DNA of 64,000 nt, taken from positions 671,469 to 735,468 of the forward strand of contig JBBDUI010000002.1 in assembly GCA_040903985.1 (NCBI GenBank). Direction: 5' to 3'. Numbering within the stretch: the stretch's first letter is position 1; each line of letters opens with the position of its first letter. Made by a program: the position numbers and the translations under genes. Origin of the DNA: Candidatus Saccharimonadales bacterium. Its GTDB lineage: Bacteria; Patescibacteriota; Saccharimonadia; QS-5-54-17. Under the pieces are notes generated by a model. That model made no database searches. It was not told the DNA's origin and saw nothing but the letters and a program-made list of their open reading frames with translations. Positions 1 through 64,000 of this stretch are shown one piece after another.

Positions 1-70
1 GGAGAAGATCGAGATGTTCGGTGCTAGTGGTAAGGCCGTTTTAAACTAGATACTCTTAGGCTTAAGCTCG

Positions 71-122
71 GGTCTAAATCTTCAAAAATTGTCCGATCGG
101 ACAATTTTTGAAGATTTAGACC
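71..122. terminator. 52-bp perfect palindrome with A-run/T-run flanks; probable bidirectional intrinsic terminator or protein-binding inverted repeat
   Basis: The sequence ggtctaaatcttcaaaaattgtccga|tcggacaatttttgaagatttagacc is a perfect inverted repeat. A GC core stem is flanked by AAAAA/TTTTT. Its near-twin lies at 5256-5301. Confidence 0.5.
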
Positions 123-139
123 GAAGAAAATGGGTGCTG

Positions 140-900
140 GGGCGCGCGAAAGTTAAAATAAAGGCAAAGAAAAAACTTGAGACGTACACCGTGATCGGTG
201 GCGAAGGGTGACCTTCGCGTCTCAAGTTTGGCGTAAGGGTAGGACAGGTGGGGCAGCCGACGTGCACAGCTACGGTTACGGACACCGCGCGTACTAGAAC
301 GGCCGCCCCACCGGGGCAGATGGAGCGTGGCTGGAGCACACAAAAGACCGGGCGGCCTAGTATGCGGATAGCTACGGTCACCTGCCTACCGCCCACTAGG
401 GGCGGTCCTAGCTCGTCGTCCTCAGTAGCGGACACCCGGGGTGAAGGTGTCCGCTGCATAGGAGCGCCGAGCGCCGAGCCGAGGCAGATATCACCTCAGT
501 TCGGACAGTTTACCAAGAGCTTACGCCCATACTAGAGGGGCGTACCGCTGCACAAACGGTAGACGCGTGTGGCGTCCTAGCTCCTGGTTAGGTCCGGATG
601 TTGGGTATGGAAAGTGCGGGCCGCCCCACTACCTTCCGATTCGAACCTATCCGACTCTCTGAGGGTAACGACTTTCAACAGGTCACTCGGATCACGAGCT
701 TCTGCCGTCGGTACGTCGCCCCCCTACTCAGTCGGGTGCACTTTAACTATAAAGGTACTACTAAGTAATCCCGGGCAATTGGTGGATTACTGGCTATATA
801 TAATAGATGATTTGTCGGTCGTCTGGCAAGTTCAAAATCGAGACTGTGCGAATTGGCAGTCCCCGAGAGCTGTGTGACCGGTCTACAAGGGGCAGCTGAC
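140..900 (+). ncRNA. Candidate large structured non-coding RNA of unknown identity, in an ORF-free, G-rich region
   Basis: There is no credible ORF; only short ORFs with non-protein-like composition occur. GC is locally elevated, and multiple perfect hairpins are present: cttgagacg...cgtctcaag enclosing cgaagg-GTGA-ccttcg (GNRA loop), and gcggacacc-cggggtgaa-ggtgtccgc. A terminator-like palindrome lies immediately upstream. The identity is not established. Confidence 0.2.
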
Positions 901-917
901 GTGCTATCATAAGCATA

Positions 918-1922
918 ATGCAGCTAGCAAAAACCGTGAAAATCACTACGATCGGAGCCGCCGTCCAGGATGTATTCCTTATGGGTGAGGTGTTACGCGC
1001 CCGGCGGGACGTCAGGACCCATGATTTTGTCGAACAGTTTCCCTTGGGGGCCAAGCTAGAACTGGATAAGGTCATCTTTGACACCGGGGGTGGGGCCACA
1101 AATGCAGCCGTCACATTCGCCCGACATGGTTTTGAGACTCAATTTTTAGGTAAGATTGGCGATGACCCGGCTGGAGCGCACATTCTTCAGGACTTGCAGC
1201 GGGAGGGGGTGAAGACCGGTCGGATAAAGTGTGACTTAGATGGCACGACCGGCTACTCGACGTTACTATTGGCCCCGCGCGGAGAACGGACAGTGTTGGT
1301 TTACCGCGGTGTATCACAAGAGCTCAGTGCGGATGATTTCGATAACTTCGCTCGACTGAAGACCGATTGGCTATACGTCTCATCACTGAGCGGTAACTTC
1401 CCACTACTAGAGGCAATCGTGGCCTTTGCACAGAAGAGTGATGTCAAGCTAGCTATTAACCCAGGTTCAGCCGAATTAAAGCAGGCTGCGCGGCTGAAGA
1501 AGCTACTACCGAACTTCGCCGTAGTGAGTCTGAACAAGGAAGAGGCCGGTGAGTTGAGTGAGGCAAAGACGAGCGCACAACGGGCAGCAGATATCGCTCG
1601 TCTTGCCGACATAGCAGTGGTGACCGACGGAGCTAAGGGCTCGGCTGCTAGTGACGGGACGTCGATCTATCAAGCCGGACTGTACGAGGACACTCCAGTG
1701 TTAGATCGGACCGGAGCGGGGGACGCCTTTACCTCCGGTTTTGTGGCTAGCATCGCTCGTGGTACTGACATTCCGACCGCCCTCACCTTTGCCAGTGCTA
1801 ACTCTACCTCTGTCGTCGGGCAGATCGGAGCGAAAGCTGGAATTCTGACGGCTACGGCCAAGTACAAGAAGATGGAGATTAGAGAAACCAAGATTAATAC
1901 TCAGAAGGCCCCCGATGCTTAG
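918..1922 (+). CDS. pfkB-family carbohydrate/ribokinase-like kinase
   Basis: 334-aa ORF with a pfkB signature near the C-terminus (DRTGAGDAFTSGFV) and an N-terminal glycine-rich sugar-binding region. Confidence 0.8.
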   Translation: MQLAKTVKITTIGAAVQDVFLMGEVLRARRDVRTHDFVEQFPLGAKLELDKVIFDTGGGATNAAVTFARHGFETQFLGKIGDDPAGAHILQDLQREGVKTGRIKCDLDGTTGYSTLLLAPRGERTVLVYRGVSQELSADDFDNFARLKTDWLYVSSLSGNFPLLEAIVAFAQKSDVKLAINPGSAELKQAARLKKLLPNFAVVSLNKEEAGELSEAKTSAQRAADIARLADIAVVTDGAKGSAASDGTSIYQAGLYEDTPVLDRTGAGDAFTSGFVASIARGTDIPTALTFASANSTSVVGQIGAKAGILTATAKYKKMEIRETKINTQKAPDA

Positions 1923-3156
1923 TCGTCTCTTACTCGCTAAACAGCCGATGTTCGATCGTACCATCACTCAACTGGAGGCTCAGACTCATAACCGTTCGAT
2001 CGATGCGGCGCTAGTAGCCGAGCTGCTGCATACGGCACATGCTAAGATGCGCGTCCTGAAGCTGGATCCGGCCGATACCACCGGACCTGAGCTATATCGC
2101 ACTTTAGTTAACACCGTAGCTACTCATGACGAACATCTGGCGCGGGAGCTGGGCGGTGTAAATACTAGTGATATCCGCGAGATGGTGCCCTTAATAGTTA
2201 AGCGCATCGAGCAGCTTGATATACCACGGGATGGCTGGTTCTTAAAGCATGAAGTAGCGGAGCAGATGCTACTTCGTATGCCGCCTAAGACAATCATGGC
2301 TAAGCTAGGCTATACCAGCGCTAAGCAGATGATGAAGGAGGAGAATCTGTATGAGATTTACGGTGCTTTGCGATTTGCTGAGAAGGCCGATTGGCTGAAT
2401 GAGTACAACCAACAGTATGAGACCTTAACGGCGTCTGACTTCGAACCACGCCGGATCGAGGTGGTGCAGTTCGATGCGGATAAGTGGGGAGATATAGCCT
2501 CCCATTTCATCGAGAAAAAACTGCACAACATCACTCATCTTAAAGAACTGGGAGTGATCATGACCATGCCGGTACTCGGTTCACAGCCGATGCCAGGCAT
2601 TACGCTCAAGGTAATGCCCCTTATTCTACACTACTTTAATGAGATTCGACTCTATTCAGCTTTCTTCAAATTAATGCGCGAAAAGAAAAATTTCGGCGAG
2701 ATCTTCGTCAACACACTGATAGCAGACCCTTCGCCGGTTGAGGTTACTCAAGGTGAATTTATCCACTGGCGGGTAATCCAACGCTATTTCGGTAAGCTCA
2801 AAGACGAGTATCATCCAGAGATGTTCGAGCCACACGTTCAGCCCGAGGATCTGCACTGGCGAAAAGCCGAGGATATTCTCTATGAGGTCGACCCCGAGCT
2901 CGAGTTTTGGCGAGAGCTCGACTACGTCGGGTTGTTTATGAATGATGACGAGCCGGTAACCTTCAACCTAATGGATGTCTCACTCAGCTATTCAAATCAG
3001 TTAGAGTTTGAAGACCGCTACCTGTATCACTTCCGGGAGTCGTTGTGGAACGAGGTGTTTGTGCGTTATCTAGGGCAGAAGAATCTCGAAGATCGTATCC
3101 TTAAACGCCTCGACAACGCCCTGATCGCGCCAGAGACGATTACCGACTTCAAGTAA
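1915..3156 (+). CDS. hypothetical protein (413 aa), translationally coupled to the upstream kinase
   Basis: Long intact ORF that overlaps the kinase stop by 8 nt. I recognise no domain in it. Confidence 0.55.
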   Translation: MLSRLLLAKQPMFDRTITQLEAQTHNRSIDAALVAELLHTAHAKMRVLKLDPADTTGPELYRTLVNTVATHDEHLARELGGVNTSDIREMVPLIVKRIEQLDIPRDGWFLKHEVAEQMLLRMPPKTIMAKLGYTSAKQMMKEENLYEIYGALRFAEKADWLNEYNQQYETLTASDFEPRRIEVVQFDADKWGDIASHFIEKKLHNITHLKELGVIMTMPVLGSQPMPGITLKVMPLILHYFNEIRLYSAFFKLMREKKNFGEIFVNTLIADPSPVEVTQGEFIHWRVIQRYFGKLKDEYHPEMFEPHVQPEDLHWRKAEDILYEVDPELEFWRELDYVGLFMNDDEPVTFNLMDVSLSYSNQLEFEDRYLYHFRESLWNEVFVRYLGQKNLEDRILKRLDNALIAPETITDFK

Positions 3157-3251
3157 AATTAAAGGCGGAAAGTTGCTGGCGCGTCTCGACTTAGATCGAC
3201 TTGATAGTAGGTGCCTTACTGGCTGCGGCCAACTGATATACTGGTTTAAGT

Positions 3252-5213
3252 ATGCAGAAATTTAAGCTAGCTTCGGACTATCAACCGACCGGGGATCAAC
3301 CGGCGGCTATAGAACAGCTCAACACCGGCGTATCCCGCGGTGATACTGAGCAGACCCTGCTTGGTGTAACCGGTAGCGGTAAGACCTTTACCATGGCCAA
3401 CATCATTGCCGAGCAGCAACGTCCGACGTTGGTATTGAGTCACAACAAAACCTTAGCCGCCCAACTGTACGGTGAGTTTAAGCGCTTCTTCCCTGATAAT
3501 GCGGTGCACTATTTCATCAGTTACTTCGACTACTACCAGCCAGAGGCCTATATACCGCAGTCCGACACTTATGTCGAGAAAGATTCACAGATCAATGAGG
3601 AGATCGATCGACTGCGCCATGCTTCGACCAAGGCCTTGCTAGAGCGCAAGGATGTCATCATCATCGCTAGTGTCAGTTGTATCTACGGACTGGGGGCGGT
3701 CGATGATTACGCTTCACTAGCGATAAAACTGAAGCGGGGTGAGCTGCGCAAACGAGATAAGTTCTTACGTCATTTGACCGACATCCAGTATGAGCGAAAC
3801 GATATCGATTTCAAACGTGGCACCTTCCGCGCTAAAGGTGATATCGTCGATGTTTTTCCGATTGGTGACGAATCGGCCTTTCGGTTCGAGTTCTTCGGGG
3901 ACGAGATCGAGAACATTCGCCGCATCGACCCCTTAACTGGGGAGCTGGGCCAGAGTCTGGATACGGTGACGATCTTTCCGGGAAGTCACTTTGTCACACC
4001 GGAAAAGAAACTGAAAGCGGCGATGGGTAAGATCCGGACTGAGCTAAGTGAGCGCTTGCAACAACTGCAGGCCGACGGTAAGTTGCTCGAGGCCCAGCGG
4101 TTGGAACAGCGAACTAATTATGATCTAGAGATGATGGAAGAGACCGGTTTCGTTAAAGGAATCGAGAACTACTCTCGCTATTTAACTAATCGTGAGCCAG
4201 GTGAACAGCCAGCTACACTCATGGACTATTTTCCGGACGATTATTTAATGTTTATCGATGAGTCGCACATGACAGTGCCCCAAGTGAGGGGTATGTATAA
4301 TGGCGATCGGGCCCGGAAGGAGACGCTAGTTGAACACGGTTTTCGTCTGCCCAGTGCACTGGATAATCGACCGCTGACCTTTACGGAATTCGAACGCCAC
4401 ATGAACCAGACTATCTATGTTTCCGCTACGCCGGCCGAATTTGAACTGTCGCGCTCACAGCAGGTAGTGGAGCAGATCATTCGCCCTACCGGACTGATCG
4501 ATCCAGCCATCTCGATTCGACCTACGACGGGTCAGATCGATGATTTGATTGCCGAGGTGAGAGATACGGTGACTCAAGGACATCGGGTGCTGATTACGAC
4601 CCTGACTAAACGTATGGCGGAAGATTTAACCGAGTACCTGGCCGAGCTGGATATAAAGGTGCAGTATCTGCACTCCGAAGTCGATACGTTTGAGCGTAGT
4701 GATATCTTGCGCGATCTGCGGCTCGGCACTTACGACGTCTTAGTTGGCATTAATCTGTTACGTGAGGGACTCGATCTACCGGAAGTCGGTCTGGTAGCTA
4801 TCCTTGATGCCGATAAAGAAGGGTTTCTGCGTAGCGCTCAGGCACTGATTCAGACTGTCGGTCGCGCAGCTCGTCACGTCGAAGGTCGGGTAGTTATGTA
4901 TGCCGATAGGGTGACCGATTCGATGCAGCGTGCTATCGATGAGACCGACCGGCGGCGTGAGATCCAAGTAGCACATAATAAGCAGCATGGTATTACGCCC
5001 CAGGGTATCAAACGGGCGATCGAAGCTCGCATGCATGAAGAGGAGGCGGAGAGTGCGACCCCGAAAGTCGATGTTAAGAAGATTCCTAAGGGCGAGCATG
5101 CCCATGTGATCCGGGATCTTTCGGCTCAGATGAAGCTAGCCGCCGCTAACCTACAGTTTGAGGAAGCGGCCGAACTGCGAGACCTGATAGAGCAGATTAA
5201 AACCGCTCAGTAA
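3252..5213 (+). CDS. uvrB: excinuclease ABC subunit B (UvrB)
   Basis: 653-aa ORF with a Walker A motif (GVTGSGKTF), a helicase-like domain and a C-terminal UVR motif. The N-terminus ([10 protein letters not shown]) is typical of UvrB. Confidence 0.95.
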
Positions 5214-5255
5214 TCTCCATTTGAGCTGATCGCTGAGGTACTATCGAGAACCGAG

Positions 5256-5301
5256 CATTATCTTCAAAAAGTGTCCGATCGGACACTTTTTGAAGATAAT
5301 G
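5256..5301. terminator. 46-bp perfect palindrome downstream of uvrB; probable bidirectional intrinsic terminator, a variant of the palindrome at 71-122
   Basis: The sequence cattatcttcaaaaagtgtccga|tcggacactttttgaagataatg has the same core as the first palindrome. The substitutions are compensatory (t/a becomes g/c), which preserves pairing. Confidence 0.55.
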
Positions 5302-5374
5302 AGATAGTAGGTGGTGTGGGCTGGGCGGTAAATTGGTTTGGCCGTGTTGTCGAGTAAGCGCTATACTAATTGAT

Positions 5375-5668
5375 ATGTCACAAATCAACCCCGAAGCTAT
5401 TTTGAAACTTGGCCTGCTGGCGCGTCTCGGCATAGATGATGAGTTAGCTGCCGAGCTAGCCCCCCAGCTAAAGGAGATACTCGACTACGTAGCCCAGCTT
5501 GATTCTGTCGACACCACTGACACCCCCACTACCAATCAAGTCACCGGTCTTAGTGATATCTGGCGGGTAGACGAGGTGCAGCCGTCTTTACTGACTCGGG
5601 AACAGTTGTTACAAAATGCCCCCCAAACGCAGGACGGTTATATCAAGGTAAAGCGGGTGATACAGTGA
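5375..5668 (+). CDS. gatC: Asp-tRNA(Asn)/Glu-tRNA(Gln) amidotransferase subunit C
   Basis: The product (MSQINPEAILKLGLLARLGIDDE...) matches GatC. The start is taken at the internal Met rather than the ORF-track start at 5333. The stop overlaps the gatA start. Confidence 0.85.
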   Translation: MSQINPEAILKLGLLARLGIDDELAAELAPQLKEILDYVAQLDSVDTTDTPTTNQVTGLSDIWRVDEVQPSLLTREQLLQNAPQTQDGYIKVKRVIQ

Positions 5669-7077
5669 GCTGGCCAACTTTAAGTGAACTGGTAGCTGAG
5701 CTTAAAGCCGGCCAACGAAGTGTGGAGGCTGTAGTGAGCGAGAGCTTAAAGCGAGCCGAGGCAGCTGTTGATTTCCACGCCTTACTGGAGCTTAATCCCG
5801 CTGCGCTGGAGCGAGCGAAGAGTCTTGATGCGGATTTGGCCGCCGGGGTTGTGCCGGGACCACTGTTCGGTGTGCCCTGCATTGTTAAAGACAACTTCTT
5901 AACTTCTGATACTAAGACGACGGCGGCCAGTAAGATACTAGAAACTTTTCAGGCGCCATATCAGGCTACCGCGGTCGAGCGATTAGAAGCAGCCGGAGCT
6001 ATCGTTATCGCGAAGGCAAACTTGGATGAGTTTGCCCAGGGCTCTTCGACCGAGAATAGCGCCTTCGGTCCGTCGAAAAATCCCCACGATAAGAGTCGAG
6101 TGCCGGGTGGCTCTTCTGGCGGTTCAGCTGCAGTAGTAGCTCTCGGTATTGTGCCTTTCGCGCTAGGCACCGATACTGGTGGTTCGATTCGACAGCCGGC
6201 CAGCTTTTGCGGAGTGGTCGGTTACAAGCCGACCTATGGACTAGTGTCACGTTATGGCGTGGTAGCGATGGCTTCCTCCTGTGACGTGGTAGGTCCTATC
6301 ACTAATTCGGTGAGTGATGCAGCCTATGTGCTAGACGTTCTGGCTGGCCCTGATCCGCGAGATTCTACCACTATTGAGCGCGAGGTCGATTACACTGTGA
6401 CGCGACCGGCCGATTTGCGAGGATTAAGGGTCGGTGTCATCGCCGAGCATTTATCTGAAACGGTCGAGCCCGGGGTCAAGCAAGAGTTAGGCAAAGCCGT
6501 TGATAAGCTAAAGGCTAACGGTGCAGTAGTGAGCGATATCAAACTACCGTTGGACAAGCTGGCGTTAGCGGTCTATTACATTATCGTGCCGGCCGAGATT
6601 AGTTCTAACTTAGCCCGTTATGATGGGGTGAAGTACGGCCTATCGGTCGATAGTGCTAACGATCTGCTTGAGACTTACCTACAGACGCGTGGGGCTGGTT
6701 TCGGGGCTGAGCCTTTGCGCCGAATTCTGACCGGGACTTACGTTCTCTCCAGCGGTTATCAGGAAGCTTACTACCAGCAGGCGCAGAAGGTACGAACATT
6801 AATCCGTGAAGATTACGCGCGCATATTCTCCGATTATGATGTTATTCTCGGTCCGACGGTGGCGACTACGGCGTTTGAGTTGGGGGCTAAACAGGATCCG
6901 TTGAGTATGTATCTAAGTGACAGTATGACGATTGCTACTAACTTAGCCGGAATTCCGGCGATTAGCTTACCGGCTGGTGAATCGGACGGTTTACCAGTTG
7001 GTCTGCAGTTGCAGGCGGCCCAGCGTCAGGATAAGCGGTTACTTGAAGTTGCGGCGGCGCTGGAGGACATCTTATGA
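5665..7077 (+). CDS. gatA: Asp-tRNA(Asn)/Glu-tRNA(Gln) amidotransferase subunit A
   Basis: The ORF carries the amidase signature GGSSGGSAAVVA and the catalytic Ser/Lys region. The operon context with gatC and gatB supports the call. Confidence 0.95.
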   Translation: MSWPTLSELVAELKAGQRSVEAVVSESLKRAEAAVDFHALLELNPAALERAKSLDADLAAGVVPGPLFGVPCIVKDNFLTSDTKTTAASKILETFQAPYQATAVERLEAAGAIVIAKANLDEFAQGSSTENSAFGPSKNPHDKSRVPGGSSGGSAAVVALGIVPFALGTDTGGSIRQPASFCGVVGYKPTYGLVSRYGVVAMASSCDVVGPITNSVSDAAYVLDVLAGPDPRDSTTIEREVDYTVTRPADLRGLRVGVIAEHLSETVEPGVKQELGKAVDKLKANGAVVSDIKLPLDKLALAVYYIIVPAEISSNLARYDGVKYGLSVDSANDLLETYLQTRGAGFGAEPLRRILTGTYVLSSGYQEAYYQQAQKVRTLIREDYARIFSDYDVILGPTVATTAFELGAKQDPLSMYLSDSMTIATNLAGIPAISLPAGESDGLPVGLQLQAAQRQDKRLLEVAAALEDIL

Positions 7078-7490
7078 TGGAGACAGTACCGATAGTATTA
7101 GGCGCAGCACTACTGTTTGGTTTAATGCTCTTAGCCGTACCTCGAGCTAGGGGTCATTCAATCAAGTCTATCGATAAAGCTCTTGTTAGACGGCGTTGGG
7201 ATGAGATTACTACTATTGCGGCTAAGCCTGATCAGTCAGCACGGTACGCTATTATCGAGGCCGATAAGCTACTCGATTACGTTTTGAAAAACCGTGGTTA
7301 TAGTGGTGAGACGATGGGAGAGCGGATGCGCTCGGCCGCCACTGATTTCAGTTATACCGATGATGTTTGGGAGGCGCATAAGCTACGTAATAAGCTAGTG
7401 CATGAGGCACAGTACGAACTTGAGAGTCATTTGATCAATCGCTCAATCACGCAGTTCGAGCGCGCCCTAAAAGACATGGGGGCACTGTAA
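7074..7490 (+). CDS. hypothetical membrane-anchored protein (138 aa) inserted between gatA and gatB
   Basis: ATGA start/stop overlap with gatA, and its stop directly abuts the gatB ATG. It has an N-terminal TM helix and no recognisable domain. Confidence 0.6.
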   Translation: MMETVPIVLGAALLFGLMLLAVPRARGHSIKSIDKALVRRRWDEITTIAAKPDQSARYAIIEADKLLDYVLKNRGYSGETMGERMRSAATDFSYTDDVWEAHKLRNKLVHEAQYELESHLINRSITQFERALKDMGAL

Positions 7491-8960
7491 ATGGCTCGGC
7501 ATGACTGGCAGGTAGATATCGGTATCGAGTGTCACGTGCAGCTGAAAACAGCCAGTAAGCTGTTCTGTGGCTGCAGTAATGATGCTCGTCTGGCCGAGCC
7601 CAACACCTTAGTCTGTCCGGTCTGCCTCGGACTGCCTGGTACCTTGCCAGTCCTGAACCGACGCGCGGTTGAATTGGCGATTATTGCCGGTCAGGCACTG
7701 AATGCTGAGATCGCTACGGAGACTAAGTTTGATCGTAAAAACTATTTTTATCCCGATTTGCCGAAAGGTTATCAGATTACTCAGTTTGATCAGCCAATTA
7801 TCGGTAGGGGTGAAATCGAGGTTAGTGATAGTGATCGTAGTTCCTTCACGGTCGGTCTGACTCGAGCTCACCTCGAAGAAGATGCCGGTAAACTAGCCCA
7901 TCCCGAGGGAGCAGATTATTCATTGGTTGATCTTAATCGTGCCGGTACCCCACTACTGGAGATAGTCTCTGAGCCGGATATACATAGCCCAGCTCAAGCC
8001 AAGGCCTATGCTCAGGAGCTATACTTACGCATGCTTTACGCCGGTGTCAGCGATGTCGATCTCTACCATGGCAACATGCGTTTTGATGTTAACGTTAGCG
8101 TGCGTAAGACCGGCACCACCACCTTGGGTACTCGGAGCGAAACGAAAAATCTAAACTCTTTCCGTAGTATCGAGCGAGCCTGTGAATATGAGATCAAGCG
8201 ACAGACTGAACTGCTAGAACAGGGCGGGTCGGTAGTACAAGAGACGCGCGGTTTTGATGAGACGAGCGGTACTACTATCTCGCAGCGGAGTAAGGAAGAG
8301 GCGATGGATTACCGCTACTTTCCGGAGCCAGATTTGCCGCCACTAGTAATCACCCCGGTGATGAAGCAGGAGATCATCGATACCGCCCCCCCACTCCTTG
8401 GTACGATTCGTCAACAATTAGCCAAACTAGGTGTATCGGCTAGTGTAGTTAACGGTCTCCTAAACTATCCGACATTGGTAACTAAACTGTTTGTTGAGCG
8501 GGATGAGGCGCAGGCAGCTAGTGAGCATCTAGCGCGGATCGCCAACTGGTTAGCTAATGTAGTAATCGCTGAATTAGGCGAGCAACCCGGCGAGTTTATC
8601 GCGGAGCCGACTAACTATTTCATGTATCCGGGTGAGTTGACTAAACTTTCCGAGATGGTGGAGTCAGGCCAGATCAGCTCTACTGGGGCTAGGCGCCTAT
8701 TAGCTGACTACTATACCGATTTTAAAGATCTAACGCAGAAAGCTGAGGAGCTAGGTCTGCTTCAGGTGTCGGATTCAGCCGAACTGGAGAAGATAGTCGA
8801 TGCGGTTATAGCCGACAATCCCCAAGCTGCCGCGGATGTAGAATCGGGTGAGGAGAAGGCGATCGGGTTTCTGGTTGGACAGATTATGCAAGCTAGCCGC
8901 GGTCAGGCTAATCCACAGAAAGTACAGCAGATTATCCGAGAGCGGCTCGGCCGTGCGTAG
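7491..8960 (+). CDS. gatB: Asp-tRNA(Asn)/Glu-tRNA(Gln) amidotransferase subunit B
   Basis: 489-aa ORF with a typical GatB N-terminus (IGIECHVQLKT...KLFCGC) and a C-terminal GatB/YqeY domain. Confidence 0.95.
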   Translation: MARHDWQVDIGIECHVQLKTASKLFCGCSNDARLAEPNTLVCPVCLGLPGTLPVLNRRAVELAIIAGQALNAEIATETKFDRKNYFYPDLPKGYQITQFDQPIIGRGEIEVSDSDRSSFTVGLTRAHLEEDAGKLAHPEGADYSLVDLNRAGTPLLEIVSEPDIHSPAQAKAYAQELYLRMLYAGVSDVDLYHGNMRFDVNVSVRKTGTTTLGTRSETKNLNSFRSIERACEYEIKRQTELLEQGGSVVQETRGFDETSGTTISQRSKEEAMDYRYFPEPDLPPLVITPVMKQEIIDTAPPLLGTIRQQLAKLGVSASVVNGLLNYPTLVTKLFVERDEAQAASEHLARIANWLANVVIAELGEQPGEFIAEPTNYFMYPGELTKLSEMVESGQISSTGARRLLADYYTDFKDLTQKAEELGLLQVSDSAELEKIVDAVIADNPQAAADVESGEEKAIGFLVGQIMQASRGQANPQKVQQIIRERLGRA

Positions 8961-9179
8961 ACCGGCCGGCACATAGGTCATCACAACGGCTATCGGTTCA
9001 GGGAGACACAATCTGCTACGGCAGCGGTAATAGGTCGGGCTACATTCAAGCGGTAGTTGAGATGGCTTTAAGTTTAACCCTGACCCTTAGCTCGATTTGA
9101 TGAATTTATACTTACTAAACAGCCTAAAATCGATAACTTATGGCTTGAAAAAGGAGGAGAATTTGCTATTATATAAGAT

Positions 9180-9449
9180 ATGGAAGCATTCGAAATATTA
9201 GTTGTAGTCCTCAGTATCTTGCTAGCCGTTTTTTTGATTTTGGCCATAGTACTATTAGTATTAGTTCTGAAGGTTGCTCGTAAGGCACAAGAGATTACTG
9301 AACGCATCGATAAGCTGAGCAGTAACTTCGGTAGCAGTATCGTTAAGGGGCTACGCAACAATCTCGATATGTCGGCCGTTTTCTCAGCGATGATTGCCGC
9401 CGGCCGTAAGGTTTACCGTAAGCGTGAACAAAATAAAGATGATAATTAA
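9180..9449 (+). CDS. DUF948-like small membrane protein
   Basis: 89 aa. It has an N-terminal TM helix followed by a charged helical tail, as in DUF948. Confidence 0.55.
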   Translation: MEAFEILVVVLSILLAVFLILAIVLLVLVLKVARKAQEITERIDKLSSNFGSSIVKGLRNNLDMSAVFSAMIAAGRKVYRKREQNKDDN

Positions 9450-9457
9450 GGAGGTGC

Positions 9458-9853
9458 ATGATGAGTAAAGACGACACCACTAAGAAAAAAGGAGGGTTCG
9501 CCCTGGGTGCCCTGTTTGGCGCTGCCGCTGGAGCGATTACCGGCTTACTGTTTGCCCCTAAGCGCGGCGATGAAACCCGAGCCGAGCTGAAGCAGAAGGC
9601 CCGTCAGGCCGAAGGCGAAATTAAGGAGCGGAGTACCACCGCCCGCGCTAAGGTGCAGGGCACTGCAGCAGAGGTTAAGCAGAACAGTAGTCGTTTAGGC
9701 AAAAAAGCCAAAGGCGTAGCTAGCGCCACTAAGGCAGCTATCACGGCTGAGACTAAGACCGGCTCTAAGTTGCGGCAGAAGGAAGCGGAAGCTCGAGCAA
9801 AAGACCTCAAGTCAGACGTTAAGCGTACGGTTAAAAAGACAACTAAGAAGTAG
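9458..9853 (+). CDS. YtxH-like protein
   Basis: 131 aa. It has a glycine-zipper TM segment (GALFGAAAGAITGLLFAPKRG), then a Lys/Ala/Glu-rich helical region typical of YtxH. Confidence 0.6.
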   Translation: MMSKDDTTKKKGGFALGALFGAAAGAITGLLFAPKRGDETRAELKQKARQAEGEIKERSTTARAKVQGTAAEVKQNSSRLGKKAKGVASATKAAITAETKTGSKLRQKEAEARAKDLKSDVKRTVKKTTKK

Positions 9854-9864
9854 ATTCCATACTT

Positions 9865-10146
9865 ATGGCTAACGCTAAAACTCCGAGCGAGAAAGACTAT
9901 GCCCGTCTCGGCAAGACACTTGAGAAAGTGCTCCTGCAGTATAATTTACAGGTTACGCGTCACTGGGGTAAGTTTATCGCACTTAGTTTTGTCCGGGGTC
10001 TTTTTATGGGTCTAGGTAGCATTATCGGCGCTACCTTGCTAGTAGCACTCATCGTTTGGTTACTTAATATTTTTGGTGGTCTACCGGTTTTCGGTGAGTG
10101 GTTCGATGCTCTGCGCGAATCGATCCGGCAATCTTCGACTTCCTAG
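9865..10146 (+). CDS. small membrane protein (93 aa), third gene of the DUF948/YtxH cluster
   Basis: Intact ORF with a central TM helix, in tight spacing with the two preceding genes. Confidence 0.5.
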   Translation: MANAKTPSEKDYARLGKTLEKVLLQYNLQVTRHWGKFIALSFVRGLFMGLGSIIGATLLVALIVWLLNIFGGLPVFGEWFDALRESIRQSSTS

Positions 10147-10354
10147 CTACCTCATTTTCGTTGCTAAGGTTATGTAGCTGGAACAAAGTAAATTTCTAGA
10201 CTTAGATTGAAAATCACGACTATAATCGTAGTGACACCTAGAATGACTGCGGTTTAAGAACCGGGCCGGTGAAGCTAGAGATGATACAATAGAGCGTAAG
10301 CATGTGAGGTGCCAGTTCAAATAAGACGGCACAGCGAAAATTAACAGGAGCGCT

Positions 10355-13300
10355 ATGTCTGTAAACAGTTTTAAACCGGCCGATTTTGTCCATCTACACA
10401 ACCATACCCACTACAGTTTGTTGGACGGTTTGCAGAAAGTGCCGGAGATGCTGGATCGAGTGGTGGAGTTGGGCATGGAGGCGGTCGCGATTACCGACCA
10501 CGGCACCTTAAGTGGTGTAATCGAATTTTATAAAGAGGCGAAAAAGCGGGATGTGAAGCCGATCATCGGTATCGAAACCTACGTGGCCCCACGTAAACAT
10601 ACCGATAAGGAGGGCAGGAAAGACGCCAGTCCTTACCACCTTATCCTGCTAGCTATGAACAATCAGGGTTACGAGAATCTAATGCGCCTCTCTACCGTAG
10701 CCCACCTAGATGGTTTTTACTATAAGCCGCGCATCGATCGGGAGTTACTAGAGAAATACAGTGCGGGAATCATCGTGCTCTCCGGCTGCATTGGTGGTGA
10801 GGTCGGGGAGGCCCTGCGCAACGATCGCGATACAGAGGCGGAAGAGACGGCCAAGTGGTACCAGTCGGTTTTTGGTGATCGCTACTATCTCGAGCTGCAG
10901 GATCACGGCCACGAATGGTCGGAACAGGCACGGGTGAATGACAAGTTGCTTAAATTGGGTAGTCGGCTTGGTATCGAGCTGGTGGTGACAGCCGACGCCC
11001 ACTATTGTTTGCCAGAGGATCAGGCAGCTCATGAGGTGCTGCTCTGTGTGCAGACCGCCTCGCAACTAAGCGATACTAGTCGGATGAGTCTCAAAGACAT
11101 GCATCTCTATGTTACGGAACCGGAGCAGGTCGCCGTGCGTTGGAGCGATAATCTGGCGGTGCTTACTAATACTCGAGCTATCGCTGATCGGTGTGAGGTT
11201 GAGATCGAGCTGGGCGGGATTTTAATTCCGCGCTTTGACACGCCAGAGGGTGAGAGTGAGAAGGACTATCTGGCTAAACTGGCTTATCAGGGGCTGGTTT
11301 GGCGCTACAGTGAGCGGACAATTAAAGAGGCGGCACAGTTGACGATTGAAGAGATTAAACAGTTACTGGAACCAGACATCATCGAGCGCTTCGAGTATGA
11401 ACTGGGTGTAATTAACAGCATGGGCTTTGCCGGCTATTTCTTAATCGTTTCCGATTTTATCCAGTGGGGTAAGTCGGAGGGCATTATTTTTGGTCCAGGT
11501 CGGGGATCGGCTGCCGGTTCAATCGTCTCCTATGCGTTGAATATCACTGACCTCGATCCTTTGAAGTACGATCTACTATTTGAACGATTTCTCAACCCAG
11601 ACCGGATTTCGATGCCGGATATCGATATTGACATTCAGGACACGCGGCGAAACGAAGTAATCGATTATACGATTGCTAAGTATGGCGCCGACCGGGTGGC
11701 CAATATCGTTACGTTCGGTACGATGGCAGCGCGAAATGCTATTAGAGATACGGCCCGAGTCTTAGGTGTACCGTACGGTGATGCCGATCGGCTCGCGAAG
11801 ATGATTCCGCCTCCGGTTCAAGGTCGTCACATACCGCTCAAGCGAAGTCTAGTAGATGTCGATGAATTGAAGGCGGAGTACGCCGGTAATCCGCAGTCGA
11901 AGAAAGTTTTCGATCTGGCGGTGAGGCTGGAGGGAACTATCCGTTCTCATGGTGTCCATGCTGCCGGAGTCGTGATTGCACCGGATGAGATAGTTAAATA
12001 CACTCCACTCGAGATGGCCCAAAAGGGGGTAGTCTCGACCCAATATCCGATGAATCCGATAGAAGAGCTAGGACTTTTAAAGATGGACTTTCTCGGTCTG
12101 TCTAACTTAACGATTATTAAAAACGCACTGCGGATCATCCGTAAGGTGCATGAGGTCGAGATCGATATCTCAAGTATTCCCATGGATGATACGAAGACAT
12201 TCGAACTGTTCAGTCGGGGTGATACTACCGGCGTTTTCCAGTTAGAGTCGGCCGGTATGAAGCGTTATCTTAAACAGCTGGGCCCGAACCAGTTTGAGGA
12301 TATTATCGCGATGGTCGCACTATATCGTCCCGGTCCGATGGCCGAACTACCTCGCTATATCGAAGGAAAGAACAAACCGGATAAGGTCACCTACCCACAT
12401 AAGTCACTAGAGCCTATCCTGGAAGATACTTATGGGGTGATGGTCTACCAAGAGCAGATTATCGCTATGTTGCAGTTGATCGCCGGCTATACAGCTGGCG
12501 AGGCCGACCTGGTCCGTAAAGCGATTGGTAAGAAAAAGCGTGAGATCATGGAGGCCGAAGAGCCCAAGTTTATCCAGGGCTGTATTAAGCAAGGGCTAAG
12601 TGAAGAACAGGCCAATGGTCTCTGGGCTTTAATCCAACCTTTCGCTGACTATTCCTTTAATAAGTCCCATGCCGCATGCTATGCACTGATTGCATATCAA
12701 ACGGCTTATCTCAAGGCTCATTATCCATCCGCATTCATGGCGGCGTTGATGACCAGCGATTTCGATGACGCCGATCGGATTGCTATCGAGATTGCCGAGT
12801 GCCGTCATATGGGAATCGACGTACTCCCACCAGATGTGAACGAGAGCTTCGTCGAGTTTGCCGTGCGTCCGCATGAAGATAATTCTGGCCGGAGGGCTAT
12901 CCGGTTTGGCCTTAGTGCAGTTAAGAACGTCGGTATTGGGGCAGTAGAAGAGATTTTACGAGCGCGGGAGGAAGGTAAGTTTAATTCGGTCGAGGACTTT
13001 GCTAAACGGGTCTCGGTCCGGAGTGTTAATCGTAAGGCGTGGGAATCATTGATTAAGGCGGGCGCATTCGATACTTTAGGCGATCGAGCTATTTTCCTTC
13101 TTAATCTCGATAAGATCGTGGCCTTTGCTCAGCGACTACAGAAAGATGCGGCCAACGGCCAGACCGACCTATTTGGTGACTCAGTGGTCGATACTTCATT
13201 GCAGCCACGACTCGACCTCGATACGCCCCAAGAGAAGCTAAACGAACGGGAGTACTTGCAGTGGGAGCGGGAGCTACTGGGTGTTTACTTATCTTCGCAT

Positions 13301-13996
13301 CCCTTAGATGGGTTTAGCGACTATCTGGCTGAGAAGGCGATGCCGATCGAACGGATTACGAAGGACAAGGATGGTAATAATGTTCAGATCGGTGGCTTAG
13401 TGACAGCGGTTCGCGAGATTACAACTCGTAACGGCGCCCAGATGGCTTTCGTCAAGATGGAAGATAAGAGTGGAGAGCTGGAGATAATCGTTTTCCCGAA
13501 GACCTATGAGGGATCGCATGGTCTCTGGGAGGTTGATAAAGTGTTGTTAGTACAGGGTAAGGTTAATACTAAAGACCGGGACGGTAAACGGGGCGAAGAG
13601 ATTAAGATCATGGCCGATAAAGTACGAGAGATTAACGAGCGCGAGCGACAGAACGGTGACGCTAAACCTGCCCTCTCACCATCCGCAGAACCGGAGCCAC
13701 CTGCTCCCAGTGTAGCGGTAGAACAGCTTGATAATGATGACTCCGAGCCGACCGAGGCGCCGAGCGTATCAACTGGAGCCACCTCGATCGAGATTAATTT
13801 ACCGGTTGCCGGAGGACGGGATCAGGCGACGCTGCAAGCTATCAAACGGATACTCGACAGGTACTCCGGTGAGGGTTCCGCTTTTATTGCGGTAGCTGGT
13901 CAGCGCATTAAACTGCCGTTTGCAGTGCAGGTTTGCGACGAGTTGATTCGGGCAATAGAGGGGCTAGAGTTGGTCGATAGTGTGAGTTCCATCTAG
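10355..13996 (+). CDS. dnaE: DNA polymerase III alpha subunit
   Basis: 1213 aa. It has an N-terminal PHP domain (HLHNHTHYSLLDG), a polymerase core and OB-fold regions. A C-terminal Ala/Pro/Glu-rich linker and an extra roughly 70-aa C-terminal module are present. Confidence 0.95.
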   Translation: MSVNSFKPADFVHLHNHTHYSLLDGLQKVPEMLDRVVELGMEAVAITDHGTLSGVIEFYKEAKKRDVKPIIGIETYVAPRKHTDKEGRKDASPYHLILLAMNNQGYENLMRLSTVAHLDGFYYKPRIDRELLEKYSAGIIVLSGCIGGEVGEALRNDRDTEAEETAKWYQSVFGDRYYLELQDHGHEWSEQARVNDKLLKLGSRLGIELVVTADAHYCLPEDQAAHEVLLCVQTASQLSDTSRMSLKDMHLYVTEPEQVAVRWSDNLAVLTNTRAIADRCEVEIELGGILIPRFDTPEGESEKDYLAKLAYQGLVWRYSERTIKEAAQLTIEEIKQLLEPDIIERFEYELGVINSMGFAGYFLIVSDFIQWGKSEGIIFGPGRGSAAGSIVSYALNITDLDPLKYDLLFERFLNPDRISMPDIDIDIQDTRRNEVIDYTIAKYGADRVANIVTFGTMAARNAIRDTARVLGVPYGDADRLAKMIPPPVQGRHIPLKRSLVDVDELKAEYAGNPQSKKVFDLAVRLEGTIRSHGVHAAGVVIAPDEIVKYTPLEMAQKGVVSTQYPMNPIEELGLLKMDFLGLSNLTIIKNALRIIRKVHEVEIDISSIPMDDTKTFELFSRGDTTGVFQLESAGMKRYLKQLGPNQFEDIIAMVALYRPGPMAELPRYIEGKNKPDKVTYPHKSLEPILEDTYGVMVYQEQIIAMLQLIAGYTAGEADLVRKAIGKKKREIMEAEEPKFIQGCIKQGLSEEQANGLWALIQPFADYSFNKSHAACYALIAYQTAYLKAHYPSAFMAALMTSDFDDADRIAIEIAECRHMGIDVLPPDVNESFVEFAVRPHEDNSGRRAIRFGLSAVKNVGIGAVEEILRAREEGKFNSVEDFAKRVSVRSVNRKAWESLIKAGAFDTLGDRAIFLLNLDKIVAFAQRLQKDAANGQTDLFGDSVVDTSLQPRLDLDTPQEKLNEREYLQWERELLGVYLSSHPLDGFSDYLAEKAMPIERITKDKDGNNVQIGGLVTAVREITTRNGAQMAFVKMEDKSGELEIIVFPKTYEGSHGLWEVDKVLLVQGKVNTKDRDGKRGEEIKIMADKVREINERERQNGDAKPALSPSAEPEPPAPSVAVEQLDNDDSEPTEAPSVSTGATSIEINLPVAGGRDQATLQAIKRILDRYSGEGSAFIAVAGQRIKLPFAVQVCDELIRAIEGLELVDSVSSI

Positions 13997-14011
13997 GAAG
14001 ACCCCGATAGT

Positions 14012-14332
14012 TTAGCGAGGCAGGAGGTCACGCAAGGGGCCGAGTACCGGTTTCTGAGCCACAATCTTATATAGATTCTCGAGAGCGTCACCACCAGCAT
14101 AACCGATGATGAAGGCGATGCCCGGGTTAATTCCTAGCCCTTCAGCGAAGCTAATACCGGCACTATCGATGGCCCAGATAACCACCAACCCCATAGCAGC
14201 CGAGATACCGACTGTCATTGAGAAGTATGACCAGCTGAAGACCACTCCCTTGTAGGAGAGGAAGTATTTGACGTAACCAACTAATCCCCTAGCGATACCG
14301 CCGAGGGCGCCGAAGATAAGCAAGCTTTCCAT
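14012..14332 (-). CDS. small multi-pass membrane protein (106 aa)
   Basis: A strong RBS (AAGGAG) sits 7 nt upstream of the ATG on the minus strand. The product is hydrophobic. Confidence 0.6.
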   Translation of the reverse strand: MESLLIFGALGGIARGLVGYVKYFLSYKGVVFSWSYFSMTVGISAAMGLVVIWAIDSAGISFAEGLGINPGIAFIIGYAGGDALENLYKIVAQKPVLGPLRDLLPR

Positions 14333-14456
14333 GTCTACTCCTTAGTAGTTTTATTATGCCGTTATAGTAGCAATCAGACCCAAGCATAAGCAAGTCAGGC
14401 GGTGAGGTAGGAGTATAGGTTACATATATCGATAATTATTTTATATAATATGATTA

Positions 14457-14891
14457 ATGGAGAATCGATCTCAAGACCAACCCCGAGACTTATCGCGTAT
14501 CGGCGGCTATGATCCGACTCGGATTGATTACCGTCGTGAGGACAATGAACTCGCAGATATAGGGGAGCGGTTCGCTGATTTACCGAACCGACGTGAAGCA
14601 GTCTGGGGTCGGGATGCCGAAGGCGGGTCGGTCTATTTGCGACATGCTATAGCCCGCAAACGGTATCGCTGTCCGAGCTGTCAGGATGACATTCCAATCG
14701 GTAGCGAGCATGCCATACTTGGCCGAGTCCAGTCAGCTCAAAGTTATGATCACCATCACCTCGACTTTAACTGCGTACAAAGCGTAATCCTGCCCAGCCT
14801 ATCCAGACTTACTGTGGTGTCGCCCAAAGCCGCTTCAGCTACTGCCGTTAATAAGCGCTCTCGGCAAAAACGCAACCGCTCTCGCTCGTAA
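14457..14891 (+). CDS. hypothetical protein (144 aa) with a CPSC motif and a basic C-terminal tail
   Basis: Intact ORF with a TATAAT-like element upstream. I recognise no domain. Confidence 0.4.
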   Translation: MENRSQDQPRDLSRIGGYDPTRIDYRREDNELADIGERFADLPNRREAVWGRDAEGGSVYLRHAIARKRYRCPSCQDDIPIGSEHAILGRVQSAQSYDHHHLDFNCVQSVILPSLSRLTVVSPKAASATAVNKRSRQKRNRSRS

Positions 14892-14915
14892 CTAACTTAT
14901 TATTTAGCTAAGAGG

Positions 14916-16883
14916 CTAGTGGTTTACCATCTGCCACATAGCCGAGCGGTGGTAGTAAAATTCACTGCCGCTATAGGTGCTTAGTTCTATCAGGAGGCTG
15001 GGTAGACCATATTTGTCGTGCAGCCAACTCTCCAGTGAGCCGGTAGTGTCATAGGCAAAGGTGTCCCCTTGGTCGTAGCCACCCAGGCTGTGGTAGCCGA
15101 CGGCTTGACCGTACTGGCTGGCCAGTTGGCGAGAGTTGCCGGATTCATTGGCTATTACGAGTGAGGCAACAGCATGGTAGGACAGCACGAGTTTAGGGTT
15201 CTGGTTTAAGATGAAATTAGCTAAGGCGCTGGTCTCTGGCTCAGAAAGTGGAGATTTTCCACCACCCTCTTCAACTAGTTGGCCACCAGGCACAGTAACG
15301 TCTGACTTCCAGTCGTTAGCGGGAAAGTTACGGTTGAGGTCGACACCACGAGAGTTAGTGCGCCGACCAGCGGCGATACCATCGGGATTAACTTGCGGCA
15401 CTACGATGATGGTTCGGTTGGCCGGTATCTGAGAGTAGTTGGCCTCAAGTTCGGCTATCCAAGCGTCGAGGATGTACTTTGAACTGGCCTCATTACCGTG
15501 CAGGGCGCCGACGTAGATAATCTTCTCCGCTCCATTACCAAAGCTGTAGGCTGGAATCGCTCGACCGGCGATAGAGCTACCGATATTTGTGACCTGCTGA
15601 CAGACGGTGTGTGATTTGTATTCGTAGGCGGTACTACCGCTGACACCATGACGGTTTTCTAGGTTATCTGAAACTTTGATTGTGATTGGGCTACAGTGCG
15701 GCAAGAGGGCGGCGGGAATAAGGGTGACGCGGGCACCGTTAACGACTACGGAGTGCAGCGGCAGGTTCTTGCCGCCCACCTCAATAGTGAGGTGCTGCTT
15801 TAGATCTTGCTCCTCAGACAGAGGGTAGTCGAAGCTGATGAGAGGGTCGGCGTTACGAGAGACGGCGTAGCGACTAATGTTAACGTTCTCCACTTGGGGA
15901 CCACCCGAGGTGGTGAACTGTAGTTTTAGGGGTGAGATCAAGAAACCCTTATCGGTAGCCGTAATATCACTGGCATTTAACTCATAGGTGGCTTCACGGG
16001 CTAATGGCGCACTTAGAGCTATAGTTATCTTCTTATCGGCAGCACTGATATCCAGCGGAATAGATTCCGGCTCGGTCTGATCGGTGCGCCGGAGTTCGAA
16101 CTGACCAACTGAGGCGACTGATTTATTCATAGTTATAGTAATAGCATCGATTATTTGATGGACAGTTGACTTATGTTCTACCGATGCATTCTCCACTGCT
16201 ATAGGTGTAACCGTTTCTACCTCAGTGCTAAGCAGGATAGCTGCTATTTGGTCCTGGACCGATCGAGTAATTGAAATACTATAGCGACTAGCCTGCTTAA
16301 GTTTCAGCTGTTCTACCGGACAGATAAGTTCGGTCATAACCGTAGTACAGGTGACCTCATCCTCACCCACCTGCAAGGTATAGTCAGATACAGTGTCGGC
16401 TTGATCTAGTTCCAGTACCAAAGGATCGATGACGGAAATTTGCTTTAAGTAGTCTGTAGCGGTGGTTAGCTGCGGGGCTGTTTCTGCCTTAAGCTGAATT
16501 GATTTATGTAGGATGGGTAAATGCAGGAAGTGTAGCTTGACCGTTTCGGTCTGTAGGGGTGGCGGTGCGAGGGCTGTGGCGCAGCTGTCGAGTGACAGTA
16601 GTGGATAAGAGCCGATTGAGATTAAGGGGGTATGGGTGAGCTCATAAGCTGCGCTGGCCGTAGTACGATGGAGGTTTGGAAGTAGTAGCGGGTTAGTAAT
16701 GCAGCTGGGTTGGGCGTAGGTGAAGGTGAGCTGGCGAGGGAAGTAGCTCAGTGCTATCAGTAAGCCGATCGGTGCCAGCAGTAGGGCCAGTACCAAACGT
16801 GGTCGCTGTCGGGTGAAACTACGCAGGGTCTGCGGGGCTGAACGTAGTAGTGTGGTTACTAGTTTAAGTTTTTGTTTAAGCAC
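14916..16883 (-). CDS. secreted/membrane-anchored M14-family zinc carboxypeptidase with a large N-terminal domain
   Basis: The C-terminal domain carries M14 motifs (GALHGNEASS is the HxxE zinc site; also NPDG and NRNF). An N-terminal signal anchor is present. Confidence 0.75.
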   Translation of the reverse strand: MLKQKLKLVTTLLRSAPQTLRSFTRQRPRLVLALLLAPIGLLIALSYFPRQLTFTYAQPSCITNPLLLPNLHRTTASAAYELTHTPLISIGSYPLLSLDSCATALAPPPLQTETVKLHFLHLPILHKSIQLKAETAPQLTTATDYLKQISVIDPLVLELDQADTVSDYTLQVGEDEVTCTTVMTELICPVEQLKLKQASRYSISITRSVQDQIAAILLSTEVETVTPIAVENASVEHKSTVHQIIDAITITMNKSVASVGQFELRRTDQTEPESIPLDISAADKKITIALSAPLAREATYELNASDITATDKGFLISPLKLQFTTSGGPQVENVNISRYAVSRNADPLISFDYPLSEEQDLKQHLTIEVGGKNLPLHSVVVNGARVTLIPAALLPHCSPITIKVSDNLENRHGVSGSTAYEYKSHTVCQQVTNIGSSIAGRAIPAYSFGNGAEKIIYVGALHGNEASSKYILDAWIAELEANYSQIPANRTIIVVPQVNPDGIAAGRRTNSRGVDLNRNFPANDWKSDVTVPGGQLVEEGGGKSPLSEPETSALANFILNQNPKLVLSYHAVASLVIANESGNSRQLASQYGQAVGYHSLGGYDQGDTFAYDTTGSLESWLHDKYGLPSLLIELSTYSGSEFYYHRSAMWQMVNH

Positions 16884-17077
16884 GGCTACCTTCCCACCAT
16901 AATCATCAGTAATCTAATAAGCATTATACGTTAAACCGAGAATTATATAAGCTAGGGGGCGCTATTTAAGCAACTCCTGAAACGGCAGTTATCTTACCGG
17001 TTCAGGAGTTGTCCCGACGGGGTGACGTTAGGTGGCCGAAGCCACCCTGTCGTCATCCCCGTCGGGCTAGTCCTCTG

Positions 17078-17632
17078 TTAGCCGGTGAGCCGAACCAGGC
17101 GGAGATCCGGCAGGATCTCTTCTCCGATCAGTTCAAACAGTCGAACGTGGTAGGGGCAGCAGTCTTCGCCACTGGCTGTGAGGTTCTTGCAGGTGGGTTC
17201 ACCACAGCTGTTGAAGCACTTCTCGCCGCAGATGCCCGCGCCGCCACAGCAACTGAGGCAGCCGTTGAGCAGGACCAGTTGTGGACGGGGCTCAACCGGT
17301 TCGTCGAGCTCGGGTGGTTCCCACTCCATTCCTTCGAACGGATCGAAGTTCAGGAGCTCCCACGGCTCGAGGTCCGGATCGATCGGACTGCCGTCGTGTG
17401 GTTCGTCCGCATCGGCGGTGGCGCCGTAGGGCGCGAACAGGATCTCGACGTAGGTCGGTCTGGGGTCAGTCACCTGAATCCAGTCGCCGTCCTGGTCGTA
17501 CCGTTCGAAGGCGATCTCTCCCAGATCATCCTCGCTACTGATGCCACTGGTCACTTCTGCGAGTGAACCGAGGTATAGTACCTCGCTCATCCCGCTTTCG
17601 AGTTCTACCACTCGGTAAAGCGTTTCCGACAT
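17078..17632 (-). CDS. acidic Cys-rich hypothetical protein (184 aa) in a GC-rich islet
   Basis: The start was chosen at the Met preceded by the RBS GGGGAG, which gives MSETLYRV... The product is D/E-rich with a C-terminal cluster of 9 Cys (CLSCCGGAGICGEKCFNSCGEPTCK...DCCPYH). Local GC is about 60%, against about 50% in the flanks. Tandem hairpins lie downstream. Confidence 0.5.
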   Translation of the reverse strand: MSETLYRVVELESGMSEVLYLGSLAEVTSGISSEDDLGEIAFERYDQDGDWIQVTDPRPTYVEILFAPYGATADADEPHDGSPIDPDLEPWELLNFDPFEGMEWEPPELDEPVEPRPQLVLLNGCLSCCGGAGICGEKCFNSCGEPTCKNLTASGEDCCPYHVRLFELIGEEILPDLRLVRLTG

Positions 17633-17672
17633 CGTATGCTCCCCATACTGAATCCGGGACTCTCCCGGACGC

Positions 17673-17729
17673 GCTATCACTAGCCTTAAACCGGCGCCCT
17701 TAAAGGGTCAACTTAAGGCTAGTGATAGC
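17673..17729. promoter_or_regulatory. 17-bp perfect inverted repeat with a 23-bp spacer containing an inner palindrome cccttaaaggg; candidate operator in the divergent intergenic region
   Basis: The arms are gctatcactagccttaa and ttaaggctagtgatagc. The site lies between the Cys-rich gene and the ABC transporter, next to an AT-rich promoter region containing ggtataat. Confidence 0.45.
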
Positions 17730-17871
17730 AGTAGCTTAACAGAGGGCTGTAAAAGGGCTACCAGGTATAATCCTGATTATATGTTTATATCATATATATC
17801 ATATAAATCAAGGGTGTAGGTATTTCTGATACGTTTGGCAGGCTGGAGGAGGAGCGATATAATGATCGTTA

Positions 17872-18798
17872 ATGTTAATCGCTAACGGGCTTACCAAGCG
17901 CTATAAGAAGAAACTGGCTGTCGATGATGTCAGTTTTAAGGTCCGACCTGGTGTTGTGACCGGTTTCCTGGGTCCTAACGGCGCTGGTAAGACTACTACT
18001 ATGCGTCTAATATTAGGGCTAGATAAAGGGCTAGGAGAGACGCGTTATGATGGTCAGCTTCTGCGTGAGTATGCGTCACCGGTACACGTCGTGGGTTTAC
18101 TGCTCGATGCCAAGGCATTTCATCCTAAACGTACGGCCCGCAACCACCTGCGTGTTTTAGCCGCGGCCGGCGGCATAGATGATACTCGAGTAGATGAGGT
18201 GTTGAGTATTGTCGGTCTTACGGATGTGGCCGATAAACGTCCAGGGAGTTTCTCGATGGGCATGGGTCAGCGTCTAGGGATAGCGGCCGCAATTCTAGGT
18301 AAGCCGAAGTATTTGCTGTTGGACGAGCCTGGTAATGGCCTCGATCCGGAGGGTATATCCTGGCTGCGACGTTTCATGCAGGACTATGCTGCTGCGGGTA
18401 ATGTAGTGTTCGTCTCCAGCCACTTACTAAGTGAGATGGCACAGATGGCTACCGATGTCATAGTGATCGGTAAGGGTAAGTTGCTAGCTGATACGTCGAT
18501 CGAGGCGTTAATTAGTGGTAGCGGCGCTACCACTACGTTTGTACGAGTTAAGGCACCCAAGCGGTTAGAGCGAGCGTTAATTCAGGCCGGAGCTGAGGTG
18601 GAAAACAGCAATTCCGGTTTGTTAGTTCGTGGTTTAGACATCGATGCGGTCGGTCAGCTAGCCTTTAAGTTAGCTACCCCCGTGTTGGAGCTGAGTCAAA
18701 AAGCCGCTTCACTGGAAGAAGTGTTTCTAGAGATTACGGCTGGATCAGAGGAGTATAAGGCCAAGGTGGGCGCCGACAGTGAGGATAGTGATGTTTAA
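17872..18798 (+). CDS. ABC transporter ATP-binding protein (ABC-2 type)
   Basis: It has Walker A (GPNGAGKTT), an ABC signature region and Walker B (LLLDEPGNGLD). The RBS GGAGGAGG lies upstream. Confidence 0.9.
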   Translation: MLIANGLTKRYKKKLAVDDVSFKVRPGVVTGFLGPNGAGKTTTMRLILGLDKGLGETRYDGQLLREYASPVHVVGLLLDAKAFHPKRTARNHLRVLAAAGGIDDTRVDEVLSIVGLTDVADKRPGSFSMGMGQRLGIAAAILGKPKYLLLDEPGNGLDPEGISWLRRFMQDYAAAGNVVFVSSHLLSEMAQMATDVIVIGKGKLLADTSIEALISGSGATTTFVRVKAPKRLERALIQAGAEVENSNSGLLVRGLDIDAVGQLAFKLATPVLELSQKAASLEEVFLEITAGSEEYKAKVGADSEDSDV

Positions 18799-19099
18799 GT
18801 CCGAATTACGTAAGCTGCTTACCATACGTGCGAGCTACGTCATTGTGCTACTGGTCATACTATTAGCCGGATTAGATGTTGTAATGACGGCTCGCAATGC
18901 CGCTCTAGCGACCGAATCGATCGGAGCTGGTCTACTCGAGGGCTTGATTAGGTCGGCCTTAAACGCAGCAGCTATGTTTGCTGCGATCTATGCCGCACTT
19001 GTCCTTTCACATGAGTACCGCTATAACTTGATCTATCACACCTTGACCGTAGCGAAGACCCGATCACAAGTGCTAGTGGCTAAGATCGGTACGAGATAA
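18791..19099 (+). CDS. ABC-2 family permease, N-terminal fragment (frame interrupted)
   Basis: ATGTTTAA start/stop coupling with the ATPase gene. The product is hydrophobic with an ABC-2 style N-terminus (MFKSELRKLLT). It ends at a TAA at 19097-19099, while the downstream fragment continues in the -1 frame. Confidence 0.55.
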   Translation: MFKSELRKLLTIRASYVIVLLVILLAGLDVVMTARNAALATESIGAGLLEGLIRSALNAAAMFAAIYAALVLSHEYRYNLIYHTLTVAKTRSQVLVAKIGTR

Positions 19100-19116
19100 C
19101 TGGCTACAGCTTAGTA

Positions 19117-19530
19117 TTGACTGGTGTAGCGATCGGAGTAGCCTATGTCGGTATGTACCTTGGGATTGAACTGGGTGGCGGCGGTGCGGTCCCCCTCCAG
19201 AATACAGCTTGGTTAGCCGTGTCCGCTCAAGGGGCTATCTATGTGGTCGGCTATGCCTTGATCGGGCTTCTACTAGCTGTGCTTTTTCGTAATCTAGTCG
19301 TTCCTTTAGTGATAGTGCTCGTGGTCGGCTCCCCCTTAGAGGCTCTGCTGGCTAATCTTATCTCCAACCTCGAGCCACACTACTTACCGTTTAGCGCTTT
19401 AGGACAGGTGATTATGGTAGAAGGCAGTCTCAGTCCTTGGGTTGCGGCCGGAGTGTTTGCCATCTACTTGGTAGTCGGCTGGTTAATTACATGGTTTACT
19501 TTTCTGCGTCGCGATGCCGCCAGCACCTAG
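19117..19530 (+). CDS. ABC-2 family permease, C-terminal fragment (likely the same gene after a -1 frameshift; possible pseudogene or sequencing error)
   Basis: Its reading frame stays open back to 19084, which overlaps the end of the N-terminal fragment. The combined length of about 250 aa equals a normal ABC-2 permease. It has several TM helices. Confidence 0.5.
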   Translation: MTGVAIGVAYVGMYLGIELGGGGAVPLQNTAWLAVSAQGAIYVVGYALIGLLLAVLFRNLVVPLVIVLVVGSPLEALLANLISNLEPHYLPFSALGQVIMVEGSLSPWVAAGVFAIYLVVGWLITWFTFLRRDAAST

Positions 19531-19695
19531 TTAGGGATGATGGTGATTTGAACTGGGGAGAGCTATCCCGTATATATACTAAGGTATGAGTAAACGCGAG
19601 AAGATTAGAAATACTATTTTGATAATTGTGACGATTATCTTTATCGCCGCCACTGTTTCCCCGGTGTTCCTCTAGAGGTGTGAGGCAAGGGGCGT

Positions 19696-20868
19696 TTAGC
19701 GTGGCAGACAACGTCCGCTAGTCACCAGTTGGCTGGTAGCTGTAACCGACTCCAGAGCAGCACTTATCACTTTCGAGGTCAGGCTGTAGCTGACTTCCGC
19801 TACGCTTTCGGAGCGAGCCACAACTAGGCCAACTACGGTGCCATTCGGTAAAACAACGGGTCCGCCCGAATTACCGGAAATAACCTCTGCCTGCAGCTCA
19901 TACATCGAACGAGTAACGGCGCGCCGACCATAGATATCAAGCCCTCGTGCCTCTATCTGTCTCAAGATACCGGCCGGCGTACCTTTAAGCCGACCGCCAC
20001 CCGGATAGCCTAACACTACGGCCGTCGTGCTGCGGGGTTCAAGTTGGCTGGCAAGCGGGAGTGGTAAACCGGCCAGGCTTAAGGTTCGGACCATGGCAAT
20101 ATCCTGATCAGGGTCGAAGTAAACTATTTCACCTGATCGTGATCCGTTTGCATCGATAATGGTAGGGCTTGTGATACCGGCCACCACGTGGGCGTTAGTT
20201 ACTACTAAATTCTCCTGAGCCACGAAACCAGAGCCAGTGATGATTCCGCCACAGCCTAGCCCTTCGATCCGGACGGTGGAGGCGCCGGCCGTGGCCAAGA
20301 CGGCTTCGACTTCCGCGCTCGTCGACTGATTTACGGGCTCGACTGGGCGCGGCGCTGGACCGATGAATATCCGGGGAAATATCTGCTGATTGATTAGTCC
20401 TCCGATACGAGTCAGTATGGCCGGGGTCGGTGGGAGGGCGCGGTTCAGCTGATGTATGATGGTCGACTGCTGTAGTTGGCGGTTTAAGCCAGTAAATGGT
20501 GAACCACTTAGCAGAGAGGCACCGAGCCAGATCGTAGCGAGGGTTATCACTACGCCGAGCAGCGCACCTAAGCTGGTATCTAACCAACCGAGGCGTAAGC
20601 GATGTGTGAGCTGACCGAGTCTACGCCCCATTAGCTGTCCTAGTGATCCGCCGAGGGAGGCAACTGTAAGTATCACCACTATAGCCAGCGCCATTTGTAC
20701 CCAAGCGCCGGCAACCAATGTCATCAGCACAGGGGCCAGCAGGGTACCGATAACGAAGCCTAGCCAAAATCCGCTAAGAGAGAAAAGACTATGCATGAAA
20801 CCGGCTCGTGCCCACCAGGCCGCCTGGAGTAGCGCTAGGATGATAATGAAGATATCGAGTGAACTCAT
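19696..20868 (-). CDS. CvpA-family membrane domain fused to a trypsin-like (S1) serine protease, with MarP-like architecture
   Basis: The N-terminus has 4 TM helices typical of CvpA. The C-terminus has chymotrypsin-fold motifs (TNAHVV and GNSGGPVV). Confidence 0.75.
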   Translation of the reverse strand: MSSLDIFIIILALLQAAWWARAGFMHSLFSLSGFWLGFVIGTLLAPVLMTLVAGAWVQMALAIVVILTVASLGGSLGQLMGRRLGQLTHRLRLGWLDTSLGALLGVVITLATIWLGASLLSGSPFTGLNRQLQQSTIIHQLNRALPPTPAILTRIGGLINQQIFPRIFIGPAPRPVEPVNQSTSAEVEAVLATAGASTVRIEGLGCGGIITGSGFVAQENLVVTNAHVVAGITSPTIIDANGSRSGEIVYFDPDQDIAMVRTLSLAGLPLPLASQLEPRSTTAVVLGYPGGGRLKGTPAGILRQIEARGLDIYGRRAVTRSMYELQAEVISGNSGGPVVLPNGTVVGLVVARSESVAEVSYSLTSKVISAALESVTATSQLVTSGRCLPR

Positions 20869-20928
20869 ACTTTTATTGTAACGTCGCTAGCGTTGCGACG
20901 ACCAGAGGCATGGTATAGTAATAGCACG

Positions 20929-21591
20929 ATGAAATACTGTGGAAACTGCGGCCAATCCATAACGACCGATAGTAATTTTTGCACAAGCTGTGGCCATAAA
21001 ATAAGCGCAGCGGTCGACGGTGCTCCGACTAGAGCGGTCTTCGACTATACCGATCAGGGTCGGCACTCCCGGATCGTTAAACACACTCCTAATAGCGGCA
21101 GCTTGGTTCAGGACGCCACTATTGAGTTTGGTGATCTACACCCGAATGCGATCTGGCTGTTCTTTATCTACTATATCGGCCATTCGGTCTTCTTATTACC
21201 TTTAATCCTCATCGGTGCGTTCTTCGAGCCTTGGCTAGTCGTTTTACTCGGGGTTTATTTGGTAGTGCACTATGTAGCCGCCCGAATTACTTATAAAAAC
21301 TATCGGTTTGAGATCACCCCGGTAGCCTTTACTAAGGAGTATGGCATCATTCATAAACAAGCGGCAACGATACCACTAGAGCAGATAGAAAACGTTAACA
21401 TCAGTCGTAACTTAATCGATCGGATGCTGGGTCTCTCGCACATTGAAATTGAGACGGCCGGAACCGGGGGAGCTAAGAGCCGAATGATTTTAGGCGGTAC
21501 AACTTCAGCATCAGAGGGCTATATTCCTGGTGTGGCGGCGGCCGAAGCCGATGATTTACGGGATTTGATGCTAGCACGAGCTAAAGGCTAG
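20929..21591 (+). CDS. zinc-ribbon plus bPH_2 (YdbT-like) membrane protein
   Basis: N-terminal zinc ribbon CGNCG...CTSCG, then two TM helices and a DUF304/bPH_2-like C-terminal region. The start was chosen at MKYCGNCG. Confidence 0.6.
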   Translation: MKYCGNCGQSITTDSNFCTSCGHKISAAVDGAPTRAVFDYTDQGRHSRIVKHTPNSGSLVQDATIEFGDLHPNAIWLFFIYYIGHSVFLLPLILIGAFFEPWLVVLLGVYLVVHYVAARITYKNYRFEITPVAFTKEYGIIHKQAATIPLEQIENVNISRNLIDRMLGLSHIEIETAGTGGAKSRMILGGTTSASEGYIPGVAAAEADDLRDLMLARAKG

Positions 21592-21683
21592 CGAAGGCAT
21601 TTAGAAAGGAAGGCCGCCTGCGAGTGAGAGAGGGTTCTGGTGTGTAGGAGTGAGCGTTTCCGGGTGGAGTCGAATTTGCTACA

Positions 21684-22571
21684 ATGGTACTAAACTTATC
21701 GCAGTTATTCATGAAAATCATAAAATTTATTAAAAACAGCTTAGTCCCTAACCTGCAAAACTCATGGCATCCTTATCTAATGCGTACCCCGGCGTTGGTA
21801 ACGGTAGCAGCTAGCTTACTACTGGTTCAAGTGGTAGTAAATATTCAGGAGCACAGCGGCCGTATACTGGGTGCTAACGGCACGATCGAGAGCCAACAGC
21901 TGGTAGATATGACCAATCGCTTGCGATCTGAATCTGGCGTAAGAGAGTTAGAAGTTAACGGAAAGCTACAAGCCGCCGCTCAGGCCAAGGCCGAGGACAT
22001 GCTGGTGCGTGATTACTGGGCTCACTATGCTCCGGATGGTACCTCACCCTGGATGTTCCTGGAGCAGAATGAGTACGGTTATCGTTATGCTGGCGAGAAC
22101 CTAGCCAAACAGTTCAGTACCAGTGAGGGGGTAATTCAGGGTTGGATTCAGAGTCCGGCTCATCGAGACAACCTGCTAGACGATCGCTTTAGCGAGATCG
22201 GTATTGCCACTGCTAGCGGTCGTCTGAATGGCGCTGCTACTACAGTAGTAGTAGCACTTTATGCCGATCCGCAGCCGCTACAGCTGCATGTTGGTGAAGT
22301 TGCAGCGGCACCAGGCGAGGTGCTCCCGGCAGCTACTGCCTACTCGCTTGTGAATCCACTTATGTCGGTGGCTATTCTACCGATTGCAACCCAGCTTACC
22401 GTATTTACGACCTTTGGTTTCTCCACTTTGTATCTCTTTCAGCATCTGGTTATCCGTAAACGGCACTTGCTTTGGGATCAGCATGTGCATCCACGACCAC
22501 TGCTGCGTAGCCTAGTGCTGCTGGGACTAGCGGTGTTAGTTCTTCAGGCCGGATGGGGGGCAGTAGGATGA
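21684..22571 (+). CDS. CAP/SCP (PR-1-like, YkwD-like) domain protein with a C-terminal TM segment
   Basis: It carries the CAP motifs DYWAHYAPDG and GENLA...GWIQSPAHRDNLL. An N-terminal TM helix is present. Confidence 0.75.
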   Translation: MVLNLSQLFMKIIKFIKNSLVPNLQNSWHPYLMRTPALVTVAASLLLVQVVVNIQEHSGRILGANGTIESQQLVDMTNRLRSESGVRELEVNGKLQAAAQAKAEDMLVRDYWAHYAPDGTSPWMFLEQNEYGYRYAGENLAKQFSTSEGVIQGWIQSPAHRDNLLDDRFSEIGIATASGRLNGAATTVVVALYADPQPLQLHVGEVAAAPGEVLPAATAYSLVNPLMSVAILPIATQLTVFTTFGFSTLYLFQHLVIRKRHLLWDQHVHPRPLLRSLVLLGLAVLVLQAGWGAVG

Positions 22572-22813
22572 GTCGGCAGCAGCTTTACTTCGGCTGGTTA
22601 CTAGCCGTTTTAACCCCGGTCTTACTGTGGCTCAGTTGGCGTTATGTGCCATATCCCGGCTCGGCCTTGGCTGGAGTGGTAGTGCTAGGGATCTATTCTG
22701 GATTTATACTGTATGAACACGCCCGGGCACGGAAGCACTTACCGCCAGGAACGGTGAGCGAGCAGTTGGCACTAGCGGCACTGCTGTTGGTTGGGTTTAG
22801 TTTTATCCTCTAA
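22568..22813 (+). CDS. small membrane protein
   Basis: ATGA overlap with the CAP-domain gene stop. Two TM helices. Confidence 0.4.
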   Translation: MSRQQLYFGWLLAVLTPVLLWLSWRYVPYPGSALAGVVVLGIYSGFILYEHARARKHLPPGTVSEQLALAALLLVGFSFIL

Positions 22814-23318
22814 GTTGAGTTGAGAAGTGGTAGAGGGCGATACCGCTCGCGGTAGTGACGTTAAGAGACTCTTTGGCCTCTGTATGCGCAATTTGAATAA
22901 CTTCATCGACTGTCTTTAGCAGATCTGAGTGAATACCATCAACCTCGTTACCAAGGATAAGAGCGGCCGGTAACTCAGGCTGGAAACCGGCTAGATCGCG
23001 AGCTTGAGGCTGCAACTCCAGAGCGTAGATCGCTGCCCCCTTATTCCGGGCAGTGTGTATGGCAGTTGTGATTGCCTCGAAGTGGTGGATATGACACAAC
23101 TTTTCTGCTCCAAGAGCGGTTTTACGGATCTGCTCTGTCGCTCGGCGACTGACGTGGGGTAAACGATGGTCGCTTGTGAGTAGCGGGTAAGGAGTAATGC
23201 CAGTGCAGTAAATTTCTTGAACCCCAAAGGCCACGGCGTTGCGCAGGATGCCGCCGACATTATGGGCACTGCGGATATTGTCCAAGATAAGCGTTAGTTG
23301 TTCCATGATGGGGTTCAT
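22803..23318 (-). CDS. SpoU/TrmH-family RNA 2'-O-methyltransferase (TrmL-like)
   Basis: About 165 aa with SPOUT motifs (NVGGILRN and LILGNEVDGI). Confidence 0.75.
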   Translation of the reverse strand: MNPIMEQLTLILDNIRSAHNVGGILRNAVAFGVQEIYCTGITPYPLLTSDHRLPHVSRRATEQIRKTALGAEKLCHIHHFEAITTAIHTARNKGAAIYALELQPQARDLAGFQPELPAALILGNEVDGIHSDLLKTVDEVIQIAHTEAKESLNVTTASGIALYHFSTQLRG

Positions 23319-23357
23319 TATATAATAAACTTAACCCAGTAAGGTGGGGTAGCCCCA

Positions 23358-23870
23358 ATGGAACAGCGATCACCAGATTTAGGACCAGAGATTACAGCCG
23401 AAGATTATTCTTCGGCTGCTTCATACCTGTATGCCGCGGAATATGGAGTAACAGAGCGGGCAGAGGAGTTGCGACAGGCTTACTCGGATTTGATTAATAT
23501 ACGCAGAGTCAAAGTGCCAGATGATGGCGGTGATACAGTAAAGGAAGAGGTTCTCGGCTTAGTTGATGAGTCGTATTTTGAAACTAATCTACCGGAGAAT
23601 GGACCGAATCTGCACCATATAGTTCGGCGCATCTATAAAAATGGCGAAGATGTGGTAGAACTGGACGAGATTGTACTCTCAAACGGCGATAAGCTTGAAG
23701 CGGTGCTTTACCAGCTGGATAAGGCAACCGTAGCGGCTGAGATCGTCGGTGATAGTGCTAGGGATGAGGCAACGGTGATGCGACTGTGGCGAATTCGCCT
23801 GATGCAGCGGGCGTTAGATACTCTAATTCATGATATGGCAGCTGCAAAGAGTGAGGAAGGCTGCGCTTAA
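23358..23870 (+). CDS. acidic hypothetical protein (170 aa)
   Basis: Intact ORF upstream of rplS; I recognise no domain. Confidence 0.45.
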   Translation: MEQRSPDLGPEITAEDYSSAASYLYAAEYGVTERAEELRQAYSDLINIRRVKVPDDGGDTVKEEVLGLVDESYFETNLPENGPNLHHIVRRIYKNGEDVVELDEIVLSNGDKLEAVLYQLDKATVAAEIVGDSARDEATVMRLWRIRLMQRALDTLIHDMAAAKSEEGCA

Positions 23871-23913
23871 TCCTCTTGATGAGCGCCATTTCTCGTGGTA
23901 AGGTTGTATAGTT

Positions 23914-24330
23914 ATGTCGACATTATTAGAAAATTTTGAGAAGACCTACCAGAAGCCGCAAGTGGCCGATGTACGTTCTGGTGACACGGTACGGGTACAC
24001 CAACGAATCGTTGAGGGCAGTAAAGAACGCGTTCAGGTCTTTGAGGGCGTAGTGATCCGTACTCATCGTAAGAGCTCACTTACCGCTACTATCACGGTGC
24101 GTCGAGTGGCCAGTGGTATCGGGGTAGAGAAGACCTTTCTGACTCATGCACCTAATATCGAGAATATCGAAGTTGTGCGTCGCTCTAAGGTACGCCGTAA
24201 TTATCTGAGCTACCTCCGACGACGCTCTGGTAAATCAGCCCGTTTGCAGGAAGTCGGTTTTGATCGAGCGGCGGCCGAAGTAGATGAGATCGTAGAAGCT
24301 TCCGAGCAGCCCGGCTCGGATAAGAAGTAA
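23914..24330 (+). CDS. rplS: 50S ribosomal protein L19
   Basis: Typical L19 sequence (VRSGDTVRVH...VFEGVVI...RRNYLSYLR). Confidence 0.9.
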   Translation: MSTLLENFEKTYQKPQVADVRSGDTVRVHQRIVEGSKERVQVFEGVVIRTHRKSSLTATITVRRVASGIGVEKTFLTHAPNIENIEVVRRSKVRRNYLSYLRRRSGKSARLQEVGFDRAAAEVDEIVEASEQPGSDKK

Positions 24331-24357
24331 CTTAAGTCTTTAGGCTTAAAATTAAGT

Positions 24358-24381
24358 CCCGACTACTGTCGGGGCTTTTTT
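24358..24381 (+). terminator. rho-independent terminator after rplS
   Basis: The hairpin cccgac-tact-gtcggg is followed by a ctttttt run. Confidence 0.7.
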
Positions 24382-24413
24382 ATAGCTGTATGCGCTTTTG
24401 TTAAAGTATAAGT

Positions 24414-24995
24414 ATGATGGAGAATTTAATAGTCGGAATAGATGAGGCGGGGCGCGGTCCTTGGGCAGGCCCACTGACGGCAGCAGCAGTTTTGCTACCT
24501 GTGGAGTGTGTAATGAACGGAGTCAAAGACTCTAAGCAGTTAACTATAGATGGGCGGAGCAGGTTAGCTGCGGTCATCGCCCGTACTGCTCAGGCAGTCG
24601 GGTTAGGCTGGGCCTCCCCGTCCGAAATCGATCAGCTTGGCCTTCGTATCGCCACCACTTTGGCCATGGGCCGGGCCTACGCCCAGCTAGGTGAGTTGAG
24701 AGCGCGGATTATTATCGACGGCTCGATCAACTATCTGCCGGATATTCCTTTGACTGAGACTTTAGTGCGCGCCGATCAAACGATCCCAGCCGTGAGTGCG
24801 GCTTCGATCATCGCTAAACACTACCGCGATCAGTATATGAAGCATCTAGCTCACCTCTATCCTGAGTACGGTTTTGAGCGGCACGTTGGTTACGGCACAT
24901 CAGCACACGCGCAGGCTTTAGCGCAGTATGGCGCCTGTCTCTTGCACCGTCACTCATTTGCACCGGTGCGCCGAAGAGTAGCAGCGATAGGTTAA
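24414..24995 (+). CDS. rnhB: ribonuclease HII
   Basis: The N-terminus GIDEAGRGPWAGP is the RNase HII catalytic DEAGRG motif. Confidence 0.9.
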   Translation: MMENLIVGIDEAGRGPWAGPLTAAAVLLPVECVMNGVKDSKQLTIDGRSRLAAVIARTAQAVGLGWASPSEIDQLGLRIATTLAMGRAYAQLGELRARIIIDGSINYLPDIPLTETLVRADQTIPAVSAASIIAKHYRDQYMKHLAHLYPEYGFERHVGYGTSAHAQALAQYGACLLHRHSFAPVRRRVAAIG

Positions 24996-24999
24996 AGGT

Positions 25000-25344
25000 A
25001 TGGCTAGTGCGGGGGAGCGAGCCGAGGCTGAAGTTGCAACCTACCTTCAGGAGCGTAGATATAAGATATTAGATCGGAACTGGCGAAATAAGTACAGTGA
25101 GATCGACATCGTAGCCCGTCAGGGACAGCGGATATATATAGTGGAAGTGAAGTACCGCCGCAACTTAGAGTATGGTGATGGCTTCGACTACATTACGACC
25201 GAGAAGAAACGGCGTTTGCGTCGAGCGGCTGCAGCCTGGGCGCTAGATAACGATTGGACTGGGGATATGCAAATAGATGTGGCGGCAGTGACGGGCGCTG
25301 AGTTTAAGATCGACTATCGCGCTAACGTTATCGAGCCGGAATAA
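25000..25344 (+). CDS. YraN-family (UPF0102) endonuclease
   Basis: 114 aa with the motif EIDIVAR...IVEVKYRR. It typically sits next to rnhB. Confidence 0.8.
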   Translation: MASAGERAEAEVATYLQERRYKILDRNWRNKYSEIDIVARQGQRIYIVEVKYRRNLEYGDGFDYITTEKKRRLRRAAAAWALDNDWTGDMQIDVAAVTGAEFKIDYRANVIEPE

Positions 25345-25353
25345 CGGTTTGAT

Positions 25354-27477
25354 TTGCCGATGTCCAGCTGTATAGTAGGAGCTGTTATTTATGCTAGAGA
25401 GGTTACCTTGAAGAATGCATTCCTCGGTCCGGTAGACGAACTGCGTTTCGGACAGTATCGGCCGGAAATGGTAAAAGAGTCTCTGGATGCGACCGAAGCG
25501 GTCGCCTGGAAACGAGTTGAGCAGTTGCTGGCGTTCGAGACAGGCGCACGCACGATCGAGAATACCCTCCTAGCTCTATATCGGGCGGCCGAAGAGTTCA
25601 ATGCAGTCGTCAGTATTTGCTCTCATCATATGAGTGTACTGGGAAAAGAGTGGAACGCTCCGGCTCAGCTAGCCTCCCAACGTGCGGCAGCTTACAGTAA
25701 TGAGATCAGTTTTCACGAGGGTATCTATAAGGCACTGGTAGAGCTTAGGGCACGCCGAAACTATCTAGCCACAGTTTCTGCGCCTCGGCGAAAGCTACTG
25801 GATGAGACGATTCTTGACTACGAACGGAACGGGATAGCTTTAGCGCCGAAAAAGCGGAGCGAGCTAAAATCGATTCGTGCAGCTCTCGATGCGGCTACCA
25901 CTATGTTCGATCAGAACGTCGTCACCGCGACAGACGAGGCCGAGCTACGGGTAGAGACTAAGCAGGACCTGGCCGGTCTGGATGAGGAGTTTATCATTGA
26001 GTGCGCCCAGGCAGCTAGCGGCGAGGATAAAGCGAGCTACCGGATCGATTTTAATCCGCCTAATTACATCAAAGTTATGTCCGAGTGTCAGGTGCGTGCT
26101 ACCCGACAACGGATGTATCATCTATCGATTCAGCGCGCAGCGGAGTTAAACAGAGATCTAGCTAAAGAGATCTTAACTTTGCGCCGTCGCCAAGCCCAGC
26201 TGCTCGGCTATAAGCACTATGCCGATTTTGTCCTCGAAGAACGCATGGCCGACAAGGGCGTAGTAGCGTGGCGATTTATCACTGAGCTAGCGCAAAAGTA
26301 TCGCCGCCAGGCTGGGGCGGAATTTGCCGCGCTGCAGCGTTTCGCCCGCGACGATGAGGCTAATCCAGAGCTGGTACTGGACGCGGCAGATATCGATACC
26401 GGACTGAATTTCTACTATGCCCTCCGCCTCCAGAAGCAGAACTCAGGGTTGGATCAAGGCACCATTAAACAGCATTTTCCCTTGGCGGCAGTGCGGGACT
26501 ATATGTTTGCGACCCTTACTACTCTATATGGGTTAAGGTTTTCACTCGGTGATCAGTCGACTTGGCATGAGGACGTTGAGGTATATGAAATCAGTCGGGC
26601 CGACGGAAGTCATATAGCGACCGTTTGGTGCGACTGGTACGCCCGCAAAGGTAAAAAAAGCGGCGCTTGGATGAATAGCTACTATGTGGCTGACCGGGCT
26701 GGAGGGGTAGTTAGTAAGCCGCATTTAGGTTATGTAGTCACTAACTTCGACCCGCCCCGAGGAGCTAAACCGAGCCTGCTGTCACTGCAGGATGTCGAGA
26801 CGCTGTGGCACGAGTTCGGGCACTTTATCCATCTTGCGACCGGCGAGACAGAGCTGGAAGAGCAGTCGATGATGAGCTGTAAGTGGGATTTCGTCGAGGC
26901 ACCGTCGCAGATTATGGAGAACTGGGTGTGGCAGCCGGAGATTTTAGCCGGTATGTCGCGACACTACCTTACCGGCAAGCGACTATCAGACCGGCAGGTA
27001 GATACGTTGATTAGGGACAAAAACTTTATGGTGGCCTCTAAGGCGATGCGGCAGTTTGGTCTCGCCACAGTCGATTTATCCCTACATATCGATTTCGATC
27101 CTATGAAGGACGAGGATGTATTAGCCTACGCTCGGTCGGTTAAGGCTAACTTCTTGCCAGTAGAGGTCTACGCTGAAGATAGTTCGATCACCACCTTCTC
27201 CCATATCTTTGCCGGCGGTTATGCCGCCGCCTACTATTCATACAAGTGGGCCGAAGCGATCGAGGCCGATCTCTTTTCTCGGTTTAAGGAGGAGGGAGTA
27301 CTCAACCCACAGACCGGTACCGACTATAGGCGTCTGGTCTTGGCCCGGGGCGACGAGGTAAACCCTCAAATATTGATTAAAGATTTCCTGGGCCGTAGCA
27401 GTAGTAGTGCCGCTATGCTAGAGCGTGATGGTATAGGAGTATCTACGGGCACCTCGAGTGATGAGGCGGTGGATTGA
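25354..27477 (+). CDS. M3-family zinc oligoendopeptidase
   Basis: 707 aa with an HEFGH zinc motif (LWHEFGHFIHL) and a downstream Glu ligand region. Confidence 0.8.
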   Translation: MPMSSCIVGAVIYAREVTLKNAFLGPVDELRFGQYRPEMVKESLDATEAVAWKRVEQLLAFETGARTIENTLLALYRAAEEFNAVVSICSHHMSVLGKEWNAPAQLASQRAAAYSNEISFHEGIYKALVELRARRNYLATVSAPRRKLLDETILDYERNGIALAPKKRSELKSIRAALDAATTMFDQNVVTATDEAELRVETKQDLAGLDEEFIIECAQAASGEDKASYRIDFNPPNYIKVMSECQVRATRQRMYHLSIQRAAELNRDLAKEILTLRRRQAQLLGYKHYADFVLEERMADKGVVAWRFITELAQKYRRQAGAEFAALQRFARDDEANPELVLDAADIDTGLNFYYALRLQKQNSGLDQGTIKQHFPLAAVRDYMFATLTTLYGLRFSLGDQSTWHEDVEVYEISRADGSHIATVWCDWYARKGKKSGAWMNSYYVADRAGGVVSKPHLGYVVTNFDPPRGAKPSLLSLQDVETLWHEFGHFIHLATGETELEEQSMMSCKWDFVEAPSQIMENWVWQPEILAGMSRHYLTGKRLSDRQVDTLIRDKNFMVASKAMRQFGLATVDLSLHIDFDPMKDEDVLAYARSVKANFLPVEVYAEDSSITTFSHIFAGGYAAAYYSYKWAEAIEADLFSRFKEEGVLNPQTGTDYRRLVLARGDEVNPQILIKDFLGRSSSSAAMLERDGIGVSTGTSSDEAVD

Positions 27478-27582
27478 TCGACGTCCTTTTGACTTCTGCG
27501 TTAGATAGCCTACAATAGTAAGTGATAAAAGTCGGCCTCCCGGGTCGGCTTCTTTACTTGATAACCCCAAAGGAGACCTAGA

Positions 27583-28824
27583 ATGGACGGAACGATGGAC
27601 ACCAAACAATTTATTATGACGATGAAACAGATCGCCGAGGAGAAGAATCTGCCTTATGAGGTAGTTGAGGATGCTCTGCAGCAAGCGATTGCGGCGGCTT
27701 ATCGTAAGGATTATGGCGAGCGGGAACAGAACGTGCGAGCCGAGCTAAACGCTAAGACCGGTGAGTTCACTATTTTCATCGTCTATGACGTAGTCGATGA
27801 GGTAGAGGATGAGTACACTCAGCTTGATCTAAAAAGCGCTCAGCAGAAAGACAAAATGGCCGAGGTCGGAGGCGTGGTTGAGGAGCAGGTTAGCTACGAC
27901 GGCTTCGGTCGGGTAGCCGCTCAGACCGCCAAGCAAGTTATCCTACAGAAACTGCGGGAAGCTGAGCGCGACGTTGTGTTCGCTGAATACCAGGACAAAG
28001 TCGGGACCATCCTAAACGGTACCGTACAGCGGGTCGAGCCGCGGGTGGTCTATATTGATGTCGGTAAGGCCCAGGGTATCCTACCCCAATCAGAACAGAT
28101 TCAGGGTGAGCATTATCGTGCTACTCAGCGTCTCAAAGTCTACCTTCGTGAAGTAGAGAGTTCACCCCGCGGACCGCAGTTGATTCTCTCCCGGGCTACG
28201 CCAGATTTCGTCGCGTTGCTCTTTGCCCGAGAGGTGCCGGAAATGGAGAGCGGTGCGGTTGAGATTCGGGCAATTGCTCGTGAGGCCGGCGTGCGCACTA
28301 AGCTAGCGGTTGCCTCTACTGTGCCGAATGTCGATCCGGTCGGTACCTTTGTTGGTGGTCACGGTACCCGAGTGCAAGCCGTCATGAATGAAGTTGGTGA
28401 GGAAAAGATCGACATCATCATGTTTGCTGAAGACACCGCTACTTTCATCACTAATGCACTGGCGCCGACTCAGATTAAAAACGTCAAGCTAGATGAAGCC
28501 GAGCAACGTGCTATCGTCGAAGTGGCCGAAGACCAGCTCTCAATTGCGATCGGTAGAGCCGGTCAGAACGTTCGCTTAGCTTCAAAATTGACCGGCTGGC
28601 AGATCGACATCATTAGTGAAGGTGGAGAACTGCGTACGCAATCTAAACCGGCTGAGCCAATAGTTAAGCCGGAGCTAGATGCGACCGCTGCTACTAAGAA
28701 GCCGGCCAAATCGGTACCAGAGAAGACACCGGAACGGAAGAAGAAATACGTCACTAAGGCCCAGCTGGAAGCTTCATTACTGGAGTCACTCAGCAACGGC
28801 AGCGATGCCTCCGAGGAAGAGTAA
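27583..28824 (+). CDS. nusA: transcription termination/antitermination factor NusA
   Basis: N-terminal NusA domain, S1 and KH regions (GGHGTRVQAV). An AAGGAG RBS is present. Confidence 0.9.
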   Translation: MDGTMDTKQFIMTMKQIAEEKNLPYEVVEDALQQAIAAAYRKDYGEREQNVRAELNAKTGEFTIFIVYDVVDEVEDEYTQLDLKSAQQKDKMAEVGGVVEEQVSYDGFGRVAAQTAKQVILQKLREAERDVVFAEYQDKVGTILNGTVQRVEPRVVYIDVGKAQGILPQSEQIQGEHYRATQRLKVYLREVESSPRGPQLILSRATPDFVALLFAREVPEMESGAVEIRAIAREAGVRTKLAVASTVPNVDPVGTFVGGHGTRVQAVMNEVGEEKIDIIMFAEDTATFITNALAPTQIKNVKLDEAEQRAIVEVAEDQLSIAIGRAGQNVRLASKLTGWQIDIISEGGELRTQSKPAEPIVKPELDATAATKKPAKSVPEKTPERKKKYVTKAQLEASLLESLSNGSDASEEE

Positions 28825-28851
28825 ATACGGAGCCGAGGCTGCTCACCTTAA

Positions 28852-28878
28852 TTAGCACTCTTGACCATTGAGTGCTAG
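28852..28878 (+). promoter_or_regulatory. CIRCE element (HrcA operator) overlapping the -35 of the clpC promoter
   Basis: TTAGCACTC-ttgaccatt-GAGTGCTAg matches the CIRCE consensus TTAGCACTC-N9-GAGTGCTAA at 17 of 18 positions. It is followed by TATAGT. Confidence 0.7.
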
Positions 28879-28946
28879 CTGGCCTATAGTAGAAAGTGGT
28901 GACAGCCGTGACGATTCGATACAATATATAGGTATAGGGGGTCCAT

Positions 28947-31442
28947 GTGGACGAGCAATTTTTTGAAGATAATTTAACTGAAAATGCGCAAGCTAGCTTG
29001 GCTCAGGCGAATGAGATCGCTCGAGCGTTGGGTAGCACTTATATTGGCACCGAACACATTCTACTTGGTGTGTTGCGTCAGAATAGTTCTATAGGAGCTA
29101 AGGTATTAAAAAACTCCGGCGTAACCTTTGACAAGGCGCGTTTAGCGCTGAGTTTGACCCCGAAGTCACTACAGAATCTCGAGGGCCAAACCCTGACTTC
29201 TCGAGGTCTGAACGAAACAGCTAAGTTAACGTTAACGCTGTCGTGGAAAATCGCCCGAGATTTCGGACAGAAGATGTGCGGTACTGAACACATTCTATTT
29301 GCCACTCTGAGTCAGAAGAATACACGGGCTACCATCTTGCTCCGCGATATGGATATCGACTTAAGTGAGGTGCGCGAAGAGCTACAGGAATATTTGCGCA
29401 ATCAGCAGTACCACTATGAAGAACACACAAAACAGCGACGAGCTCGGAAGAAGAGTAAGACACCAACTTTGGATTATTTCGGTATAGATCTAACCGCGCA
29501 GGCCGAGGCCCGCAAATTGGATCCAGTAATCGGTCGCAGTGGTCAGATTCAGCGTATGGTGACGATCCTTAACCGGCGGACTAAGAACAATCCGGTTCTA
29601 ATCGGTGACCCCGGCGTGGGTAAGACAGCTATTGTAGAGGGTTTGGCACAGAAGATAGTGACGGAGGATGTGCCCCAAGATTTGCTAGATAAGCGTATCG
29701 TAGCGCTCGATCTCTCTAGTGTAATCGCCGGCACTAAGTATCGCGGTGAGTTTGAAGAGCGTTTGAAGCGGATATTAGAGGAACTACAAAGTGTGGATGA
29801 CATCATTCTCTTTGTGGATGAACTGCACTTAATCGTTGGAGCCGGTGCAGCTGAGGGGGCTATCGATGCCGGTAATATACTCAAACCGGCTCTAGCTCGC
29901 GGTATGATTCAGGTTATCGGGGCTACTACGACCGATGAATACCGTAAACACATTGAAAAAGATGCTGCCTTAGAGCGGCGCTTCCAAACTATTATCGTCC
30001 CGGAAACGACGACTGAAGAGACACTTCAGGTGCTACGGGGATTACGGAGTCATTATGAGAAGTATCACCGAGTGAAGATCAGTGACGATATCATCGCCGA
30101 AGCCGTTAAGTTGTCTCGGCGCTATCTACCCGACCGTTTCATGCCGGATAAGGCGATCGACCTGATTGACGAAACTGCGGCTCAGGTGCGGGTCTTACGG
30201 GGCAGCGAGACCGGTAGCGAGTCGCGCGAAATACGGGCCCAAATTCGAGAACTTCATACGGCCGTCGATGAGGCAGCCACGGATGAGAATTATGAGCAAG
30301 CTGCTCGCCTGAAGACCGAGATTAGTATGCTGGAGCAGAAACTAGAGCGGCAGGAGGCGGCCGAGGCTAGAAACGGTGAAGTACTAGAAGTGACCGATGA
30401 AGACTTGGCCGAGGTGATCTCGACCATTACCGGTGTACCGCTCAAGCGGTTAGTTAAGTCGGAAGCTCGTCAGTTAATTAACCTTGAGCGCACCTTACAG
30501 AAGTCGGTTATCGGTCAGGAAGAGGCAGTGAATGCCGTAGCTCGAGCCATTCGTCGAAATCGGTCCGGAGTGGCCGACGCGCGCCGCCCAATCGGCTCCT
30601 TCCTTTTTCTGGGGCCTAGCGGTGTTGGTAAGACTGAGTTAGCTCGGGTACTATCGCGTGAGCTCTTCCATTCTGAGGATGCTCTGATAAAGATAGATAT
30701 GAGTGAGTTTATGGAGCGCCATAATATGTCACGCCTCTTAGGCGCACCGGCCGGCTATGTCGGTTATGAAGAAGGAGGTCAGTTAACGGAGAAGGTTCGT
30801 CGTCAACCTTACTCACTAATTCTTTTCGATGAGATTGAGAAAGCCCATCCGGATGTATTTAATATGTTGTTACAAATTCTCGAAGACGGTTCCGTCAGCG
30901 ATGCCCAGGGTCGTCGGGTAGACTTTACTAATACCGTTATCATCATGACCTCTAACATCGGTGCCGAGTGGCTACAGAAAGAAGCGGTACTTGGTTTCAG
31001 GCCTGCTACCGATGATGCGCAGGATCTTGCTGGCTATCACGAGCAGGTGGCCACTCGCGTCAAGGAGGATCTAAGTAAGCAGATGCGTCCTGAGTTGTTA
31101 AATCGGATTGATAAGATTATCGTCTTCAAGGCGCTGAGTCGTCCAGAGGTAAAGCGTATTCTTAAGTTGCGTATTACCGAGCTGGAGCGTCGCTTAAGTG
31201 AGCAAGGACTAGGCATAATCTTTACCAATAGTGCTCGTCGCCACCTAGTAGAGGCCGGTTATGAGCCAAGCATGGGGGTACGACCACTACGCCGAGCCAT
31301 TGAGGAAATGGTGGAAGACCCGATTGCTACCAAGCTCTTAAGTGATGAGTTTAGTAGTGGTGATGTCATTCGGGTCAGCGCGGAAGCTGGCGAGTTGAAG
31401 TTTAGTTTAGTGACTGAGGAAGTGGTGACTAGCAAGAAGTAA
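28947..31442 (+). CDS. clpC: ATP-dependent Clp protease ATPase subunit ClpC (Clp/Hsp100 with two AAA+ modules)
   Basis: It has Clp_N repeats and two Walker A sites (GDPGVGKT and GPSGVGKT), with a UVR-like linker between the AAA domains. Confidence 0.9.
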
Positions 31443-31513
31443 CTTCATGGCTTCTACCGACGCACTGGGGTTCAGTGCGAGCTAGTCTGCGAGTTGCTAT
31501 ACTGAAATCTATG

Positions 31514-32455
31514 AAGAGACGCATATTAGTAGTTACGGTACTAACACTATTCCTAGGACTAGCCTGGAACCACCAGGCAGTAGTGGACTGGTGGTTCTTA
31601 CGTAGTTATGATCCTCCTCAAGAGGTAGAGACGCTAGCTGATAGCTCATATTTCAGTGAGACCGGGCGGCGTCTGTTCTATCTGTCCGACCCTGCCGTGA
31701 ACGACAAACAAGAGTTTAACATCAACTGTCCGATTTTTGAGAAAAGCTATGTTTTGGGTTGCTACTCTCAGCAGCGCATATATATTCTCGAGGTAGAGCG
31801 GCAAGAGCTTGAGGGCATTATGGAGGTAACGGCGGCGCACGAGATGCTACACGCCGCCTATGATCGGTTAAGTACGCGAGAACGTGATCGCGTGGTTGAG
31901 CAACTAGAAGCGGCCTATGCTGATATCGACAACGATAAGTTACGGAGCTTAATTCGCAGTTATGAGGAGACAGGGGGTGAGAGTGTTCGTCAAAACGAAT
32001 TACATTCAATTATGGCGACTCAGGTCATCGAGTTGCCAAATGAGATAGAGACTTACTACGGTCAGTATTTCAGTGATCGTCAGGCAGTAGCCGAAATCTA
32101 CGCCGAGTACGAAGGTGTATTTAGCGAATTGAATCGTGATATAGATCGCCTGCAAGCCGAAGTCACCGCAGTGCGGGATCAGTTGGCCAGTTTGGAAGAC
32201 CAGATTGTGACTACTCGAGCTGAAGTTGATGGGCTAAATCGCGAGATGAGTCGGTTGGAGGACGAAGGCGAGATTGCGGCCTACAACCAGCTCGTCCCCC
32301 GGCAAAACGCCGCGGTTGATCGTTATAACGGCTATGTCGATCAGTATCGCGGACTAGTCAGTCGGCATAACCAGTTAGTCGATGGGCTTAACCGTACCGT
32401 GTTGTTGCAAAAGGATCTAGTCAACAGCTTGGATAGCAAGTTCGAGTCGCTGTAG
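31514..32455 (+). CDS. membrane-anchored hypothetical protein with an HEMLH motif and a C-terminal coiled coil
   Basis: The start was chosen at MKRRILVV, the signal anchor; the ORF track begins at 31475. An HEXXH-like motif (AAHEMLHAAY) and a long heptad-repeat region are present. Confidence 0.5.
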   Translation, partial: KRRILVVTVLTLFLGLAWNHQAVVDWWFLRSYDPPQEVETLADSSYFSETGRRLFYLSDPAVNDKQEFNINCPIFEKSYVLGCYSQQRIYILEVERQELEGIMEVTAAHEMLHAAYDRLSTRERDRVVEQLEAAYADIDNDKLRSLIRSYEETGGESVRQNELHSIMATQVIELPNEIETYYGQYFSDRQAVAEIYAEYEGVFSELNRDIDRLQAEVTAVRDQLASLEDQIVTTRAEVDGLNREMSRLEDEGEIAAYNQLVPRQNAAVDRYNGYVDQYRGLVSRHNQLVDGLNRTVLLQKDLVNSLDSKFESL

Positions 32456-32538
32456 GAACTTAGGGGTATGGGGTAGATGCTACTCGTGGTCAGCAGCCTA
32501 CTTAATACTGTATAACAAATACTCTATACTGATCTTAT

Positions 32539-33867
32539 ATGGCTAAAACGATATTCGTCTGTCAGGAGTGCGGCACTACTGCTCCGCGGTGGAGTGGTAA
32601 GTGTAGTGGTTGCGGAAACTGGAACACTTTAATCGAGGAAGTAAAGAGTGGTGGCTCTAGGGCGGGTAGTTCCGTTAGTGCGCGCGCAACGCAGAAGTTA
32701 GCTGATATCCCGGACACACAAGCCGTCGGTCGACTCGATACTCAAGTTACAGAGTTAAACAAGGTTTTCGGTGGCGGGATTGTACCCGGCAGCATCACTT
32801 TACTGGCGGGAGAGCCGGGAGTGGGCAAGTCGACTCTGCTACTGCAGTTAGCGGCTAATCTCGCTGTCAACCATAAGGTGCTCTACGTTAGTGGTGAGGA
32901 GTCACTACAACAGATTAAGCTTCGAGCTGAACGGCTTAAGCTGCGGGAGGTTAAGCTTGAGCTACTGGCCGAGATCGATATCGATACTATCGCCGCTACA
33001 CTGAAGCACGGCCAGTATGATTTCGTTGTAATCGATTCGGTTCAGACCATGCAGACCAGTGAGTTGAGTGCTAGCGCCGGTACCGTGAGTCAGATTACGG
33101 CCAGTACCCATCGTCTACAGAGTGTGGCCAAGGCCAGTCAGACCGCTGTACTAGTAGTTGGCCACGTGACCAAAGAAGGTAACATCGCCGGCCCGAAAAT
33201 TCTCGAGCATCTGGTAGATGTAGTGCTCTATCTCGAAGGTGAACGTTTTGGTAGCTTCAAACTACTGCGGGGGGTGAAGAATCGTTACGGCTCCACCCAT
33301 GAGGTCGGTATCTTTGAGATGGAAGAAGGTGGGATGGTGCCGGTAGATAATCCTTCAGCCCGTTTTCTGCAGGAGCGTGCACCTGGAGATGGTTCAGTGG
33401 TCTTGGCTACGGTAGAAGGGACCCGGGCTTTACTGGTCGAGGTTCAGGCCTTAGTGAGTACTAGCCCTTTTGGTTACCCCAAACGTACGGCGGCTGGTTT
33501 TGATCTTAATCGACTCAATTTATTAATAGCGGTTTTAGGCCAGCGGGCCGGTATAAAACTCGCCGACAAGGATGTCTATATTAATATTGTTGGTGGTATG
33601 AAGCTGGTCGAGCCGGCCGCTGACCTAGCTGTCGCACTAGCGATTGCTTCAGCCGCTAAGCGCCAGCCGCTAGTTGATGGACTGGTGGTTTTCGGGGAGG
33701 TCGGACTTAATGGTGAGATTCGTTCAGTGAGTGACACCGCTAAACGAGTGAAAGAGGCGCGGAAATTGAAATTCAAATCTGCGCTAGCTCCATCTGGCAC
33801 CAATGCAGAGTACATAGAGGCTGTGGTTACGCTCAAAGAGGCGATTAAACGAGGGCTAGTTTCTTAA
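32539..33867 (+). CDS. radA: DNA repair protein RadA/Sms
   Basis: N-terminal zinc ribbon CQECG...CSGCG, a RecA-like Walker A (GEPGVGKST), the KNRYG motif and a Lon-like C-terminus. Confidence 0.95.
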   Translation: MAKTIFVCQECGTTAPRWSGKCSGCGNWNTLIEEVKSGGSRAGSSVSARATQKLADIPDTQAVGRLDTQVTELNKVFGGGIVPGSITLLAGEPGVGKSTLLLQLAANLAVNHKVLYVSGEESLQQIKLRAERLKLREVKLELLAEIDIDTIAATLKHGQYDFVVIDSVQTMQTSELSASAGTVSQITASTHRLQSVAKASQTAVLVVGHVTKEGNIAGPKILEHLVDVVLYLEGERFGSFKLLRGVKNRYGSTHEVGIFEMEEGGMVPVDNPSARFLQERAPGDGSVVLATVEGTRALLVEVQALVSTSPFGYPKRTAAGFDLNRLNLLIAVLGQRAGIKLADKDVYINIVGGMKLVEPAADLAVALAIASAAKRQPLVDGLVVFGEVGLNGEIRSVSDTAKRVKEARKLKFKSALAPSGTNAEYIEAVVTLKEAIKRGLVS

Positions 33868-36576
33868 GCGCCGCCACCAGCTTAGTCCACCACCACTCCC
33901 GCCATCACCTACCTCACTACAGCTACCACTCTCAGGACAGGTAATAGTAGCGGTATCGAACAAGCCATCGCGAATGACCACTGCTTCGAAGGTGTAGCTG
34001 CCGCTGCCACCTTCAGGAGTGTAACGGAAGATGTAAGCCCCACCAGAATTACCGTCGGCCGAGATGCCGGCTGTACTGCCGTTGTAGGTTAGTCTTACCT
34101 CGTCGGCCACCCCACCTTGGAGTGCGACCCGGATAGTAATCTCATCGTTATCGTATTCGGCGCTGGATTCACTCTCGTTGATTTGAGGTTGACTGTTGCA
34201 GTTATCTTCGCGTTCCGGTATCTCACCGCCACCGCGTATGTCCAGACGACTAGCTAAGGCTTGGACCGGGGGATTCCAGCGAGAGAAGGCTGGGTCTGCA
34301 GGTGGAATCTCAGCCCGTAGTCCGTAGCTGGTGATACGGGAGGTAAAATCCTCGTGCGCCGGACAGCTGTCGTTGATGCGGCGATTAGTAGCAGTGTTGA
34401 CTAGAGCCGATTCTAGATCGCTCCCACCGCGGGGGGTATACCAGCTAGGAAAGATATCGGTAACAGTAGATGAGGAGTTATCACTGGCCCGATCCCCAGT
34501 GTAGCGATCTAGGGTGACGGTCTTTATGCCTTCCGGTCGTTCGAAGGGTTGGTTCGCTTGACCCTCCAGGGCAGTAGCCATAAAACGGGAGAAGATCGGT
34601 CCGGTCATGGTATCGGTCGGAGCGTGCATGGCCTCATTATCGTTATGTCCGACCCAGATACCGGTAACTAGACTCTTAGTGTAGCCCATGATCCAGCCGT
34701 CTTTAAAGTTATCGGTGGTTCCGGTCTTAGCCGCGACGGTGTGACCAGGAATGTTGAAGTAGGGAGAGTTAGCACCGAAGGTCGGAGCCCGCGCTGAATC
34801 ATCGGAGAGGATGCTAGATATGAGGTAGGGGACCTGTGGGTCGAAGATACGTTCGCCTTCACTCTCCTCCCATTCTTCGATGATATTTCCGTCTGGGTCG
34901 GTGATCTTCAGTATCGTAACCTGCTCGTGGTGCAGACCACCGTTAGCGAACGTTTCATATGCGCTCACATGCTGATTAAGCTGCACTTCACCGGCCCCGA
35001 GAACTAAGCTGAGGCCATAGTTGCTTGGATCGCCTAAGGTGGTAATACCCATACGCTCCACTAGGTTGAGCGTATTCTCGATTCCGGCGATGTAGAGCAT
35101 CTTAACGGCCGGGATGTTACGTGAACGCGCTAGGGCGGAGCGAATAGTCATATTGCCGGCGAAACCACCATCGTAGTTGTTAGGAATGTAGCCACCGCCA
35201 AAATCGGTGCGTACGTCGTACATGATGCTGCCTGGCCCCCAGTCTTTAGTCTCAGCAAAGGCTTGAGCGTAGGCGTAGGGCTTAAAGCTGGAACCGGGCT
35301 GGCGCTTAGCAGTAGCTGCGTTGTAGGCGCCATAGCCCGGTTCGGAGAAGTCGCGAGAGCCAACCATGGCTAATACTTGCCCATTATTTGGGTCTGAGGC
35401 TACAAGAGCGGCGTTGTTACCGCCGCCGGCCTCTACGGCTGCTATACCGGCCTCTACGGCTGCTTCAGCTTTATGTTGTAGGTCGAGATCGATCGTAGTG
35501 ATGATTTGTAGTCCACCCTGGATTACTTCTTGAGCACCGTATTTTTCTTCCAACTGTTCTTGAGCCCGGATGACGAAGTGAGGTGCCTCGATATTTCGGA
35601 ATGCATCTGGAGTCTCATTTACGTTTGCAAGCGTGTCGACTTCCTTAGCGGCGGCAGCTTCCTCCTCGGTGATATAGCCTTGTTCAGCCATTAAGTCGAG
35701 CACTATGTGCATTCTAAAAACTAGATCTTCGGTGTTCTGGCCGTAGGGTGAGTAATAGGTCGGTGCTTGGGGCAGGGCTGCTAGTAGTGCAGCCTCATCT
35801 AGGCTTAATTCGGCCGTATCTTTAGAGAAGTACATTTGTGAGGCGGCCTGAACACCGTAGGCTTGCGCTCCGTAACCGATCTCATTTAGGTATAGTTCGA
35901 GAATGTCGTCTTTCTCATAGAGCTGTTCGATTTGGATAGAAAGGATGAGCTCTTTAATCTTGCGGGTAATAGTCTGCTCTTTAGTTAGAAGTGCATTCTT
36001 GACGTACTGCTGGGTGATGGTAGAGCCCCCCTGCAAGCCGCCCCGATCGATACTTAGGACGTTGTAGATGGCGGCCCGGATAATGCCTAGTGAGCTGAAG
36101 GCCCCTTGGTTACGAAAGTTCTTATCCTCTACCGCGATAGTGGCGTCGGCGACGTAGGGACCCATGTCCTCTAGATCAATATAGGTACGATTTTGGTCAC
36201 CATAGACCTCATATAGAACCTGCTCGCCGGTGCGGTCATAGAAACGAGTCGTTTGATCTAATTGTCGGGCATTAATCTGACCTGGACTGGGCAGGTCTTT
36301 AGCGAAGTAGAGGAACAGGCCGACGATAGCTAGTAAGATTATCCCAGTCGCCACCCCAGCTATCTTGAGTGCAGCCAGTGCGCCTGGTCTGGTGAACCAC
36401 CAGTCTCGAAAACGCTGCGGGTGGAGGTACCACAGCCAACGTCGCCACCACAAATCGGGCGGGGTGGCAGACTTATGCGCCGCCGTGCGCTTCCGAGGTG
36501 CAGCTTTTGCTTTTTTACCCTTCTGCTTGGTGCCGTTTGAGAATAATTGCTTTAATTTTCGATTAAGTTTAGTCAT
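33856..36576 (-). CDS. class A penicillin-binding protein (bifunctional glycosyltransferase/transpeptidase) with a Gly-rich C-terminal extension
   Basis: The GT51 motifs (GGSTITQQ), the transpeptidase SxxK (SSFKPY) and a KTGT-like motif are present. An N-terminal TM helix is present. Confidence 0.9.
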   Translation of the reverse strand: MTKLNRKLKQLFSNGTKQKGKKAKAAPRKRTAAHKSATPPDLWWRRWLWYLHPQRFRDWWFTRPGALAALKIAGVATGIILLAIVGLFLYFAKDLPSPGQINARQLDQTTRFYDRTGEQVLYEVYGDQNRTYIDLEDMGPYVADATIAVEDKNFRNQGAFSSLGIIRAAIYNVLSIDRGGLQGGSTITQQYVKNALLTKEQTITRKIKELILSIQIEQLYEKDDILELYLNEIGYGAQAYGVQAASQMYFSKDTAELSLDEAALLAALPQAPTYYSPYGQNTEDLVFRMHIVLDLMAEQGYITEEEAAAAKEVDTLANVNETPDAFRNIEAPHFVIRAQEQLEEKYGAQEVIQGGLQIITTIDLDLQHKAEAAVEAGIAAVEAGGGNNAALVASDPNNGQVLAMVGSRDFSEPGYGAYNAATAKRQPGSSFKPYAYAQAFAETKDWGPGSIMYDVRTDFGGGYIPNNYDGGFAGNMTIRSALARSRNIPAVKMLYIAGIENTLNLVERMGITTLGDPSNYGLSLVLGAGEVQLNQHVSAYETFANGGLHHEQVTILKITDPDGNIIEEWEESEGERIFDPQVPYLISSILSDDSARAPTFGANSPYFNIPGHTVAAKTGTTDNFKDGWIMGYTKSLVTGIWVGHNDNEAMHAPTDTMTGPIFSRFMATALEGQANQPFERPEGIKTVTLDRYTGDRASDNSSSTVTDIFPSWYTPRGGSDLESALVNTATNRRINDSCPAHEDFTSRITSYGLRAEIPPADPAFSRWNPPVQALASRLDIRGGGEIPEREDNCNSQPQINESESSAEYDNDEITIRVALQGGVADEVRLTYNGSTAGISADGNSGGAYIFRYTPEGGSGSYTFEAVVIRDGLFDTATITCPESGSCSEVGDGGSGGGLSWWRRLRN

Positions 36577-36679
36577 AACTAGCTGGCTTCCTCCCCATAA
36601 GAAACGTTCGTGACTTATTATAGCAAATAAGCCGAAGCATATTTAGTTAAAATTTTGCTCCGTTGCCAGTCAGTAAGCT

Positions 36680-37855
36680 ATGATGTCATATATGAATGAT
36701 TTAATATTTCGGGCCAGCAAGGAGATAGTAGTCCGTTCTGAACTGGAGGCTGCCCTGGCAGAGGGTCGAAAACTGCGGATTAAGTTTGGTATCGATCCTA
36801 CTGGAGAACGGATCCACCTCGGTCACGCCGCTACGATCCGTAAACTGAAACATTTTCAAGCCGCCGGACATCAGATCGTACTGATTGTCGGTAGTTTTAC
36901 TGGACGCATCGGAGATGCTTCTGATAAAGACAGCGAGCGACAGATTTTAACCGCTGAGGCCGTCGAACGTAATATGCAACGCTATGAGGTGCAACTGGGT
37001 CGTATCTTTGATATTTCGGCGGCAGAGATACACTATAACCATGAGTGGTTCAACCAGATGGGTTTGGATGAGTGGCTCCGGATCAATCAGCTGTTCTCGG
37101 TAGCGCAGATGATTGAGCGTGATAACTTCGCGCAACGGTTTAAGGCCGGTAGTCGGATCGGTCTGCAGGAGTTTCAGTACCCACTGTTGCAGGGCTATGA
37201 CTCGGTGGCCGTGCGCGCCGATGTCGAGATCGGTGGTACCGATCAGCTGTTTAACCTACTTGCTGGTCGACCACTGCAGAAAGCCTATAAGCAGGCTCCG
37301 CAGCATGCGATAACTTATGAGCTGCTCTTAGCTGATGACGGCCGCAAGATGAGCAAATCTTGGGCTAACTGCATCTGGATCGATGATGAGCCGGCCGAAA
37401 TGTACGGCAAGCTGATGCGGATTAACGATGAGCTCGTTATGCACTATTTCGAGCTATGTACTGACGTACCGGTGGCTGAGCTTGATGAGTTAAAAACGGC
37501 CCTCGAGTCCGGTAATCCGCGCGACGTTAAAGCCAGATTAGCCCGCGAGGTAGTAGCTATCTATCACGATGAGGCAGCGGCCGACCACGCTGCTGCGGCT
37601 TTCATGCGTCAGTTTAGCCAAGGAGAGCTTCCAGAGAATATACCTGAAGTTCAGCTGGATCACGCCAGCTGGGAGGTAGAAGCGCTACTGTTAGCTACTA
37701 AATTAGCCGACTCTAAATCGGCTGCTCGTCGATTATTGGCACAGGGCGGTGTGCGGTTAAATGGCGAAAAGTTGACGTCTACTACTGTGAACGTTACACC
37801 AGGGGATGTACTGCAAGCAGGTAAACGTCGTTTCGTGCGGCTTATCCTGAGCTAA
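36680..37855 (+). CDS. tyrS: tyrosyl-tRNA synthetase
   Basis: HIGH motif (HLGHAAT), KMSKS and a C-terminal S4 domain (LLAQGGVRLNGEK). Confidence 0.85.
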   Translation: MMSYMNDLIFRASKEIVVRSELEAALAEGRKLRIKFGIDPTGERIHLGHAATIRKLKHFQAAGHQIVLIVGSFTGRIGDASDKDSERQILTAEAVERNMQRYEVQLGRIFDISAAEIHYNHEWFNQMGLDEWLRINQLFSVAQMIERDNFAQRFKAGSRIGLQEFQYPLLQGYDSVAVRADVEIGGTDQLFNLLAGRPLQKAYKQAPQHAITYELLLADDGRKMSKSWANCIWIDDEPAEMYGKLMRINDELVMHYFELCTDVPVAELDELKTALESGNPRDVKARLAREVVAIYHDEAAADHAAAAFMRQFSQGELPENIPEVQLDHASWEVEALLLATKLADSKSAARRLLAQGGVRLNGEKLTSTTVNVTPGDVLQAGKRRFVRLILS

Positions 37856-37888
37856 TCACTTATAATCTAAGTTTGTTAGTATGAGCAT

Positions 37889-39892
37889 ATGAAAATGGAT
37901 TCATCTGTCAGTGAACTCAGTGGGGTTGGGGCGGCTGTCGCTGGCAAACTTACCCAATTGGGGATTGAAACGATTGCCGATCTATTACGACACTACCCAC
38001 GTCGCTACGACGACTACTCCCAAGTTACTCCGGTCGCCCTACTTCATCCAGGTCAGGTGACTGTAAAAGGTCGAATCAGCCAGGTCACCAATCGCCGAAC
38101 TAGAAGCTCTACTACCTTAACCGAGGCCTTGATTAGTGATGATAGCGGCGAGGTTAAGGCAGTTTGGTTTAACCAGCCCTACCTAGCTAAGCAACTACCG
38201 CACGATGGGGCCGTTTATCTCTCTGGTGAGTTGGCCTTTAAGTACCAACAGTATGCTTTGCAGAATCCGGTAGTGGAGCGAGTTAGTAATTTCACTAAGG
38301 ATACGGCCCGAATAGTACCGGTCTATCCGGAGACGGCCGGTTTGAGTTCAAAGCAGCTCCGTCGCTTACTGGCTCAAGCCCTACAGGTAGCCCTACCGGA
38401 GGTAATACCGCTTGAAATCCGGCAGCAATACCGTCTGCTGTCGATTAACCAGGCTATAGCCCAGATCCATTTTCCTAGTTCAGTAGTTCAGCTGGAGGCG
38501 GCTAAGTACCGGCTGGGGTTTGAGGAAGTTTATTTGTTACAGCTGGTCGCACGTTCGCTGCGGGATAAGTTGTCACATGAGATTGCCCCACGCATTAAGT
38601 TTGATTTAGAAGCTACCACTAACCTGCTAACACAGTTGCCTTTTAAACTAACCAATGACCAGCGCAAGGTGGCTTGGCGCATTATGCAGGACTTAGACAG
38701 CGAACGGCCCATGAACCGTTTACTACAAGGTGATGTAGGGAGTGGTAAGACGGTGGTAGCGGCCCTGGCGGCTCAGCAGGTAGCCCGAGCCGGTCGGCAA
38801 ACGGTATTGCTGGCACCGACCGAACTGCTAGCTCGTCAGCACTTCGAAACGTTATGTTCTACCCTCTCTGGAGAGGAGATTAAGGTCGACCTCTTAGTTA
38901 GTAGTATTAAAGGAGCCCAGCGCAGGGAAGTATTGCAGGGTTTAAGTGAGGGGCGTACCGCTATAGTAGTCGGCACGCACGCCCTGCTAGAGAAAGAGGT
39001 AGTGCTCGCTAATCTCGGTCTAGTAATAATCGATGAACAACATCGCTTTGGTGTTAGGCAGCGTCAAGCTATTCAACAGATGTCGCCTACAGCACCGCAT
39101 CTGCTCAGCATGTCAGCTACGCCGATCCCGCGTAGTTTAGCCCTGACGGCTTATGGTGATCTCGATATCTCCAGTATTCGTGAACTACCGATTGGGAGAA
39201 AGCCGATTAAGACTGAAGTGAGCACTAATGCCCGTCAGGTGTACGCTCATATCTATGAGCAGATTAAGTCCGGTCGACAAGTGTATGTGGTCTGCCCTTT
39301 AATTGAAGACTCTGCCAAGTCGGAAGCTACAAGTGTGGCTACGCAAATCAAACAGCTTAAGCAATACTGGCGTGATGTGCGGATTGCTCCCTTGCACGGT
39401 CGCCTGAAGGCCGAGGAGAAAGCGGCTACTATGCGTGACTTTAGTAAGGGTAAGATCGATGTTCTGGTGGCCACGACTGTGGTAGAAGTCGGAGTTGATG
39501 TCAGTAATGCTACTATCATGCTAATTGAGGGGGCCGAGCGCTTCGGATTGGCTACCTTACATCAGTTACGGGGCCGGGTTGGTCGAGGGAGGGCTCAGTC
39601 CTATTGCTATCTGAAGACTTCAGCTAGCGGTCAAGCCAGGCAGCGCTTGCAACTAATGGAACGCTATCAGGATGGTTTCATTCTCGCCGAACAAGATCTA
39701 GAGTTGCGCGGTCCTGGGGAGATCTATGGACAGCATCAACACGGCGCCTTAGATTTACGCATGGCTCGCTTGAATGACCTTGAGTTATTAACCGCGGCCA
39801 AGACGGCCGCTCAAGATACCCCCTTGCCAGTTAGAGATGCGACCCTACGACAGACATTGGCTCGCTTACAGACGAGGCTCGGCACTAACTAG
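37889..39892 (+). CDS. recG: ATP-dependent DNA helicase RecG
   Basis: N-terminal wedge domain plus helicase motifs (GDVGSGKT, DEQHRFG). Confidence 0.9.
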   Translation: MKMDSSVSELSGVGAAVAGKLTQLGIETIADLLRHYPRRYDDYSQVTPVALLHPGQVTVKGRISQVTNRRTRSSTTLTEALISDDSGEVKAVWFNQPYLAKQLPHDGAVYLSGELAFKYQQYALQNPVVERVSNFTKDTARIVPVYPETAGLSSKQLRRLLAQALQVALPEVIPLEIRQQYRLLSINQAIAQIHFPSSVVQLEAAKYRLGFEEVYLLQLVARSLRDKLSHEIAPRIKFDLEATTNLLTQLPFKLTNDQRKVAWRIMQDLDSERPMNRLLQGDVGSGKTVVAALAAQQVARAGRQTVLLAPTELLARQHFETLCSTLSGEEIKVDLLVSSIKGAQRREVLQGLSEGRTAIVVGTHALLEKEVVLANLGLVIIDEQHRFGVRQRQAIQQMSPTAPHLLSMSATPIPRSLALTAYGDLDISSIRELPIGRKPIKTEVSTNARQVYAHIYEQIKSGRQVYVVCPLIEDSAKSEATSVATQIKQLKQYWRDVRIAPLHGRLKAEEKAATMRDFSKGKIDVLVATTVVEVGVDVSNATIMLIEGAERFGLATLHQLRGRVGRGRAQSYCYLKTSASGQARQRLQLMERYQDGFILAEQDLELRGPGEIYGQHQHGALDLRMARLNDLELLTAAKTAAQDTPLPVRDATLRQTLARLQTRLGTN

Positions 39893-39997
39893 CTGCCGTT
39901 AAACTTTGCTATACTATTGAGTAATTCCCGCGTCGATAATTACTATATCGACACCAATAAATACAAACTAATAATCTAAGGAGAGCAGTCCAAATAC

Positions 39998-40804
39998 ATG
40001 TATGCTGGCTTTATCACGTCCAAATATACCGCTGATTGGTTAGGCGCCCATCAAAAGTTTAACAAGATGGCCTACCGTAAGGTTGTGCCCCATATCGAGC
40101 TGGCTAAATTTCCACCGTTAGATAAGATTCAACATTTCGAGGGCTATAACGGTCCGGACGGTATTAAAGTTAAAGCGTTACACCGGCACGAAGACCCTAG
40201 TCACTTCTACGATCCGACGCAAGAGTCCGGCCCAATAGTGGAGCACATTGATAATCACTACCACTCCTTAGTCAAGGCACTGAAAAGTGGGGCCGTAACC
40301 AGGGCGGCTTTTGAGTCTGCTTGGCTGGCACATGCCGTCGTAGATGGTCTCACTCCGGCCCATCATTATCCCTATGAGGAAGAGCTCCATGTGATGTATG
40401 CCGCCGGAAAACAGGAGTTTAGTAAGCGTAGACATAAGGTAGTTATTCAAGGTGACAACCGCCGCCAGGCCATGCGTAATAACTGGCAGATGTGGGGGAG
40501 CAAGGGTTTACTCTCAACTCACCTGCACTTTGAAGCTGGCGTAGCGGCGGCGGTTTTAACCGGTAAGTTTCCGGAGGCGATTAACCCCATGAAACTAAAA
40601 CAGGCGCGGTTGCAGGGTCCACTCGCTTTCTTTAAGGGTGAAGCTGCAGCTATCCATCGCTTGAAGCTTTACGATAAGTTCTATAGGACCAGCTGGACGA
40701 TCGGCTTGGCTCGGCTGGTGCGGCATCAGTTAGCCCCAGCCATTATTCAGACAGTAGCTATCGAGTGGATACTGGCGGCTGAAGAGGCCGGGATCGGTAA
40801 GTAG
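39998..40804 (+). CDS. hypothetical protein, possibly a zinc-dependent S1/P1-nuclease or phospholipase-C-like fold
   Basis: An N-terminal W-x-G-x-H motif (DWLGAH) and multiple conserved His/Asp. This is a weak assignment. Confidence 0.4.
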   Translation: MYAGFITSKYTADWLGAHQKFNKMAYRKVVPHIELAKFPPLDKIQHFEGYNGPDGIKVKALHRHEDPSHFYDPTQESGPIVEHIDNHYHSLVKALKSGAVTRAAFESAWLAHAVVDGLTPAHHYPYEEELHVMYAAGKQEFSKRRHKVVIQGDNRRQAMRNNWQMWGSKGLLSTHLHFEAGVAAAVLTGKFPEAINPMKLKQARLQGPLAFFKGEAAAIHRLKLYDKFYRTSWTIGLARLVRHQLAPAIIQTVAIEWILAAEEAGIGK

Positions 40805-41319
40805 TGCGGATCATCGGTGGACAATACGGCGGTTACAAGATTCAGGGTCCGAAGACCGCTGCTACGCGGCCCATCTCGGATCGAGCTAAGGAATCACTGT
40901 TTAATATGCTAGGAGATATAGCAGGGCTCAGTTTTGTCGACGCCTATGCCGGCAGCGGTAGTGTGGGTCTGGAGGCTATCAGCCGTGCTGCCGAACCAGT
41001 GGTAGCGGTTGAGAGCGGTCGAGAAGCAGTTGCAACTATTCAGGTTAACGCCCAGCACCTGGGAGTGGCTAACCAGCTAGAGGTGCGGCAACTTGCAGTT
41101 GAGTCTTGGCTAGCGGCTGACGCGCGACGGTTTGATATCGTCTTTGCCGATCCTCCCTTTCAGGCGGTCGATGAGGTGGTGTTGCTGCGACTAGCAGAAC
41201 GGGCAGAGCAACTATTTATTTATAAGCATGCCCGTCGTACTCGACCTATCGATATCCCCGAGCGTGAGTTAGTGCGTAGTCGCCGATACGGTGATAGTGT
41301 ACTCTCCTTCTACCGCTAA
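40804..41319 (+). CDS. rsmD: 16S rRNA (guanine966-N2)-methyltransferase RsmD
   Basis: N-terminus RIIGG.(Y)KG, SAM-binding DAYAGSGSVGLEA and the DPPF motif. Confidence 0.85.
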   Translation: MRIIGGQYGGYKIQGPKTAATRPISDRAKESLFNMLGDIAGLSFVDAYAGSGSVGLEAISRAAEPVVAVESGREAVATIQVNAQHLGVANQLEVRQLAVESWLAADARRFDIVFADPPFQAVDEVVLLRLAERAEQLFIYKHARRTRPIDIPERELVRSRRYGDSVLSFYR

Positions 41320-41460
41320 AGAAGTGATCGGGTATCAAGCTTCAGTTATGATTTACTCCCCAGCGTTGGTAAAATATTGGCTAGGTAGTAGAATACAGGT
41401 TGCAACTTAACTTTAAAGCAGTTCTCAATTAAGACACTGCACAGAAACTATCCAGCTGAT

Positions 41461-41547
41461 GCCGCGGTGGCGGAATTGGTAGACGCGCTAGGTTTAGGAC
41501 CTAGTGAGGTTACACTCGTGAGAGTTCGAGTCTCTCCCGCGGCACCA
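41461..41547 (+). tRNA. tRNA-Leu (anticodon TAG) with a long variable arm and encoded CCA
   Basis: The acceptor stems gccgcgg and ccgcggc pair. The D-arm GGTAGA, the anticodon loop ttTAGga and the T-arm GGTTCGAGTCT are present. A 19-nt variable stem-loop and a 3' CCA are present. Confidence 0.9.
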
Positions 41548-41612
41548 TCTGGATGGCCAATCGATGCCAGCGAAAATTCCTTACCATAGGCTCATCTGGT
41601 AATATAGAGGCA

Positions 41613-42893
41613 ATGACAGCTATATCTACTCAAAATTATAAGGGCGCCCGGGACTTTTATCCGGAAGAGATGCGCCTGCAGCACTATATTTTCACCACCT
41701 GGCGTCGGGTTAGTGAGCGCTACGGTTATGCTGAAGTGATGGCTCCGATCTTAGAGTTTACCGATCTCTATCGGGCCAAGACCGGAGAGGAGATTGTGAG
41801 TGAGCAGACTTACAGTTTTAAGGACCGGGGCGGCCGTGATGTGACGATTCGGCCCGAGATGACACCTTCAGTGGCTCGCATGGTGGCGGCCCGACAGCAG
41901 GAACTTAGCTTCCCGCTCCGTTGGTACTCAATTCCGAATCTGTGGCGTTACGAACGCCCTCAGCACGGTCGGCTCCGTGAACACTGGCAGTTGAACGCCG
42001 ATATCTTTGGATTAGATGATACGTCTGCTGAACTAGAGATAATTAGCCTAGCCCATGCTCTGTTGCTAGAGTTTGGAGCGACTGAGGATATGTTTTCGAT
42101 TAAGCTGAACAGCCGGGAACTGATGAGCTATATCTTAGGTGAGTACCTCTCTCTGCAGGTAGACGCAGCTCATCGGGTCGGTAAACTGCTCGATCGGAAG
42201 AGCAAAATGAGTGATGAGGCTTTTATCAATCAGGCCGATGCCATACTAGGTGCAAAGCTGGAACTATTTCTAGATTTAATTCAATCCAGCAAGCTACACG
42301 ACCTACCGGATGAGGTGCGTAACAGTCAGGCAGCTACTGAGCTGGCTGAACTGGCCCGGGCCCTACACCGTCGCGGAGTGAGCAACATTAGCTTTGATCT
42401 CACTATTCAGCGCGGTTTTGATTACTATACCGGGATCGTATTCGAGATATTCGACACCAGTCCAGAGAACCAGCGCTCACTTTTTGGTGGCGGTCGCTAC
42501 GATGATTTACTACAGATCTTTAAATCACCACGCGTTCCTGCCGTCGGTTTCGGGGTGGGTGATGTGACAATGGCTGATTTCCTGCAAGTGCATCAGCTAG
42601 TGCCTCAGCTTGATTCGGCTACAAAGGTAGCGATCGTTGCTCTAGAGCCGGAGCATAATGAGGATGCACTGGTTCTTGCTGATCAACTGCGTCAGGCGCA
42701 GATCGCGGTGGCAGTCGATACGACTGAACGCAAAGTGGGGACTAAGATTAAAGTGGCCGATAAGCAGGCAATTCCCTATGTGCTAGTGCTGGGTCCAGAG
42801 GAAGTGGCTAATCAGCGTTATAGTTTGAAAGAACTTAAGACAGGTGATGAGTTTAACGGTAGTTTAGAGCAGGTAATTGCCCGACTAAGTTAA
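41613..42893 (+). CDS. hisS: histidyl-tRNA synthetase
   Basis: The start was chosen at MTAISTQNYKGARDFYPEEM with an AGAGG RBS. Class II motifs and a HisRS anticodon-binding C-terminus are present. Confidence 0.9.
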   Translation: MTAISTQNYKGARDFYPEEMRLQHYIFTTWRRVSERYGYAEVMAPILEFTDLYRAKTGEEIVSEQTYSFKDRGGRDVTIRPEMTPSVARMVAARQQELSFPLRWYSIPNLWRYERPQHGRLREHWQLNADIFGLDDTSAELEIISLAHALLLEFGATEDMFSIKLNSRELMSYILGEYLSLQVDAAHRVGKLLDRKSKMSDEAFINQADAILGAKLELFLDLIQSSKLHDLPDEVRNSQAATELAELARALHRRGVSNISFDLTIQRGFDYYTGIVFEIFDTSPENQRSLFGGGRYDDLLQIFKSPRVPAVGFGVGDVTMADFLQVHQLVPQLDSATKVAIVALEPEHNEDALVLADQLRQAQIAVAVDTTERKVGTKIKVADKQAIPYVLVLGPEEVANQRYSLKELKTGDEFNGSLEQVIARLS

Positions 42894-42914
42894 GGTATGT
42901 TAGAGTAAGCAACT

Positions 42915-44237
42915 GTGAATGTTAAAGTAAATCGCACCAAAGACGAAGTTGTCATTAATATTACCGCTAACACCGATGAGTTAGCTCCGACGGTTAAATC
43001 TACCTTTAACCGACTCCGCGGCAGTGTTTCTGCTAAAGGATTTCGCCCGGGCAAGGCCCCAAATAACATCATCGAACGCGAGCTAGGCGCCGAACAGGTT
43101 CAGGCCGAAGTAATCGATGCTGCAGCGGAGAAGTTTTACCGTCAGGCTTTGGTCGAACACGATATCCGTCCCATTGCTAATCCGCATGTCGATGTGAAAA
43201 AATTTGTTCCCTACACCGAACTGGAGCTGGAAGTAAAAGTAGCTGTCATGCCTGAGGTTAAGCTAGGTGATTATAAGAGTATTTCGAAGAAACCGCCCGA
43301 GGCCGAGGTGAGTAGCGTCGAGGTTGACGAAGTTGTAACTACCATTCGCGATCGATTGGCCGAACGTCAAGAAGTCGAGCGGGCCGCCCGCGAGGGCGAT
43401 GAGGTCGTAATTGACTTTCATGGTCGTAAGGACGGAGCCGATGTAGCCGGGGCTCAGGCTCAGGATTACCCCTTGCTGCTAGGTAGTAATCGTTTTATAC
43501 CGGGTTTTGAGACCGAATTAGTTGGGCTTAAATCGGGTGAAGAGAAAGTGTTTAAGATTAAGTTTCCGGTCGAATACGGTGAAGCTTCATTAGCGGGTCA
43601 GGAAGTCGAGTTCAGTATTAAGCTACATAAGGTAACTGAACTCATAGCGCCAGAAGTTAATGACGAGCTAGCTAAAAATGCCGGTCCGTTTGAGAGCTTA
43701 GCGCAGCTTCGTGACGATGTAACTGCTCACTTGAAGAGTGAGAAGGAGCAAGGGTTGCAACGAGAGTTTGAGAACACAGTGATTGAGGCCGTGGTTGAAT
43801 CAGCCAAAGTCGAGTTACCTCAGAGCATGTTGGCTGCTGAACGCGAACGCATCGCCGCCGATTTCGACCGTAGCCTTACCGAGCAAGGTCTAACTGAGGA
43901 TGAGTACCTCAAGCAAACCAAACAGACTGAGAAGCAACATCAGTCTGCTTTGGATGAGCAAGCCGAGCGGCGGGTTAAGACTGCCCTAGTACTAACTACT
44001 GTAGCTGATGCTGAAGCTATCGAGATCACCCCGGAAGAGTTGGAGATCAGATTGCAAGTGTTAGCCGGTCAGTATCAAGACGAGAAAGTTCAAGCCGAGC
44101 TACAGAAGCCGGAAGTCCGTCGTGAGATTGCTAACCAGATGCTAGCCGAGAAGACGGTAGCTAAGCTAGTAGAATATGCTACCGGCGTACCCGAGTCTGA
44201 CCAAGCGGATAAATCTACCTCGCCTAAGACCAAGTAG
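42915..44237 (+). CDS. tig: trigger factor
   Basis: GTG start. N-terminal ribosome-binding domain with the GFRPGKAP motif, an FKBP-like middle and a C-terminal arm. Confidence 0.9.
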   Translation: MNVKVNRTKDEVVINITANTDELAPTVKSTFNRLRGSVSAKGFRPGKAPNNIIERELGAEQVQAEVIDAAAEKFYRQALVEHDIRPIANPHVDVKKFVPYTELELEVKVAVMPEVKLGDYKSISKKPPEAEVSSVEVDEVVTTIRDRLAERQEVERAAREGDEVVIDFHGRKDGADVAGAQAQDYPLLLGSNRFIPGFETELVGLKSGEEKVFKIKFPVEYGEASLAGQEVEFSIKLHKVTELIAPEVNDELAKNAGPFESLAQLRDDVTAHLKSEKEQGLQREFENTVIEAVVESAKVELPQSMLAAERERIAADFDRSLTEQGLTEDEYLKQTKQTEKQHQSALDEQAERRVKTALVLTTVADAEAIEITPEELEIRLQVLAGQYQDEKVQAELQKPEVRREIANQMLAEKTVAKLVEYATGVPESDQADKSTSPKTK

Positions 44238-44256
44238 AGGTAAGGAGTGGGTAGTT

Positions 44257-44283
44257 TTAGCACTCTTGACTCTGGAGTGCTAA
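44257..44283 (+). promoter_or_regulatory. perfect CIRCE element (HrcA operator) overlapping the -35 of the clpP promoter
   Basis: TTAGCACTC-ttgactctg-GAGTGCTAA equals the CIRCE consensus. TTGACT lies inside it and TACAAT lies 18 nt downstream. Confidence 0.75.
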
Positions 44284-44302
44284 GGTAGCTACAATTAATA
44301 CT

Positions 44303-44896
44303 ATGATTATGCCCACTAACCAGATTCTAATACCCACAGTGCTAGAGAAAACGCACAACGGCGAGCGAGCCTATGATATTTACTCGCGCCTACTAAAAGA
44401 CAGCATCATCTTTCTTGGTACTGCAATCGATGATCATGTCGCTAACCTAGTGGTAGCGCAACTGCTGCACTTATCTCATGAGAACCCGAAGAAAGACATT
44501 AAGCTTTATATTAACAGCCCGGGCGGTAGCGTCAGTGCTGGGATGGCGATTTACGACACGATGCAGTTTATTAAACCGGCCGTATCTACTATTAACGTCG
44601 GTATGGCGGCTAGTATGGCGGCGATTTTGCTAGCTGGTGGTGCGCGTGGTAAGCGCTTAGCTTTACCACACTCGCGGGTGATGATTCACCAACCTTCACA
44701 TGGTTTCGAAGGCACAGCTTCCGATATAGAGATCAGCGCTCGGGAGACTATCCGCATTAAGGAAGAGCTGATTAAGCTGTTTGCTAAGGATACTAAAAAG
44801 ACAGTAAAGACCGTTGAGCGCGATATGGATCGTGACAAATGGATGACAGCCGATGAAGCGCTTAAGTACGGGGCTATCGACACGATCATTAAATAA
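44303..44896 (+). CDS. clpP: ATP-dependent Clp protease proteolytic subunit
   Basis: The sequence [22 protein letters not shown]...[19 protein letters not shown] contains the Ser/His/Asp triad context. Confidence 0.95.
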
Positions 44897-45020
44897 CTTA
44901 GGAATGAAAGCGAAACAGCACCGATTTTGAGTGGCAGAATCAGATAGCTTAAGCTTTAAGATTAGTCCCAGTAGCTCGTATTTGCTGTCGACCGCGGCCT
45001 TAATTTAGGTGGTATGGGGG

Positions 45021-45049
45021 TTGACTCTTTGACGCTGAGCCGTGATAAT
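45021..45049 (+). promoter_or_regulatory. sigma70-like promoter upstream of rpoB (TTGACT-17-GATAAT), with a leader of about 150 nt
   Basis: Near-consensus -35 and -10 elements with a 17-nt spacer, in the 308-bp clpP-rpoB gap. Confidence 0.5.
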
Positions 45050-45204
45050 GGGATTAAATGAGGCAGAATAAGCGTTTATTCCTGCATGTAGCCGGGCCTT
45101 AGTAGTTCCTCAAGAAAACGTTCAACCATACCCAAAAAAATAAGCACTATTGCTTTATGGATTGGGAAATCAACCTAAGGATTATATAAGGAGTAGCTCT
45201 GTCT

Positions 45205-48200
45205 ATGAGTGCAAATGCCAATCGTGTCTCATTCTCGAACCAAACGCCGCTAATCGAACTGCCGAATCTACTGGAGAGTCAACACCGTTCATTCCAGTGG
45301 TTCCTTGAAGAGGGTCTGAGCGAGCTCTTTACTGAAATCAATCCTATCGATGATTACACCGGTACTAAACTGGAACTATCTTTCAAGGGTCACCGTTTTG
45401 ATGACCCGAAGGTCACAGAAGCCGAAGCTAAGGAAAACAACATCTCCTATGACGCCCCTCTGTATGCAACGGTTGAGTTGATTAACAAGGTCACCGGCGA
45501 GGTCAAGGAACAGGAGATCTACTTGGGTGACTATCCGATGATGACCGAACGGGCCACGTTTATCATTAACGGTTCTGAACGAGCGGTAGTCTCTCAACTA
45601 ATTCGCAGTCCGGGCGTAATCTTTACGGCCGACCGTGGCGGTGACCGTAATCTATATGGAGCTAAGGTCAACCCGGCTCGCGGTGCCTGGCTAGAATTTG
45701 AGACTTCGGCTAACGGTGAGATCTTCGTAAAGATTGACCGTCGGCGTAAATTACCTGCCACTACGCTTCTACGGGCACTAGGCATGAGTACTAATAAGCA
45801 GATTGAGGCAGCCTTTGCCGAGGTCGAGGCGAATGATGTCGATTACATCAAGAACACTATCGCTAAAGATACTGCTAAAAATACTTCCGACGCCTTAATT
45901 GAGGTCTACCGTCGCCTCCGCCCGGGCGATTTAGCAACTGTTGAGAACGCTAAAAGCCTGATTGATAACACCTTTTTCGACTATAAGCGTTTCGATTTTT
46001 CTAAAGTCGGCCGCTACAAACTTAACCGTCGGCTAGGAATGGACGTGCCGAACGATACTGCGCACCGTGTGATGCGGGTCGAGGATGTCGCTGCTGTAAT
46101 GAAAGAAATTATTCGTCTCAATAATACTCAGGATGATCCTGATGAGATGGACTCATTTGCTAACCGCCGCCTGAAGCAGGTCGGTGAGCTGATGCAGCGG
46201 GCCTTTCGAATCGGACTACTGCGCATGGAGCGGAACGTAAAAGATCGTATGAGTGTGTACGATATCGAGGAAGTAACTGCCCAGCAGCTACTTAATGCCC
46301 GACCAGTGGTTGCTAGTGTTCGGGAGTTCTTCGCCTCTTCCCAGCTTAGTCAGTTTATGGATCAGGTAAACCCATTGGCTGAGCTAACGCATAAGCGGCG
46401 GCTTAGCGCTACCGGACCAGGTGGACTGAGTCGTGAGCGAGCCGGTTTCGAGGTTCGTGATGTACACCGAACTCATTACGGTCGAGCTTGTGTGGTGGAG
46501 ACACCAGAAGGATCGAACATTGGTTTAGTGTTGACCCTGACCTGTTACTCGCGCGTTAACGAGTATGGCTTTATAGAAACACCGTACCGACGGGTGATTA
46601 CCGAGCTCCCTCTAGAAGAGGCGATCGGTAGTGCTGTCAGGGGCGACTTAACTGACGACAAGGGCAAGATTTTGCTAAAGAACGGTACTAAGGTCGCTAA
46701 GGCAGATGTCGCCAAATTACGAACAGCTAACGTCGAAGCCGTTCCGGTCAAGCCTCGGGCAACAACCGATGTCGTTTATCTCGACGCTCAGGATGAAGAC
46801 AATACGGTTATCGCCTCTATCGGTAATGAGCTGGATGAGAATGGGTTCTTTGTTGAAGATCGTGTCGCCGTCCGACGTAACGGACGACCCGGCGAAGACG
46901 AGGTGGAGCGAGTGACTCATATGGATATTTCGGCTCAGCAGACGATCGGTATCTCAGCCGGTTTGATTCCTTTTATGGAGAAAGACAACGTAACCCGTGC
47001 CCTAACCGGTGCAAACCAGCAGCGCCAAGCTGTTCCCCTGCTTCGTCCAGAGGCTCCGATTGTCGGAACTGGCATGGAGGCCCCGGCGGCCCATAACTCC
47101 GGTCACATGATAGTGGCCGAACACAATGGTGTAGTACGCAGTGCTACCGCTCGAGAAGTCACAGTGGACTACAAAGATAAGATTCAGAAGACCTACCCGC
47201 TACAGTCATTTGTACGTAGCAACGAAGGCACCTCACTAACACACCGGGTGATCGTTGAGTCTGGACAGAAGGTAAAGCGTGGGGACGTACTGGCCGACGG
47301 AATGAGTACTGATCATGGTGAGCTAGCGCTCGGCGCTAACCTGCTGGTCGGTTTCATGCCTTGGGGCGGATACAACTTTGAGGACGCTATTATCATCTCG
47401 CGCCGGTTAGTGCAGGACGATACGTTAACCTCGATTCATATCGAAGAGTACAGCCTTGAAGTACGGGAGACTAAATTAGGACCGGAGCAGATTACTCGAG
47501 ATATTCCTAACGTTTCCGAAGAGGCCTTAGCTAACTTGGATGAGGACGGTATCATTCAGGTTGGTGCTGAAGTTCATCCTGGCGACGTACTGGTTGGAAA
47601 GATTACTCCAAAGGGTGAACAGGAGCTGTCCAGCGAAGAGAGACTCCTCAGAGCTATCTTTGGTGAGAAGGCTAAAGACGTGCGTGATTCTTCTCGCCGG
47701 ATGCCGAACGGCAAGCACGGTAAAGTGGTCGGAGTGAAGATATTTAGCCGCGAAGGTGGTCACGATCTGAAAGCCGGTATCTTACAGCAGATCCACGTTT
47801 ATGTGGCTCAGATGCGCAAGGTTTCAGTGGGAGATAAGCTCGGTGGTCGTCACGGCAACAAGGGTGTAATCGCCCGGATACTACCGGTAGAGGACATGCC
47901 TTTCATGGCCGACGGTACTCCAGTTGACATCTTGCTTAACCCACTTGGAGTGGCACAGCGAATGAACATCGGACAGATCTTTGAAACTCACTTGGGTTGG
48001 GCGGCTCAAGCCCTTGGCTATACTGTAGCTAGCGCACCATTCGATGGTGTTTCAATCGACAAGATTAAGTCAGAACTTAAGCGGGCCGGCCTACCGGAAG
48101 ACGGCAAGACCCAGCTTTTCGACGGTCGCACCGGTGAGTCCTTCAAAGAGCGCACTACTGTCGGTTACATCTACATCAACAAACTCAAGCACATGATCGA

Positions 48201-48717
48201 TGACAAGATACATGCTCGTTCGACCGGACCTTACACGATGGTTACCCAGCAACCGCTGGGCGGAAAGGCCCAAAACGGTGGTCAGCGCTTCGGTGAGATG
48301 GAGGTCTGGGCGCTGGAAGCTTACGGTGTTGCTAATATCCTCCAAGAGATGCTGACGATTAAGTCCGACGATGTGATCGGCCGCTCTAAAGCCTATGAGT
48401 CTATCATTAAGAATGAAGAGATTCACGGTCCACGTTTGCCAGAGTCATTTAATGTGCTGGTCAAAGAACTGCAGAGCTTAGGCTTAGACGTCGACCTAGT
48501 TCAGGATGACAAATTGATCGATGCCGAGGAGATGTTGGAGCGGGAGTACAAGAATGAAGACTCGACTGCGCCTATCATTAGTGATGACCCCGGCCCAACC
48601 GTGGATGTTACCGAAGATGCCGCTGCGGCTGATGAAGAAGCGGTGCTAGATGAAGAGGAAGCGAGTGAAGAGCAGGAGTCAGTGAGCGTAAGTAGCGACG
48701 ATAAGGACGAGGAGTAG
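45205..48717 (+). CDS. rpoB: DNA-directed RNA polymerase subunit beta
   Basis: 1170 aa with conserved rpoB regions throughout and an acidic C-terminal tail. Confidence 0.97.
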   Translation: MSANANRVSFSNQTPLIELPNLLESQHRSFQWFLEEGLSELFTEINPIDDYTGTKLELSFKGHRFDDPKVTEAEAKENNISYDAPLYATVELINKVTGEVKEQEIYLGDYPMMTERATFIINGSERAVVSQLIRSPGVIFTADRGGDRNLYGAKVNPARGAWLEFETSANGEIFVKIDRRRKLPATTLLRALGMSTNKQIEAAFAEVEANDVDYIKNTIAKDTAKNTSDALIEVYRRLRPGDLATVENAKSLIDNTFFDYKRFDFSKVGRYKLNRRLGMDVPNDTAHRVMRVEDVAAVMKEIIRLNNTQDDPDEMDSFANRRLKQVGELMQRAFRIGLLRMERNVKDRMSVYDIEEVTAQQLLNARPVVASVREFFASSQLSQFMDQVNPLAELTHKRRLSATGPGGLSRERAGFEVRDVHRTHYGRACVVETPEGSNIGLVLTLTCYSRVNEYGFIETPYRRVITELPLEEAIGSAVRGDLTDDKGKILLKNGTKVAKADVAKLRTANVEAVPVKPRATTDVVYLDAQDEDNTVIASIGNELDENGFFVEDRVAVRRNGRPGEDEVERVTHMDISAQQTIGISAGLIPFMEKDNVTRALTGANQQRQAVPLLRPEAPIVGTGMEAPAAHNSGHMIVAEHNGVVRSATAREVTVDYKDKIQKTYPLQSFVRSNEGTSLTHRVIVESGQKVKRGDVLADGMSTDHGELALGANLLVGFMPWGGYNFEDAIIISRRLVQDDTLTSIHIEEYSLEVRETKLGPEQITRDIPNVSEEALANLDEDGIIQVGAEVHPGDVLVGKITPKGEQELSSEERLLRAIFGEKAKDVRDSSRRMPNGKHGKVVGVKIFSREGGHDLKAGILQQIHVYVAQMRKVSVGDKLGGRHGNKGVIARILPVEDMPFMADGTPVDILLNPLGVAQRMNIGQIFETHLGWAAQALGYTVASAPFDGVSIDKIKSELKRAGLPEDGKTQLFDGRTGESFKERTTVGYIYINKLKHMIDDKIHARSTGPYTMVTQQPLGGKAQNGGQRFGEMEVWALEAYGVANILQEMLTIKSDDVIGRSKAYESIIKNEEIHGPRLPESFNVLVKELQSLGLDVDLVQDDKLIDAEEMLEREYKNEDSTAPIISDDPGPTVDVTEDAAAADEEAVLDEEEASEEQESVSVSSDDKDEE

Positions 48718-48720
48718 AAT

Positions 48721-51700
48721 ATGAACAACAACCTATACGAGAAGACCGCTACCGACTTTGACGCTATCCGTCTCAGTGTTGCCAGCCCAGAGAACATCCT
48801 AGACTGGTCTCATGGTGAGGTTACTAAGCCGGAAACTATTAACTACCGTACCCAAAAACCGGAGAAGGATGGCTTGTTCGATGAGCGAATCTTCGGACCG
48901 AGTAAAGACTTTGAGTGCTACTGTGGTAAATACAAAGGCTCTCACTATCGTGGCGTTACCTGTGATCGTTGTGGCGTGTTGGTTGCACGTTCGATCGTCC
49001 GCCGAGAACGCATGGGCCACATCAGTCTAGCCGTACCAGTGACACACACTTGGTTCTTACGCGGTGCCCCTTCGAGTATTGGACTCATTCTTAACATGAC
49101 CGCCAAGAATTTAGAGAAGGTTGTATACTTCGCCAACTACGTTGTCACTGAAGTTAATGAGGACAAGAAGGAAGAGCTGCTGCACGAGCTGGAGTCGACT
49201 TTCGAGAACAACAGAGCGGCATTGAAACAAAAGTTTGAGGCTTTAGCCGAGCAGGAGGAGTCCGACATCAAACAGTTGGCTGCTCAGCAGACGGCTGAGA
49301 CCGATCAATTGGAGGATGAGTACACCACCAAACGGGCTCGGATCGAAGCATTAGTAGTTAAAGCTCTCCTAACTGAGGGCGAGTACCGCGATATTAAGCG
49401 CGAGCATGGCAATATATTCACCGCTATGATCGGGGCTGAGGCGGTCGAACACTTACTAAGTCAGATCGATGTCGACGCTACCGTAGCCGAGCTAAAGGTC
49501 GCTACTGAAGAATCACAAGGTCAACGACGTCGTAAGCTAATTAAGCGCTTGAAAAAGTTTGAGGGTATGCAAAAAGCCAACATCACTCCTTCTTGGATGG
49601 TGATGCGCCACATTCCAGTCATCCCACCGGAACTACGACCAATGGTGCAGTTGACCGGTGGACGTTTTGCTACTTCGGATCTCAACGATCTATATCGTCG
49701 GGTTATCAACCGTAACAACCGCTTGAAGAAGCTGGTCGACCTTAATGCGCCGGAAGTTATTCGTCGTAACGAGATGCGGATGCTCCAAGAAGCAGTCGAC
49801 GCTTTAATCGATAACTCTCATGCACGTGGCGGCCGTTCGGTCAGTGCTACCGGTGGAAGACGCAAGTTAAAAAGTCTGAGTGATCAGCTGCGCGGTAAGC
49901 AGGGTCGCTTCCGACAGAACCTGCTAGGTAAGCGGGTCGACTACTCGGGACGTAGCGTTATCGTTTCTGGCCCTACTCTGGGCTTAGACGAGTGTGGCCT
50001 ACCGAAGATGATGGCTCTCGAGCTATTCAAACCTTTCGTAATCGGTAAGCTAATTGAAGAGGAGGCGGCTCATAACGTTAAAGCTGCCGGCCAGATGATT
50101 GAGAGTGGTGAACCTGTAGTCTGGGATGCACTGGACAAAGTGATTGAAGGCAAATACGTTCTACTTAACCGTGCGCCTACCTTGCACCGTCTCGGAGTTC
50201 AGGCTTTCCGTCCGAAACTAATTGAGGGTAAGGCCATCCAGCTACACCCGTTGGTCTGTATCGGCTTTAACGCTGATTTCGATGGTGACCAGATGGCCGT
50301 TCACTTGCCGTTGGGTGATGAGGCTCAGGCTGAGGCTAAGAACATCATGGCTGCTAGTAAAAACTTACTTTACCCCTCTAGTGGTGAGGTTTACGTATAC
50401 ATCGCGCAGGATATGGTGCTGGGTGCTTACTATATGACCTACGAGAGATTAGGTATGGATAATCCAGCCTATATCTATACTGGCGCAGCCGAAGCTATGC
50501 ACGCCTATGACAATGAGACTATTACCTTACATACTCCGATTCAAGTCGAGATCGAGGGTGAGCTTACCACTACTACTATCGGGCGGATTATTTTCAATGA
50601 TATTCTACCGGTGGATCTACCATTCCAGAACATGACTTTCGATAAAGGTGAGCTAGCCGGACTATCAACTAAAATCTTTGAGCTTTACGGCATGGAGATT
50701 CTGGCTGAAGTGGCCGACGCCATTAAGACGCTAGGTTTCGAGTACGCTACAGTTTCCGGTCTTTCCACTGGAATGGACGACTACATCGTACCAAGTGAGA
50801 AAGGGGCGATTCTAGAACGCGGTGACGAACGGGTGAGTGAGATTAGTGAGCAGTACGATCAAGGTCTGATCACGGAGGAGGAGCGCTACCGCTTAACCAT
50901 CGAGTCTTGGCGTAATATTAACGAAGAACTTCAGGCAGTGGTAAAAGAACGTTTTGCTGAGCAAGATAACTCGACCACCGTTACTGTAGTCTCTGGGGCT
51001 CGAGCTAAGCTAAGTGCTGTCAGCCAGATCATAGGTATGCTAGGTAGTGTGATCGATGTTTACGGTAACACCATCGAACTACCGGTTAAGAGTAACTATA
51101 AGGAGGGCTTAAACGCTCTAGAATACTTCTCAGCTGCTCGCGGTTCACGTAAGGGTCTAGTCGACACCGCCCTGAAGACCGCCGATTCCGGTTATCTGAC
51201 GCGCCGTTTGGTTGATGTTTCCCAGGACACCTTCACGATCGAAGAGGATTGTGGTGATAACATCGGTCTGATAGTTGATCGTCATGAGAGTGAAGAGTTG
51301 GGTGTTAGTTTCGCCGATCGTCTTACCGGTCGAGTAGCGGCTGAGGCTCTAAAGGGTCAGATCAAGGTCGGTGAGCTGATTACGCGAGATAAGGCCGAGG
51401 CTATAGCAGCCGAGACTGAGATCGAACGCTTCCGGATCCGTAGCTTACTAAGCTGTCAATCGATTCGCGGTGTCTGCCAACACTGCTACGGTGTCGATCT
51501 TTCGACCGGCCGTATGGTCGACTTACGAGTTCCGGTGGGAGTTATGGCCGCTCAAGCTATCGGTGAGCCCGGTACGCAACTTACCCTCGACACCTTCCAT
51601 AAAGGTGGAGTTGCCGGCGATGACATTACTCAGGGCCTACCTCGTGTCGATGAGCTGTTTGAGGCGCGTAACCCGAAAGGACAGGCTCAACTGGCCGATG

Positions 51701-52524
51701 CTACTGGCACCATCTCTATTACCGAGGAAGAGTCGCGCTATGTAGTCCGACTCTCACCGGAAGGTAGCAATGAGAAGAGCTATCCGCTGAAAGGGCTGAA
51801 GCCGACGATCAAGACTAACCAATCTGTTAAAGCTGGTGACGTTCTCGCTACCAGTGAGGACCACAAGCACACCATTACTGCTACTTTGGACGGTACTGCT
51901 AAGGTCAATAAAACCAAGATTACTATCAAGGCCGAGAAAGTTGGCGTCCAAGAGTACACCATCCCGCGCTATCGTAATCTGTTAGTTAAGGACGGAGATC
52001 AGGTCACTGCCGGAGCGCAGCTAACGACTGGTTCGGTCAACCTGCAGGATCTGCTTAAACTGGCCGGTACCGCCGAGGTGCAACGCTACGTGATGAACGA
52101 AGTTCAACGGGTATTTAGTCTGCAGGGTGCGGGAATTGCTGACAAACACCTCGAAACCGTAGTGCAGCAGATGACCTCTCGCGTACACATCGAAGACCCC
52201 GGCGATAGTCTATTTGTAACCGGCGACGTGGTTAGCCGGGCTACCATCGTCGAAGAAAACCAGCGCTTAAGTAGCGAAGGCAAGCAGCCCATTACCTATA
52301 AGCAGCTACTGCTAGGAATCAGTAAGTCCTCGCTCAGTACCGACTCCTGGCTATCGGCTGCATCTTTCCAGGACACGACCCGGATTCTTATTGCCGCTGC
52401 TACTTCCGGTAGCGTCGATAAACTCTACGGCCTGAAAGAGAACGTGATCATCGGTCGTAAGATTCCAGTCGGAACCGGCTACACTCCCGAAGCGGATTTG
52501 ACTGACGAGAGTCAATCTGATTAA
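48721..52524 (+). CDS. rpoC: DNA-directed RNA polymerase subunit beta'
   Basis: 1267 aa with zinc-binding Cys (CYCGKYK...CDRCG) and the NADFDGD catalytic motif. Confidence 0.97.
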   Translation: MNNNLYEKTATDFDAIRLSVASPENILDWSHGEVTKPETINYRTQKPEKDGLFDERIFGPSKDFECYCGKYKGSHYRGVTCDRCGVLVARSIVRRERMGHISLAVPVTHTWFLRGAPSSIGLILNMTAKNLEKVVYFANYVVTEVNEDKKEELLHELESTFENNRAALKQKFEALAEQEESDIKQLAAQQTAETDQLEDEYTTKRARIEALVVKALLTEGEYRDIKREHGNIFTAMIGAEAVEHLLSQIDVDATVAELKVATEESQGQRRRKLIKRLKKFEGMQKANITPSWMVMRHIPVIPPELRPMVQLTGGRFATSDLNDLYRRVINRNNRLKKLVDLNAPEVIRRNEMRMLQEAVDALIDNSHARGGRSVSATGGRRKLKSLSDQLRGKQGRFRQNLLGKRVDYSGRSVIVSGPTLGLDECGLPKMMALELFKPFVIGKLIEEEAAHNVKAAGQMIESGEPVVWDALDKVIEGKYVLLNRAPTLHRLGVQAFRPKLIEGKAIQLHPLVCIGFNADFDGDQMAVHLPLGDEAQAEAKNIMAASKNLLYPSSGEVYVYIAQDMVLGAYYMTYERLGMDNPAYIYTGAAEAMHAYDNETITLHTPIQVEIEGELTTTTIGRIIFNDILPVDLPFQNMTFDKGELAGLSTKIFELYGMEILAEVADAIKTLGFEYATVSGLSTGMDDYIVPSEKGAILERGDERVSEISEQYDQGLITEEERYRLTIESWRNINEELQAVVKERFAEQDNSTTVTVVSGARAKLSAVSQIIGMLGSVIDVYGNTIELPVKSNYKEGLNALEYFSAARGSRKGLVDTALKTADSGYLTRRLVDVSQDTFTIEEDCGDNIGLIVDRHESEELGVSFADRLTGRVAAEALKGQIKVGELITRDKAEAIAAETEIERFRIRSLLSCQSIRGVCQHCYGVDLSTGRMVDLRVPVGVMAAQAIGEPGTQLTLDTFHKGGVAGDDITQGLPRVDELFEARNPKGQAQLADATGTISITEEESRYVVRLSPEGSNEKSYPLKGLKPTIKTNQSVKAGDVLATSEDHKHTITATLDGTAKVNKTKITIKAEKVGVQEYTIPRYRNLLVKDGDQVTAGAQLTTGSVNLQDLLKLAGTAEVQRYVMNEVQRVFSLQGAGIADKHLETVVQQMTSRVHIEDPGDSLFVTGDVVSRATIVEENQRLSSEGKQPITYKQLLLGISKSSLSTDSWLSAASFQDTTRILIAAATSGSVDKLYGLKENVIIGRKIPVGTGYTPEADLTDESQSD

Positions 52525-52559
52525 CTAACTACTGTTTGAATATTTGAAAGAGAGTTTCT

Positions 52560-52970
52560 GTGCCTACAATTAACCAGCTCATCACCAAGCCGCGTAAGAA
52601 GAGCAAGTCGAAATCCAAATCGGCCGCCCTGCACCATGTAAACAATCAGCTTGGTAACAAGAACTACACTAAACCATCGCCGTTTAAGCGCGGTGTGTGT
52701 TTGCGGGTGACGACTCAAACACCGAAAAAGCCTAACTCGGCTTTGCGTAAGATTGCCCGAGTTCGGTTAACTAACGGCAAGGAAATCACAGCCTATATTC
52801 CTGGTGAAGGGCATAACTTGCAGGAGCACTCCGTAGTTCTCGTTCGCGGTGGTCGGGTTAAGGACCTTCCGGGAGTGCGTTACCACATCGTGCGCGGCAC
52901 TTTCGATACTGGTGGTGTCAGCGGACGGTCTACGTCGCGCTCTAAATATGGAACTAAGAAGGAAAGCTAA
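52560..52970 (+). CDS. rpsL: 30S ribosomal protein S12
   Basis: GTG start; the sequence PTINQLI...[10 protein letters not shown]...VRGG is typical of S12. Confidence 0.95.
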
Positions 52971-53446
52971 TGCCACGCAAGAAGACTAAATCCCTCCAAC
53001 GTAATATCCAGCCGGATCGCAAGTACAATAGCGTACTGGTAGCCCGTTTGATTAACAAGGTCATGCTGGATGGCAAGAAGCTTAAAGCCGAACGAGTAGT
53101 CTATGATGCCTTAGAGGAAGTGGAGCGCCGCACTAAGCAGCCGGCACTCGAGGTTTTTGAAGCGGCTTTAAGGAACGTCTACCCTCAGGTTGAGGTTAAA
53201 TCGCGTCGCGTCGGCGGTGCTAACTATCAGATTCCTTACGAGGTTAAAGGTAGTCGCCAGATACACCTTACACTGATGTGGATGGTGCAGGCGACACGAA
53301 AGAAGAAGGGTAAGCCGATGAGCCTGCGTCTAGCCGATGAGCTGGTAGACGCCTATAACAATGCCGGTGAAACCTTCAAGAAGAAGGAAGATGCTCATAA
53401 GATGGCAGAGGCCAACCGTGCTTTCGCCCACCTTGCGCGGTTCTAG
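52970..53446 (+). CDS. rpsG: 30S ribosomal protein S7
   Basis: Typical S7 sequence (PDRKYNS...). Confidence 0.95.
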   Translation: MPRKKTKSLQRNIQPDRKYNSVLVARLINKVMLDGKKLKAERVVYDALEEVERRTKQPALEVFEAALRNVYPQVEVKSRRVGGANYQIPYEVKGSRQIHLTLMWMVQATRKKKGKPMSLRLADELVDAYNNAGETFKKKEDAHKMAEANRAFAHLARF

Positions 53447-53455
53447 GGTTCAAGC

Positions 53456-53752
53456 ATGAGTGGTATTTGCGAAGAGCGCCCCTTGCAGGCTACGCTGGAT
53501 AGCGCTCAGGAACTGGTCGAGCACTATCCAGAAGATGTGCATCCGACTCAGGAGCAGTCTCTGGGTGGTATAGCGGTTACCGCGAGTAGCTTAGAGCGGG
53601 TAGCTAAGCGATTGAACTGCCCGGGACCGATTACCAAAGATCAGCTCGACTGCCCCTTGCGGGACTCCGCCCTCGGTGCTCGTAACTACGGTTTAGGTAA
53701 ATGGGATCTGCAAGTTGACCTGAATGAAGATAGGCCGGGATATCATGGATGA
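53456..53752 (+). CDS. hypothetical small ORF (98 aa) in the unusually long rpsG-fusA spacer; coding status uncertain
   Basis: Intact ORF in a spacer of about 400 bp that is normally short. The RBS is weak, local GC is high and repeated ccccttgc(a/g)gg motifs occur, so it could instead be a structured RNA. Confidence 0.3.
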   Translation: MSGICEERPLQATLDSAQELVEHYPEDVHPTQEQSLGGIAVTASSLERVAKRLNCPGPITKDQLDCPLRDSALGARNYGLGKWDLQVDLNEDRPGYHG

Positions 53753-53843
53753 ATCAGGGTCTACTGGATCAAAATCTAGGATACCGCATCATCCAGGACA
53801 ATATTTATAAATTTAAGCTAATAGATTTGATAAGGAATTAAAT

Positions 53844-55925
53844 ATGACTAAACGTGAGCATGCATTAGAATCAACTAGAAATATCGGCACTATCGCCCAC
53901 ATCGATGCCGGGAAAACTACCGTCACTGAGGGCATACTTTATCGCACTGGTTTAACCCATAAGATCGGGGCCGTGCATGAAGGTGAAGCTACCATGGACT
54001 GGATGGAGCAGGAGCAGGAGCGAGGTATTACGATTACCTCAGCTGCAACGACCTGTTTCTGGAAGGATCATCGGATTAACATTATCGACACTCCGGGCCA
54101 CATCGACTTTACCGTCGAGGTTGAGCGCAGTTTACGTGTACTTGATGGTGCCTTGGTGATTTTCGACGGCAAGATGGGGGTTGAGCCTCAGTCAGAGACC
54201 GTCTGGCGCCAAGCTGATAAATACAAGGTGCCGCGCATCTGCTTTATCAATAAGATCAACCAGACCGGTGGCGATTTCTATTCGAGTCTAGAGACGATAC
54301 ATGAGCGTCTAGGCAAACATGCCTATCCGATTCATTTACCGATAGGCTTCGAGCAGTCGGTCTCCGGTATCGTCGATCTCATCGAGATGAAGGCTTACAC
54401 TTACGATGATTTTACCGATAAGGAACTAAAAGTTAGTGAAGTACCGGAAGATATGCTGGAGAAGGTAGAGCGCTACCGCCAGCACTTGATCGAAGGTGCA
54501 TTGGAGCACCACGACGAGCTAATGGAGAAGTACTTGGAGACCGGAGAGCTAAGTGAAGCAGAGATTAAGTCTGCCGTGCGGGAATCGGTACTAACCGGTA
54601 AGTTCTATGCCGTATCTGGCGGTGACGGTCGCGGTGTCATCATGGAGAAAGTCCTCGATGCCGTAGTTGACTACCTACCTAGCCCGTTAGATGTTCCACC
54701 TGCCAAGGGTGAATCACCGAAAACCGGTGAAGAGATTACGCGGAAGACTTCTGATGATGAGCCGTTTACGGCCCTAGCTTTTAAGGTCGCCACCGATCCG
54801 TTCGTCGGAAAACTAACTTTCTTCCGGGTTTATTCCGGTACCATGGAGGCCGGCTCCTATGTCCTAAATGCTAATACCGGCAGTAAAGAGCGTTTAGGCC
54901 GTATCGTTCGTCTGCATGCTAACACTCGCGAAGATGTAGACAAGGTTTTTGCCGGTGATATCGCAGCCGCCGTCGGCTTGAAAGGTACAACTACCGGGGA
55001 CACCCTGTCCGATGTTGATAACCCGGTAATGTTAGAGAACATTACTTTCCCAGACCCGCCGGTAGCCGTAGCGATCGAACCAAAGACTAAGGCTGATCAG
55101 GAGAAGATGTCGACCGCCTTGCAGCGCCTAGCGGAAGAGGATCCGACCTTTAGGGTCCACACCGATGAAGAGACCGGCCAGACGATTATTGAAGGTATGG
55201 GTGAATTACACCTTGAGATCATCATCGATCGAATGAAGCGTGAATTTAAAGTCGAAGCTGACGTCGGTAAGCCTCAGGTAGCTTACCGGGAGGCTATCAC
55301 TAAGCCGATAGCTAACGTCGAGACTAAATTTATTCGTCAGACGGGTGGTAGGGGTCAGTACGGGCACGTCATCATCGATGTCGAACCACGTGAACGTGGG
55401 GAGGGCTTCGACTTCGAGAACGCTATCGTCGGTGGTTCAATTCCCCGCGAGTACATCAAACCAGTGGAAGAAGGCATCAAAGAGGCCTTAGCCAGTGGTA
55501 TCATTGCGGGCTACCCAGTAGTAGACGTGGGCGTTAAGCTACATGATGGTTCATACCATGATGTCGACTCTTCGGAAGTAGCCTTTAAGATCGCCGGCTC
55601 TATGGCTATCCAAGATGCCGTGAAGCGAGCCGGACCGGTTCTGCTTGAACCGGTGATGAAGATTGAAATCATCACTCCGGAAGAGTTCATGGGAGATGTA
55701 ATGGGAGATGTGAATTCACGTCGAGGCCGGGTAGAGAAGATGGAGGACCGTGCTAAGGCCAAGATCATCGAAGCCTATGTGCCGTTAGCTGAGATGTTTG
55801 GCTACACTACGGACCTACGCTCTATGACTCAGGGGCGAGCTGCCAGCTCAATGGAGCTATCCCACTACGAGCCGGTCCCTTCCCAGGTGGCCGAGGCAGT
55901 TATCGGCGAACGCGGATCGAAGTAG
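53844..55925 (+). CDS. fusA: elongation factor G
   Basis: G domain ([21 protein letters not shown]) and EF-G domains II to V. Confidence 0.97.
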
Positions 55926-55999
55926 CGACTGAGTGGGGTGTCGTGATCTCTGATCGACACCTCGATTCGTTACCACATACATTTGCCAGTTAAGAGGGC

Positions 56000-56028
56000 T
56001 TGCCAAACAGATGTAGGATCAGTATAAT
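56000..56028 (+). promoter_or_regulatory. sigma70-like promoter upstream of tuf (TTGCCA-17-TATAAT)
   Basis: Consensus-like boxes in the fusA-tuf gap. The hairpin gtgtgcc-tag-ggcacac lies in the leader. Confidence 0.5.
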
Positions 56029-56097
56029 CAAAAGCTGATGATAATTCGGTGTGCCTAGGGCACACTTTAATATAAGTAAATTTTAAGGAGTTAGCAG

Positions 56098-57279
56098 ATG
56101 GCTGATTTTAAGCGCGATAAGCCGCACATTAATGTAGGTACTATGGGTCACGTCGACCACGGTAAAACTACTCTAACCGCTGCCATTACCACAGTTTTAG
56201 CAGAGAAAGTTCCTAGCGACATCAACAAGATGGTCGCCTATGATGCGATCGACAAGGCACCGGAAGAGCGAGAGCGGGGAATTACTATCGCTACTTCACA
56301 CCAGGAGTACGAAAGTGAAAACCGACACTATGCCCACGTCGATATGCCGGGTCACGCCGACTACGTCAAGAACATGATTACTGGAGCTGCCCAGATTGAT
56401 GGTGCCGTCCTAGTAGTATCGGCTGCTGATGGCCCAATGCCACAGACTCGAGAGCACGTTCTATTGGCTCGCCAGGTTGGTGTGCCAAGTATCGTGGTCT
56501 ACCTGAATAAGACCGATCTTGCCGACCCAGATCTTGTCGAATTAGTCGAGATGGAAGTCCGTGAACTCCTTGAGAAGTACGAATACGACGCCGACGCACC
56601 AATTGTGAAGGGGTCTGCCCTGAAGGCTATCGAAGGTGACGCTGATGCTCAAGAGTCAATCATGGAGCTGGTTAAGGCAATGGATGAATTCTTTCCCGAG
56701 CCGAAGCGCGAAATCGAGAAAGACTATTTAATGCCAGTTGAGGATGTTTTCTCAATCAAGGGCCGTGGAACTGTTGCTACCGGACGAATCGAGCAGGGAA
56801 TCGTTAACGTTGGTGACGAGATCGAGATTGTCGGTTTACGCGACACCACCAAGTCGACCGTTACTGGGGTTGAGATGTTTAATAAATCCCTTGATCAGGG
56901 ACAGGCCGGCGATAATGTCGGTATCTTGCTTCGTGGTATTGAACGCGACGATATCGAGCGGGGCCAAGTGCTGTCTAAGCCTGGTTCGATTACTCCACAC
57001 ACCGAGTTCGATGCGGAAGTCTACATTCTTAACAAAGATGAAGGCGGACGCCACACTCCATTCTTCAAAGGCTACAAGCCACAGTTTTACTTCCGTACCA
57101 CAGACGTTACTGGCGAAGTAGAGCTCCCAGAGGGCACTGAGATGGTGATGCCGGGTGACACCATTACCTTTAAGGTTAAACTGATCCAGCCGATTGCCAT
57201 GGAAGAGGGTCTCCGCTTTGCTATCCGTGAGGGTGGTAAGACGGTTGGGGCCGGTGTGGTAACGAAGATCAATAAGTAG
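56098..57279 (+). CDS. tuf: elongation factor Tu
   Basis: [17 protein letters not shown] and NKTD motifs; 393 aa. Confidence 0.97.
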
Positions 57280-57284
57280 CATCA

Positions 57285-57608
57285 ATGGCAGCTGATACAC
57301 CTAACAAACAGCGCATTCGTATTAGGCTTAAAGCCTACGATCATAAGTTGATAGATCAGTCTGCTAAGCAGATTATCGAGACGGCACTACGGACCGGTGC
57401 GACGGTAGCCGGTCCAGTACCGCTGCCGACCGATCGTAGTAGTTACACGGTGATTAAGAGCCCGCACATCTTTAAAGATTCGCGCGAACAGTTCGAGATG
57501 CGCGTTCACAAACGTTTGATCGACATCACTGACCCGACAAACAAGACTATCGATTCATTGATGAGTCTAAGTTTGCCCGGCGGGGTCGACACCGAAATCA
57601 AGATGTAG
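57285..57608 (+). CDS. rpsJ: 30S ribosomal protein S10
   Basis: The sequence [18 protein letters not shown] is typical of S10. Confidence 0.95.
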
Positions 57609-57630
57609 TCTTAAGTTGTTTAAGTAAAAA

Positions 57631-57657
57631 GGAGAGCGCTAGCTCTCCTTTTTACTT
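57631..57657 (+). terminator. rho-independent terminator immediately after rpsJ
   Basis: The hairpin ggagagc-gcta-gctctcc is followed by tttttacttttc, with an A-run upstream. Confidence 0.7.
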
Positions 57658-57710
57658 TTCTGGCTAGTCCATGCTCGCATAATCGCCAGGTCTTTGCTTA
57701 AATAGGAGTA

Positions 57711-57977
57711 ATGAAAACGCCTAGTAGAGTTCAACCAAGTGAAGCGGACAGTGTCTACTTCTTAAAATTACTACTCTTCTTTATCTTGGGGGCTATCTGG
57801 CTCTACCTACCTTTCACCTCCGTCCCGCTTCCGATCGGTTTTGTGCTGGGAGTGCTGTTTGCCCGTCATGACCACTTCCAGGTGGATCGGAAAATCGAAT
57901 ATGCCATATTATTGGTAGCTGCTATCTTAAGTCTGGTAGCTCCGATAGGGATTGTACTCGACGCTACAGCTCTATGA
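57711..57977 (+). CDS. small two-TM membrane protein (88 aa) inserted between rpsJ and rplC
   Basis: Hydrophobic ORF; its stop overlaps the start of the downstream gene (ATGA). Confidence 0.5.
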   Translation: MKTPSRVQPSEADSVYFLKLLLFFILGAIWLYLPFTSVPLPIGFVLGVLFARHDHFQVDRKIEYAILLVAAILSLVAPIGIVLDATAL

Positions 57978-59683
57978 AACGAATCGGGCGGCTGTTTACC
58001 AATTATTTAAGCCGACGATCGACTCGGCTTGTCCTAGCGGCAGTAGCTTTACTCATAGCAGCTTTAGCCTTGACATGGGTTTACTACCAACCGGTGCGAG
58101 CCGAAGTCGACTACACCGCCTGTGATATTAGCTATGGTGAGGTGGTAGGTGAATGGAGTGGTAGCGAGGATAGCGAGTGGGATCGTTCCGGTGTGCACTA
58201 TCAAGTGCGCCGTTTCTCACTCCAGGCGCATGCACCTGATGTGGCTCGGCCCAATACAATTGAGGCCGTACCGTCCCGACTTAGTACCGGAGGAGGGGAT
58301 GGCTGTATCGAGGAGTTCGACGAAACTATAGATACGACGGCCGAGTTCTATCGCTACAACGGAGCCCGCACTCAGGCTATTCGCTTCGGTGTGCCCGATC
58401 TGGGTGATACCAATACGGGTGGCAGGTTTTTCCGTCCGATCAGCCGAGCAGAGAGTAGGGCTGATTTAAGCGTTCCGGTTTATGCCACTCATCCTACAGC
58501 GGCCGCAGTTTGGGTTGATGATGGAGGGAGTGCCGAGATACTAATAGAGGCCGAGGCGACACCGCTCTGGTGCATTAATGGTTCAGACTGTCACGATATT
58601 ATCGACCATGAGGCCGCTCCGTATCCAGCGAAAGGGCAGGGCTATCAGTTTGTGACCGATAACTGTCCGGCGGCAATTAGCTGTAACGCTGAATGGTACG
58701 ATGCCACTATTCTTTCCCGCCTCACTACAGCTGAGGCTACCCCAGTAGCACCTTTCGATCTTCGACTCTCGGCTGTTTCAACCTGGGCCCCGACTATCGG
58801 GACTGAAATGTTGTTGGTCTTTGCCTACCCTACCGAAGTAGAGTTAGATGTAGCCTTGAATGCTGAGAGTGATACGTTCGATCCAGGTGCTAGTTTCGAC
58901 CTCACCGCTCATATCTCTAAGGTAGGACCTCTTGTTACGGAGGGACAGCTCCAGCTAGAGACAGCCGAACAACCTGCCGACTCCCCGGCCTCAACCCGGG
59001 TGTTAACAGCCACAGAGTTAGCGACCTTAAATCAAACCGATGTGCTTAAACTTACATTTCCGGTCACTATTGCTCCAACTGCTGAGCGCGGAGCCTGCTA
59101 CCAGCTACAGTTAGCTCTTACTGGTGTTACGGAAAATCGATCTATAACTGGATTTGACTACTGCATTACTCCGCCGGATCCTGAACCTACCTCACCAGCA
59201 TCACTCGCAACACACTTTACCTATAGTGTTAATACCCGGGGTGAGACGGAGTCTGATTTGAGCCAGTTTAAGGCTCAAGCGGCCGCTACCTTGAATGATG
59301 CACGTGGTTGGGCACAGGCCGGGGTTTCAACTACAGCTGTATCGAGCGGTGGCGATTTCATTTTATGGTTAGCTGCACCAGATACTATGACTAGCTTCTC
59401 ATCCGCCTGTTCGGCCGAATACAGCTGTCGGGTGGGGCAGAACGTGGTAATTAACGATGCACGATGGCAAAACGCTACGTCGGCTTGGAACTCGGCTGGT
59501 GGTAGTTTGCGTGACTACCGTCATATGGTAATTAACCATGAGGTGGGACATTTCTTAGGTCATGGTCATTATGGCTGCCCAGCTCCAGGTGCTCGCGCCC
59601 CTGTGATGCAACAGCAGTCGATCGATTTAGATGGCTGTAAGTTTAACCCCTGGCCGTTGCCGTTCGAACTAGCTGCAATTTAA
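57974..59683 (+). CDS. membrane-anchored/secreted protein (569 aa) with a C-terminal metzincin-type zinc-binding motif; putative metalloprotease
   Basis: N-terminal signal anchor (LVLAAVALLIAALALTW). Near the C-terminus, HMVINHEVGHFLGHGHY fits HEXXHXXGXXH, followed by a possible Met-turn (APVMQ). The rest has no recognisable domain. Confidence 0.55.
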   Translation: MKRIGRLFTNYLSRRSTRLVLAAVALLIAALALTWVYYQPVRAEVDYTACDISYGEVVGEWSGSEDSEWDRSGVHYQVRRFSLQAHAPDVARPNTIEAVPSRLSTGGGDGCIEEFDETIDTTAEFYRYNGARTQAIRFGVPDLGDTNTGGRFFRPISRAESRADLSVPVYATHPTAAAVWVDDGGSAEILIEAEATPLWCINGSDCHDIIDHEAAPYPAKGQGYQFVTDNCPAAISCNAEWYDATILSRLTTAEATPVAPFDLRLSAVSTWAPTIGTEMLLVFAYPTEVELDVALNAESDTFDPGASFDLTAHISKVGPLVTEGQLQLETAEQPADSPASTRVLTATELATLNQTDVLKLTFPVTIAPTAERGACYQLQLALTGVTENRSITGFDYCITPPDPEPTSPASLATHFTYSVNTRGETESDLSQFKAQAAATLNDARGWAQAGVSTTAVSSGGDFILWLAAPDTMTSFSSACSAEYSCRVGQNVVINDARWQNATSAWNSAGGSLRDYRHMVINHEVGHFLGHGHYGCPAPGARAPVMQQQSIDLDGCKFNPWPLPFELAAI

Positions 59684-59684
59684 G

Positions 59685-59714
59685 TTGACACCCCTTAGGG
59701 AGCGCTGGTACAAT
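59685..59714 (+). promoter_or_regulatory. sigma70-like promoter (TTGACA-18-TACAAT) upstream of rplC
   Basis: Consensus -35 and a good -10 in the 139-bp gap after the inserted genes. This implies the rplC cluster is transcribed separately from rpsJ. Confidence 0.5.
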
Positions 59715-59822
59715 TAATCGGTACGTATTCGCTATGTAATCTTGCGAAAACTGCTAGAAGATATCCTGCAGCTATTCAAGGGGTATAATTCGTAGCAGTA
59801 TTTTTATGTAAAGTGGACTTAA

Positions 59823-60548
59823 ATGAGCCCCGTAAGCAGCTTGCTTGCTGCAACTAAGGAACTATTTGCTATGGCAGACCAGTTAGACAATTCAGCTGAG
59901 ACCAAAAGCTCAACTACTACCGCCGCCCAGCCAGCAGCTAATGGGGTAAAGGCGCTACTCGGGCGTAAACTCGGTATGACGCAGATATTCACGGCTAACG
60001 GTGAGGCTAAGGCCGTGACTTTAATCCAGGCCGGCCCCTGTGTGGTAACTGCTGTTCGTGATCAACTCAAGGACGGTTATCAGGCGGTACAGATCGGCTA
60101 CGGAGAGGCCAAGCGGCTCAACCAAGCCCAGAGCGGACACTTAGCTAAAAGTGGAGCTAACTCGGCTGTCTTGCGCGAAATTCGCGGTGAGTTCGAGTGC
60201 GCTGTTGGCGACACTCTCGATGTAAATACCTTTGTACCTGGGGAGAAGCTGACAGTGAGTGGGGTCAGTAAGGGAAAAGGTTTCGCCGGCACAATAAAGC
60301 GCCATAATTTTAGCCGCGGCCCAATGAGCCACGGCTCTCGTAACAAGCGCCGTCCCGGTAGTATCGGCTCGATGTATCCGCAGAAAATCTTTAAAGGTAA
60401 GAAGATGGCTGGGCGGATGGGTAATGAAAACGTCACCCTTAAGAACCTGTCTATCGAGGTGGTGGATAGTGAAAATCATATTTTAGCTATTGCCGGCGCT
60501 GTTCCGGGTCGCCGGGGTAGCTTACTCTTAGTGAAGGGGCAGAACTAA
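59823..60548 (+). CDS. rplC: 50S ribosomal protein L3 with an N-terminal extension of about 40 aa
   Basis: The conserved L3 core starts at [15 protein letters not shown]. The upstream 40 aa are low-complexity, so the true start could be at the internal Met at 59871. Confidence 0.85.
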
Positions 60549-61186
60549 TGGCTCAGGCGATTACATTTACTAAAACCGGGGCTAAGGCGACCAAGCAGAC
60601 TACTCTGCCGAAAGAGCTATTTGACCATGAGGTGAAGAGCTATACTTTGCTACGTCAAGCCTACGAAGCTTATGAGCACAATGGCCGCAGCAGTACTGCT
60701 CGGGTTAAGACTCGCGGTGAAGTTCGGGGTGGTGGCCGTAAACCATGGCGCCAGAAAGGTACTGGTAATGCGCGGGCTGGATCGATTCGTAGCCCTATCT
60801 GGCGTGGTGGTGGTATTACGTTCGGACCTACCGGTGAGGAGAACTACACCAAGAAACTCAATACTACCGCTAAACGTCGGGCTTTAACACAGGCTTTATC
60901 GCTTAAAGCCGCGGCTAAGTCGGTATATACCATCGAGACGATCGAGCTGAAGGAGAACAAGACAAAAGAGCTAGCCCAGCTGCTGGCCAAGCTAGATATG
61001 GGTCGTCGGATCATCGTTGTCGTCGAGAACAAGACACCGGAACTAACCCGTGCTGCAAATAACTTACCAGAAGTCTCTTTGATGCAGGCTAGTTATCTTA
61101 ACGTAAAGACTGTGCTCGATGCCGACGGACTGTTATTTGTTGGTAAGGCTATGGAAGTTTTAGCTACACAGATGGAGAAGAAGTAA
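60548..61186 (+). CDS. rplD: 50S ribosomal protein L4
   Basis: L4 family sequence; operon position. Confidence 0.9.
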
Positions 61187-61479
61187 TGATTTTACGCCCA
61201 GTAATCTCTGAGAAAGCAATCACCTTAACTGATAACGACAATACTTATGCTTTCTTCGTGCCCAAGACAGCTAACAAAATCACTATTAAGCAGGCTATCG
61301 AGGAGCGTTACGGCGTTGGAGTTGAGCTAGTGCGTACCAGTGTAGTTAAGGGCAAGTCGAAACAGATGCCGGTGAAAAGGGGACGACTCGTCATTACCGG
61401 TCGTCGCAGTGACCAGAAGAAGGCCTATGTCACACTGAAGGAAGGCGACAGTATCACTATATTTGAGGGGAGTGAATAA
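61186..61479 (+). CDS. rplW: 50S ribosomal protein L23
   Basis: L23 family; operon position. Confidence 0.9.
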   Translation: MILRPVISEKAITLTDNDNTYAFFVPKTANKITIKQAIEERYGVGVELVRTSVVKGKSKQMPVKRGRLVITGRRSDQKKAYVTLKEGDSITIFEGSE

Positions 61480-62309
61480 TGGCTATTAAGAGTTATAAAC
61501 CCACCTCGCCAGCCCGACGCGGCATGACTACGCACGATACCGCCGCCGTTACGGCGCAGCGGCCCAAGAAGTCACTGACCGTGGCCAAGAAACAGCAGTC
61601 AGGGCGGAATAACACCGGAAAGATTACTACCCGTCACCGCGGTGGAGGTGCTAAACGGCGCTACCGCAAGCTAGATTTCAAGCTGAACGATGGTGTGGTA
61701 GCTACGGTCGAATCGATCGAGTATGACCCTAATCGTAGCGCTCACGTCGCCTTAGTGAAGAGTGCTGATGATGCCTACGCCTATGTCTTAGCCACTAGTA
61801 AGATGGGAGTCGGCGATAAGATCGAGGTTGGACCTGAAGTAGCCATTACGGCCGGCAACCGTTTACCACTTGGCAGCATCCCGCTCGGAAGTACGATTCA
61901 TAACATCGAGTTGACGATCGGTCGCGGCGGCCAGCTCGTTCGTAGTGCCGGGGCGCGAGCCCAACTAACTTCAAAGGAAGGCGACTGGGCCTACGTCCGC
62001 CTGCCCAGTGGTGAGGTGCGCTTGATTCACCAGAACTGTTACGCTACACTAGGCAGCGTTGGTAACGAGCAGCACCAAAATATAAAGATTGGTAGTGCTG
62101 GTCGTAATCGCCGTAAAGGCAAACGTCCGAGTGTACGTGGTAAAGCAATGAACCCAGCCGATCACGGTATGGGCGGTGGAGAAGGCCAGTCAAGTCCTGG
62201 TCGCCACCCTGTTACACCTTGGGGCAAGAAAGCCATTGGCCGTAAAACCCGCCGTCGTAAACGTGGCGATGATATGATTATTCGCTCACGCAGCAAGAAG
62301 AGGAGATAG
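61479..62309 (+). CDS. rplB: 50S ribosomal protein L2
   Basis: L2 motifs (GRNNTGKITTRHRGGG and the C-terminal GGGEGQ) are present. Confidence 0.95.
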   Translation: MAIKSYKPTSPARRGMTTHDTAAVTAQRPKKSLTVAKKQQSGRNNTGKITTRHRGGGAKRRYRKLDFKLNDGVVATVESIEYDPNRSAHVALVKSADDAYAYVLATSKMGVGDKIEVGPEVAITAGNRLPLGSIPLGSTIHNIELTIGRGGQLVRSAGARAQLTSKEGDWAYVRLPSGEVRLIHQNCYATLGSVGNEQHQNIKIGSAGRNRRKGKRPSVRGKAMNPADHGMGGGEGQSSPGRHPVTPWGKKAIGRKTRRRKRGDDMIIRSRSKKRR

Positions 62310-62582
62310 ATGAGTCGTTCACTGAAAAAGGGACCATATATAGATGAGCGCTTGCAGCGCAAGATTGAGGCGATGGATACGGGCGACCGTACCATTATTA
62401 AGACTTGGGCGCGAGCCAGTACCATTACGCCAGAGATGGTCGGTAAGACTATAGCCGTGCACAACGGTAAGGTCCACGTGCCGGTCTTTGTCAGTGAGAA
62501 CATGGTAGGTCACAAACTTGGTGAGTTCTCCCCTACGCGTAAATTTAAACGTCATGGCGGCAAACTCGCCAAGGGAGAGTAG
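62310..62582 (+). CDS. rpsS: 30S ribosomal protein S19
   Basis: The sequence [11 protein letters not shown]...HNGK is typical of S19. Confidence 0.95.
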
Positions 62583-62584
62583 TC

Positions 62585-62920
62585 GTGAAAGCTATTGCTA
62601 ACGGTCTCCGGGTTCCACCACGCAAGATGAATATGGTAGCTGCATTGGTGCGTAAGCGCGACGTGACGGACGCTTTAGTTATTCTGGACCATACCCCCCG
62701 TCGGGCCGCTCAGGCTTTACGTGAAGTTATCAAGAGTGCCGCCGCTAATGCCGAACACAACGATAAGGTCGACCCATCCAAGTTAGAGATCGCCGCTATA
62801 AACGTCGGTACCGGCGGTATGATTAAGCGGATGCGGCCCAATGCGCGTCTCAGCGTTCGTCCCTATCGTCACCGCCTAAGTAATGTAACCGTCTCACTGC
62901 AGACGAAAGGAGATAAGTAA
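62585..62920 (+). CDS. rplV: 50S ribosomal protein L22
   Basis: GTG start; L22 family and operon position. Confidence 0.9.
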   Translation: MKAIANGLRVPPRKMNMVAALVRKRDVTDALVILDHTPRRAAQALREVIKSAAANAEHNDKVDPSKLEIAAINVGTGGMIKRMRPNARLSVRPYRHRLSNVTVSLQTKGDK

Positions 62921-63546
62921 TGGGTCATAAAGTTAATCCCATCAGCATGCGTCTGCAAGTGAATAAGGACTGGAAGTCCAAGTGGTTTGCTAACAAACGC
63001 GATTATGCCAGTGCACTACATGAAGATATTAAGATTCGTGATCTAATTGAGCGCCAGCTTGACCGCCGCGCCGCTGTAGATCGAGTTGAGATCGAGCGTT
63101 CACCAAACGCCATAGCCGTTAATCTCTTCACTGCTCGTCCCGGGGTAGTAATTGGCCGCGGGGGCGAAAATGTCGATGCCTTAAAGCAAAAGCTGGCCAA
63201 GCTGATCGACTCTCCTATCACTCTTAACATCGAAGAGGTTAAGAAGCCGGAACTACACGCCAAACTAGTGGCTGATAATATCGCTTCCCAGCTCGAGCGG
63301 CGTATCTCTTTCCGTCGGGCGATTAAGTCTACAGCCGATGCCACTATGCGTTCCGGTGCTAAAGGGGTGAAGATTATCGTGTCTGGCCGTCTGAACGGGT
63401 CAGAGATGGCGCGCACCGAGAAAGAAGTACTCGGATCGATTCCGCTACACACTATCCGAGCTAATATCGACTACGCTAAGGTTACTGCGGTCACCACTTA
63501 CGGCGTTATCGGCGTTAAAGTATGGGTTTACCAGGGCGAGGAGTAA
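62920..63546 (+). CDS. rpsC: 30S ribosomal protein S3
   Basis: The sequence MGHKVNP..RLQV and a KH domain. Confidence 0.95.
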   Translation: MGHKVNPISMRLQVNKDWKSKWFANKRDYASALHEDIKIRDLIERQLDRRAAVDRVEIERSPNAIAVNLFTARPGVVIGRGGENVDALKQKLAKLIDSPITLNIEEVKKPELHAKLVADNIASQLERRISFRRAIKSTADATMRSGAKGVKIIVSGRLNGSEMARTEKEVLGSIPLHTIRANIDYAKVTAVTTYGVIGVKVWVYQGEE

Positions 63547-63549
63547 GTA

Positions 63550-63975
63550 ATGTTATTACCGAAGAAGACCAAATATAGAAAGGCGATGAAGGGACGGATT
63601 AATGGTGTAGCTCAGCGAGGCAATGCTATCAGTTTCGGTAGTTATGGCCTACAGTCGCTCGGCACCGACCGGGTAACCTCTCGCCAAATCGAGGCCGCCC
63701 GTCGGGCTATGACTCGCTATATTAAGCGGGGTGGTAAGATCTGGATTCGGATCTTTCCGGATCTGCCTGTCAGTCGCAAGCCGAACGAGACCGCAATGGG
63801 TAAGGGTAAGGGCGCGCCAGAGTTCTTTGTGGCTCGTGTCCGTCCCGGTACTATGCTGTTTGAAATGTCTGGTGTGACGGAAGAGATCGCGCGGGAAGCA
63901 ATGCGTCTGGCGAGCCATAAGTTACCGGTTAAGACGCGCTTTTTAGTTCGTCACGTACCTGGGGAGAGTGAATGA
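63550..63975 (+). CDS. rplP: 50S ribosomal protein L16
   Basis: The sequence [11 protein letters not shown]... is typical of L16. Confidence 0.95.
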
Positions 63976-64000
63976 TGTTGGCCGATCTACGTAAAGAATC
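63972..64000 (+). CDS. rpmC: 50S ribosomal protein L29, N-terminal fragment truncated by the window edge
   Basis: The ATG overlaps the rplP stop. The MMLADLRKE start and the operon position point to L29. Confidence 0.5.

Follow-up and report, generated by a model that had tools for sequence, protein, structure and literature searches.

A candidate family of large structured noncoding RNAs with C-rich apical loops at the aldolase-kinase junction of a Saccharimonadales subclade

The aldolase-kinase gap in the window and in related genomes

The window, by which we mean the whole 64-kb stretch of Saccharimonadales DNA analysed here, opens inside a class II fructose-bisphosphate aldolase gene, of which the final 16 codons are present (EKIEMFGASGKAVLN; stop codon at 47-49), and a PfkB-family sugar kinase gene follows on the same plus strand with its ATG at 918. 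The 869 nt between them (49-917) form the longest ORF-poor gap in the window and, with a GC content of 0.55, tie with a gap of 231 nt for the highest GC among its ORF-poor gaps. GC reaches 0.64-0.67 across 201-500 (computed in 200-nt windows) compared with a mean of 0.511 for the whole window, and the plus-strand GC skew is positive at the left end of the region. An earlier sequence-only reading had described 136-900 as an ORF-free, GC-elevated and G-rich region, a candidate large structured noncoding RNA (ncRNA) upstream of the kinase gene. The first two properties are borne out: the ORFs overlapping 136-900 are short (30-125 aa), of low complexity and mutually overlapping on both strands, and a Pfam search with the four longest ORFs of the gap returns nothing significant. 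The term G-rich suits the plus strand as read, but not the RNA, whose strand is C-rich.

The hairpins and direct repeats listed in that reading are all present in the sequence. An inverted repeat at 173-184/218-229 (12 bp, 100% match) encloses cgaagg-GTGA-ccttcg, the hairpin 419-436/446-463 contains gcggacacc/ggtgtccgc, a further hairpin has its stem arms at 247-259/300-312, and the direct repeats gggcggcctag and ggggcggtcctag lie at 350-360 and 399-411, respectively. A second type of direct repeat, matching at 15 of 16 positions, is found at 250-265 and 889-904. The 136-900 region folds more stably than its dinucleotide shuffles on both the plus strand (z = -5.2) and the minus strand (z = -5.9).

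Related loci were gathered via the kinase, by a genome scan, a metagenome scan and exact-protein look-ups. In distant loci, with kinases 40-55% identical, an ORF of ~305 aa ends at most 17 nt from the kinase start, or overlaps it, in 35 of 42 cases, and the four such ORFs that were checked are all class II aldolases. In closer relatives, with kinases about 62-72% identical to that of the window, an insert is present at the junction: nine further distinct Saccharimonadales contigs carry a homologous element of 310-691 nt at the same aldolase/kinase junction, making ten with the window, and no gene is called within the insert in any public contig spanning the gap. The lengths of the aldolase-kinase gap are as follows.

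L045: 922 nt
Window: 869 nt
L052: 689 nt
L001: 684 nt
L054: 632 nt
L002: 617 nt
L058: 545 nt
L061: 544 nt
L048: 443 nt (class I aldolase upstream)
L046: 378 nt
L056: 60 nt (no insert)
L049: 48 nt (no insert)

Since the two genes abut in the distant loci and an insert separates them in the closer ones, the element is an insertion specific to this lineage, placed where an operon junction used to be and passed on at the same site with some losses. Two close relatives, L049 and L056, have no element at the site, and it is therefore dispensable or has moved; L062 and L063 (kinases 57-59% identical) are likewise without it. The 496-nt gap of L038 lies in another gene context, has no model match and was dropped.

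A predicted minus-strand RNA with a conserved 3′ domain

The features of the window that bear on the RNA are listed below in order of position.

71-122, no strand: perfect AT-rich palindrome (26+26 nt, centred on CGATCG), flanked by the aldolase stop and the RNA 3′ end
166-172, minus: U-tract (UUUUCUUU context) directly after the closing stem, a putative intrinsic terminator, present in 10/10 homologues
173-229, minus: 3′ three-way junction with closing stem AAACUUGAGACG/CGUCUCAAGUUU, in which 11/11 pairs are double-changed
230-246, minus: unpaired C/A-rich linker (UGUCCUACCCUUACGCC), G-poor in all homologues
247-312, minus: Pa, a long GC-rich hairpin with a 13-bp base stem (GGUGGGGCGGCCG / CGGCUGCCCCACC), from covariance models R1 and R2
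429-457, minus: hairpin GCGGACACC-UUCACCCCG-GGUGUCCGC with a C-rich apical loop, the 9-bp hairpin of the sequence-only reading
513-590, minus: multi-branch junction closed by ACCAGGAGCU / AGCUCUUGGU in the predicted fold
754-791, minus: 5′ hairpin (AGUAAUCC...GGGAUUACU) followed by a GUACC motif in the predicted fold
166-794, minus: predicted RNA, from its putative start at ~794 to the end of the U-tract at 166 (promoter and terminator; minimum free energy fold)
800-829, minus: putative sigma70-like promoter, with -35 TTGCCA (829-824), 18-nt spacer and -10 TATTAT (805-800), 10/12 matches
882-910, plus: predicted promoter of the kinase gene, TCTACA-17-TATCAT with an extended -10 TG

A promoter, a stem with a U-tract and the wobble counts all point to the minus strand, and we therefore place the RNA at ~794 to 166 on that strand (about 629 nt), its predicted 5′ and 3′ ends deriving from the promoter and terminator predictions, respectively. 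In this placement the RNA and aldolase genes are convergent, and the RNA and kinase genes divergent. The fold of 166-794 has a minimum free energy of -294.7 kcal/mol (z = -6.67), and its centroid is identical to the minimum free energy structure. The putative functional unit is about 166-829 on the minus strand, rather than 136-900 on the plus strand as first proposed.

Minus-strand boxes of the form TTGnnn-17/18-TAnnnT occur in eight of the ten homologues, all eight with TTG at -35, and no convincing minus-strand promoter match is found in L046 or L061. Six RNAs (window, L001, L052, L054, L002 and L045) keep the 5′ hairpin, followed by GUAC(C/A)UU or GCACCUU, and in these the -10 box lies 6-9 nt upstream of the hairpin. 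At the other end, every insert read on the plus strand opens after the aldolase stop with an A-run and then a long stem; read on the minus strand, this is a terminal stem followed by a U-tract in all ten homologues. The minus strand thus carries what is expected of an intrinsic terminator, a stable stem followed directly by a U-tract in the transcribed strand, and we infer that the two act as one. A simple-hairpin scan does not list this terminator because its stem encloses a three-way junction. The terminal stem has no U-tract after it on the plus strand and would therefore terminate the aldolase gene poorly, and no terminator-like end is visible when the plus strand of the window is read directly. 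The third indicator comes from wobble pairs: 1x1 mismatches inside helices of Watson-Crick-only folds, taken in minus orientation, comprise 25 G-U and 7 A-C, and the paired cells of the Infernal 3′-domain alignment comprise 246 Watson-Crick, 21 G-U and 2 A-C. Both ratios, 25:7 and 21:2, favour the minus strand.

This orientation changes the meaning of two elements singled out in the sequence-only reading. The nested helix described there as closed by a GNRA tetraloop does exist, but as part of the 3′-terminal three-way-junction terminator, in which the two inner hairpins read CGAAGG-UCAC-CCUUCG and CACCG-AUCA-CGGUG; the loop on the RNA strand is UCAC, and the GNRA loop, which belongs to the other strand and occurs in only two of the ten homologues, was discarded as a conserved feature. 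The terminator-like palindrome noted just upstream is likewise real (71-122), but it lies past the RNA 3′ end and is an element separate from the RNA, possibly the aldolase terminator or a protein-binding site. Only L045 has an analogue of it, and an imperfect one; in the homologues that have none, the RNA terminator is located 5-15 nt from the aldolase stop.

Common to all ten RNAs is a 3′ domain of four parts. Pa, a GC-rich hairpin with a base stem of 12-14 bp, comes first, then the linker (for example CACCAACUU and CCAACCUCCACUC), next a three-way junction in which the closing stem encloses two hairpins, one of them GCGAAGG...CUUCGC, and lastly the U-tract. Because full-family MAFFT alignments are structurally unreliable, each Infernal model was seeded with either one sequence or the closest pair. 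A covariance model with L001 as its sole sequence (hereinafter designated R1) retrieves six further members at E <= 6e-6, namely L052, L002, L045, L061, the window (164-312 on the minus strand, E = 1e-6) and, in part, L054, with L046 marginal (E = 0.92). The six are matched on the minus strand, and beyond these members the model has no match in some 45 further loci or in the rest of the 64-kb window. A six-sequence model of the 3′ domain (R2) matches the same 164-312 interval of the window with E = 1e-18 and adds full-length L054 (E = 2e-7) and L048 (E = 0.014). Two further, weak R2 matches were rejected: one in L062 (E = 0.011) lies after the kinase gene beside a tRNA and a tmRNA-like fragment, and one in L049 (E = 0.35) consists of a 3′ hairpin and terminator after an apparent small minus-strand ORF.

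In the six-sequence alignment of this domain (A8), 96.7% of the cells form standard pairs, compared with 33-48% when partners are slid, a percentage somewhat inflated by fitting the alignment to the model's structure, though the margin is large. Both sides are changed in 41 of the 49 pairs, and none of 500 shuffles reaches the observed values. Double changes affect 8 of the 13 pairs of the Pa base stem (helix 1), in which 100% of cells are paired, all 11 pairs of the junction closing stem, and 6 of 8 and 5 of 6 pairs of the inner hairpins. With homologues in relatives, compensatory changes and a stable fold, the proposal of a large structured ncRNA is supported.

Primary sequence is poorly conserved, and blastn detects only the L001-L052 pair, at about 70% identity. 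Over their full length these two RNAs have 123 predicted pairs in common, of which 18 are double-changed and none is broken. A central-domain covariance model (R3) finds L061 (E = 4e-5) and, weakly, L045, and does not retrieve the copy in the window. The stem closing the junction at 513-590, with one G-U pair on the minus strand, corresponds to a CCAGGAG/CUCCUGG stem kept in L001, L052, L061 (CCAAGGGC/GCCCUUGG) and L045 (CCAGGGAC/GUUCCUGG); in a rough alignment of the window with L045, the CCAGGAG stem is kept with one double change. Five double changes distinguish the hairpin at 429-457 from the L045 hairpin to which it aligns, whose loop is CAUACCCCAU, and similar C-loop hairpins are found in L001, L052, L061, L054 and L002. 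The 3′ domain is thus family-wide and the 5′ hairpin and several central modules are common to subsets; gain and loss of domains across the family has produced lengths of 310-691 nt.

Gene model, database searches and competing explanations

We consider it probable that the interval from ~794 to 166 on the minus strand is a stand-alone gene for a structured ncRNA of ~630 nt, belonging to an uncatalogued family in a subclade of Saccharimonadales. In this gene model, built from the DNA sequence, transcription would start at a sigma70-type promoter facing away from the kinase gene, and the RNA would begin with a protective 5′ hairpin, continue through a variable series of 6-10 hairpin/junction domains and end in the 3′ domain, whose closing stem and U-tract would act as an intrinsic terminator. 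Comparison of the loci shows that the insertion split the aldolase-kinase operon junction, and the kinase now has a predicted near-leaderless promoter to itself.

Known families do not account for the element. Rfam 15, which includes RNase P, tmRNA, SRP, 6S, group I/II introns, OLE, GOLLD, ROOL, HEARO, raiA, 6C and RsaE, gives no family match in the region at gathering score, the only match in the whole window being a tRNA at 41461, and none on 1-1100 at E <= 10, where the sole matches are spurious microRNA-type ones on the 71-122 palindrome and one at 695-793 (E = 1.9). At E <= 1, none of 11 related loci has an Rfam match within the element. ARAGORN detects no tRNA or tmRNA in the region and, in the window, only tRNA-Leu at 41461-41547. 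The Rfam comparison proposed in the sequence-only reading thus agrees with its statement that the RNA could not be assigned to a known family, and its mention of weak RNase P/SRP resemblance finds no support in covariance-model searches, the plus-strand RNase P-like motif GGAAAGUGCGGGC included. Full-text literature searches turned up no description of an RNA of this sort from Saccharibacteria or CPR bacteria.

The main competing explanation is that the element serves in cis as a spacer or insulator, stopping aldolase read-through and uncoupling the kinase by convergent transcription and termination, with an RNA that has no function in trans. The element does sit exactly at the former operon junction, and in most homologues its terminator and the aldolase stop are 5-15 nt apart; the kinase has gained a promoter to itself, and two close relatives are without the element. 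Low sequence conservation and variable length would also be explicable by an insulator or terminator role. A simple terminator would suffice for such a role, however, whereas here an architecture of 310-690 nt is kept by compensatory changes over its full length, the 5′ hairpin and junction stems being conserved and C-rich loops enriched, and the plus-strand terminal stem, having no U-tract, would make a poor aldolase terminator. We regard a purely cis-acting role as unlikely.

Less probable again, and in our estimate very unlikely, is an RNA read from the plus strand, as implied by the sequence-only reading, namely the 3′ UTR of the aldolase mRNA or a 5′ leader or riboswitch-like element of the kinase. 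The flanking genes are on that strand, it too folds well (z = -5.2), and it displays a GNRA loop, GUGA in the window and GUAA in L054. Against this, that loop is confined to two of ten homologues, the wobble ratios and the promoter (8/10 homologues) and stem with U-tract (10/10) have minus orientation, and the plus strand of the window has no visible terminator-like end. On the plus strand, R1 and R2 match nothing but the Pa stem, which is nearly palindromic, with E around 1e-3 or poorer. The kinase -10 box (TG-n-TATCAT, 902-910) lies 7 nt before the ATG, making the gene near-leaderless and leaving no room for a leader; on this and on the strand indicators, a kinase leader or riboswitch was rejected. 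The TGnTATCAT sequence before the kinase ATG is kept in the insert-bearing L002, L046, L048, L051 and L001 (TGATATCAT), and leaderless-type -10 boxes are common across the window.

Least probable of all is a decaying protein gene or mobile element (IS, MITE, intron or prophage fragment) with incidental hairpins, which patchy presence among close relatives, the 15/16 direct repeat and a local GC above the genome average might suggest, but which is opposed by occupation of the same site in ten genomes whose kinases are about 62-72% identical to the window's, and by compensatory changes of a kind that neutral decay would not maintain. A frameshifted gene was looked for and none can be reconstructed: besides the negative Pfam result, a six-frame peptide comparison of the ten homologues shows no frame-consistent conservation, with matches only in the closest pair, in several frames and on both strands. 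Distant-mode blastn against phages and plasmids gives no match, self-blastn of 136-900 within the 64-kb window returns only the self match, and R1 and R2 find no further copy there. A REP or MITE was rejected on the single copy within 64 kb and the lack of terminal inverted repeats, and a group I/II intron on the intergenic position of the element, with flanking genes that are intact and abut in relatives, and on the absence of a Pfam ORF or an Rfam intron or mobile-element RNA match in the window and the 11 related loci. In a scan of viral contigs with the Pa-stem pattern, four high-GC palindromes without the three-way junction were found and were not counted as members.

Some observations count against the RNA-gene model, namely the poor sequence conservation, the 310-691 nt length spread, the failure of R3 to find the window and the absence of the element from L049 and L056. 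In ornate catalytic or assembly RNAs, OLE, GOLLD and ROOL among them, many nucleotides are usually invariant.

C-rich loops and relation to known RNAs

C makes up 32% and G 11% of the unpaired positions on the RNA strand. CCC occurs in 28 of the 103 hairpin loops of the ten RNAs, compared with 12.6 ± 2.8 in dinucleotide shuffles (40 shuffles, maximum 18) and with 7 of 110 loops on the plus strand, and C4 runs are unpaired in 22 of 31 cases, compared with 11.6 ± 3.1 in shuffles. Each RNA has two to four hairpins with CCC(C) apical loops, such as UUCACCCCG (window), UUGCCCC and CCUCCCCCG (L001) and UUCCCCUCCU (L046). Some of the loop positions recur, at the Pa apex and in a hairpin that lies 100-150 nt upstream of Pa.

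RsaE/RoxS of Firmicutes work through C-rich loops, and repeated loop motifs are typical of protein-titrating RNAs. The RNA may, with low confidence, act in trans through its C-rich (CCCC/CCUCC) apical loops and C/A-rich linker, the loops pairing with G-rich or Shine-Dalgarno-like sequences in the way of the 6C and RsaE/RoxS small RNAs, or alternatively titrating an RNA-binding protein. One report (PMC6486639) describes C-rich loops through which actinobacterial 6C RNA pairs with G-rich mRNA sites without a chaperone. GGGG-type ribosome-binding (Shine-Dalgarno) regions occur at 6 of 40 genes in the window and would make pairing of the C-rich loops with mRNAs possible. Alternatively, a CUCCC loop might be paired with a conserved internal loop, YUGGGAG, as a candidate pseudoknot. 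Pairing or protein binding via the C-rich loops is the best functional lead, and the mechanism itself, which draws on enrichment statistics and analogy, is tentative.

OLE, GOLLD, ROOL, HEARO and raiA, known from the Breaker/Weinberg discoveries, are large ornate bacterial ncRNAs with functions poorly understood at best. The new RNA resembles them in its length of several hundred nucleotides, its elevated GC and lack of ORFs, its stand-alone gene, its multi-domain structure with covariation and its narrow phylogenetic range. It departs from them in that covariance models yield no match, not even at E <= 10, invariant nucleotides are far fewer, length varies widely as domains are gained and lost, no association with phages or mobile elements was seen, and its site in a glycolysis/pentose-phosphate gene cluster is fixed. 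It shares with 6C and RsaE/RoxS a Rho-independent terminator and apical loops with CCCC/UCCC runs, the C-rich apical loops characteristic of 6C and RsaE being found in it as well; those RNAs, however, measure about 60-110 nt with two or three hairpins, compared with 310-691 nt and 4-15 hairpins here, so that the new RNA is five to ten times longer than 6C/RsaE, and it has no Rfam match to them. Protein-sequestering multi-hairpin RNAs of the CsrB/RsmZ type likewise repeat one short loop motif in many hairpins, vary in length and are little conserved outside the motifs, but their motif is GGA rather than CCC(C), and they have no counterpart of the conserved 3′ domain. Like intrinsic terminators, the 3′ end in ten homologues combines a GC-containing stem with an immediately following U-tract; unlike in simple-hairpin terminators, a conserved three-way junction lies within that stem, and one of its two inner hairpins is GCGAAGG...CUUCGC. 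By these comparisons we class the RNA as a new family among stand-alone structured bacterial ncRNAs. We lean, at slightly better than even odds, towards an undescribed class of 0.3-0.7 kb structured ncRNAs in this Saccharimonadales (CPR) lineage, with a conserved 3′ domain and modular C-loop hairpins, that would either regulate G-rich ribosome-binding sites multivalently or offer an RNA-binding protein a decoy or a scaffold.

Saccharibacteria are tiny symbiotic bacteria, and their genomes, like those of other CPR bacteria, are under 1 Mb. To our knowledge, almost nothing is known of regulatory RNAs in Saccharibacteria or in CPR bacteria at large. Large structured bacterial RNAs are rare, and OLE, GOLLD and ROOL have proved to have unusual biology. 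The finding draws its weight from the size of the RNA, its host lineage and a clean gene model, tempered by a narrow distribution and a variable core. Since a 0.6-kb structured RNA with its own predicted promoter has been kept in so sharply reduced a genome, a real function is suggested. The family offers a defined, testable candidate in an uncultivated lineage, with predicted boundaries, a covariance model and a hypothesis centred on C-rich loops, and it would illustrate how an RNA gene can break up an ancestral aldolase-kinase operon and oblige the gene downstream to gain a promoter of its own.

Predicted complementarity between the RNA and the kinase promoter region

Two copies of a direct repeat, GGGGCAGC(C/T)GACGTGC, lie at window 250-265 and 889-904 and are identical at 15 of 16 positions; by estimate, well under 0.05 such matches per 1 kb would be expected by chance. 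The first copy forms the 3' arm of Pa, the long GC-rich hairpin in the conserved 3' domain of the RNA (window 247-312, minus strand), and the second sits just upstream of the –10 box of the kinase gene. Because of this placement, the RNA would be complementary to any plus-strand transcript spanning 889-904, as judged from the sequence, with 16 bp including one G-U pair. At L001, a related locus carrying the RNA element, the RNA promoter fills the short stretch upstream of the kinase gene, leaving little room for a repeat of the 889-904 type.

The tetranucleotide CTAG is usually rare in bacteria. Six copies are present in the RNA of the window (166-794), for example at RNA positions 215, 260, 384, 396, 435 and 498, often within CUAGGAC or CUAGUA and adjoining G/C-rich stems, and raw counts give 2-3 copies in several homologues of the RNA.

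Surroundings of the RNA and kinase genes

Features flanking the RNA and kinase genes in the window and in related loci
Window 71-122: perfect AT-rich palindrome, 26+26 nt without a spacer and centred on CGATCG, lying between the stop codon of the aldolase gene and the RNA terminator
Window 1915-3156: conserved 413-415 aa protein, directly downstream of the kinase gene
L048 1026-2057: class I aldolase (PF00274)
L056 1445-2440: class I aldolase (PF00274)
L062 1454-2497: class I aldolase (PF00274)

No U-tract adjoins the palindrome on either side, and among the homologues only L045 has an analogue, which is imperfect (AAATTTGCA...CGATCG...TGCAAATTT). In L048, L056 and L062 the class I enzyme replaces the class II aldolase at the same position upstream of the kinase gene, and L048 retains the RNA element after it. 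The 413-415 aa protein, in which no Pfam domain was found, is encoded in nearly all related loci, whether or not the RNA is present.

Other structured or ORF-poor gaps

Gaps in two loci lacking the element beside the kinase gene, and in the window
L062 3470-4009, minus strand: 540-nt gap after the kinase gene
L062 3810-3882: tRNA within this gap
L062 3705-3808: 104-nt tmRNA-like fragment adjoining the tRNA (26 bits, below the gathering score)
L049 5284-5667, minus strand: gap between an LDcluster4-family gene and uvrB
Window 57280-57973: ORF-poor gap of 694 nt (GC 0.47), translation-gene region
Window 62310-62919: ORF-poor gap of 610 nt (GC 0.52), translation-gene region

The L062 gap also holds a GC-rich long hairpin that weakly matches R2, the covariance model of the RNA 3' domain built from six sequences; what the gap contains may be left over from an integration site, or may be a tmRNA of unusual form. 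On manual translation, the L049 gap appears to encode a small hydrophobic minus-strand ORF. After this ORF come a long hairpin (GGCUGGCUG/CAGCCGGCC), a linker rich in C and A, and a stem with a U-tract, a layout that resembles the 3' domain of the RNA (E = 0.35 with R2). In the matching neighbourhood of L051 and L058, genes of 58-59 aa are called on the minus strand. Neither ORF-poor window gap matches Rfam at the gathering score.

Gene starts in the window

Many genes in the window have a TATAAT-like box 7-10 nt ahead of the start codon and lack a Shine-Dalgarno sequence; such boxes lie close to the start codon at 882-918 and also at 14457, 17872, 32539, 3252 and 24414. This arrangement suggests that leaderless or near-leaderless mRNAs are frequent in this organism.

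Follow-up and report, generated by a model that had tools for sequence, protein, structure and literature searches.

A GC-rich islet carrying a putative orphan gene for an acidic, cysteine-rich protein between conserved genes of a Saccharimonadales genome

On balance, we regard a GC-rich islet in a Saccharimonadales genome as a compositionally foreign block of ~770 bp that lies between conserved Saccharimonadales genes and carries one stand-alone, lineage-specific orphan gene. An ordinary orphan acquired from elsewhere is the most likely description of this gene, because it has no evident link to the neighbouring transporter. To judge from its sequence, the product is probably a cytoplasmic, acidic, putatively metal-binding protein and a horizontally acquired singleton. 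The islet was analyzed in the context of a 64-kb stretch of DNA (hereafter, the window), in which the following features were located.

16884..16964, no strand: AT-rich spacer (33–38% GC) lying between the orphan gene and the M14 gene that follows it (start 16883)
~16965–17735: GC-rich islet of ~770 bp (0.77 kb), with edges taken from a 100-bp GC profile
16971..17011, minus strand: 3' hairpin 2, a 15-bp stem with one mismatch and an 11-nt loop, no U-tract
17009..17566, plus strand: 185-codon antisense shadow ORF starting at TTG, not taken as a gene
17013..17066, minus strand: 3' hairpin 1, ~21 bp, UUCG tetraloop, GC-rich, no U-tract
17078..17632, minus strand: orphan ORF of 184 aa, ATG at 17632 and stop TAA at 17080–17078
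17639..17644, minus strand: Shine-Dalgarno-like GGGGAG, 6 nt 5' of the ATG, placed by the predicted fold in a small hairpin loop
17653..17670, minus strand: second 5' hairpin (core CCGGGA-GAG-UCCCGG), separating the long hairpin from the ribosome-binding site
17673..17729, minus strand: 5' long hairpin, with 17-nt perfect inverted-repeat arms (17673–17689 / 17713–17729) and a 23-nt loop that holds a mini-hairpin
17735..17871, no strand: AT-rich (33–35% GC), host-like divergent promoter region (sequence and promoter scan)
17811–17784, minus strand: candidate promoter TTGATT-16-TATAAA, read by eye and inferred only
17835–17863, plus strand: promoter-like TTGGCA-17-TATAAT for the ABC operon

Based on base composition, the islet stands apart from its surroundings. 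The region 16965–17735 is the GC maximum of the window, and the four 600-bp segments richest in GC all fall within 16951–17700. The GC content of the ORF at 17078–17632 is 60.2% compared to 51.1% for the window (600-bp windows, sd 2.45%; z = 3.7), in agreement with the earlier suggestion, made from the sequence without database searches (hereafter, the sequence-only reading), of a local jump to about 60% GC against about 50% in the flanks. The islet has sharp edges and sits between AT-rich flanks of 33–38% GC (16850–16960 and 17700–17870), and its neighbours are core housekeeping genes, an MpaA-like M14 peptidase on one side and an ABC-2 ATPase on the other. When codon usage was compared with that of host genes, GC1/2/3 of the minus-strand ORF were 0.665/0.427/0.714, and GC3 lay far above the 0.524 ± 0.044 found in 21 neighbouring genes (maximum 0.607; z = 4.3). 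GC2 was normal, showing that the GC excess is concentrated at the third positions of the minus frame. This atypical composition, with excess GC at synonymous positions, fits a foreign origin, as the sequence-only reading had proposed, or a recent one, although no donor-like sequence for the islet was found in the collections searched. No paralog or related DNA occurs elsewhere in the 64-kb window.

Of the two strands, the minus strand makes the better gene model. Its ORF spans 200 codons from a GTG start and 184 aa from the ATG at 17632, the latter product and its good ribosome-binding site being those predicted earlier, and it was called as a gene by two pipelines, NCBI (annotated 'hypothetical') and Logan. 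The ATG and its well-spaced GGGGAG sit exactly where the 5' hairpins end towards the gene, 12 nt part the stop codon from the 3' hairpin, and only the minus frame shows the order GC3 > GC1 > GC2. When trained on the host, a position-specific model gives the plus frame a slight edge (+6 vs −6 log units for minus); we judged this strand model unsuitable here because the DNA is foreign and GC-rich. The plus-strand ORF is an antisense shadow frame, and we do not take it as a gene because its second codon position falls on that of the minus ORF, it encodes zero Met and zero Tyr, its GC1 exceeds GC3, it starts inside the hairpin region, and neither it nor the minor frames have homologs or families that we could find. 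The outcome named beforehand as damaging to the minus-strand model, a homolog-free minus ORF opposite a plus ORF with homologs, was thus not observed, since neither ORF has homologs.

The protein is a singleton orphan among the collections searched. A word-indexed search of 5.8 billion clusters returned only the minus ORF itself or nothing, and exhaustive phmmer (HMMER) over 1.84 billion representatives gave no homolog. Neither the full protein nor its halves matched Pfam, NCBIfam, PHROGs, or PADLOC, and PDB sequences contained no match to it. Tblastn against phages, plasmids, and viral contigs likewise found no homolog (an E = 10 match in an Arthrobacter plasmid lacks a conserved Cys pattern and was rejected as noise), in blastn with the islet DNA, plasmids and phages yielded nothing but chance fragments of ~40 nt, and the exact hairpin patterns do not recur in viral contigs. 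The exact protein is present on four contigs, two of 20–50 kb (one from Logan run SRR27977661) and two of 0.2–1 Mb (one being the 739-kb NCBI contig).

Both ends of the islet are strongly structured. Two tandem hairpins after the gene, earlier placed at 16969–17070, were located at 17013–17066 and 16971–17011; the first begins 12 nt past the stop codon, the second directly abuts it, and together they have an RNA minimum free energy of −68 kcal/mol (z = −9.5 vs dinucleotide shuffles). The 17-bp perfect inverted repeat noted earlier in the intergenic region is likewise real, with a 23-nt spacer, and forms the long hairpin in the presumed 5' UTR, which folds to 21 bp and has no repeat elsewhere in the window (folded 5' region: z = −5.4). 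The hairpins at the two ends show no sequence relationship to each other. A terminator scan found no canonical terminator at the 3' hairpins, and the host's terminator-like palindromes elsewhere are AT-rich with A/T runs, unlike those of the islet. Rather than ending transcription, these 3' hairpins could stabilise RNA or be recombination relics.

Such folding raises the alternative that the block is non-coding, either a structured element or decaying foreign DNA in which high GC content gives rise to a chance ORF and its antisense shadow. We consider this unlikely, yet it accounts for several observations. No frame has homologs, the whole block folds far beyond shuffled sequences (z = −7.5 and −8.4), and the ORF interior reaches z = −2.2 to −3.0 compared to a mean of −0.4 (range −1.7 to +1.3) in 12 host coding segments. 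A second GC-rich stretch of the window (50–917) contains no ORF and is equally structured. The length of the ORF carries moderate statistical weight, and long ORFs are not rare at 60% GC: the longest stop-free run in dinucleotide-preserving shuffles of the 781-bp region averages 123 codons, the actual run of 209 codons is reached in 1.4% of them (ORF length p ~0.014), and the share of shuffles with an ORF this long is 1.4–4%. Against a non-coding block stand the placement of start, ribosome-binding site, and stop relative to the hairpins, the GC excess at minus-frame third positions with normal GC2, and a fold signal that comes mostly from the terminal hairpins. In addition, no Rfam family was recognized: a gathering-threshold scan of the window returned tRNA-Leu only, a scan of 16850–17900 at E <= 5 gave only far-sub-threshold miRNA/snoRNA matches on the hairpin (11.6–20.4 bits), and no tRNA or tmRNA lies at the islet.

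Traces of mobility were looked for. No integrase or transposase was present within ±10 kb and no mobility gene in the 64 kb, the only tRNA of the window lies at 41461, and repeats at the boundaries reach at most 7–12 nt (chance level), so that neither a target-site duplication nor terminal repeats were found. An integron attC cassette was rejected as well: on both strands, the hairpin flanks misfit the R''(RYYYAAC)/R'(GTTRRRY) cores on inspection, and there is no integrase or array. Of the traits of IS200/IS605-derived palindrome-associated elements (PATE), related hairpins at both ends were not seen, and extra copies were found neither in the 64 kb nor in viral contigs. Saccharibacteria are described, in two papers (PMC10633639, PMC10187176), as naturally competent epibionts growing on Actinobacteria. 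For an acquired gene, a missing donor or homolog would be unexpected if the source lineage had been sequenced.

We think it rather improbable that the gene is instead native and vertically inherited, with its odd composition shaped by selection on mRNA structure or amino-acid content and its orphan status due to unsequenced relatives and fast evolution. This explanation agrees with the missing mobility signature and with the distance to the closest relatives, as the nearest orthologs of the M14 neighbour, through which an unoccupied site was sought, are only 35–54% identical and not syntenic (genome and metagenome contigs) and those of the ABC ATPase are at most 68% identical. Small acidic, disordered proteins, moreover, diverge fast. 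It does not readily explain why GC3 exceeds that of the neighbours by 4.3 sd while GC2 is normal, why the non-coding hairpins are as GC-rich as the gene and unlike the AT-rich palindromes of the host, or why the block has sharp edges within an AT-rich spacer.

The predicted protein is strongly D/E-rich (39 D+E vs 9 K+R; pI 4.05; net charge ~−30) and contains a 9-Cys cluster, as recognized in the sequence-only reading. The nine Cys, at residues 125, 128, 129, 135, 139, 143, 148, 158, and 159, are joined by His162 in the pattern C-x2-CC-x5-C-x3-C-x3-C-x4-C-x9-CC-x2-H. Four parts can be distinguished.

Residues 1–65: predicted beta-rich acidic domain
Residues 66–118: Pro/Asp/Glu-rich linker
Residues 119–163: Cys9-His cluster
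Residues 164–184: C-terminal tail

The Cys cluster can reasonably be taken as a putative metal-binding site. The earlier view of a metal-binding or secreted module is therefore retained for its first half and not for secretion, given that neither a signal peptide nor a transmembrane segment was detected (Kyte-Doolittle (19) maximum 1.36; N-terminus inspected). The N-terminus (MSETLYRVVELESG) is acidic, and the 184-aa protein contains no double-glycine leader. AlphaFold2 models were uninformative (pLDDT 35 for the full protein and 45 for the C-terminal 79 aa).

Under the reading we prefer, an acquired orphan gene, horizontal transfer would have brought in the gene together with its own I-shaped, actinobacterial-style terminator hairpins that have no U-tract. 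A promoter in the AT-rich host spacer would give a monocistronic mRNA, which the hairpins may insulate and stabilise. The product would be a strongly acidic cytoplasmic protein whose C-terminal Cys9-His cluster might bind a metal (Zn or Fe-S), and it would act most plausibly via a basic or nucleic-acid-binding partner; both binding roles are conjectural. Its role would be accessory and dispensable, with no coupling to the ABC-2 transporter. A bolder version is a long shot: the islet could be a hairpin-bounded single-gene cassette that a naturally competent epibiont took up from a high-GC host not yet sequenced, or from its phage, encoding a new family of acidic Cys9-His metalloproteins with epibiont-host or anti-defence roles, in which case the protein might mimic nucleic acid or titrate a basic host or defence protein, or it could be a new large structured RNA.

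It is very unlikely that the Cys-rich product, whether a peptide or effector destined for secretion or the precursor of a RiPP or bacteriocin, is exported or neutralised by the divergent ABC-2 transporter and co-regulated with it through the shared intergenic region. The orphan gene does face the ABC ATPase (17872–18798, PF00005) of an ATPase/permease pair, as had been noted, in a divergent layout with ~240 bp of shared spacer that holds inverted repeats; however, the permease is split by a frameshift in this genome. The ATPase has >8000 relatives, the best non-self matches are 62–68% identical, and, where named, these best matches belong to Saccharibacteria or Saccharimonadales. In four orthologs (65–68% identity), a single permease of 244–253 aa follows the ATPase, and the gene upstream of it encodes Dus, ADH, or an S8 peptidase and never a Cys-rich protein. 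The ABC-2 pair is thus a conserved Saccharimonadia operon with variable upstream neighbours, and a search for the same module in other genomes recovered neither a homolog of the Cys-rich ORF nor such a gene beside the ABC pair in these four relatives. Among NCBIfam models, that of the lantibiotic-protection ABC subfamily (TIGR03740) fits the ATPase best, which together with the Cys-rich C-terminus favours an export or immunity role, but its 182 bits are well under the cutoff of 309.75 and DrrA/GldA-type models score similarly. RiPP maturation enzymes (LanB/C/M, radical SAM, YcaO) and C39 peptidases are absent across the 64 kb (gene calls and Pfam), and a 184-aa protein with a folded-looking N-domain, no signal peptide, no double-glycine leader, and no transmembrane segment is atypical of a RiPP precursor. 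The two strong hairpins and the separate promoter-like elements argue for independent units. The nearby proteases, which had been counted as part of the module, are a MarP-family protease and the MpaA-like M14 amidase, both cell-envelope housekeeping types. From these results, we infer that the orphan gene has no functional link to the ABC-2 transporter, and the idea of an export/immunity or secreted-effector module is not upheld. An assembly or binning artefact in which foreign reads formed a chimeric insert can be set aside, even though a short islet of distinct composition lies here in a metagenome-assembled genome, because the exact protein occurs on four contigs, both loci that were compared are identical to the window across 20.5 kb (0 mismatches), and host sequence flanks both sides within single contigs, which is unusual for chimeras.

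In practical terms, the outcome is negative, in that a module of a Cys-rich peptide plus an ABC exporter is not there. A genuine gene of foreign origin would represent a recent gene gain in a core region of a streamlined Patescibacteria genome of ~0.75 Mb (largest contig 739 kb) and would add a family of Cys-rich acidic proteins to which no relatives are known. Lineage-specific genes of this sort are candidates for host interaction in epibionts. Singleton orphans abound in CPR genomes assembled from metagenomes, and the finding of this orphan gene changes no current view.

Several known systems resemble parts of the islet. Lantibiotic/RiPP precursors with LanFEG-type ABC-2 immunity share the Cys-rich C-terminus next to an ABC-2 pair with an ATPase weakly like TIGR03740, whereas the islet has no leader motif and no modification enzymes, its ATPase scores below the cutoff, the pairing is unconserved, the permease is frameshifted, and the protein is 184 aa long. 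Among Cys-rich families, the SPASM/twitch motif (CX2CX5CX3C) and the WhiB-like motif (C-X2-C-X5-C) each differ by one residue from the spacing at the CC doublet; the islet protein has neither a radical-SAM domain nor the WhiB G[VI]WGG turn. The dense Cys run in an acidic protein recalls bacterial metallothioneins and ferredoxins (CX2CX2CX3CP), but the exact spacing differs. No SPASM, WhiB, metallothionein, or ferredoxin profile of Pfam/NCBIfam matched the full protein or its C-terminal 79 aa at E <= 10. Acidic DNA-mimic proteins of anti-restriction or anti-defence type (Ocr, ArdA) are, like the islet protein with its pI of 4.05 and charge of ~−30, small, orphan, accessory, and compositionally foreign; they do not carry a Cys cluster, however, and the islet protein is unmatched in PHROGs, PADLOC, and Pfam and has no phage or plasmid context. 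'Moron'-like ORFan islets, which are accessory single-gene inserts gained by horizontal transfer, also combine a single ORF, atypical GC and GC3, their own stem-loops, a core intergenic site, and a lack of homologs; they differ in that here there is no prophage, integrase, tRNA site, target duplication, or second copy, and acquisition is deduced from composition alone. I-shaped terminators without poly-U, located <=50 bp from the stop codon, predominate in mycobacteria (PMC12288462). While the other terminator-like palindromes of the Saccharimonadales host are AT-rich with T runs, the islet's GC-rich tandem hairpins, which follow the stop codon by 12 nt and have no U-tract, resemble these actinobacterial I-shaped terminators.

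The islet at ~16965–17735 differs sharply in composition from the DNA around it, and its GC content, GC3 and block edges all support the foreign origin proposed in the sequence-only reading. The GC content of the minus-strand ORF 17078–17632 (hereafter, the orphan gene) is 60.2%, compared to 51.1% window-wide (standard deviation 2.45% across 600-bp windows), and the top-GC 600-bp windows of the entire 64 kb all lie at the islet. In a 100-bp profile, the block has sharp edges with AT-rich spacers (33–38% GC) on either side and, including its non-coding hairpins, breaks up a divergent promoter spacer that is AT-rich elsewhere. The GC3 of the orphan gene is 0.714, compared to 0.524 ± 0.044 (maximum 0.607; z = 4.3) in 21 neighbouring called genes, with GC1 slightly raised and GC2 normal, so amino acid content does not account for the GC excess, which is at synonymous positions.

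Features in and beside the islet
16971–17011 and 17013–17066: two tandem hairpins on the 3' side of the orphan ORF (repeat search)
17673–17689 / 17713–17729: perfect inverted repeat of 17 nt on the 5' side of the orphan ORF (repeat search)
17811–17784, minus strand: candidate promoter TTGATT-16-TATAAA, read by eye
17835–17863: near-consensus ABC-operon promoter TTGGCA-17-TATAAT (promoter scan)

The hairpins and inverted repeat are real structures, with a folding stability far above that of shuffles (z = -9.5 for the 3' region and -5.4 for the 5' region), and no further copies exist in the 64-kb window or in viral contigs. They are GC-rich and without U-tracts; host terminator-like structures are AT-rich perfect palindromes with A/T-run flanks (71–122, 5256–5301, and 57622–57657). 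The palindromes at 71–122 (52 bp) and 5256–5301 (46 bp) are long and perfect, each lies at a gene end, and they share the core ATCTTCAAAAA[T/G]TGTCCGA/TCGGACA[A/C]TTTTTGAAGAT; they resemble intrinsic terminators that work in both directions, or members of a small repeat family. By calculation, a Logan contig (SRR27977662) has one end in the middle of 5256–5301 and the other in tRNA-Leu (41461–41547).

The minus ORF is a reasonable gene model, and a better one than the plus ORF on the opposite strand (17009–17566). We prefer it because it has an ATG with GGGGAG 6 nt upstream, its start and stop lie just within the 5' and 3' hairpins, respectively, it was called by two annotation pipelines, and its codon-position GC follows the order typical for GC-rich coding DNA (GC3 > GC1 > GC2; plus frame: GC1 > GC3), whereas the plus ORF has no Met or Tyr in 185 codons and a sole TTG start abutting a GGAG within the hairpin. 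The plus ORF is read antisense with its second codon positions falling on those of the minus frame, the classic shadow frame in GC-rich genes. A host-trained position-specific model mildly preferred the plus frame, a result that we discount as carrying little weight for foreign DNA. Together with two further points, this lean keeps alive the unlikely alternative that the islet is non-coding or the minus ORF a chance ORF: a stop-free run of equal length arises in 1.4% of dinucleotide shuffles (781-bp block), and the ORF interior folds somewhat better (z = -2.2 to -3.0) than 12 coding segments of the host (mean z = -0.4, from -1.7 to +1.3).

The 184-aa product of the minus ORF occurs unchanged in a Candidatus Saccharimonadales MAG as 'hypothetical protein WD467_03720', and four contigs carry the exact protein, among them the 739-kb JBBDOY010000002.1 (GCA_040876815.1) and a Logan assembly of SRR27977661. 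The two fetched loci with this protein are identical to the window over 20.5 kb (0 mismatches); thus, an isolated misassembly does not explain the islet, and the fetched copies offer no population variation for gauging selection on the ORF. The window is core genome, encoding pentose-phosphate and glycolysis genes, UvrB, GatCAB, DnaE, NusA, ClpB-like, RadA, PBP1, TyrRS, RecG, HisRS, trigger factor, ClpP, RpoB/C, and the ribosomal-protein operon. Its gene calls include no integrase, transposase, phage gene, or RiPP enzyme, and no boundary repeats above chance were found at the islet edges.

As first described, the orphan protein is D/E-rich with a Cys cluster (39 D+E versus 9 K+R; pI 4.05; 9 Cys within residues 125–159, then His162). 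Neither strand has homologs: the minus ORF matched only itself in 5.8 billion clusters and in 1.84 billion representatives (exhaustive HMMER), and searches with the plus ORF and minor frames were likewise empty. The pattern that the sequence-only reading named as refuting it, homologs for the plus ORF but none for the minus ORF, was therefore not observed. The whole protein or its halves had 0 matches in Pfam, NCBIfam, PHROGs, and PADLOC, even at E ≤ 10, and 0 matches were found to PDB sequences, phage/plasmid six-frame translations, or IMG/VR contigs. Islet DNA searches returned chance fragments only, and no paralog or related DNA exists within the window. With AlphaFold2 run without an alignment, pLDDT was 35 (full protein) and 45 (C-terminal domain), values that do not justify fold comparison.

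A second GC-rich region, an 870-bp gap (50–917; 58–59% GC, second-highest in the window) between fructose-bisphosphate aldolase and PfkB kinase, has no called gene and only short ORFs. It has no sequence relation to the islet, no Rfam match at E ≤ 1, and no tRNA/tmRNA; RNA folding of 125–790 gave z = -6.1 (plus strand) and -6.6 (minus strand). The gap may hold a large structured non-coding RNA or be a decayed foreign insert.

The proposal that the orphan gene forms an export/immunity or secreted-effector module with the divergent ABC-2 transporter was not upheld. The ATPase (17872–18798) has >8000 relatives (best non-self matches 62–68% identical, many from Saccharibacteria/Saccharimonadales genomes). 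In four such loci, the ortholog is followed by one 244–253-aa ABC2_membrane_4/DUF2705 permease and preceded by Dus, alcohol dehydrogenase, or S8 peptidase; a Cys-rich gene precedes it in none of them, and a scan for acidic ORFs with Cys clusters over all fetched loci recovered only the window's own gene. The window permease is split (18779–19099 and 19117–19530), with a frame switch at ~19093–19096 (tblastn) outside any homopolymer, which leaves a pseudogene, a split gene, or an indel from assembly as possible readings. The best NCBIfam match of the ATPase, a lantibiotic-protection subfamily, scored 182 bits where 310 is the cutoff, with DrrA/GldA-type models fitting nearly as well. Given also that the orphan protein lacks a signal peptide or hydrophobic segment and the ABC operon has its own near-consensus promoter, the adjacency looks incidental. 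The suggested linkage to nearby proteases was likewise not supported: one is a MarP-family serine protease that scores above its NCBIfam cutoff, the other an MpaA-like M14 murein-peptide amidase, whose orthologs in other Saccharibacteria (35–54% identity) have unrelated neighbours.

Near the ATPase start, a ribosome-binding site (GGAGGAGGAG) lies 7 nt ahead of a 7-codon mini-ORF (MIVNVNR; 17845–17885 region; ATG 17862, stop 17883–17885) that overlaps, in a different frame, the start codon of the ATPase (17872). The -10 of the ABC promoter ends at 17863, and the layout could reflect translational coupling, a leader peptide, or an ABC mRNA that is nearly leaderless. The divergent spacer also holds a 24-bp AT-rich near-perfect palindrome (17784–17807; TTTATATCATAT/ATATCATATAAA, also readable as a tandem repeat, TATATCATA x2), a possible operator. 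Near orthologous ABC-2 pairs in relatives, small-gene arrays include Barstar and CdiI_N immunity-like proteins (locus L020, 7006–10439) or tandem WhiB-like genes (locus L022, 12539–12912), which shows small accessory genes of variable content clustering around the operon elsewhere in Saccharibacteria.

The islet is most economically read as a single-gene cassette of recent acquisition, which would have brought along its own terminator-like hairpins. Any expression would come from the host AT-rich spacer, and the product would be a cytoplasmic acidic protein with a putative Cys9-His metal site; a more specific role, be it titrating a partner, mimicking DNA, or sensing redox state, is speculation. 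No donor was found in the collections searched and no empty site in the relatives examined. By these searches, the feature appears to be a singleton orphan gene, a kind often seen in metagenome-assembled genomes of CPR bacteria. The Cys spacing (C-x2-CC-x5-C-x3-C-x3-C-x4-C-x9-CC-x2-H) is one residue off both SPASM (CX2CX5CX3C) and WhiB (CX2CX5C), and with no family profile matches we do not claim membership in either. Saccharibacteria in cultivation live as epibionts of Actinobacteria and are naturally competent (PMC10633639, PMC10187176). In mycobacteria, 'I-shaped' terminators (a hairpin without poly-U, ≤50 bp from the stop codon) are the predominant type (PMC12288462), and the islet hairpins resemble them in missing the U-tract.

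Follow-up and report, generated by a model that had tools for sequence, protein, structure and literature searches.

CIRCE-type operators around the -35 elements of predicted clpC and clpP promoters in Saccharibacteria

What regulates the genes of the Clp protease in Saccharibacteria, and is a 27-bp inverted repeat found upstream of one of them part of the answer? To our knowledge, gene regulation in the Patescibacteria (CPR) is almost unexplored; among the studies of Patescibacteria, CPR or TM7 that our literature search listed, none mentions HrcA, and the only co-mention of HrcA with Saccharibacteria was in unrelated work on Enterococcus faecalis. The repeat lies in a 64-kb stretch of DNA (hereafter the window) of a Saccharimonadales metagenome-assembled genome, and the initial annotation had described it as a CIRCE element on the clpC promoter, one of two near-identical operator-promoter modules at clp genes whose recurrence it ascribed to selection and coordinated regulation rather than chance. 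Here we argue that the repeat is probably a functional operator for the repressor HrcA, placed around the -35 of clpC, and that an equivalent module exists at clpP; on the sequence evidence set out below, we put the probability of this reading at roughly 0.8.

Nested operator and promoter elements at clpC and clpP

The clpC-side site occupies positions 28852-28878 (forward strand, as are all features of the window described here) and consists of a TTAGCACTC arm, a TTGACCATT spacer and a GAGTGCTAG arm. It departs from the CIRCE consensus (TTAGCACTC-N9-GAGTGCTAA) at the final base only, agreeing at 17 of 18 arm bases, and ends 68 nt 5' of a gene for a ClpC-type ATPase. A perfect copy (18 of 18 arm bases; TTAGCACTC-TTGACTCTG-GAGTGCTAA, 44257-44283), 15.4 kb away, precedes clpP, and the gap between the arms is 9 nt at both sites. 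In each case CIRCE encloses the -35 of the predicted sigma-70 promoter of a protein-quality-control gene: the first six spacer bases are the -35 hexamer (TTGACC at 28861-28866 for clpC, TTGACT at 44266-44271 for clpP), and the -10 begins 6 nt after the right arm, at a spacing of 18 nt from the -35 (TATAGT at 28885-28890 and TACAAT at 44290-44295, respectively). Both promoters score 10 of 12 against the sigma-70 consensus in a consensus promoter scan. The placement of the clpC element and its overlap with TTGACC, with TATAGT 18 nt further on, were therefore correctly described, and an alignment of the two promoter regions bears out the near-identity claimed for the modules and their separation of some 15 kb: arms (bar the one base noted above), -35 at spacer positions 1-6, 18-nt spacing and -10 placement are all identical.

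These two sites are the only CIRCE matches with at most three mismatches in the window, against an expectation of 0.03, and none of 100 dinucleotide-preserving shuffles contained two or more matches. Two further motifs were tried and rejected. The CtsR box (RGTCAAA-NAN-RGTCAAA) gave five three-mismatch matches against 3.6 expected, none of them near 28.8 or 44.2 kb, which excludes CtsR-type control. A relaxed chlamydial HrcA motif (TAGCA-N15-TGCTA) gave five matches against 2.3 expected, and the extra matches (10017, 27396 and 42044) lack the GCACTC core and are attributed to chance; one of these (10017-10041) lies in the intergenic region that precedes the gene for DNA polymerase III alpha, and is probably meaningless.

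The identity of the gene downstream of the first site is clear from its domain content and from alignment to solved structures, and the earlier gene call was right: the 831-aa open reading frame at 28947-31442, which starts with GTG, encodes a ClpC-type AAA+ unfoldase and is on these grounds clpC. Its product contains two Clp_N domains, AAA, AAA_lid_9, a UVR motif seated in a short middle domain, AAA_2 and ClpB_D2-small. Its best full-length matches in the PDB are ClpC of Staphylococcus aureus, ClpC of Bacillus subtilis and ClpC1 of Mycobacterium tuberculosis, whereas ClpB aligns to it piecewise only. In the alignment to S. aureus ClpC, an LGF tripeptide falls opposite the AGF loop, which we take to be the ClpP-docking loop. 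The identical protein is also encoded on contig JBBDOY010000002.1 of assembly GCA_040876815.1.

The 5' neighbor of clpC is nusA, and no ctsR, mcsA or mcsB gene lies upstream of clpC in the window. Its 3' neighbors are a 326-aa coiled-coil open reading frame (31475-32455), which begins 32 nt past the clpC stop codon and has weak coiled-coil Pfam hits only, and then radA/sms (32539-33867; TIGR00416 at 3.9e-159), and the adjacency of clpC and radA is kept in relatives. A terminator scan found no convincing terminator at the junction between clpC and the 326-aa frame. With no terminator between clpC and the two genes that follow, the coiled-coil frame is possibly co-transcribed with clpC and radA is possibly the last gene of the unit; a weak promoter-like site lies at 32502-32530, 5' of radA. 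In one relative (locus L209), radA directly follows clpC with no intervening frame, so that the 326-aa frame would be an insertion, specific to the present lineage, into the putative clpC operon.

The second gene, clpP (44303-44896; 197 aa; NF001368 at 2.6e-92, TIGR00493), lies in the order hisS-tig-clpP-rpoB, and the clpP/rpoB junction contains a weak hairpin that resembles a terminator, together with a new promoter-like site. The clpP ATG follows the -10 by only 7 nt, which excludes a Shine-Dalgarno sequence for want of space, and the clpP mRNA is for this reason probably leaderless. The NCBI annotation of clpP begins two codons downstream (195 aa). The 3' flank of the window runs into ribosomal-protein operons.

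Conservation of the operator-promoter unit among relatives

Conservation at clpC was assessed on the best 80 ClpC loci in species-representative genomes, each taken with 3-kb flanks; all 80 are Saccharibacteria/TM7 metagenome-assembled genomes whose ClpC is 54-61% identical to that of the window. Scanning up to 300 nt upstream of clpC with at most three mismatches and the 9-nt spacer fixed, we found CIRCE in 72 of the 80 species, or 73 when a locus in which the contig end cuts the site (L018) is included. Two loci (L016, L062) are not evaluable, and two (L076, L078) clearly have no clpC CIRCE. In three others (L055, L072, L073) clpC directly follows nusA behind a Shine-Dalgarno sequence and has no promoter of its own; in L055 and L072 a CIRCE lies upstream of nusA in this nusA-clpC operon (1515-1541 and 1391-1417, respectively), and L073 shares the junction and has no readable nusA upstream region. 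Within this sub-clade the gene for the transcription factor NusA would come under HrcA control.

A scan of 733 kb of named Saccharibacteria DNA from relatives gave 82 CIRCE matches; each precedes clpC, clpP, hrcA or nusA-clpC, and coding sequence in these 733 kb contains no match. Outside the arms, the clpC intergenic region is conserved at less than 0.4 bit per position, bar a few A/T positions that flank the arms; the arms themselves reach 1.3-2.0 bit, a value inflated by the choice of sites for their similarity to the consensus, so that the detection rate of 73 of 80 is the unbiased statistic. Substitutions that preserve the palindrome at arm positions 1/27 and 3/25 number 4 against about 1-2 expected, a slight excess to which we attach no weight, the sequences being phylogenetically non-independent.

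Might the two sites nevertheless be chance matches, or copies of a generic dispersed repeat? The small size of the motif is the one point in favor of this explanation, and we regard its probability as close to negligible: two matches were observed where 0.03 were expected, both at promoters of functionally linked genes, the clpC site is conserved in 73 of 80 species, and the relatives' DNA contains no coding copy. The geometry of the modules, the motif scan (with no third site in the window) and the conservation at clpC together favor selection and coordinated regulation over chance, as had been proposed.

The promoter nested in the operator is conserved along with it. A TTGAC occurs in the spacer of 61 of the 72 clpC sites (at offset 1 in 37, offset 2 in one, offset 3 in 15 and offset 5 in eight), and in every one of these a TAnnnT hexamer follows it after 16-19 nt. 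Of the remaining 11 sites, ten carry TTGCA, TTGAT, TTGTG or TTGCC in the spacer, leaving L040 (spacer TCAACCCCT) with no -35-like TTG. The distribution of distances from TTGAC to TAnnnT peaks at 16-18 nt (21, 17 and 24 cases) over a background of about 1-6 at most other distances, and a further spike at 9 nt is the TAA that closes the right CIRCE arm. Because the -10 shifts in step with the -35, the comparison across species is good evidence for the nested TTGAC being a genuine -35 and for operator and promoter forming a single selected unit.

The same covariation bears on the possibility that the repeat acts as RNA, either as a hairpin that terminates or stabilizes the nusA and tig transcripts or as a stability element in a 5' untranslated region. 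A stem of 9 bp with a 9-nt loop could form in RNA, and both repeats lie just 3' of a gene on the same strand. However, the repeats have no T-tract, no terminator-like site was called at 28400-29400 or 43900-44700, and the intergenic sequence folds no better than its shuffles (z = -1.46), observations on which an intrinsic terminator was rejected. Moreover, a spacer -35 whose position covaries with that of the -10 puts the repeat upstream of the predicted transcription start and hence outside the clpC and clpP mRNAs. We consider a function in RNA very unlikely, and the DNA operator remains our preferred reading.

Three metagenome contigs (L186, L192 and L203) contain a CIRCE with the spacer TTGACAAAA. 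A canonical-type HrcA follows it both in L186, where it is 358 aa long, and in L192, where the open reading frame is cut at 53 aa; L203 ends before any readable downstream frame. These contigs are probably from Firmicutes (streptococci), and judging by them the design with the -35 in the spacer is probably found outside Patescibacteria as well.

Conservation at clpP, which lies about 13 kb from clpC and hence beyond the 3-kb flanks of the 80 clpC loci, was assessed on seven looked-up loci and eight metagenome contigs. Among contigs that could be used, the four whose ClpP is closest to that of the window (L205-L208; 74-80% identical, synteny hisS-tig-clpP-rpoB-rpoC) all have a CIRCE ahead of clpP, with 2, 0, 1 and 3 mismatches, and with spacers that begin TTGAC, TTGAT, TTGCT or TTGAA; in L205-L207 (around 9980-10003) the clpP ATG lies exactly 7 nt past the -10, as in the window. 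Three more distant loci (L210, L211 and L212) have no clpP CIRCE. In L210 (ClpP 70% identical) clpP begins 26 nt after tig and has a Shine-Dalgarno sequence, and L211 is named Pacebacteria. With the site present in four of the four closest relatives and in none of the three more distant ones, the clpP CIRCE is, on these loci, a clade-level feature and not a universal one. The proposed check of whether CIRCE is conserved at the two genes thus comes out positively for clpC in 73 of 80 species and for clpP in the closest relatives, and negatively for clpP in the three distant ones. The composite operator also occurs upstream of clpP in the eight metagenome contigs (from the scan described in the next section), whose ClpP is only 55-60% identical to that of the window, and in five of these eight the first possible clpP start lies 6-9 nt after the -10.

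A separate observation concerns L212 (GCA_030647465.1; ClpP 67% identical), in which several direct repeats of TTTGACAT(T) lie upstream of clpP at 2900-2990. Their sequence is similar, though not a match, to the CtsR heptad repeat in reverse complement; a different clp regulator may bind there.

HrcA in Saccharibacteria and its candidate regulon

The repressor itself is encoded next to clpC in some relatives. Two loci named Saccharimonadales or Saccharibacteria (L010 and L028) have the order nusA, CIRCE, hrcA (237-239 aa), CIRCE, clpC, with hrcA at 905-1618 and 1635-2354, respectively; L209 has the order nusA, CIRCE, hrcA (10001-10720), grpE, CIRCE, clpC, radA. In the window the nusA-clpC gap measures 122 nt (28825-28946; compare 9805-11457 in L209) and, as in most other species, holds neither hrcA nor grpE. 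Searches with several HrcA forms (tblastn) did not find hrcA in the window or in a 10-kb 5' extension of it, 74 kb in all, and the extension contains no CIRCE either. Because hrcA is absent between nusA and clpC here, it must lie elsewhere in the genome or be missing.

Were it missing, the two CIRCE copies would be non-functional relics around constitutive promoters. A loss of this kind is suggested by the presence of hrcA (with grpE in L209) in the nusA-clpC interval of three relatives, where just 122 nt remain here, and by its absence from the 74 kb of the source genome that were read. Yet hrcA is absent upstream of clpC in 78 of the 80 species loci, and CIRCE is still kept in 73 of the 80, so that the normal place of hrcA is elsewhere in the genome. 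Furthermore, both copies in the window are perfect or one base off, whereas unselected 18-base palindromes should decay, and across the order HrcA is both very common and strongly conserved: a homologue search with the L010 protein returned 8000 matches, the best 120 of which are 82-99% identical to it, far above the conservation of ClpC relative to the window protein. Among these homologues, several bear the name 'heat-inducible transcriptional repressor' or originate in Saccharimonadales. Relic operators are consequently unlikely in our judgment, and we infer that the source genome encodes an hrcA gene outside the region read.

HrcA of these relatives is short, at about 237 aa (235-245), compared with about 340 aa for characterized HrcA. 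It matches Pfam PF01628 and PF03444, the HrcA C-terminal domain scoring above the gathering threshold and the winged-helix domain being matched, and PF01628 is covered in its second half only. Residues 2-122 align to residues 16-132 of Thermotoga maritima HrcA (PDB 1STZ), and the rest aligns weakly, from residue 233 onward; the unmatched region is presumably the inserted dimerization domain. From this alignment gap and the partial coverage of PF01628, saccharibacterial HrcA appears to have no inserted dimerization domain. An AlphaFold model built on a 24-sequence alignment is of low confidence, with a pTM of 0.36 and a pLDDT of 45 that stays below 50 throughout the C-terminal two thirds.

The wider use of the composite operator was surveyed by scanning metagenome contigs for TTAGCACTC-TTGAC-N4-GAGTGCTAA, which gave at least 120 contigs, carrying no taxonomy; the sample is biased, since perfect arms and a TTGAC in the spacer were required. 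A first downstream open reading frame of at least 50 aa is present in 108 of these contigs. Among the matches listed, it encodes HrcA in 39 contigs (mostly 217-245 aa), DnaK in 23, Clp ATPases of ClpC and ClpB type in 10, ClpP in eight, GroES in five, Zn-ribbon (FmdB-like) proteins in four, Hsp20 in two, and DnaJ and GroEL in one each; the 15 unclassified cases comprise one two-member family and 13 singletons. This gene set is coherent and is such as would be expected of an expanded HrcA regulon for proteostasis. The four FmdB-like proteins (Zn_ribbon_8; 98-113 aa) are encoded directly behind the composite CIRCE (in L088, L091, L117 and L144), and such a protein would be an unexpected candidate member of the HrcA regulon. 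Behind the same operator, several hrcA starts lie 4-9 nt after the -10, and dnaK leaders measure 35-90 nt.

A different regulator, or group-specific factors associated with RNA polymerase, might bind the palindrome in place of HrcA. The assignment to HrcA is made from sequence, and HrcA in this group is atypically short, which leaves room for such an alternative. Against it, the arms agree exactly with the operator consensus of HrcA, the same motif precedes hrcA, dnaK, groES and groEL as in the classical autoregulated HrcA regulon, and the winged-helix DNA-binding domain of the short form aligns well to that of T. maritima HrcA (in the 2-122 to 16-132 alignment given above). Binding by a factor other than HrcA is, in our assessment, distinctly unlikely.

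With HrcA as the preferred ligand, we infer the following sequence of events. In unstressed cells an HrcA dimer on both arms would mask the -35 that lies between them and exclude RNA polymerase, so that binding of the sigma-70 holoenzyme would be blocked by classical promoter occlusion; this binding mode is assumed for the atypical short form. In the classical model, GroEL keeps HrcA active, and titration of GroEL by unfolded proteins inactivates it. GroEL titration would accordingly be the trigger if that model applies here: as unfolded proteins accumulate, HrcA activity would be lost, the clpC and clpP promoters would open, and the ClpC unfoldase and ClpP peptidase would be induced alongside the chaperone genes, the coiled-coil frame and radA possibly being induced with clpC.

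Because the arrangement of CIRCE and clp genes is kept across the group, Saccharibacteria probably control the Clp protease with the chaperone repressor. A single conserved repressor would then tie the ClpCP degradation machine to the chaperones by means of a compact promoter-operator module. This provides a concrete candidate regulon for a phylum of ultrasmall, host-dependent bacteria and would extend the known HrcA regulon; the module is also a candidate stress-responsive promoter for the newly tractable Saccharibacteria. A broader hypothesis, to which we would give even odds, is that the short HrcA (~237 aa, no dimerization domain) is the single master repressor of hrcA-grpE, dnaK, groES/EL, clpC, clpP, clpB and hsp20 in Saccharibacteria and apparently other Patescibacteria/CPR, acting through promoters with the -35 inside CIRCE, often on leaderless mRNAs, and replacing CtsR, ClgR or sigma-32 circuits. 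If true, these episymbionts would possess a minimal, one-regulator heat-shock system.

Comparison with known heat-shock circuits

In other phyla, clp genes are controlled by CtsR, ClgR or sigma-32, and HrcA/CIRCE appears, from the features described above, to fill this role in the present lineage. The Firmicutes CtsR regulon comprises the ctsR-mcsA-mcsB-clpC-radA operon and clpP, and clpC and clpP of B. subtilis are class III (CtsR) genes. The modules studied here resemble this regulon in the genes concerned (clpC with radA, and clpP) and in a repressor that would occlude a sigma-70-type promoter; they differ from it in that the heptad direct repeat is absent near both promoters and in that nusA, rather than ctsR-mcsA-mcsB, precedes clpC. 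The CIRCE of B. subtilis sits downstream of the -10 box or of the transcription start, whereas CIRCE here surrounds the -35.

CIRCE and HrcA constitute the class I heat-shock system, which typically controls groESL and hrcA-grpE-dnaK(J) (PMC3842655, PMC545781). The sites in the window share with classical CIRCE the 9-N9-9 inverted repeat, the consensus and the location at a promoter (PMC3842655, PMC545781), and, as in the classical system, the hrcA gene of relatives carries its own operator and the chaperone genes share the motif in metagenome contigs. Unlike the classical class I targets, the genes concerned here are clpC and clpP. In delta-proteobacteria, groESL is the sole constant HrcA target, supplemented by dnaK and rpoH; sigma-32 governs the clp genes (PMC545781).

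Precedents for CIRCE/HrcA at clp genes are clpP of Streptococcus salivarius, under dual control by CtsR and HrcA (Chastanet & Msadek 2003, as cited in PMC3842655), and clpL of Lactobacillus gasseri, under HrcA control according to a mention in PMC3192767. These are isolated cases in Firmicutes that also have CtsR, whereas here, with no CtsR box, CIRCE is the sole recognizable operator at clpC and clpP alike over most of a clade of order level. A closer parallel is offered by the Mollicutes, whose HrcA regulons include lon, clpB and dnaK, with the arrangement tig - CIRCE - lon in Mycoplasma pneumoniae (PMC7737663), and with CIRCE at clpB and lon in Spiroplasma and M. gallisepticum (PMC5138195). 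The likeness lies in HrcA/CIRCE at genes for AAA+ proteases or disaggregases in small genomes with few regulators, and tig - CIRCE - clpP here parallels tig - CIRCE - lon of M. pneumoniae (PMC7737663); the differences are the phylum, ClpC and ClpP instead of Lon and ClpB, and the short HrcA. As in the Mollicutes, genome reduction in Saccharibacteria would go together with the entry of protease genes into the HrcA regulon. The operator and its logic are textbook and call for no new mechanism; the module is an ordinary CIRCE-family element found at targets outside the canonical set.

Follow-up and report, generated by a model that had tools for sequence, protein, structure and literature searches.

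CIRCE operators enclosing the -35 elements of clpP and clpC point to HrcA control of the ClpCP protease in Candidatus Saccharimonadales

The 27-nucleotide inverted repeat upstream of clpP in this Candidatus Saccharimonadales DNA is very probably a CIRCE operator for the repressor HrcA, set into a sigma-70-type clpP promoter. Together with a twin operator-promoter at clpC, it would bring both halves of ClpCP under joint regulation with the chaperones. The stretch analyzed, hereafter the window, spans 64,000 nucleotides and has a GC content of 51%; the positions of its relevant features are collected in Table 1. The operator reads TTAGCACTC TTGACTCTG GAGTGCTAA and matches the CIRCE consensus used here (TTAGCACTC-N9-GAGTGCTAA, 18 defined positions) at 18/18 positions, which bears out the perfect CIRCE claimed in the first-pass annotation of this DNA. 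It lies 5' of clpP in the same direction as the gene, 19 nt past the tig stop codon and 19 nt before the clpP start. The window ClpP is 100% identical to P0001, a protein named ClpP of Candidatus Saccharimonadales by NCBI. The NCBI start call is 44309, an ATG two codons downstream of the start used here.

Table 1. Positions of operators, promoter elements and genes in the window, of the clpP upstream regions in syntenic relatives, and of short HrcA proteins (locus names mark sequences outside the window)
Feature	Position	Strand	Description
nusA	27583-28824	+	TIGR01953, 387 bits; upstream neighbor of the clpC operator
clpC CIRCE	28852-28878	+	TTAGCACTC TTGACCATT GAGTGCTAG; 17/18, mismatch at the last base
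clpC promoter	28861-28890	+	-35 TTGACC (28861-28866) in the CIRCE spacer; 18 nt; -10 TATAGT (28885-28890)
clpC	28947-31442	+	831 aa; class I Hsp100 ATPase, ClpP partner
gene between clpC and radA	31475-32455		326-aa coiled-coil/membrane protein
radA	32539-33867	+	TIGR00416, 530 bits; downstream of clpC, one unknown gene between
tig	42915-44237	+	trigger factor; TIGR00115, 371 bits; upstream neighbor of clpP
clpP CIRCE	44257-44283	+	left arm 44257-44265, spacer 44266-44274, right arm 44275-44283; consensus match
clpP -35	44266-44271	+	TTGACT; promoter scan; inside the CIRCE spacer
clpP -10	44290-44295	+	TACAAT; promoter scan; 18 nt past the -35, 6 nt past the CIRCE, 7 nt before the ATG
clpP	44303-44896	+	197 aa; NCBIfam NF001368, 308 bits (cut-off 249)
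L246, clpP upstream			ClpP identity 80%; TTAGCACTG TTGACTTGC GAGTGCTAG, then TACAAT; 2 mismatches
L248, clpP upstream			ClpP identity 77%; TTAGCACTA TTGCTCTAA GAGTGCTAA; 1 mismatch
L254, clpP upstream	2434-2460		ClpP identity 74%; decayed right arm, TTAGCGCTC-N9-ATCTGCTAA; 4 mismatches
L255, clpP upstream	2475-2500		ClpP identity 70%; no CIRCE; clpP lies 26 nt past tig and has a Shine-Dalgarno sequence
L256, clpP upstream			ClpP identity 64%; symmetric variant TTGGCACTC TTGACTGCA GAGTGCCAG, then TATAAT; 3 mismatches
short HrcA, L072	3432-4142	-	one of 16 examples (L072, L181 and 14 other loci; proteins P0121-P0360) from Saccharimonadales and other CPR
short HrcA, L181	2350-3084	+	as above

The promoter elements of clpP are interlocked with the operator. 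The -35 hexamer TTGACT had previously been placed within the left half of the repeat; it actually opens the 9-nt spacer, filling its first six positions immediately behind the left arm. The accompanying claim that TACAAT follows 18 nt downstream was upheld by an independent promoter scan, which was blind to CIRCE and scored the promoter at 10/12 consensus matches. The right arm of the CIRCE occupies the promoter spacer between the -35 and -10 elements.

At up to three mismatches, the window holds two CIRCE matches, compared with 0.03 expected from 100 dinucleotide-preserving shuffles, none of which gave two. With two sites found, one of them perfect, a chance palindrome is excluded. A relaxed pattern, TAGCA-N15-TGCTA, gave three further matches (10017-10041, 27396-27420 and 42044-42068), five in total against 2.3 expected, and these were rejected as probably due to chance. 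The first of them falls in the spacer upstream of dnaE.

The second CIRCE, overlooked by the earlier reading of the window, precedes clpC, so that each clp gene of the window (clpP and clpC) has one operator. Its promoter also shows 10/12 consensus matches in the promoter scan, and the registration of operator and hexamers is identical to that of the clpP site. Another possible clpC promoter was considered, its TACAAT (28920-28925) falling past the CIRCE and ahead of the start codon; the best -35 candidates were either weak or at an unsuitable distance, and the scan made no call. The 831-residue Hsp100 encoded here can be assigned to ClpC, the unfoldase partner of ClpP, because Pfam identifies two Clp_N domains and a UVR motif. 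It is colinear over its full length with ClpC of S. aureus (6EM8, E = 7e-244), ClpC of B. subtilis and ClpC1 of M. tuberculosis, and for ClpB chains the listed best stretch covers the C-terminal half only (query residues ~425-812).

CtsR control, marked by a tandem heptad (RGTCAAA-NAN-RGTCAAA) upstream of clpP or clpC, was looked for using the box RGTCAAANANRGTCAAA. In the window, the box gave only 3-mismatch matches, 5 against 3.6 expected, and neither the tig-clpP nor the nusA-clpC intergenic region holds one; this chance level agrees with the first-pass statement that no CtsR-type heptad repeat is present. The Firmicute CtsR regulon (clpP, ctsR-mcsA-mcsB-clpC-radA and clpE) has the same targets, and clpC is likewise linked to radA there. 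The window differs in having CIRCE and no heptad box, and ctsR-mcsA-mcsB is not found near its clp genes, nusA being located upstream of clpC instead.

The conservation of the clpP operator was followed in relatives chosen by ClpP similarity at graded identity, blind to CIRCE, five of which share the tig-clpP-rpoB synteny. CIRCE is kept at clpP in three of these five, decayed in one (L254) and absent in one (L255). In L255, clpP is fused into the tig operon. The decay in L254 and the loss in L255 may reflect turnover of the regulon during evolution. No CIRCE is present at clpP in three CPR loci, one named Pacebacteria, whose synteny differs. Judging from L254, L255 and these three loci, the clpP-CIRCE association is common in Saccharimonadales without being universal there, and it does not hold for the CPR in general. 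A clpP CIRCE is also present at nine clpP loci that were selected by pattern. For clpC, orthologous operators occur in the nusA-clpC spacers of L153, L164, L187 and L235, and CIRCE was also found upstream of clpC in L204, L080 and L114. The best reading of these comparisons is that the association extends across Saccharimonadales, with ClpCP as a predicted part of the HrcA regulon, though L255 lacks the site and that of L254 is decayed.

The range of genes with this design was examined by scanning metagenome contigs for TTAGCACTCTTGACNNNNGAGTGCTA, a CIRCE with the -35 in its spacer, and scoring the first downstream ORF in a sample of 120 loci. HrcA was the most frequent product (38 loci), followed by DnaK (25 loci, 73-83% identical to DnaK of a named Saccharibacteria MAG), ClpC-like Hsp100 (10 loci, of which five share 54-61% identity with the window protein) and ClpP (8 loci, 55-60% identical to the window protein). 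GroES was encoded at 4 loci, Hsp20 at 3 (L154, L207 and L228, Pfam-confirmed), and GroEL and DnaJ at 1 locus each. The small heat-shock proteins of the Hsp20 family thus appear to belong to the HrcA regulon of the lineage. Several of the clpC and clpP loci keep the synteny of the window, nusA-clpC-radA or tig-clpP-rpoB, and the same operator-promoter design occurs in the named Saccharibacteria MAGs L007 and L058. Taking the best -10 hexamer at each site, the -10 starts 5-6 nt past the CIRCE in 83 of the 114 readable related sites, the same register as in the window. The proposal in the first-pass annotation that Clp proteolysis belongs to the HrcA regulon therefore gains support from four sides: the clpC CIRCE, the conservation at orthologous positions, the lineage-wide design and the missing CtsR box, all of which are features of sequence.

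The dnaK promoters of the lineage are more elaborate. At 24 of the 25 dnaK loci, a second CIRCE lies 18-20 nt past the first, just beyond the -10. In these pairs, one CIRCE wraps the -35, and the second has the form TTGGCA[C/A]TC-N9-GAGTGCTAA with 1-4 mismatches. The double arrangement was seen in L123, L141, L142, L144, L162, L240 and 18 other loci, all on Saccharimonadales-like contigs. The presence of a single operator at clpP and clpC, compared with two at dnaK, suggests that the protease genes would be repressed more weakly.

A different regulator that shares the CIRCE sequence could in principle bind the palindrome, and the HrcA of this lineage is indeed atypical, being short and scoring below the NCBIfam cut-off. 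We nevertheless consider this explanation, taken together with that of a chance palindrome, scarcely credible. The same motif precedes an HrcA-family gene in 38/120 sampled loci, the arrangement expected for autoregulation, and the HrcA-family protein keeps its winged-helix and C-terminal domains.

A second sample, of 120 perfect CIRCEs from a scan across phyla with the generic pattern, places this design among those of other bacteria. In most cases groES (34) or hrcA (29) lay downstream. The sole clpP case and both ClpC-type cases were from Saccharibacteria, and no clpP with a CIRCE was found outside Saccharibacteria in this sample. The other Hsp100 genes behind perfect CIRCEs were ClpB-sized and came from Clostridia, plus one from Fervidobacterium. 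The Clostridia MAGs (L025, L026, L033 and L034) and Fervidobacterium (L089) thus resemble the window in having a CIRCE before a Clp/Hsp100 ATPase gene. They differ in that the Clostridia genes encode disaggregases of the ClpB or ClpL type, with complete ORFs of ~860-870 aa; the Fervidobacterium ORF comprises at least 740 aa and its Hsp100 type was left unassigned. The position of the -35 is also characteristic, since the CIRCE spacer starts with TTGAC or TTGCA in 5/6 Saccharibacteria sites versus 2/114 of the others.

Because the -10 of clpP ends 7 nt before the ATG, the usual distance from -10 to transcription start predicts that the clpP mRNA is probably leaderless or nearly so. No Shine-Dalgarno sequence is present between this -10 and the ATG. 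Of the 11 readable related clpP loci, 10 have a distance of 6-9 nt between the -10 and the start codon, again lacking a Shine-Dalgarno sequence, so that leaderless clpP mRNAs are predicted for them too. This spacing was noted in the window and in L246, L248, L256, L215, L172, L200, L234, L210, L157 and L020, and many hrcA genes of the lineage have the same short distance.

The location of the repeat behind tig raises the question of whether it acts chiefly in RNA, as a hairpin at the tig 3' end, a terminator, a stabilizer or a structure in a read-through tig-clpP mRNA. The repeat begins shortly past the tig stop codon and can form a hairpin of 11-12 bp, part of a larger fold at -21.9 kcal/mol (z = -2.5 versus shuffles), and CIRCE has been reported to influence mRNA stability in B. 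subtilis. However, the hairpin is followed by GGTAGCTACAAT and has no T-tract, and the terminator scan found no terminator-like site between tig and clpP (44238-44302); an intrinsic terminator of tig was rejected for this reason. Moreover, the arms are held to the HrcA consensus across loci, beyond what mere pairing would demand. The same element recurs in the same -35/-10 register behind nusA as well as in front of hrcA, dnaK and hsp20, and the register of the promoter hexamers at most related sites (83/114) has no rationale at the RNA level. A mainly RNA-level role is therefore very unlikely.

We propose instead that the CIRCE acts as an operator for promoter occlusion. Its arms flank the -35, so that an HrcA dimer bound to them would bracket this element and cover the promoter spacer. 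If the transcription start is taken as ~44303, the CIRCE would span approximately -46 to -20. Bound HrcA would then block access of sigma-70 region 4 and keep RNA polymerase off the promoter. Since the CIRCE precedes the predicted start site, it would be absent from mRNA made at the clpP promoter and would work solely at the DNA level. HrcA activity would be lost under heat or unfolded-protein stress, and clpP, clpC and the chaperone genes would be derepressed jointly. For B. subtilis, the loss of HrcA activity has been tied to titration of GroEL (PMC3842655).

This mechanism requires a repressor, and hrcA, groESL and dnaK are found neither in the window nor within 10 kb on either side of it (84 kb covered). 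The 10-kb flanks contain only ribosomal operons and genes of glycolysis and the pentose-phosphate pathway. We infer the presence of hrcA in the window's own genome from its relatives. In the Saccharimonadales MAG locus L072, hrcA is followed by grpE and preceded by a CIRCE-like site, and Pfam recognizes both the HrcA_DNA-bdg winged helix and the HrcA C-terminal domain in its product. HrcA proteins of the Saccharimonadales type number in the thousands in public data.

It is conceivable that the operator is a relic, a true CIRCE by descent in a genome where hrcA has been lost or is inactive, in which case clpP would be effectively constitutive. The missing hrcA in the window and its flanks agrees with this, as does the fact that no protein from the window's own contig is among the 120 matches listed for either HrcA search; the related loci L254 (4 mismatches) and L255 further show that the site can decay or vanish. 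On the other hand, the two window sites keep 35/36 consensus positions while closer relatives already have 1-2 mismatches, which argues for ongoing selection. HrcA is, in addition, very widespread in Saccharimonadales. We therefore regard a relic operator as improbable and favor a functional HrcA site.

The HrcA of this lineage is clearly homologous to the canonical repressor but is an architectural variant, judged by alignment. The proteins encoded beside lineage-type sites have 217-252 aa, compared with 341-455 aa in other phyla. The typical protein of ~235 aa aligns with a single clean internal deletion of ~100 residues. All 16 of the 16 short HrcAs examined match an HMM of canonical HrcA in two adjoining blocks, ~4-129 and 232-341, and the part from ~130 to 231 is absent. 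Mapped on T. maritima HrcA (1STZ), the missing part corresponds to residues ~139-226, reportedly the inserted dimerizing domain (Liu et al. 2005, cited in PMC12154930). The short HrcA thus apparently lacks this domain, even though its presumed operator is a perfect palindrome.

The lineage proteins do not show the full-length HrcA architecture (winged helix, GAF-like domain and inserted dimerizing domain, with a score above the cut-off). Against TIGR00331 they score 171-184 bits in two stretches, below the cut-off of 197.2, which fits the generic name 'transcriptional regulator' that NCBI gives them. Such short proteins are not unprecedented, as the NCBIfam HrcA-family model NF003033 has only 264 positions. 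Modeling of the short HrcA with AlphaFold2, based on a shallow alignment, reached a pLDDT of 46, and the model was discarded. The lineage would offer a natural HrcA variant that still recognizes a perfect palindrome in spite of the missing dimerizing domain.

In B. subtilis, CIRCE lies downstream of the promoter. Here, unlike in B. subtilis, the operator encloses the -35. The operator consensus TTAGCACTC-N9-GAGTGCTAA itself is that of the B. subtilis type of CIRCE/HrcA system (PMC3842655, PMC545781). The predicted system also resembles the classical one in placing a repressor on sigma-70-type promoters and in the apparent autoregulation of hrcA in the lineage. It differs from it in its targets, clpP and clpC, and in the HrcA of ~235 aa that is missing ~100 internal residues. 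What appears to be new is a sensible extension, in which CIRCE/HrcA control would reach both ClpCP genes in an unstudied lineage through an operator that is itself a standard CIRCE.

The closest precedent for the target gene is S. salivarius, where clpP is under both CtsR and HrcA according to Chastanet & Msadek (2003, J Bacteriol 185:683), as cited in PMC3842655. That case concerns a Firmicute with CtsR co-control, whereas the window has no CtsR box, carries a CIRCE at clpC as well and shows a pattern that is lineage-wide. A further Clp-type target is clpL of L. gasseri, which is HrcA-regulated as cited in PMC3192767.

Mycoplasmas offer another parallel, being host-dependent bacteria with reduced genomes in which HrcA governs proteases along with chaperones. 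The M. genitalium genes clpB and dnaK also carry CIRCE. In M. pneumoniae, a CIRCE lies between tig and the downstream lon gene (PMC7737663), so an AAA+ protease gene follows tig with a CIRCE between them, as in the window. The difference is that the protease there is Lon, not ClpP/ClpC, and that the lineage is that of the Mollicutes.

Members of the Patescibacteria, Saccharibacteria among them, are ultrasmall epibionts whose genomes of ~1 Mb encode very few regulators. To our knowledge, almost nothing is known of their transcription control, and our full-text literature search found no paper that connects Saccharibacteria or Patescibacteria to HrcA or CIRCE, nor any report of HrcA binding or derepression in Saccharibacteria. 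The conserved CIRCE at clpP and clpC therefore provides a concrete, testable regulon for one of the few transcription factors of Saccharibacteria, and predicts joint induction of the ClpCP protease and the chaperones. Genetic tools for Saccharibacteria exist (PMC10633639), which makes deletion of hrcA or mutation of the operator feasible.

The lineage may represent a case of regulon take-over, with CIRCE in place of clp control of the CtsR, ClgR or sigma-32 type; its HrcA appears to fill the role played by CtsR in Firmicutes, ClgR in Actinobacteria and sigma-32 in Proteobacteria. More tentatively, and with somewhat less than even confidence, we suggest that a minimal HrcA of ~235 aa, devoid of the canonical inserted dimerizing domain, could by itself govern the entire proteostasis network as its one master regulator (DnaK/DnaJ/GrpE, GroES/EL, small heat-shock proteins and ClpCP) in Saccharimonadales and partly in the wider CPR. 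It would act through lineage-typical operators whose spacer contains the -35 and which often control leaderless genes, with repression graded between the two operators of dnaK and the single ones of clpP and clpC. If this is true, roles that are elsewhere split among HrcA, CtsR, ClgR and sigma-32 would be merged in one stripped-down repressor. A report on TM7x transcriptomes (10.1101/2022.03.25.485537) describes clpB and clpP as rising together, which lends weak backing to HrcA control of clpP.
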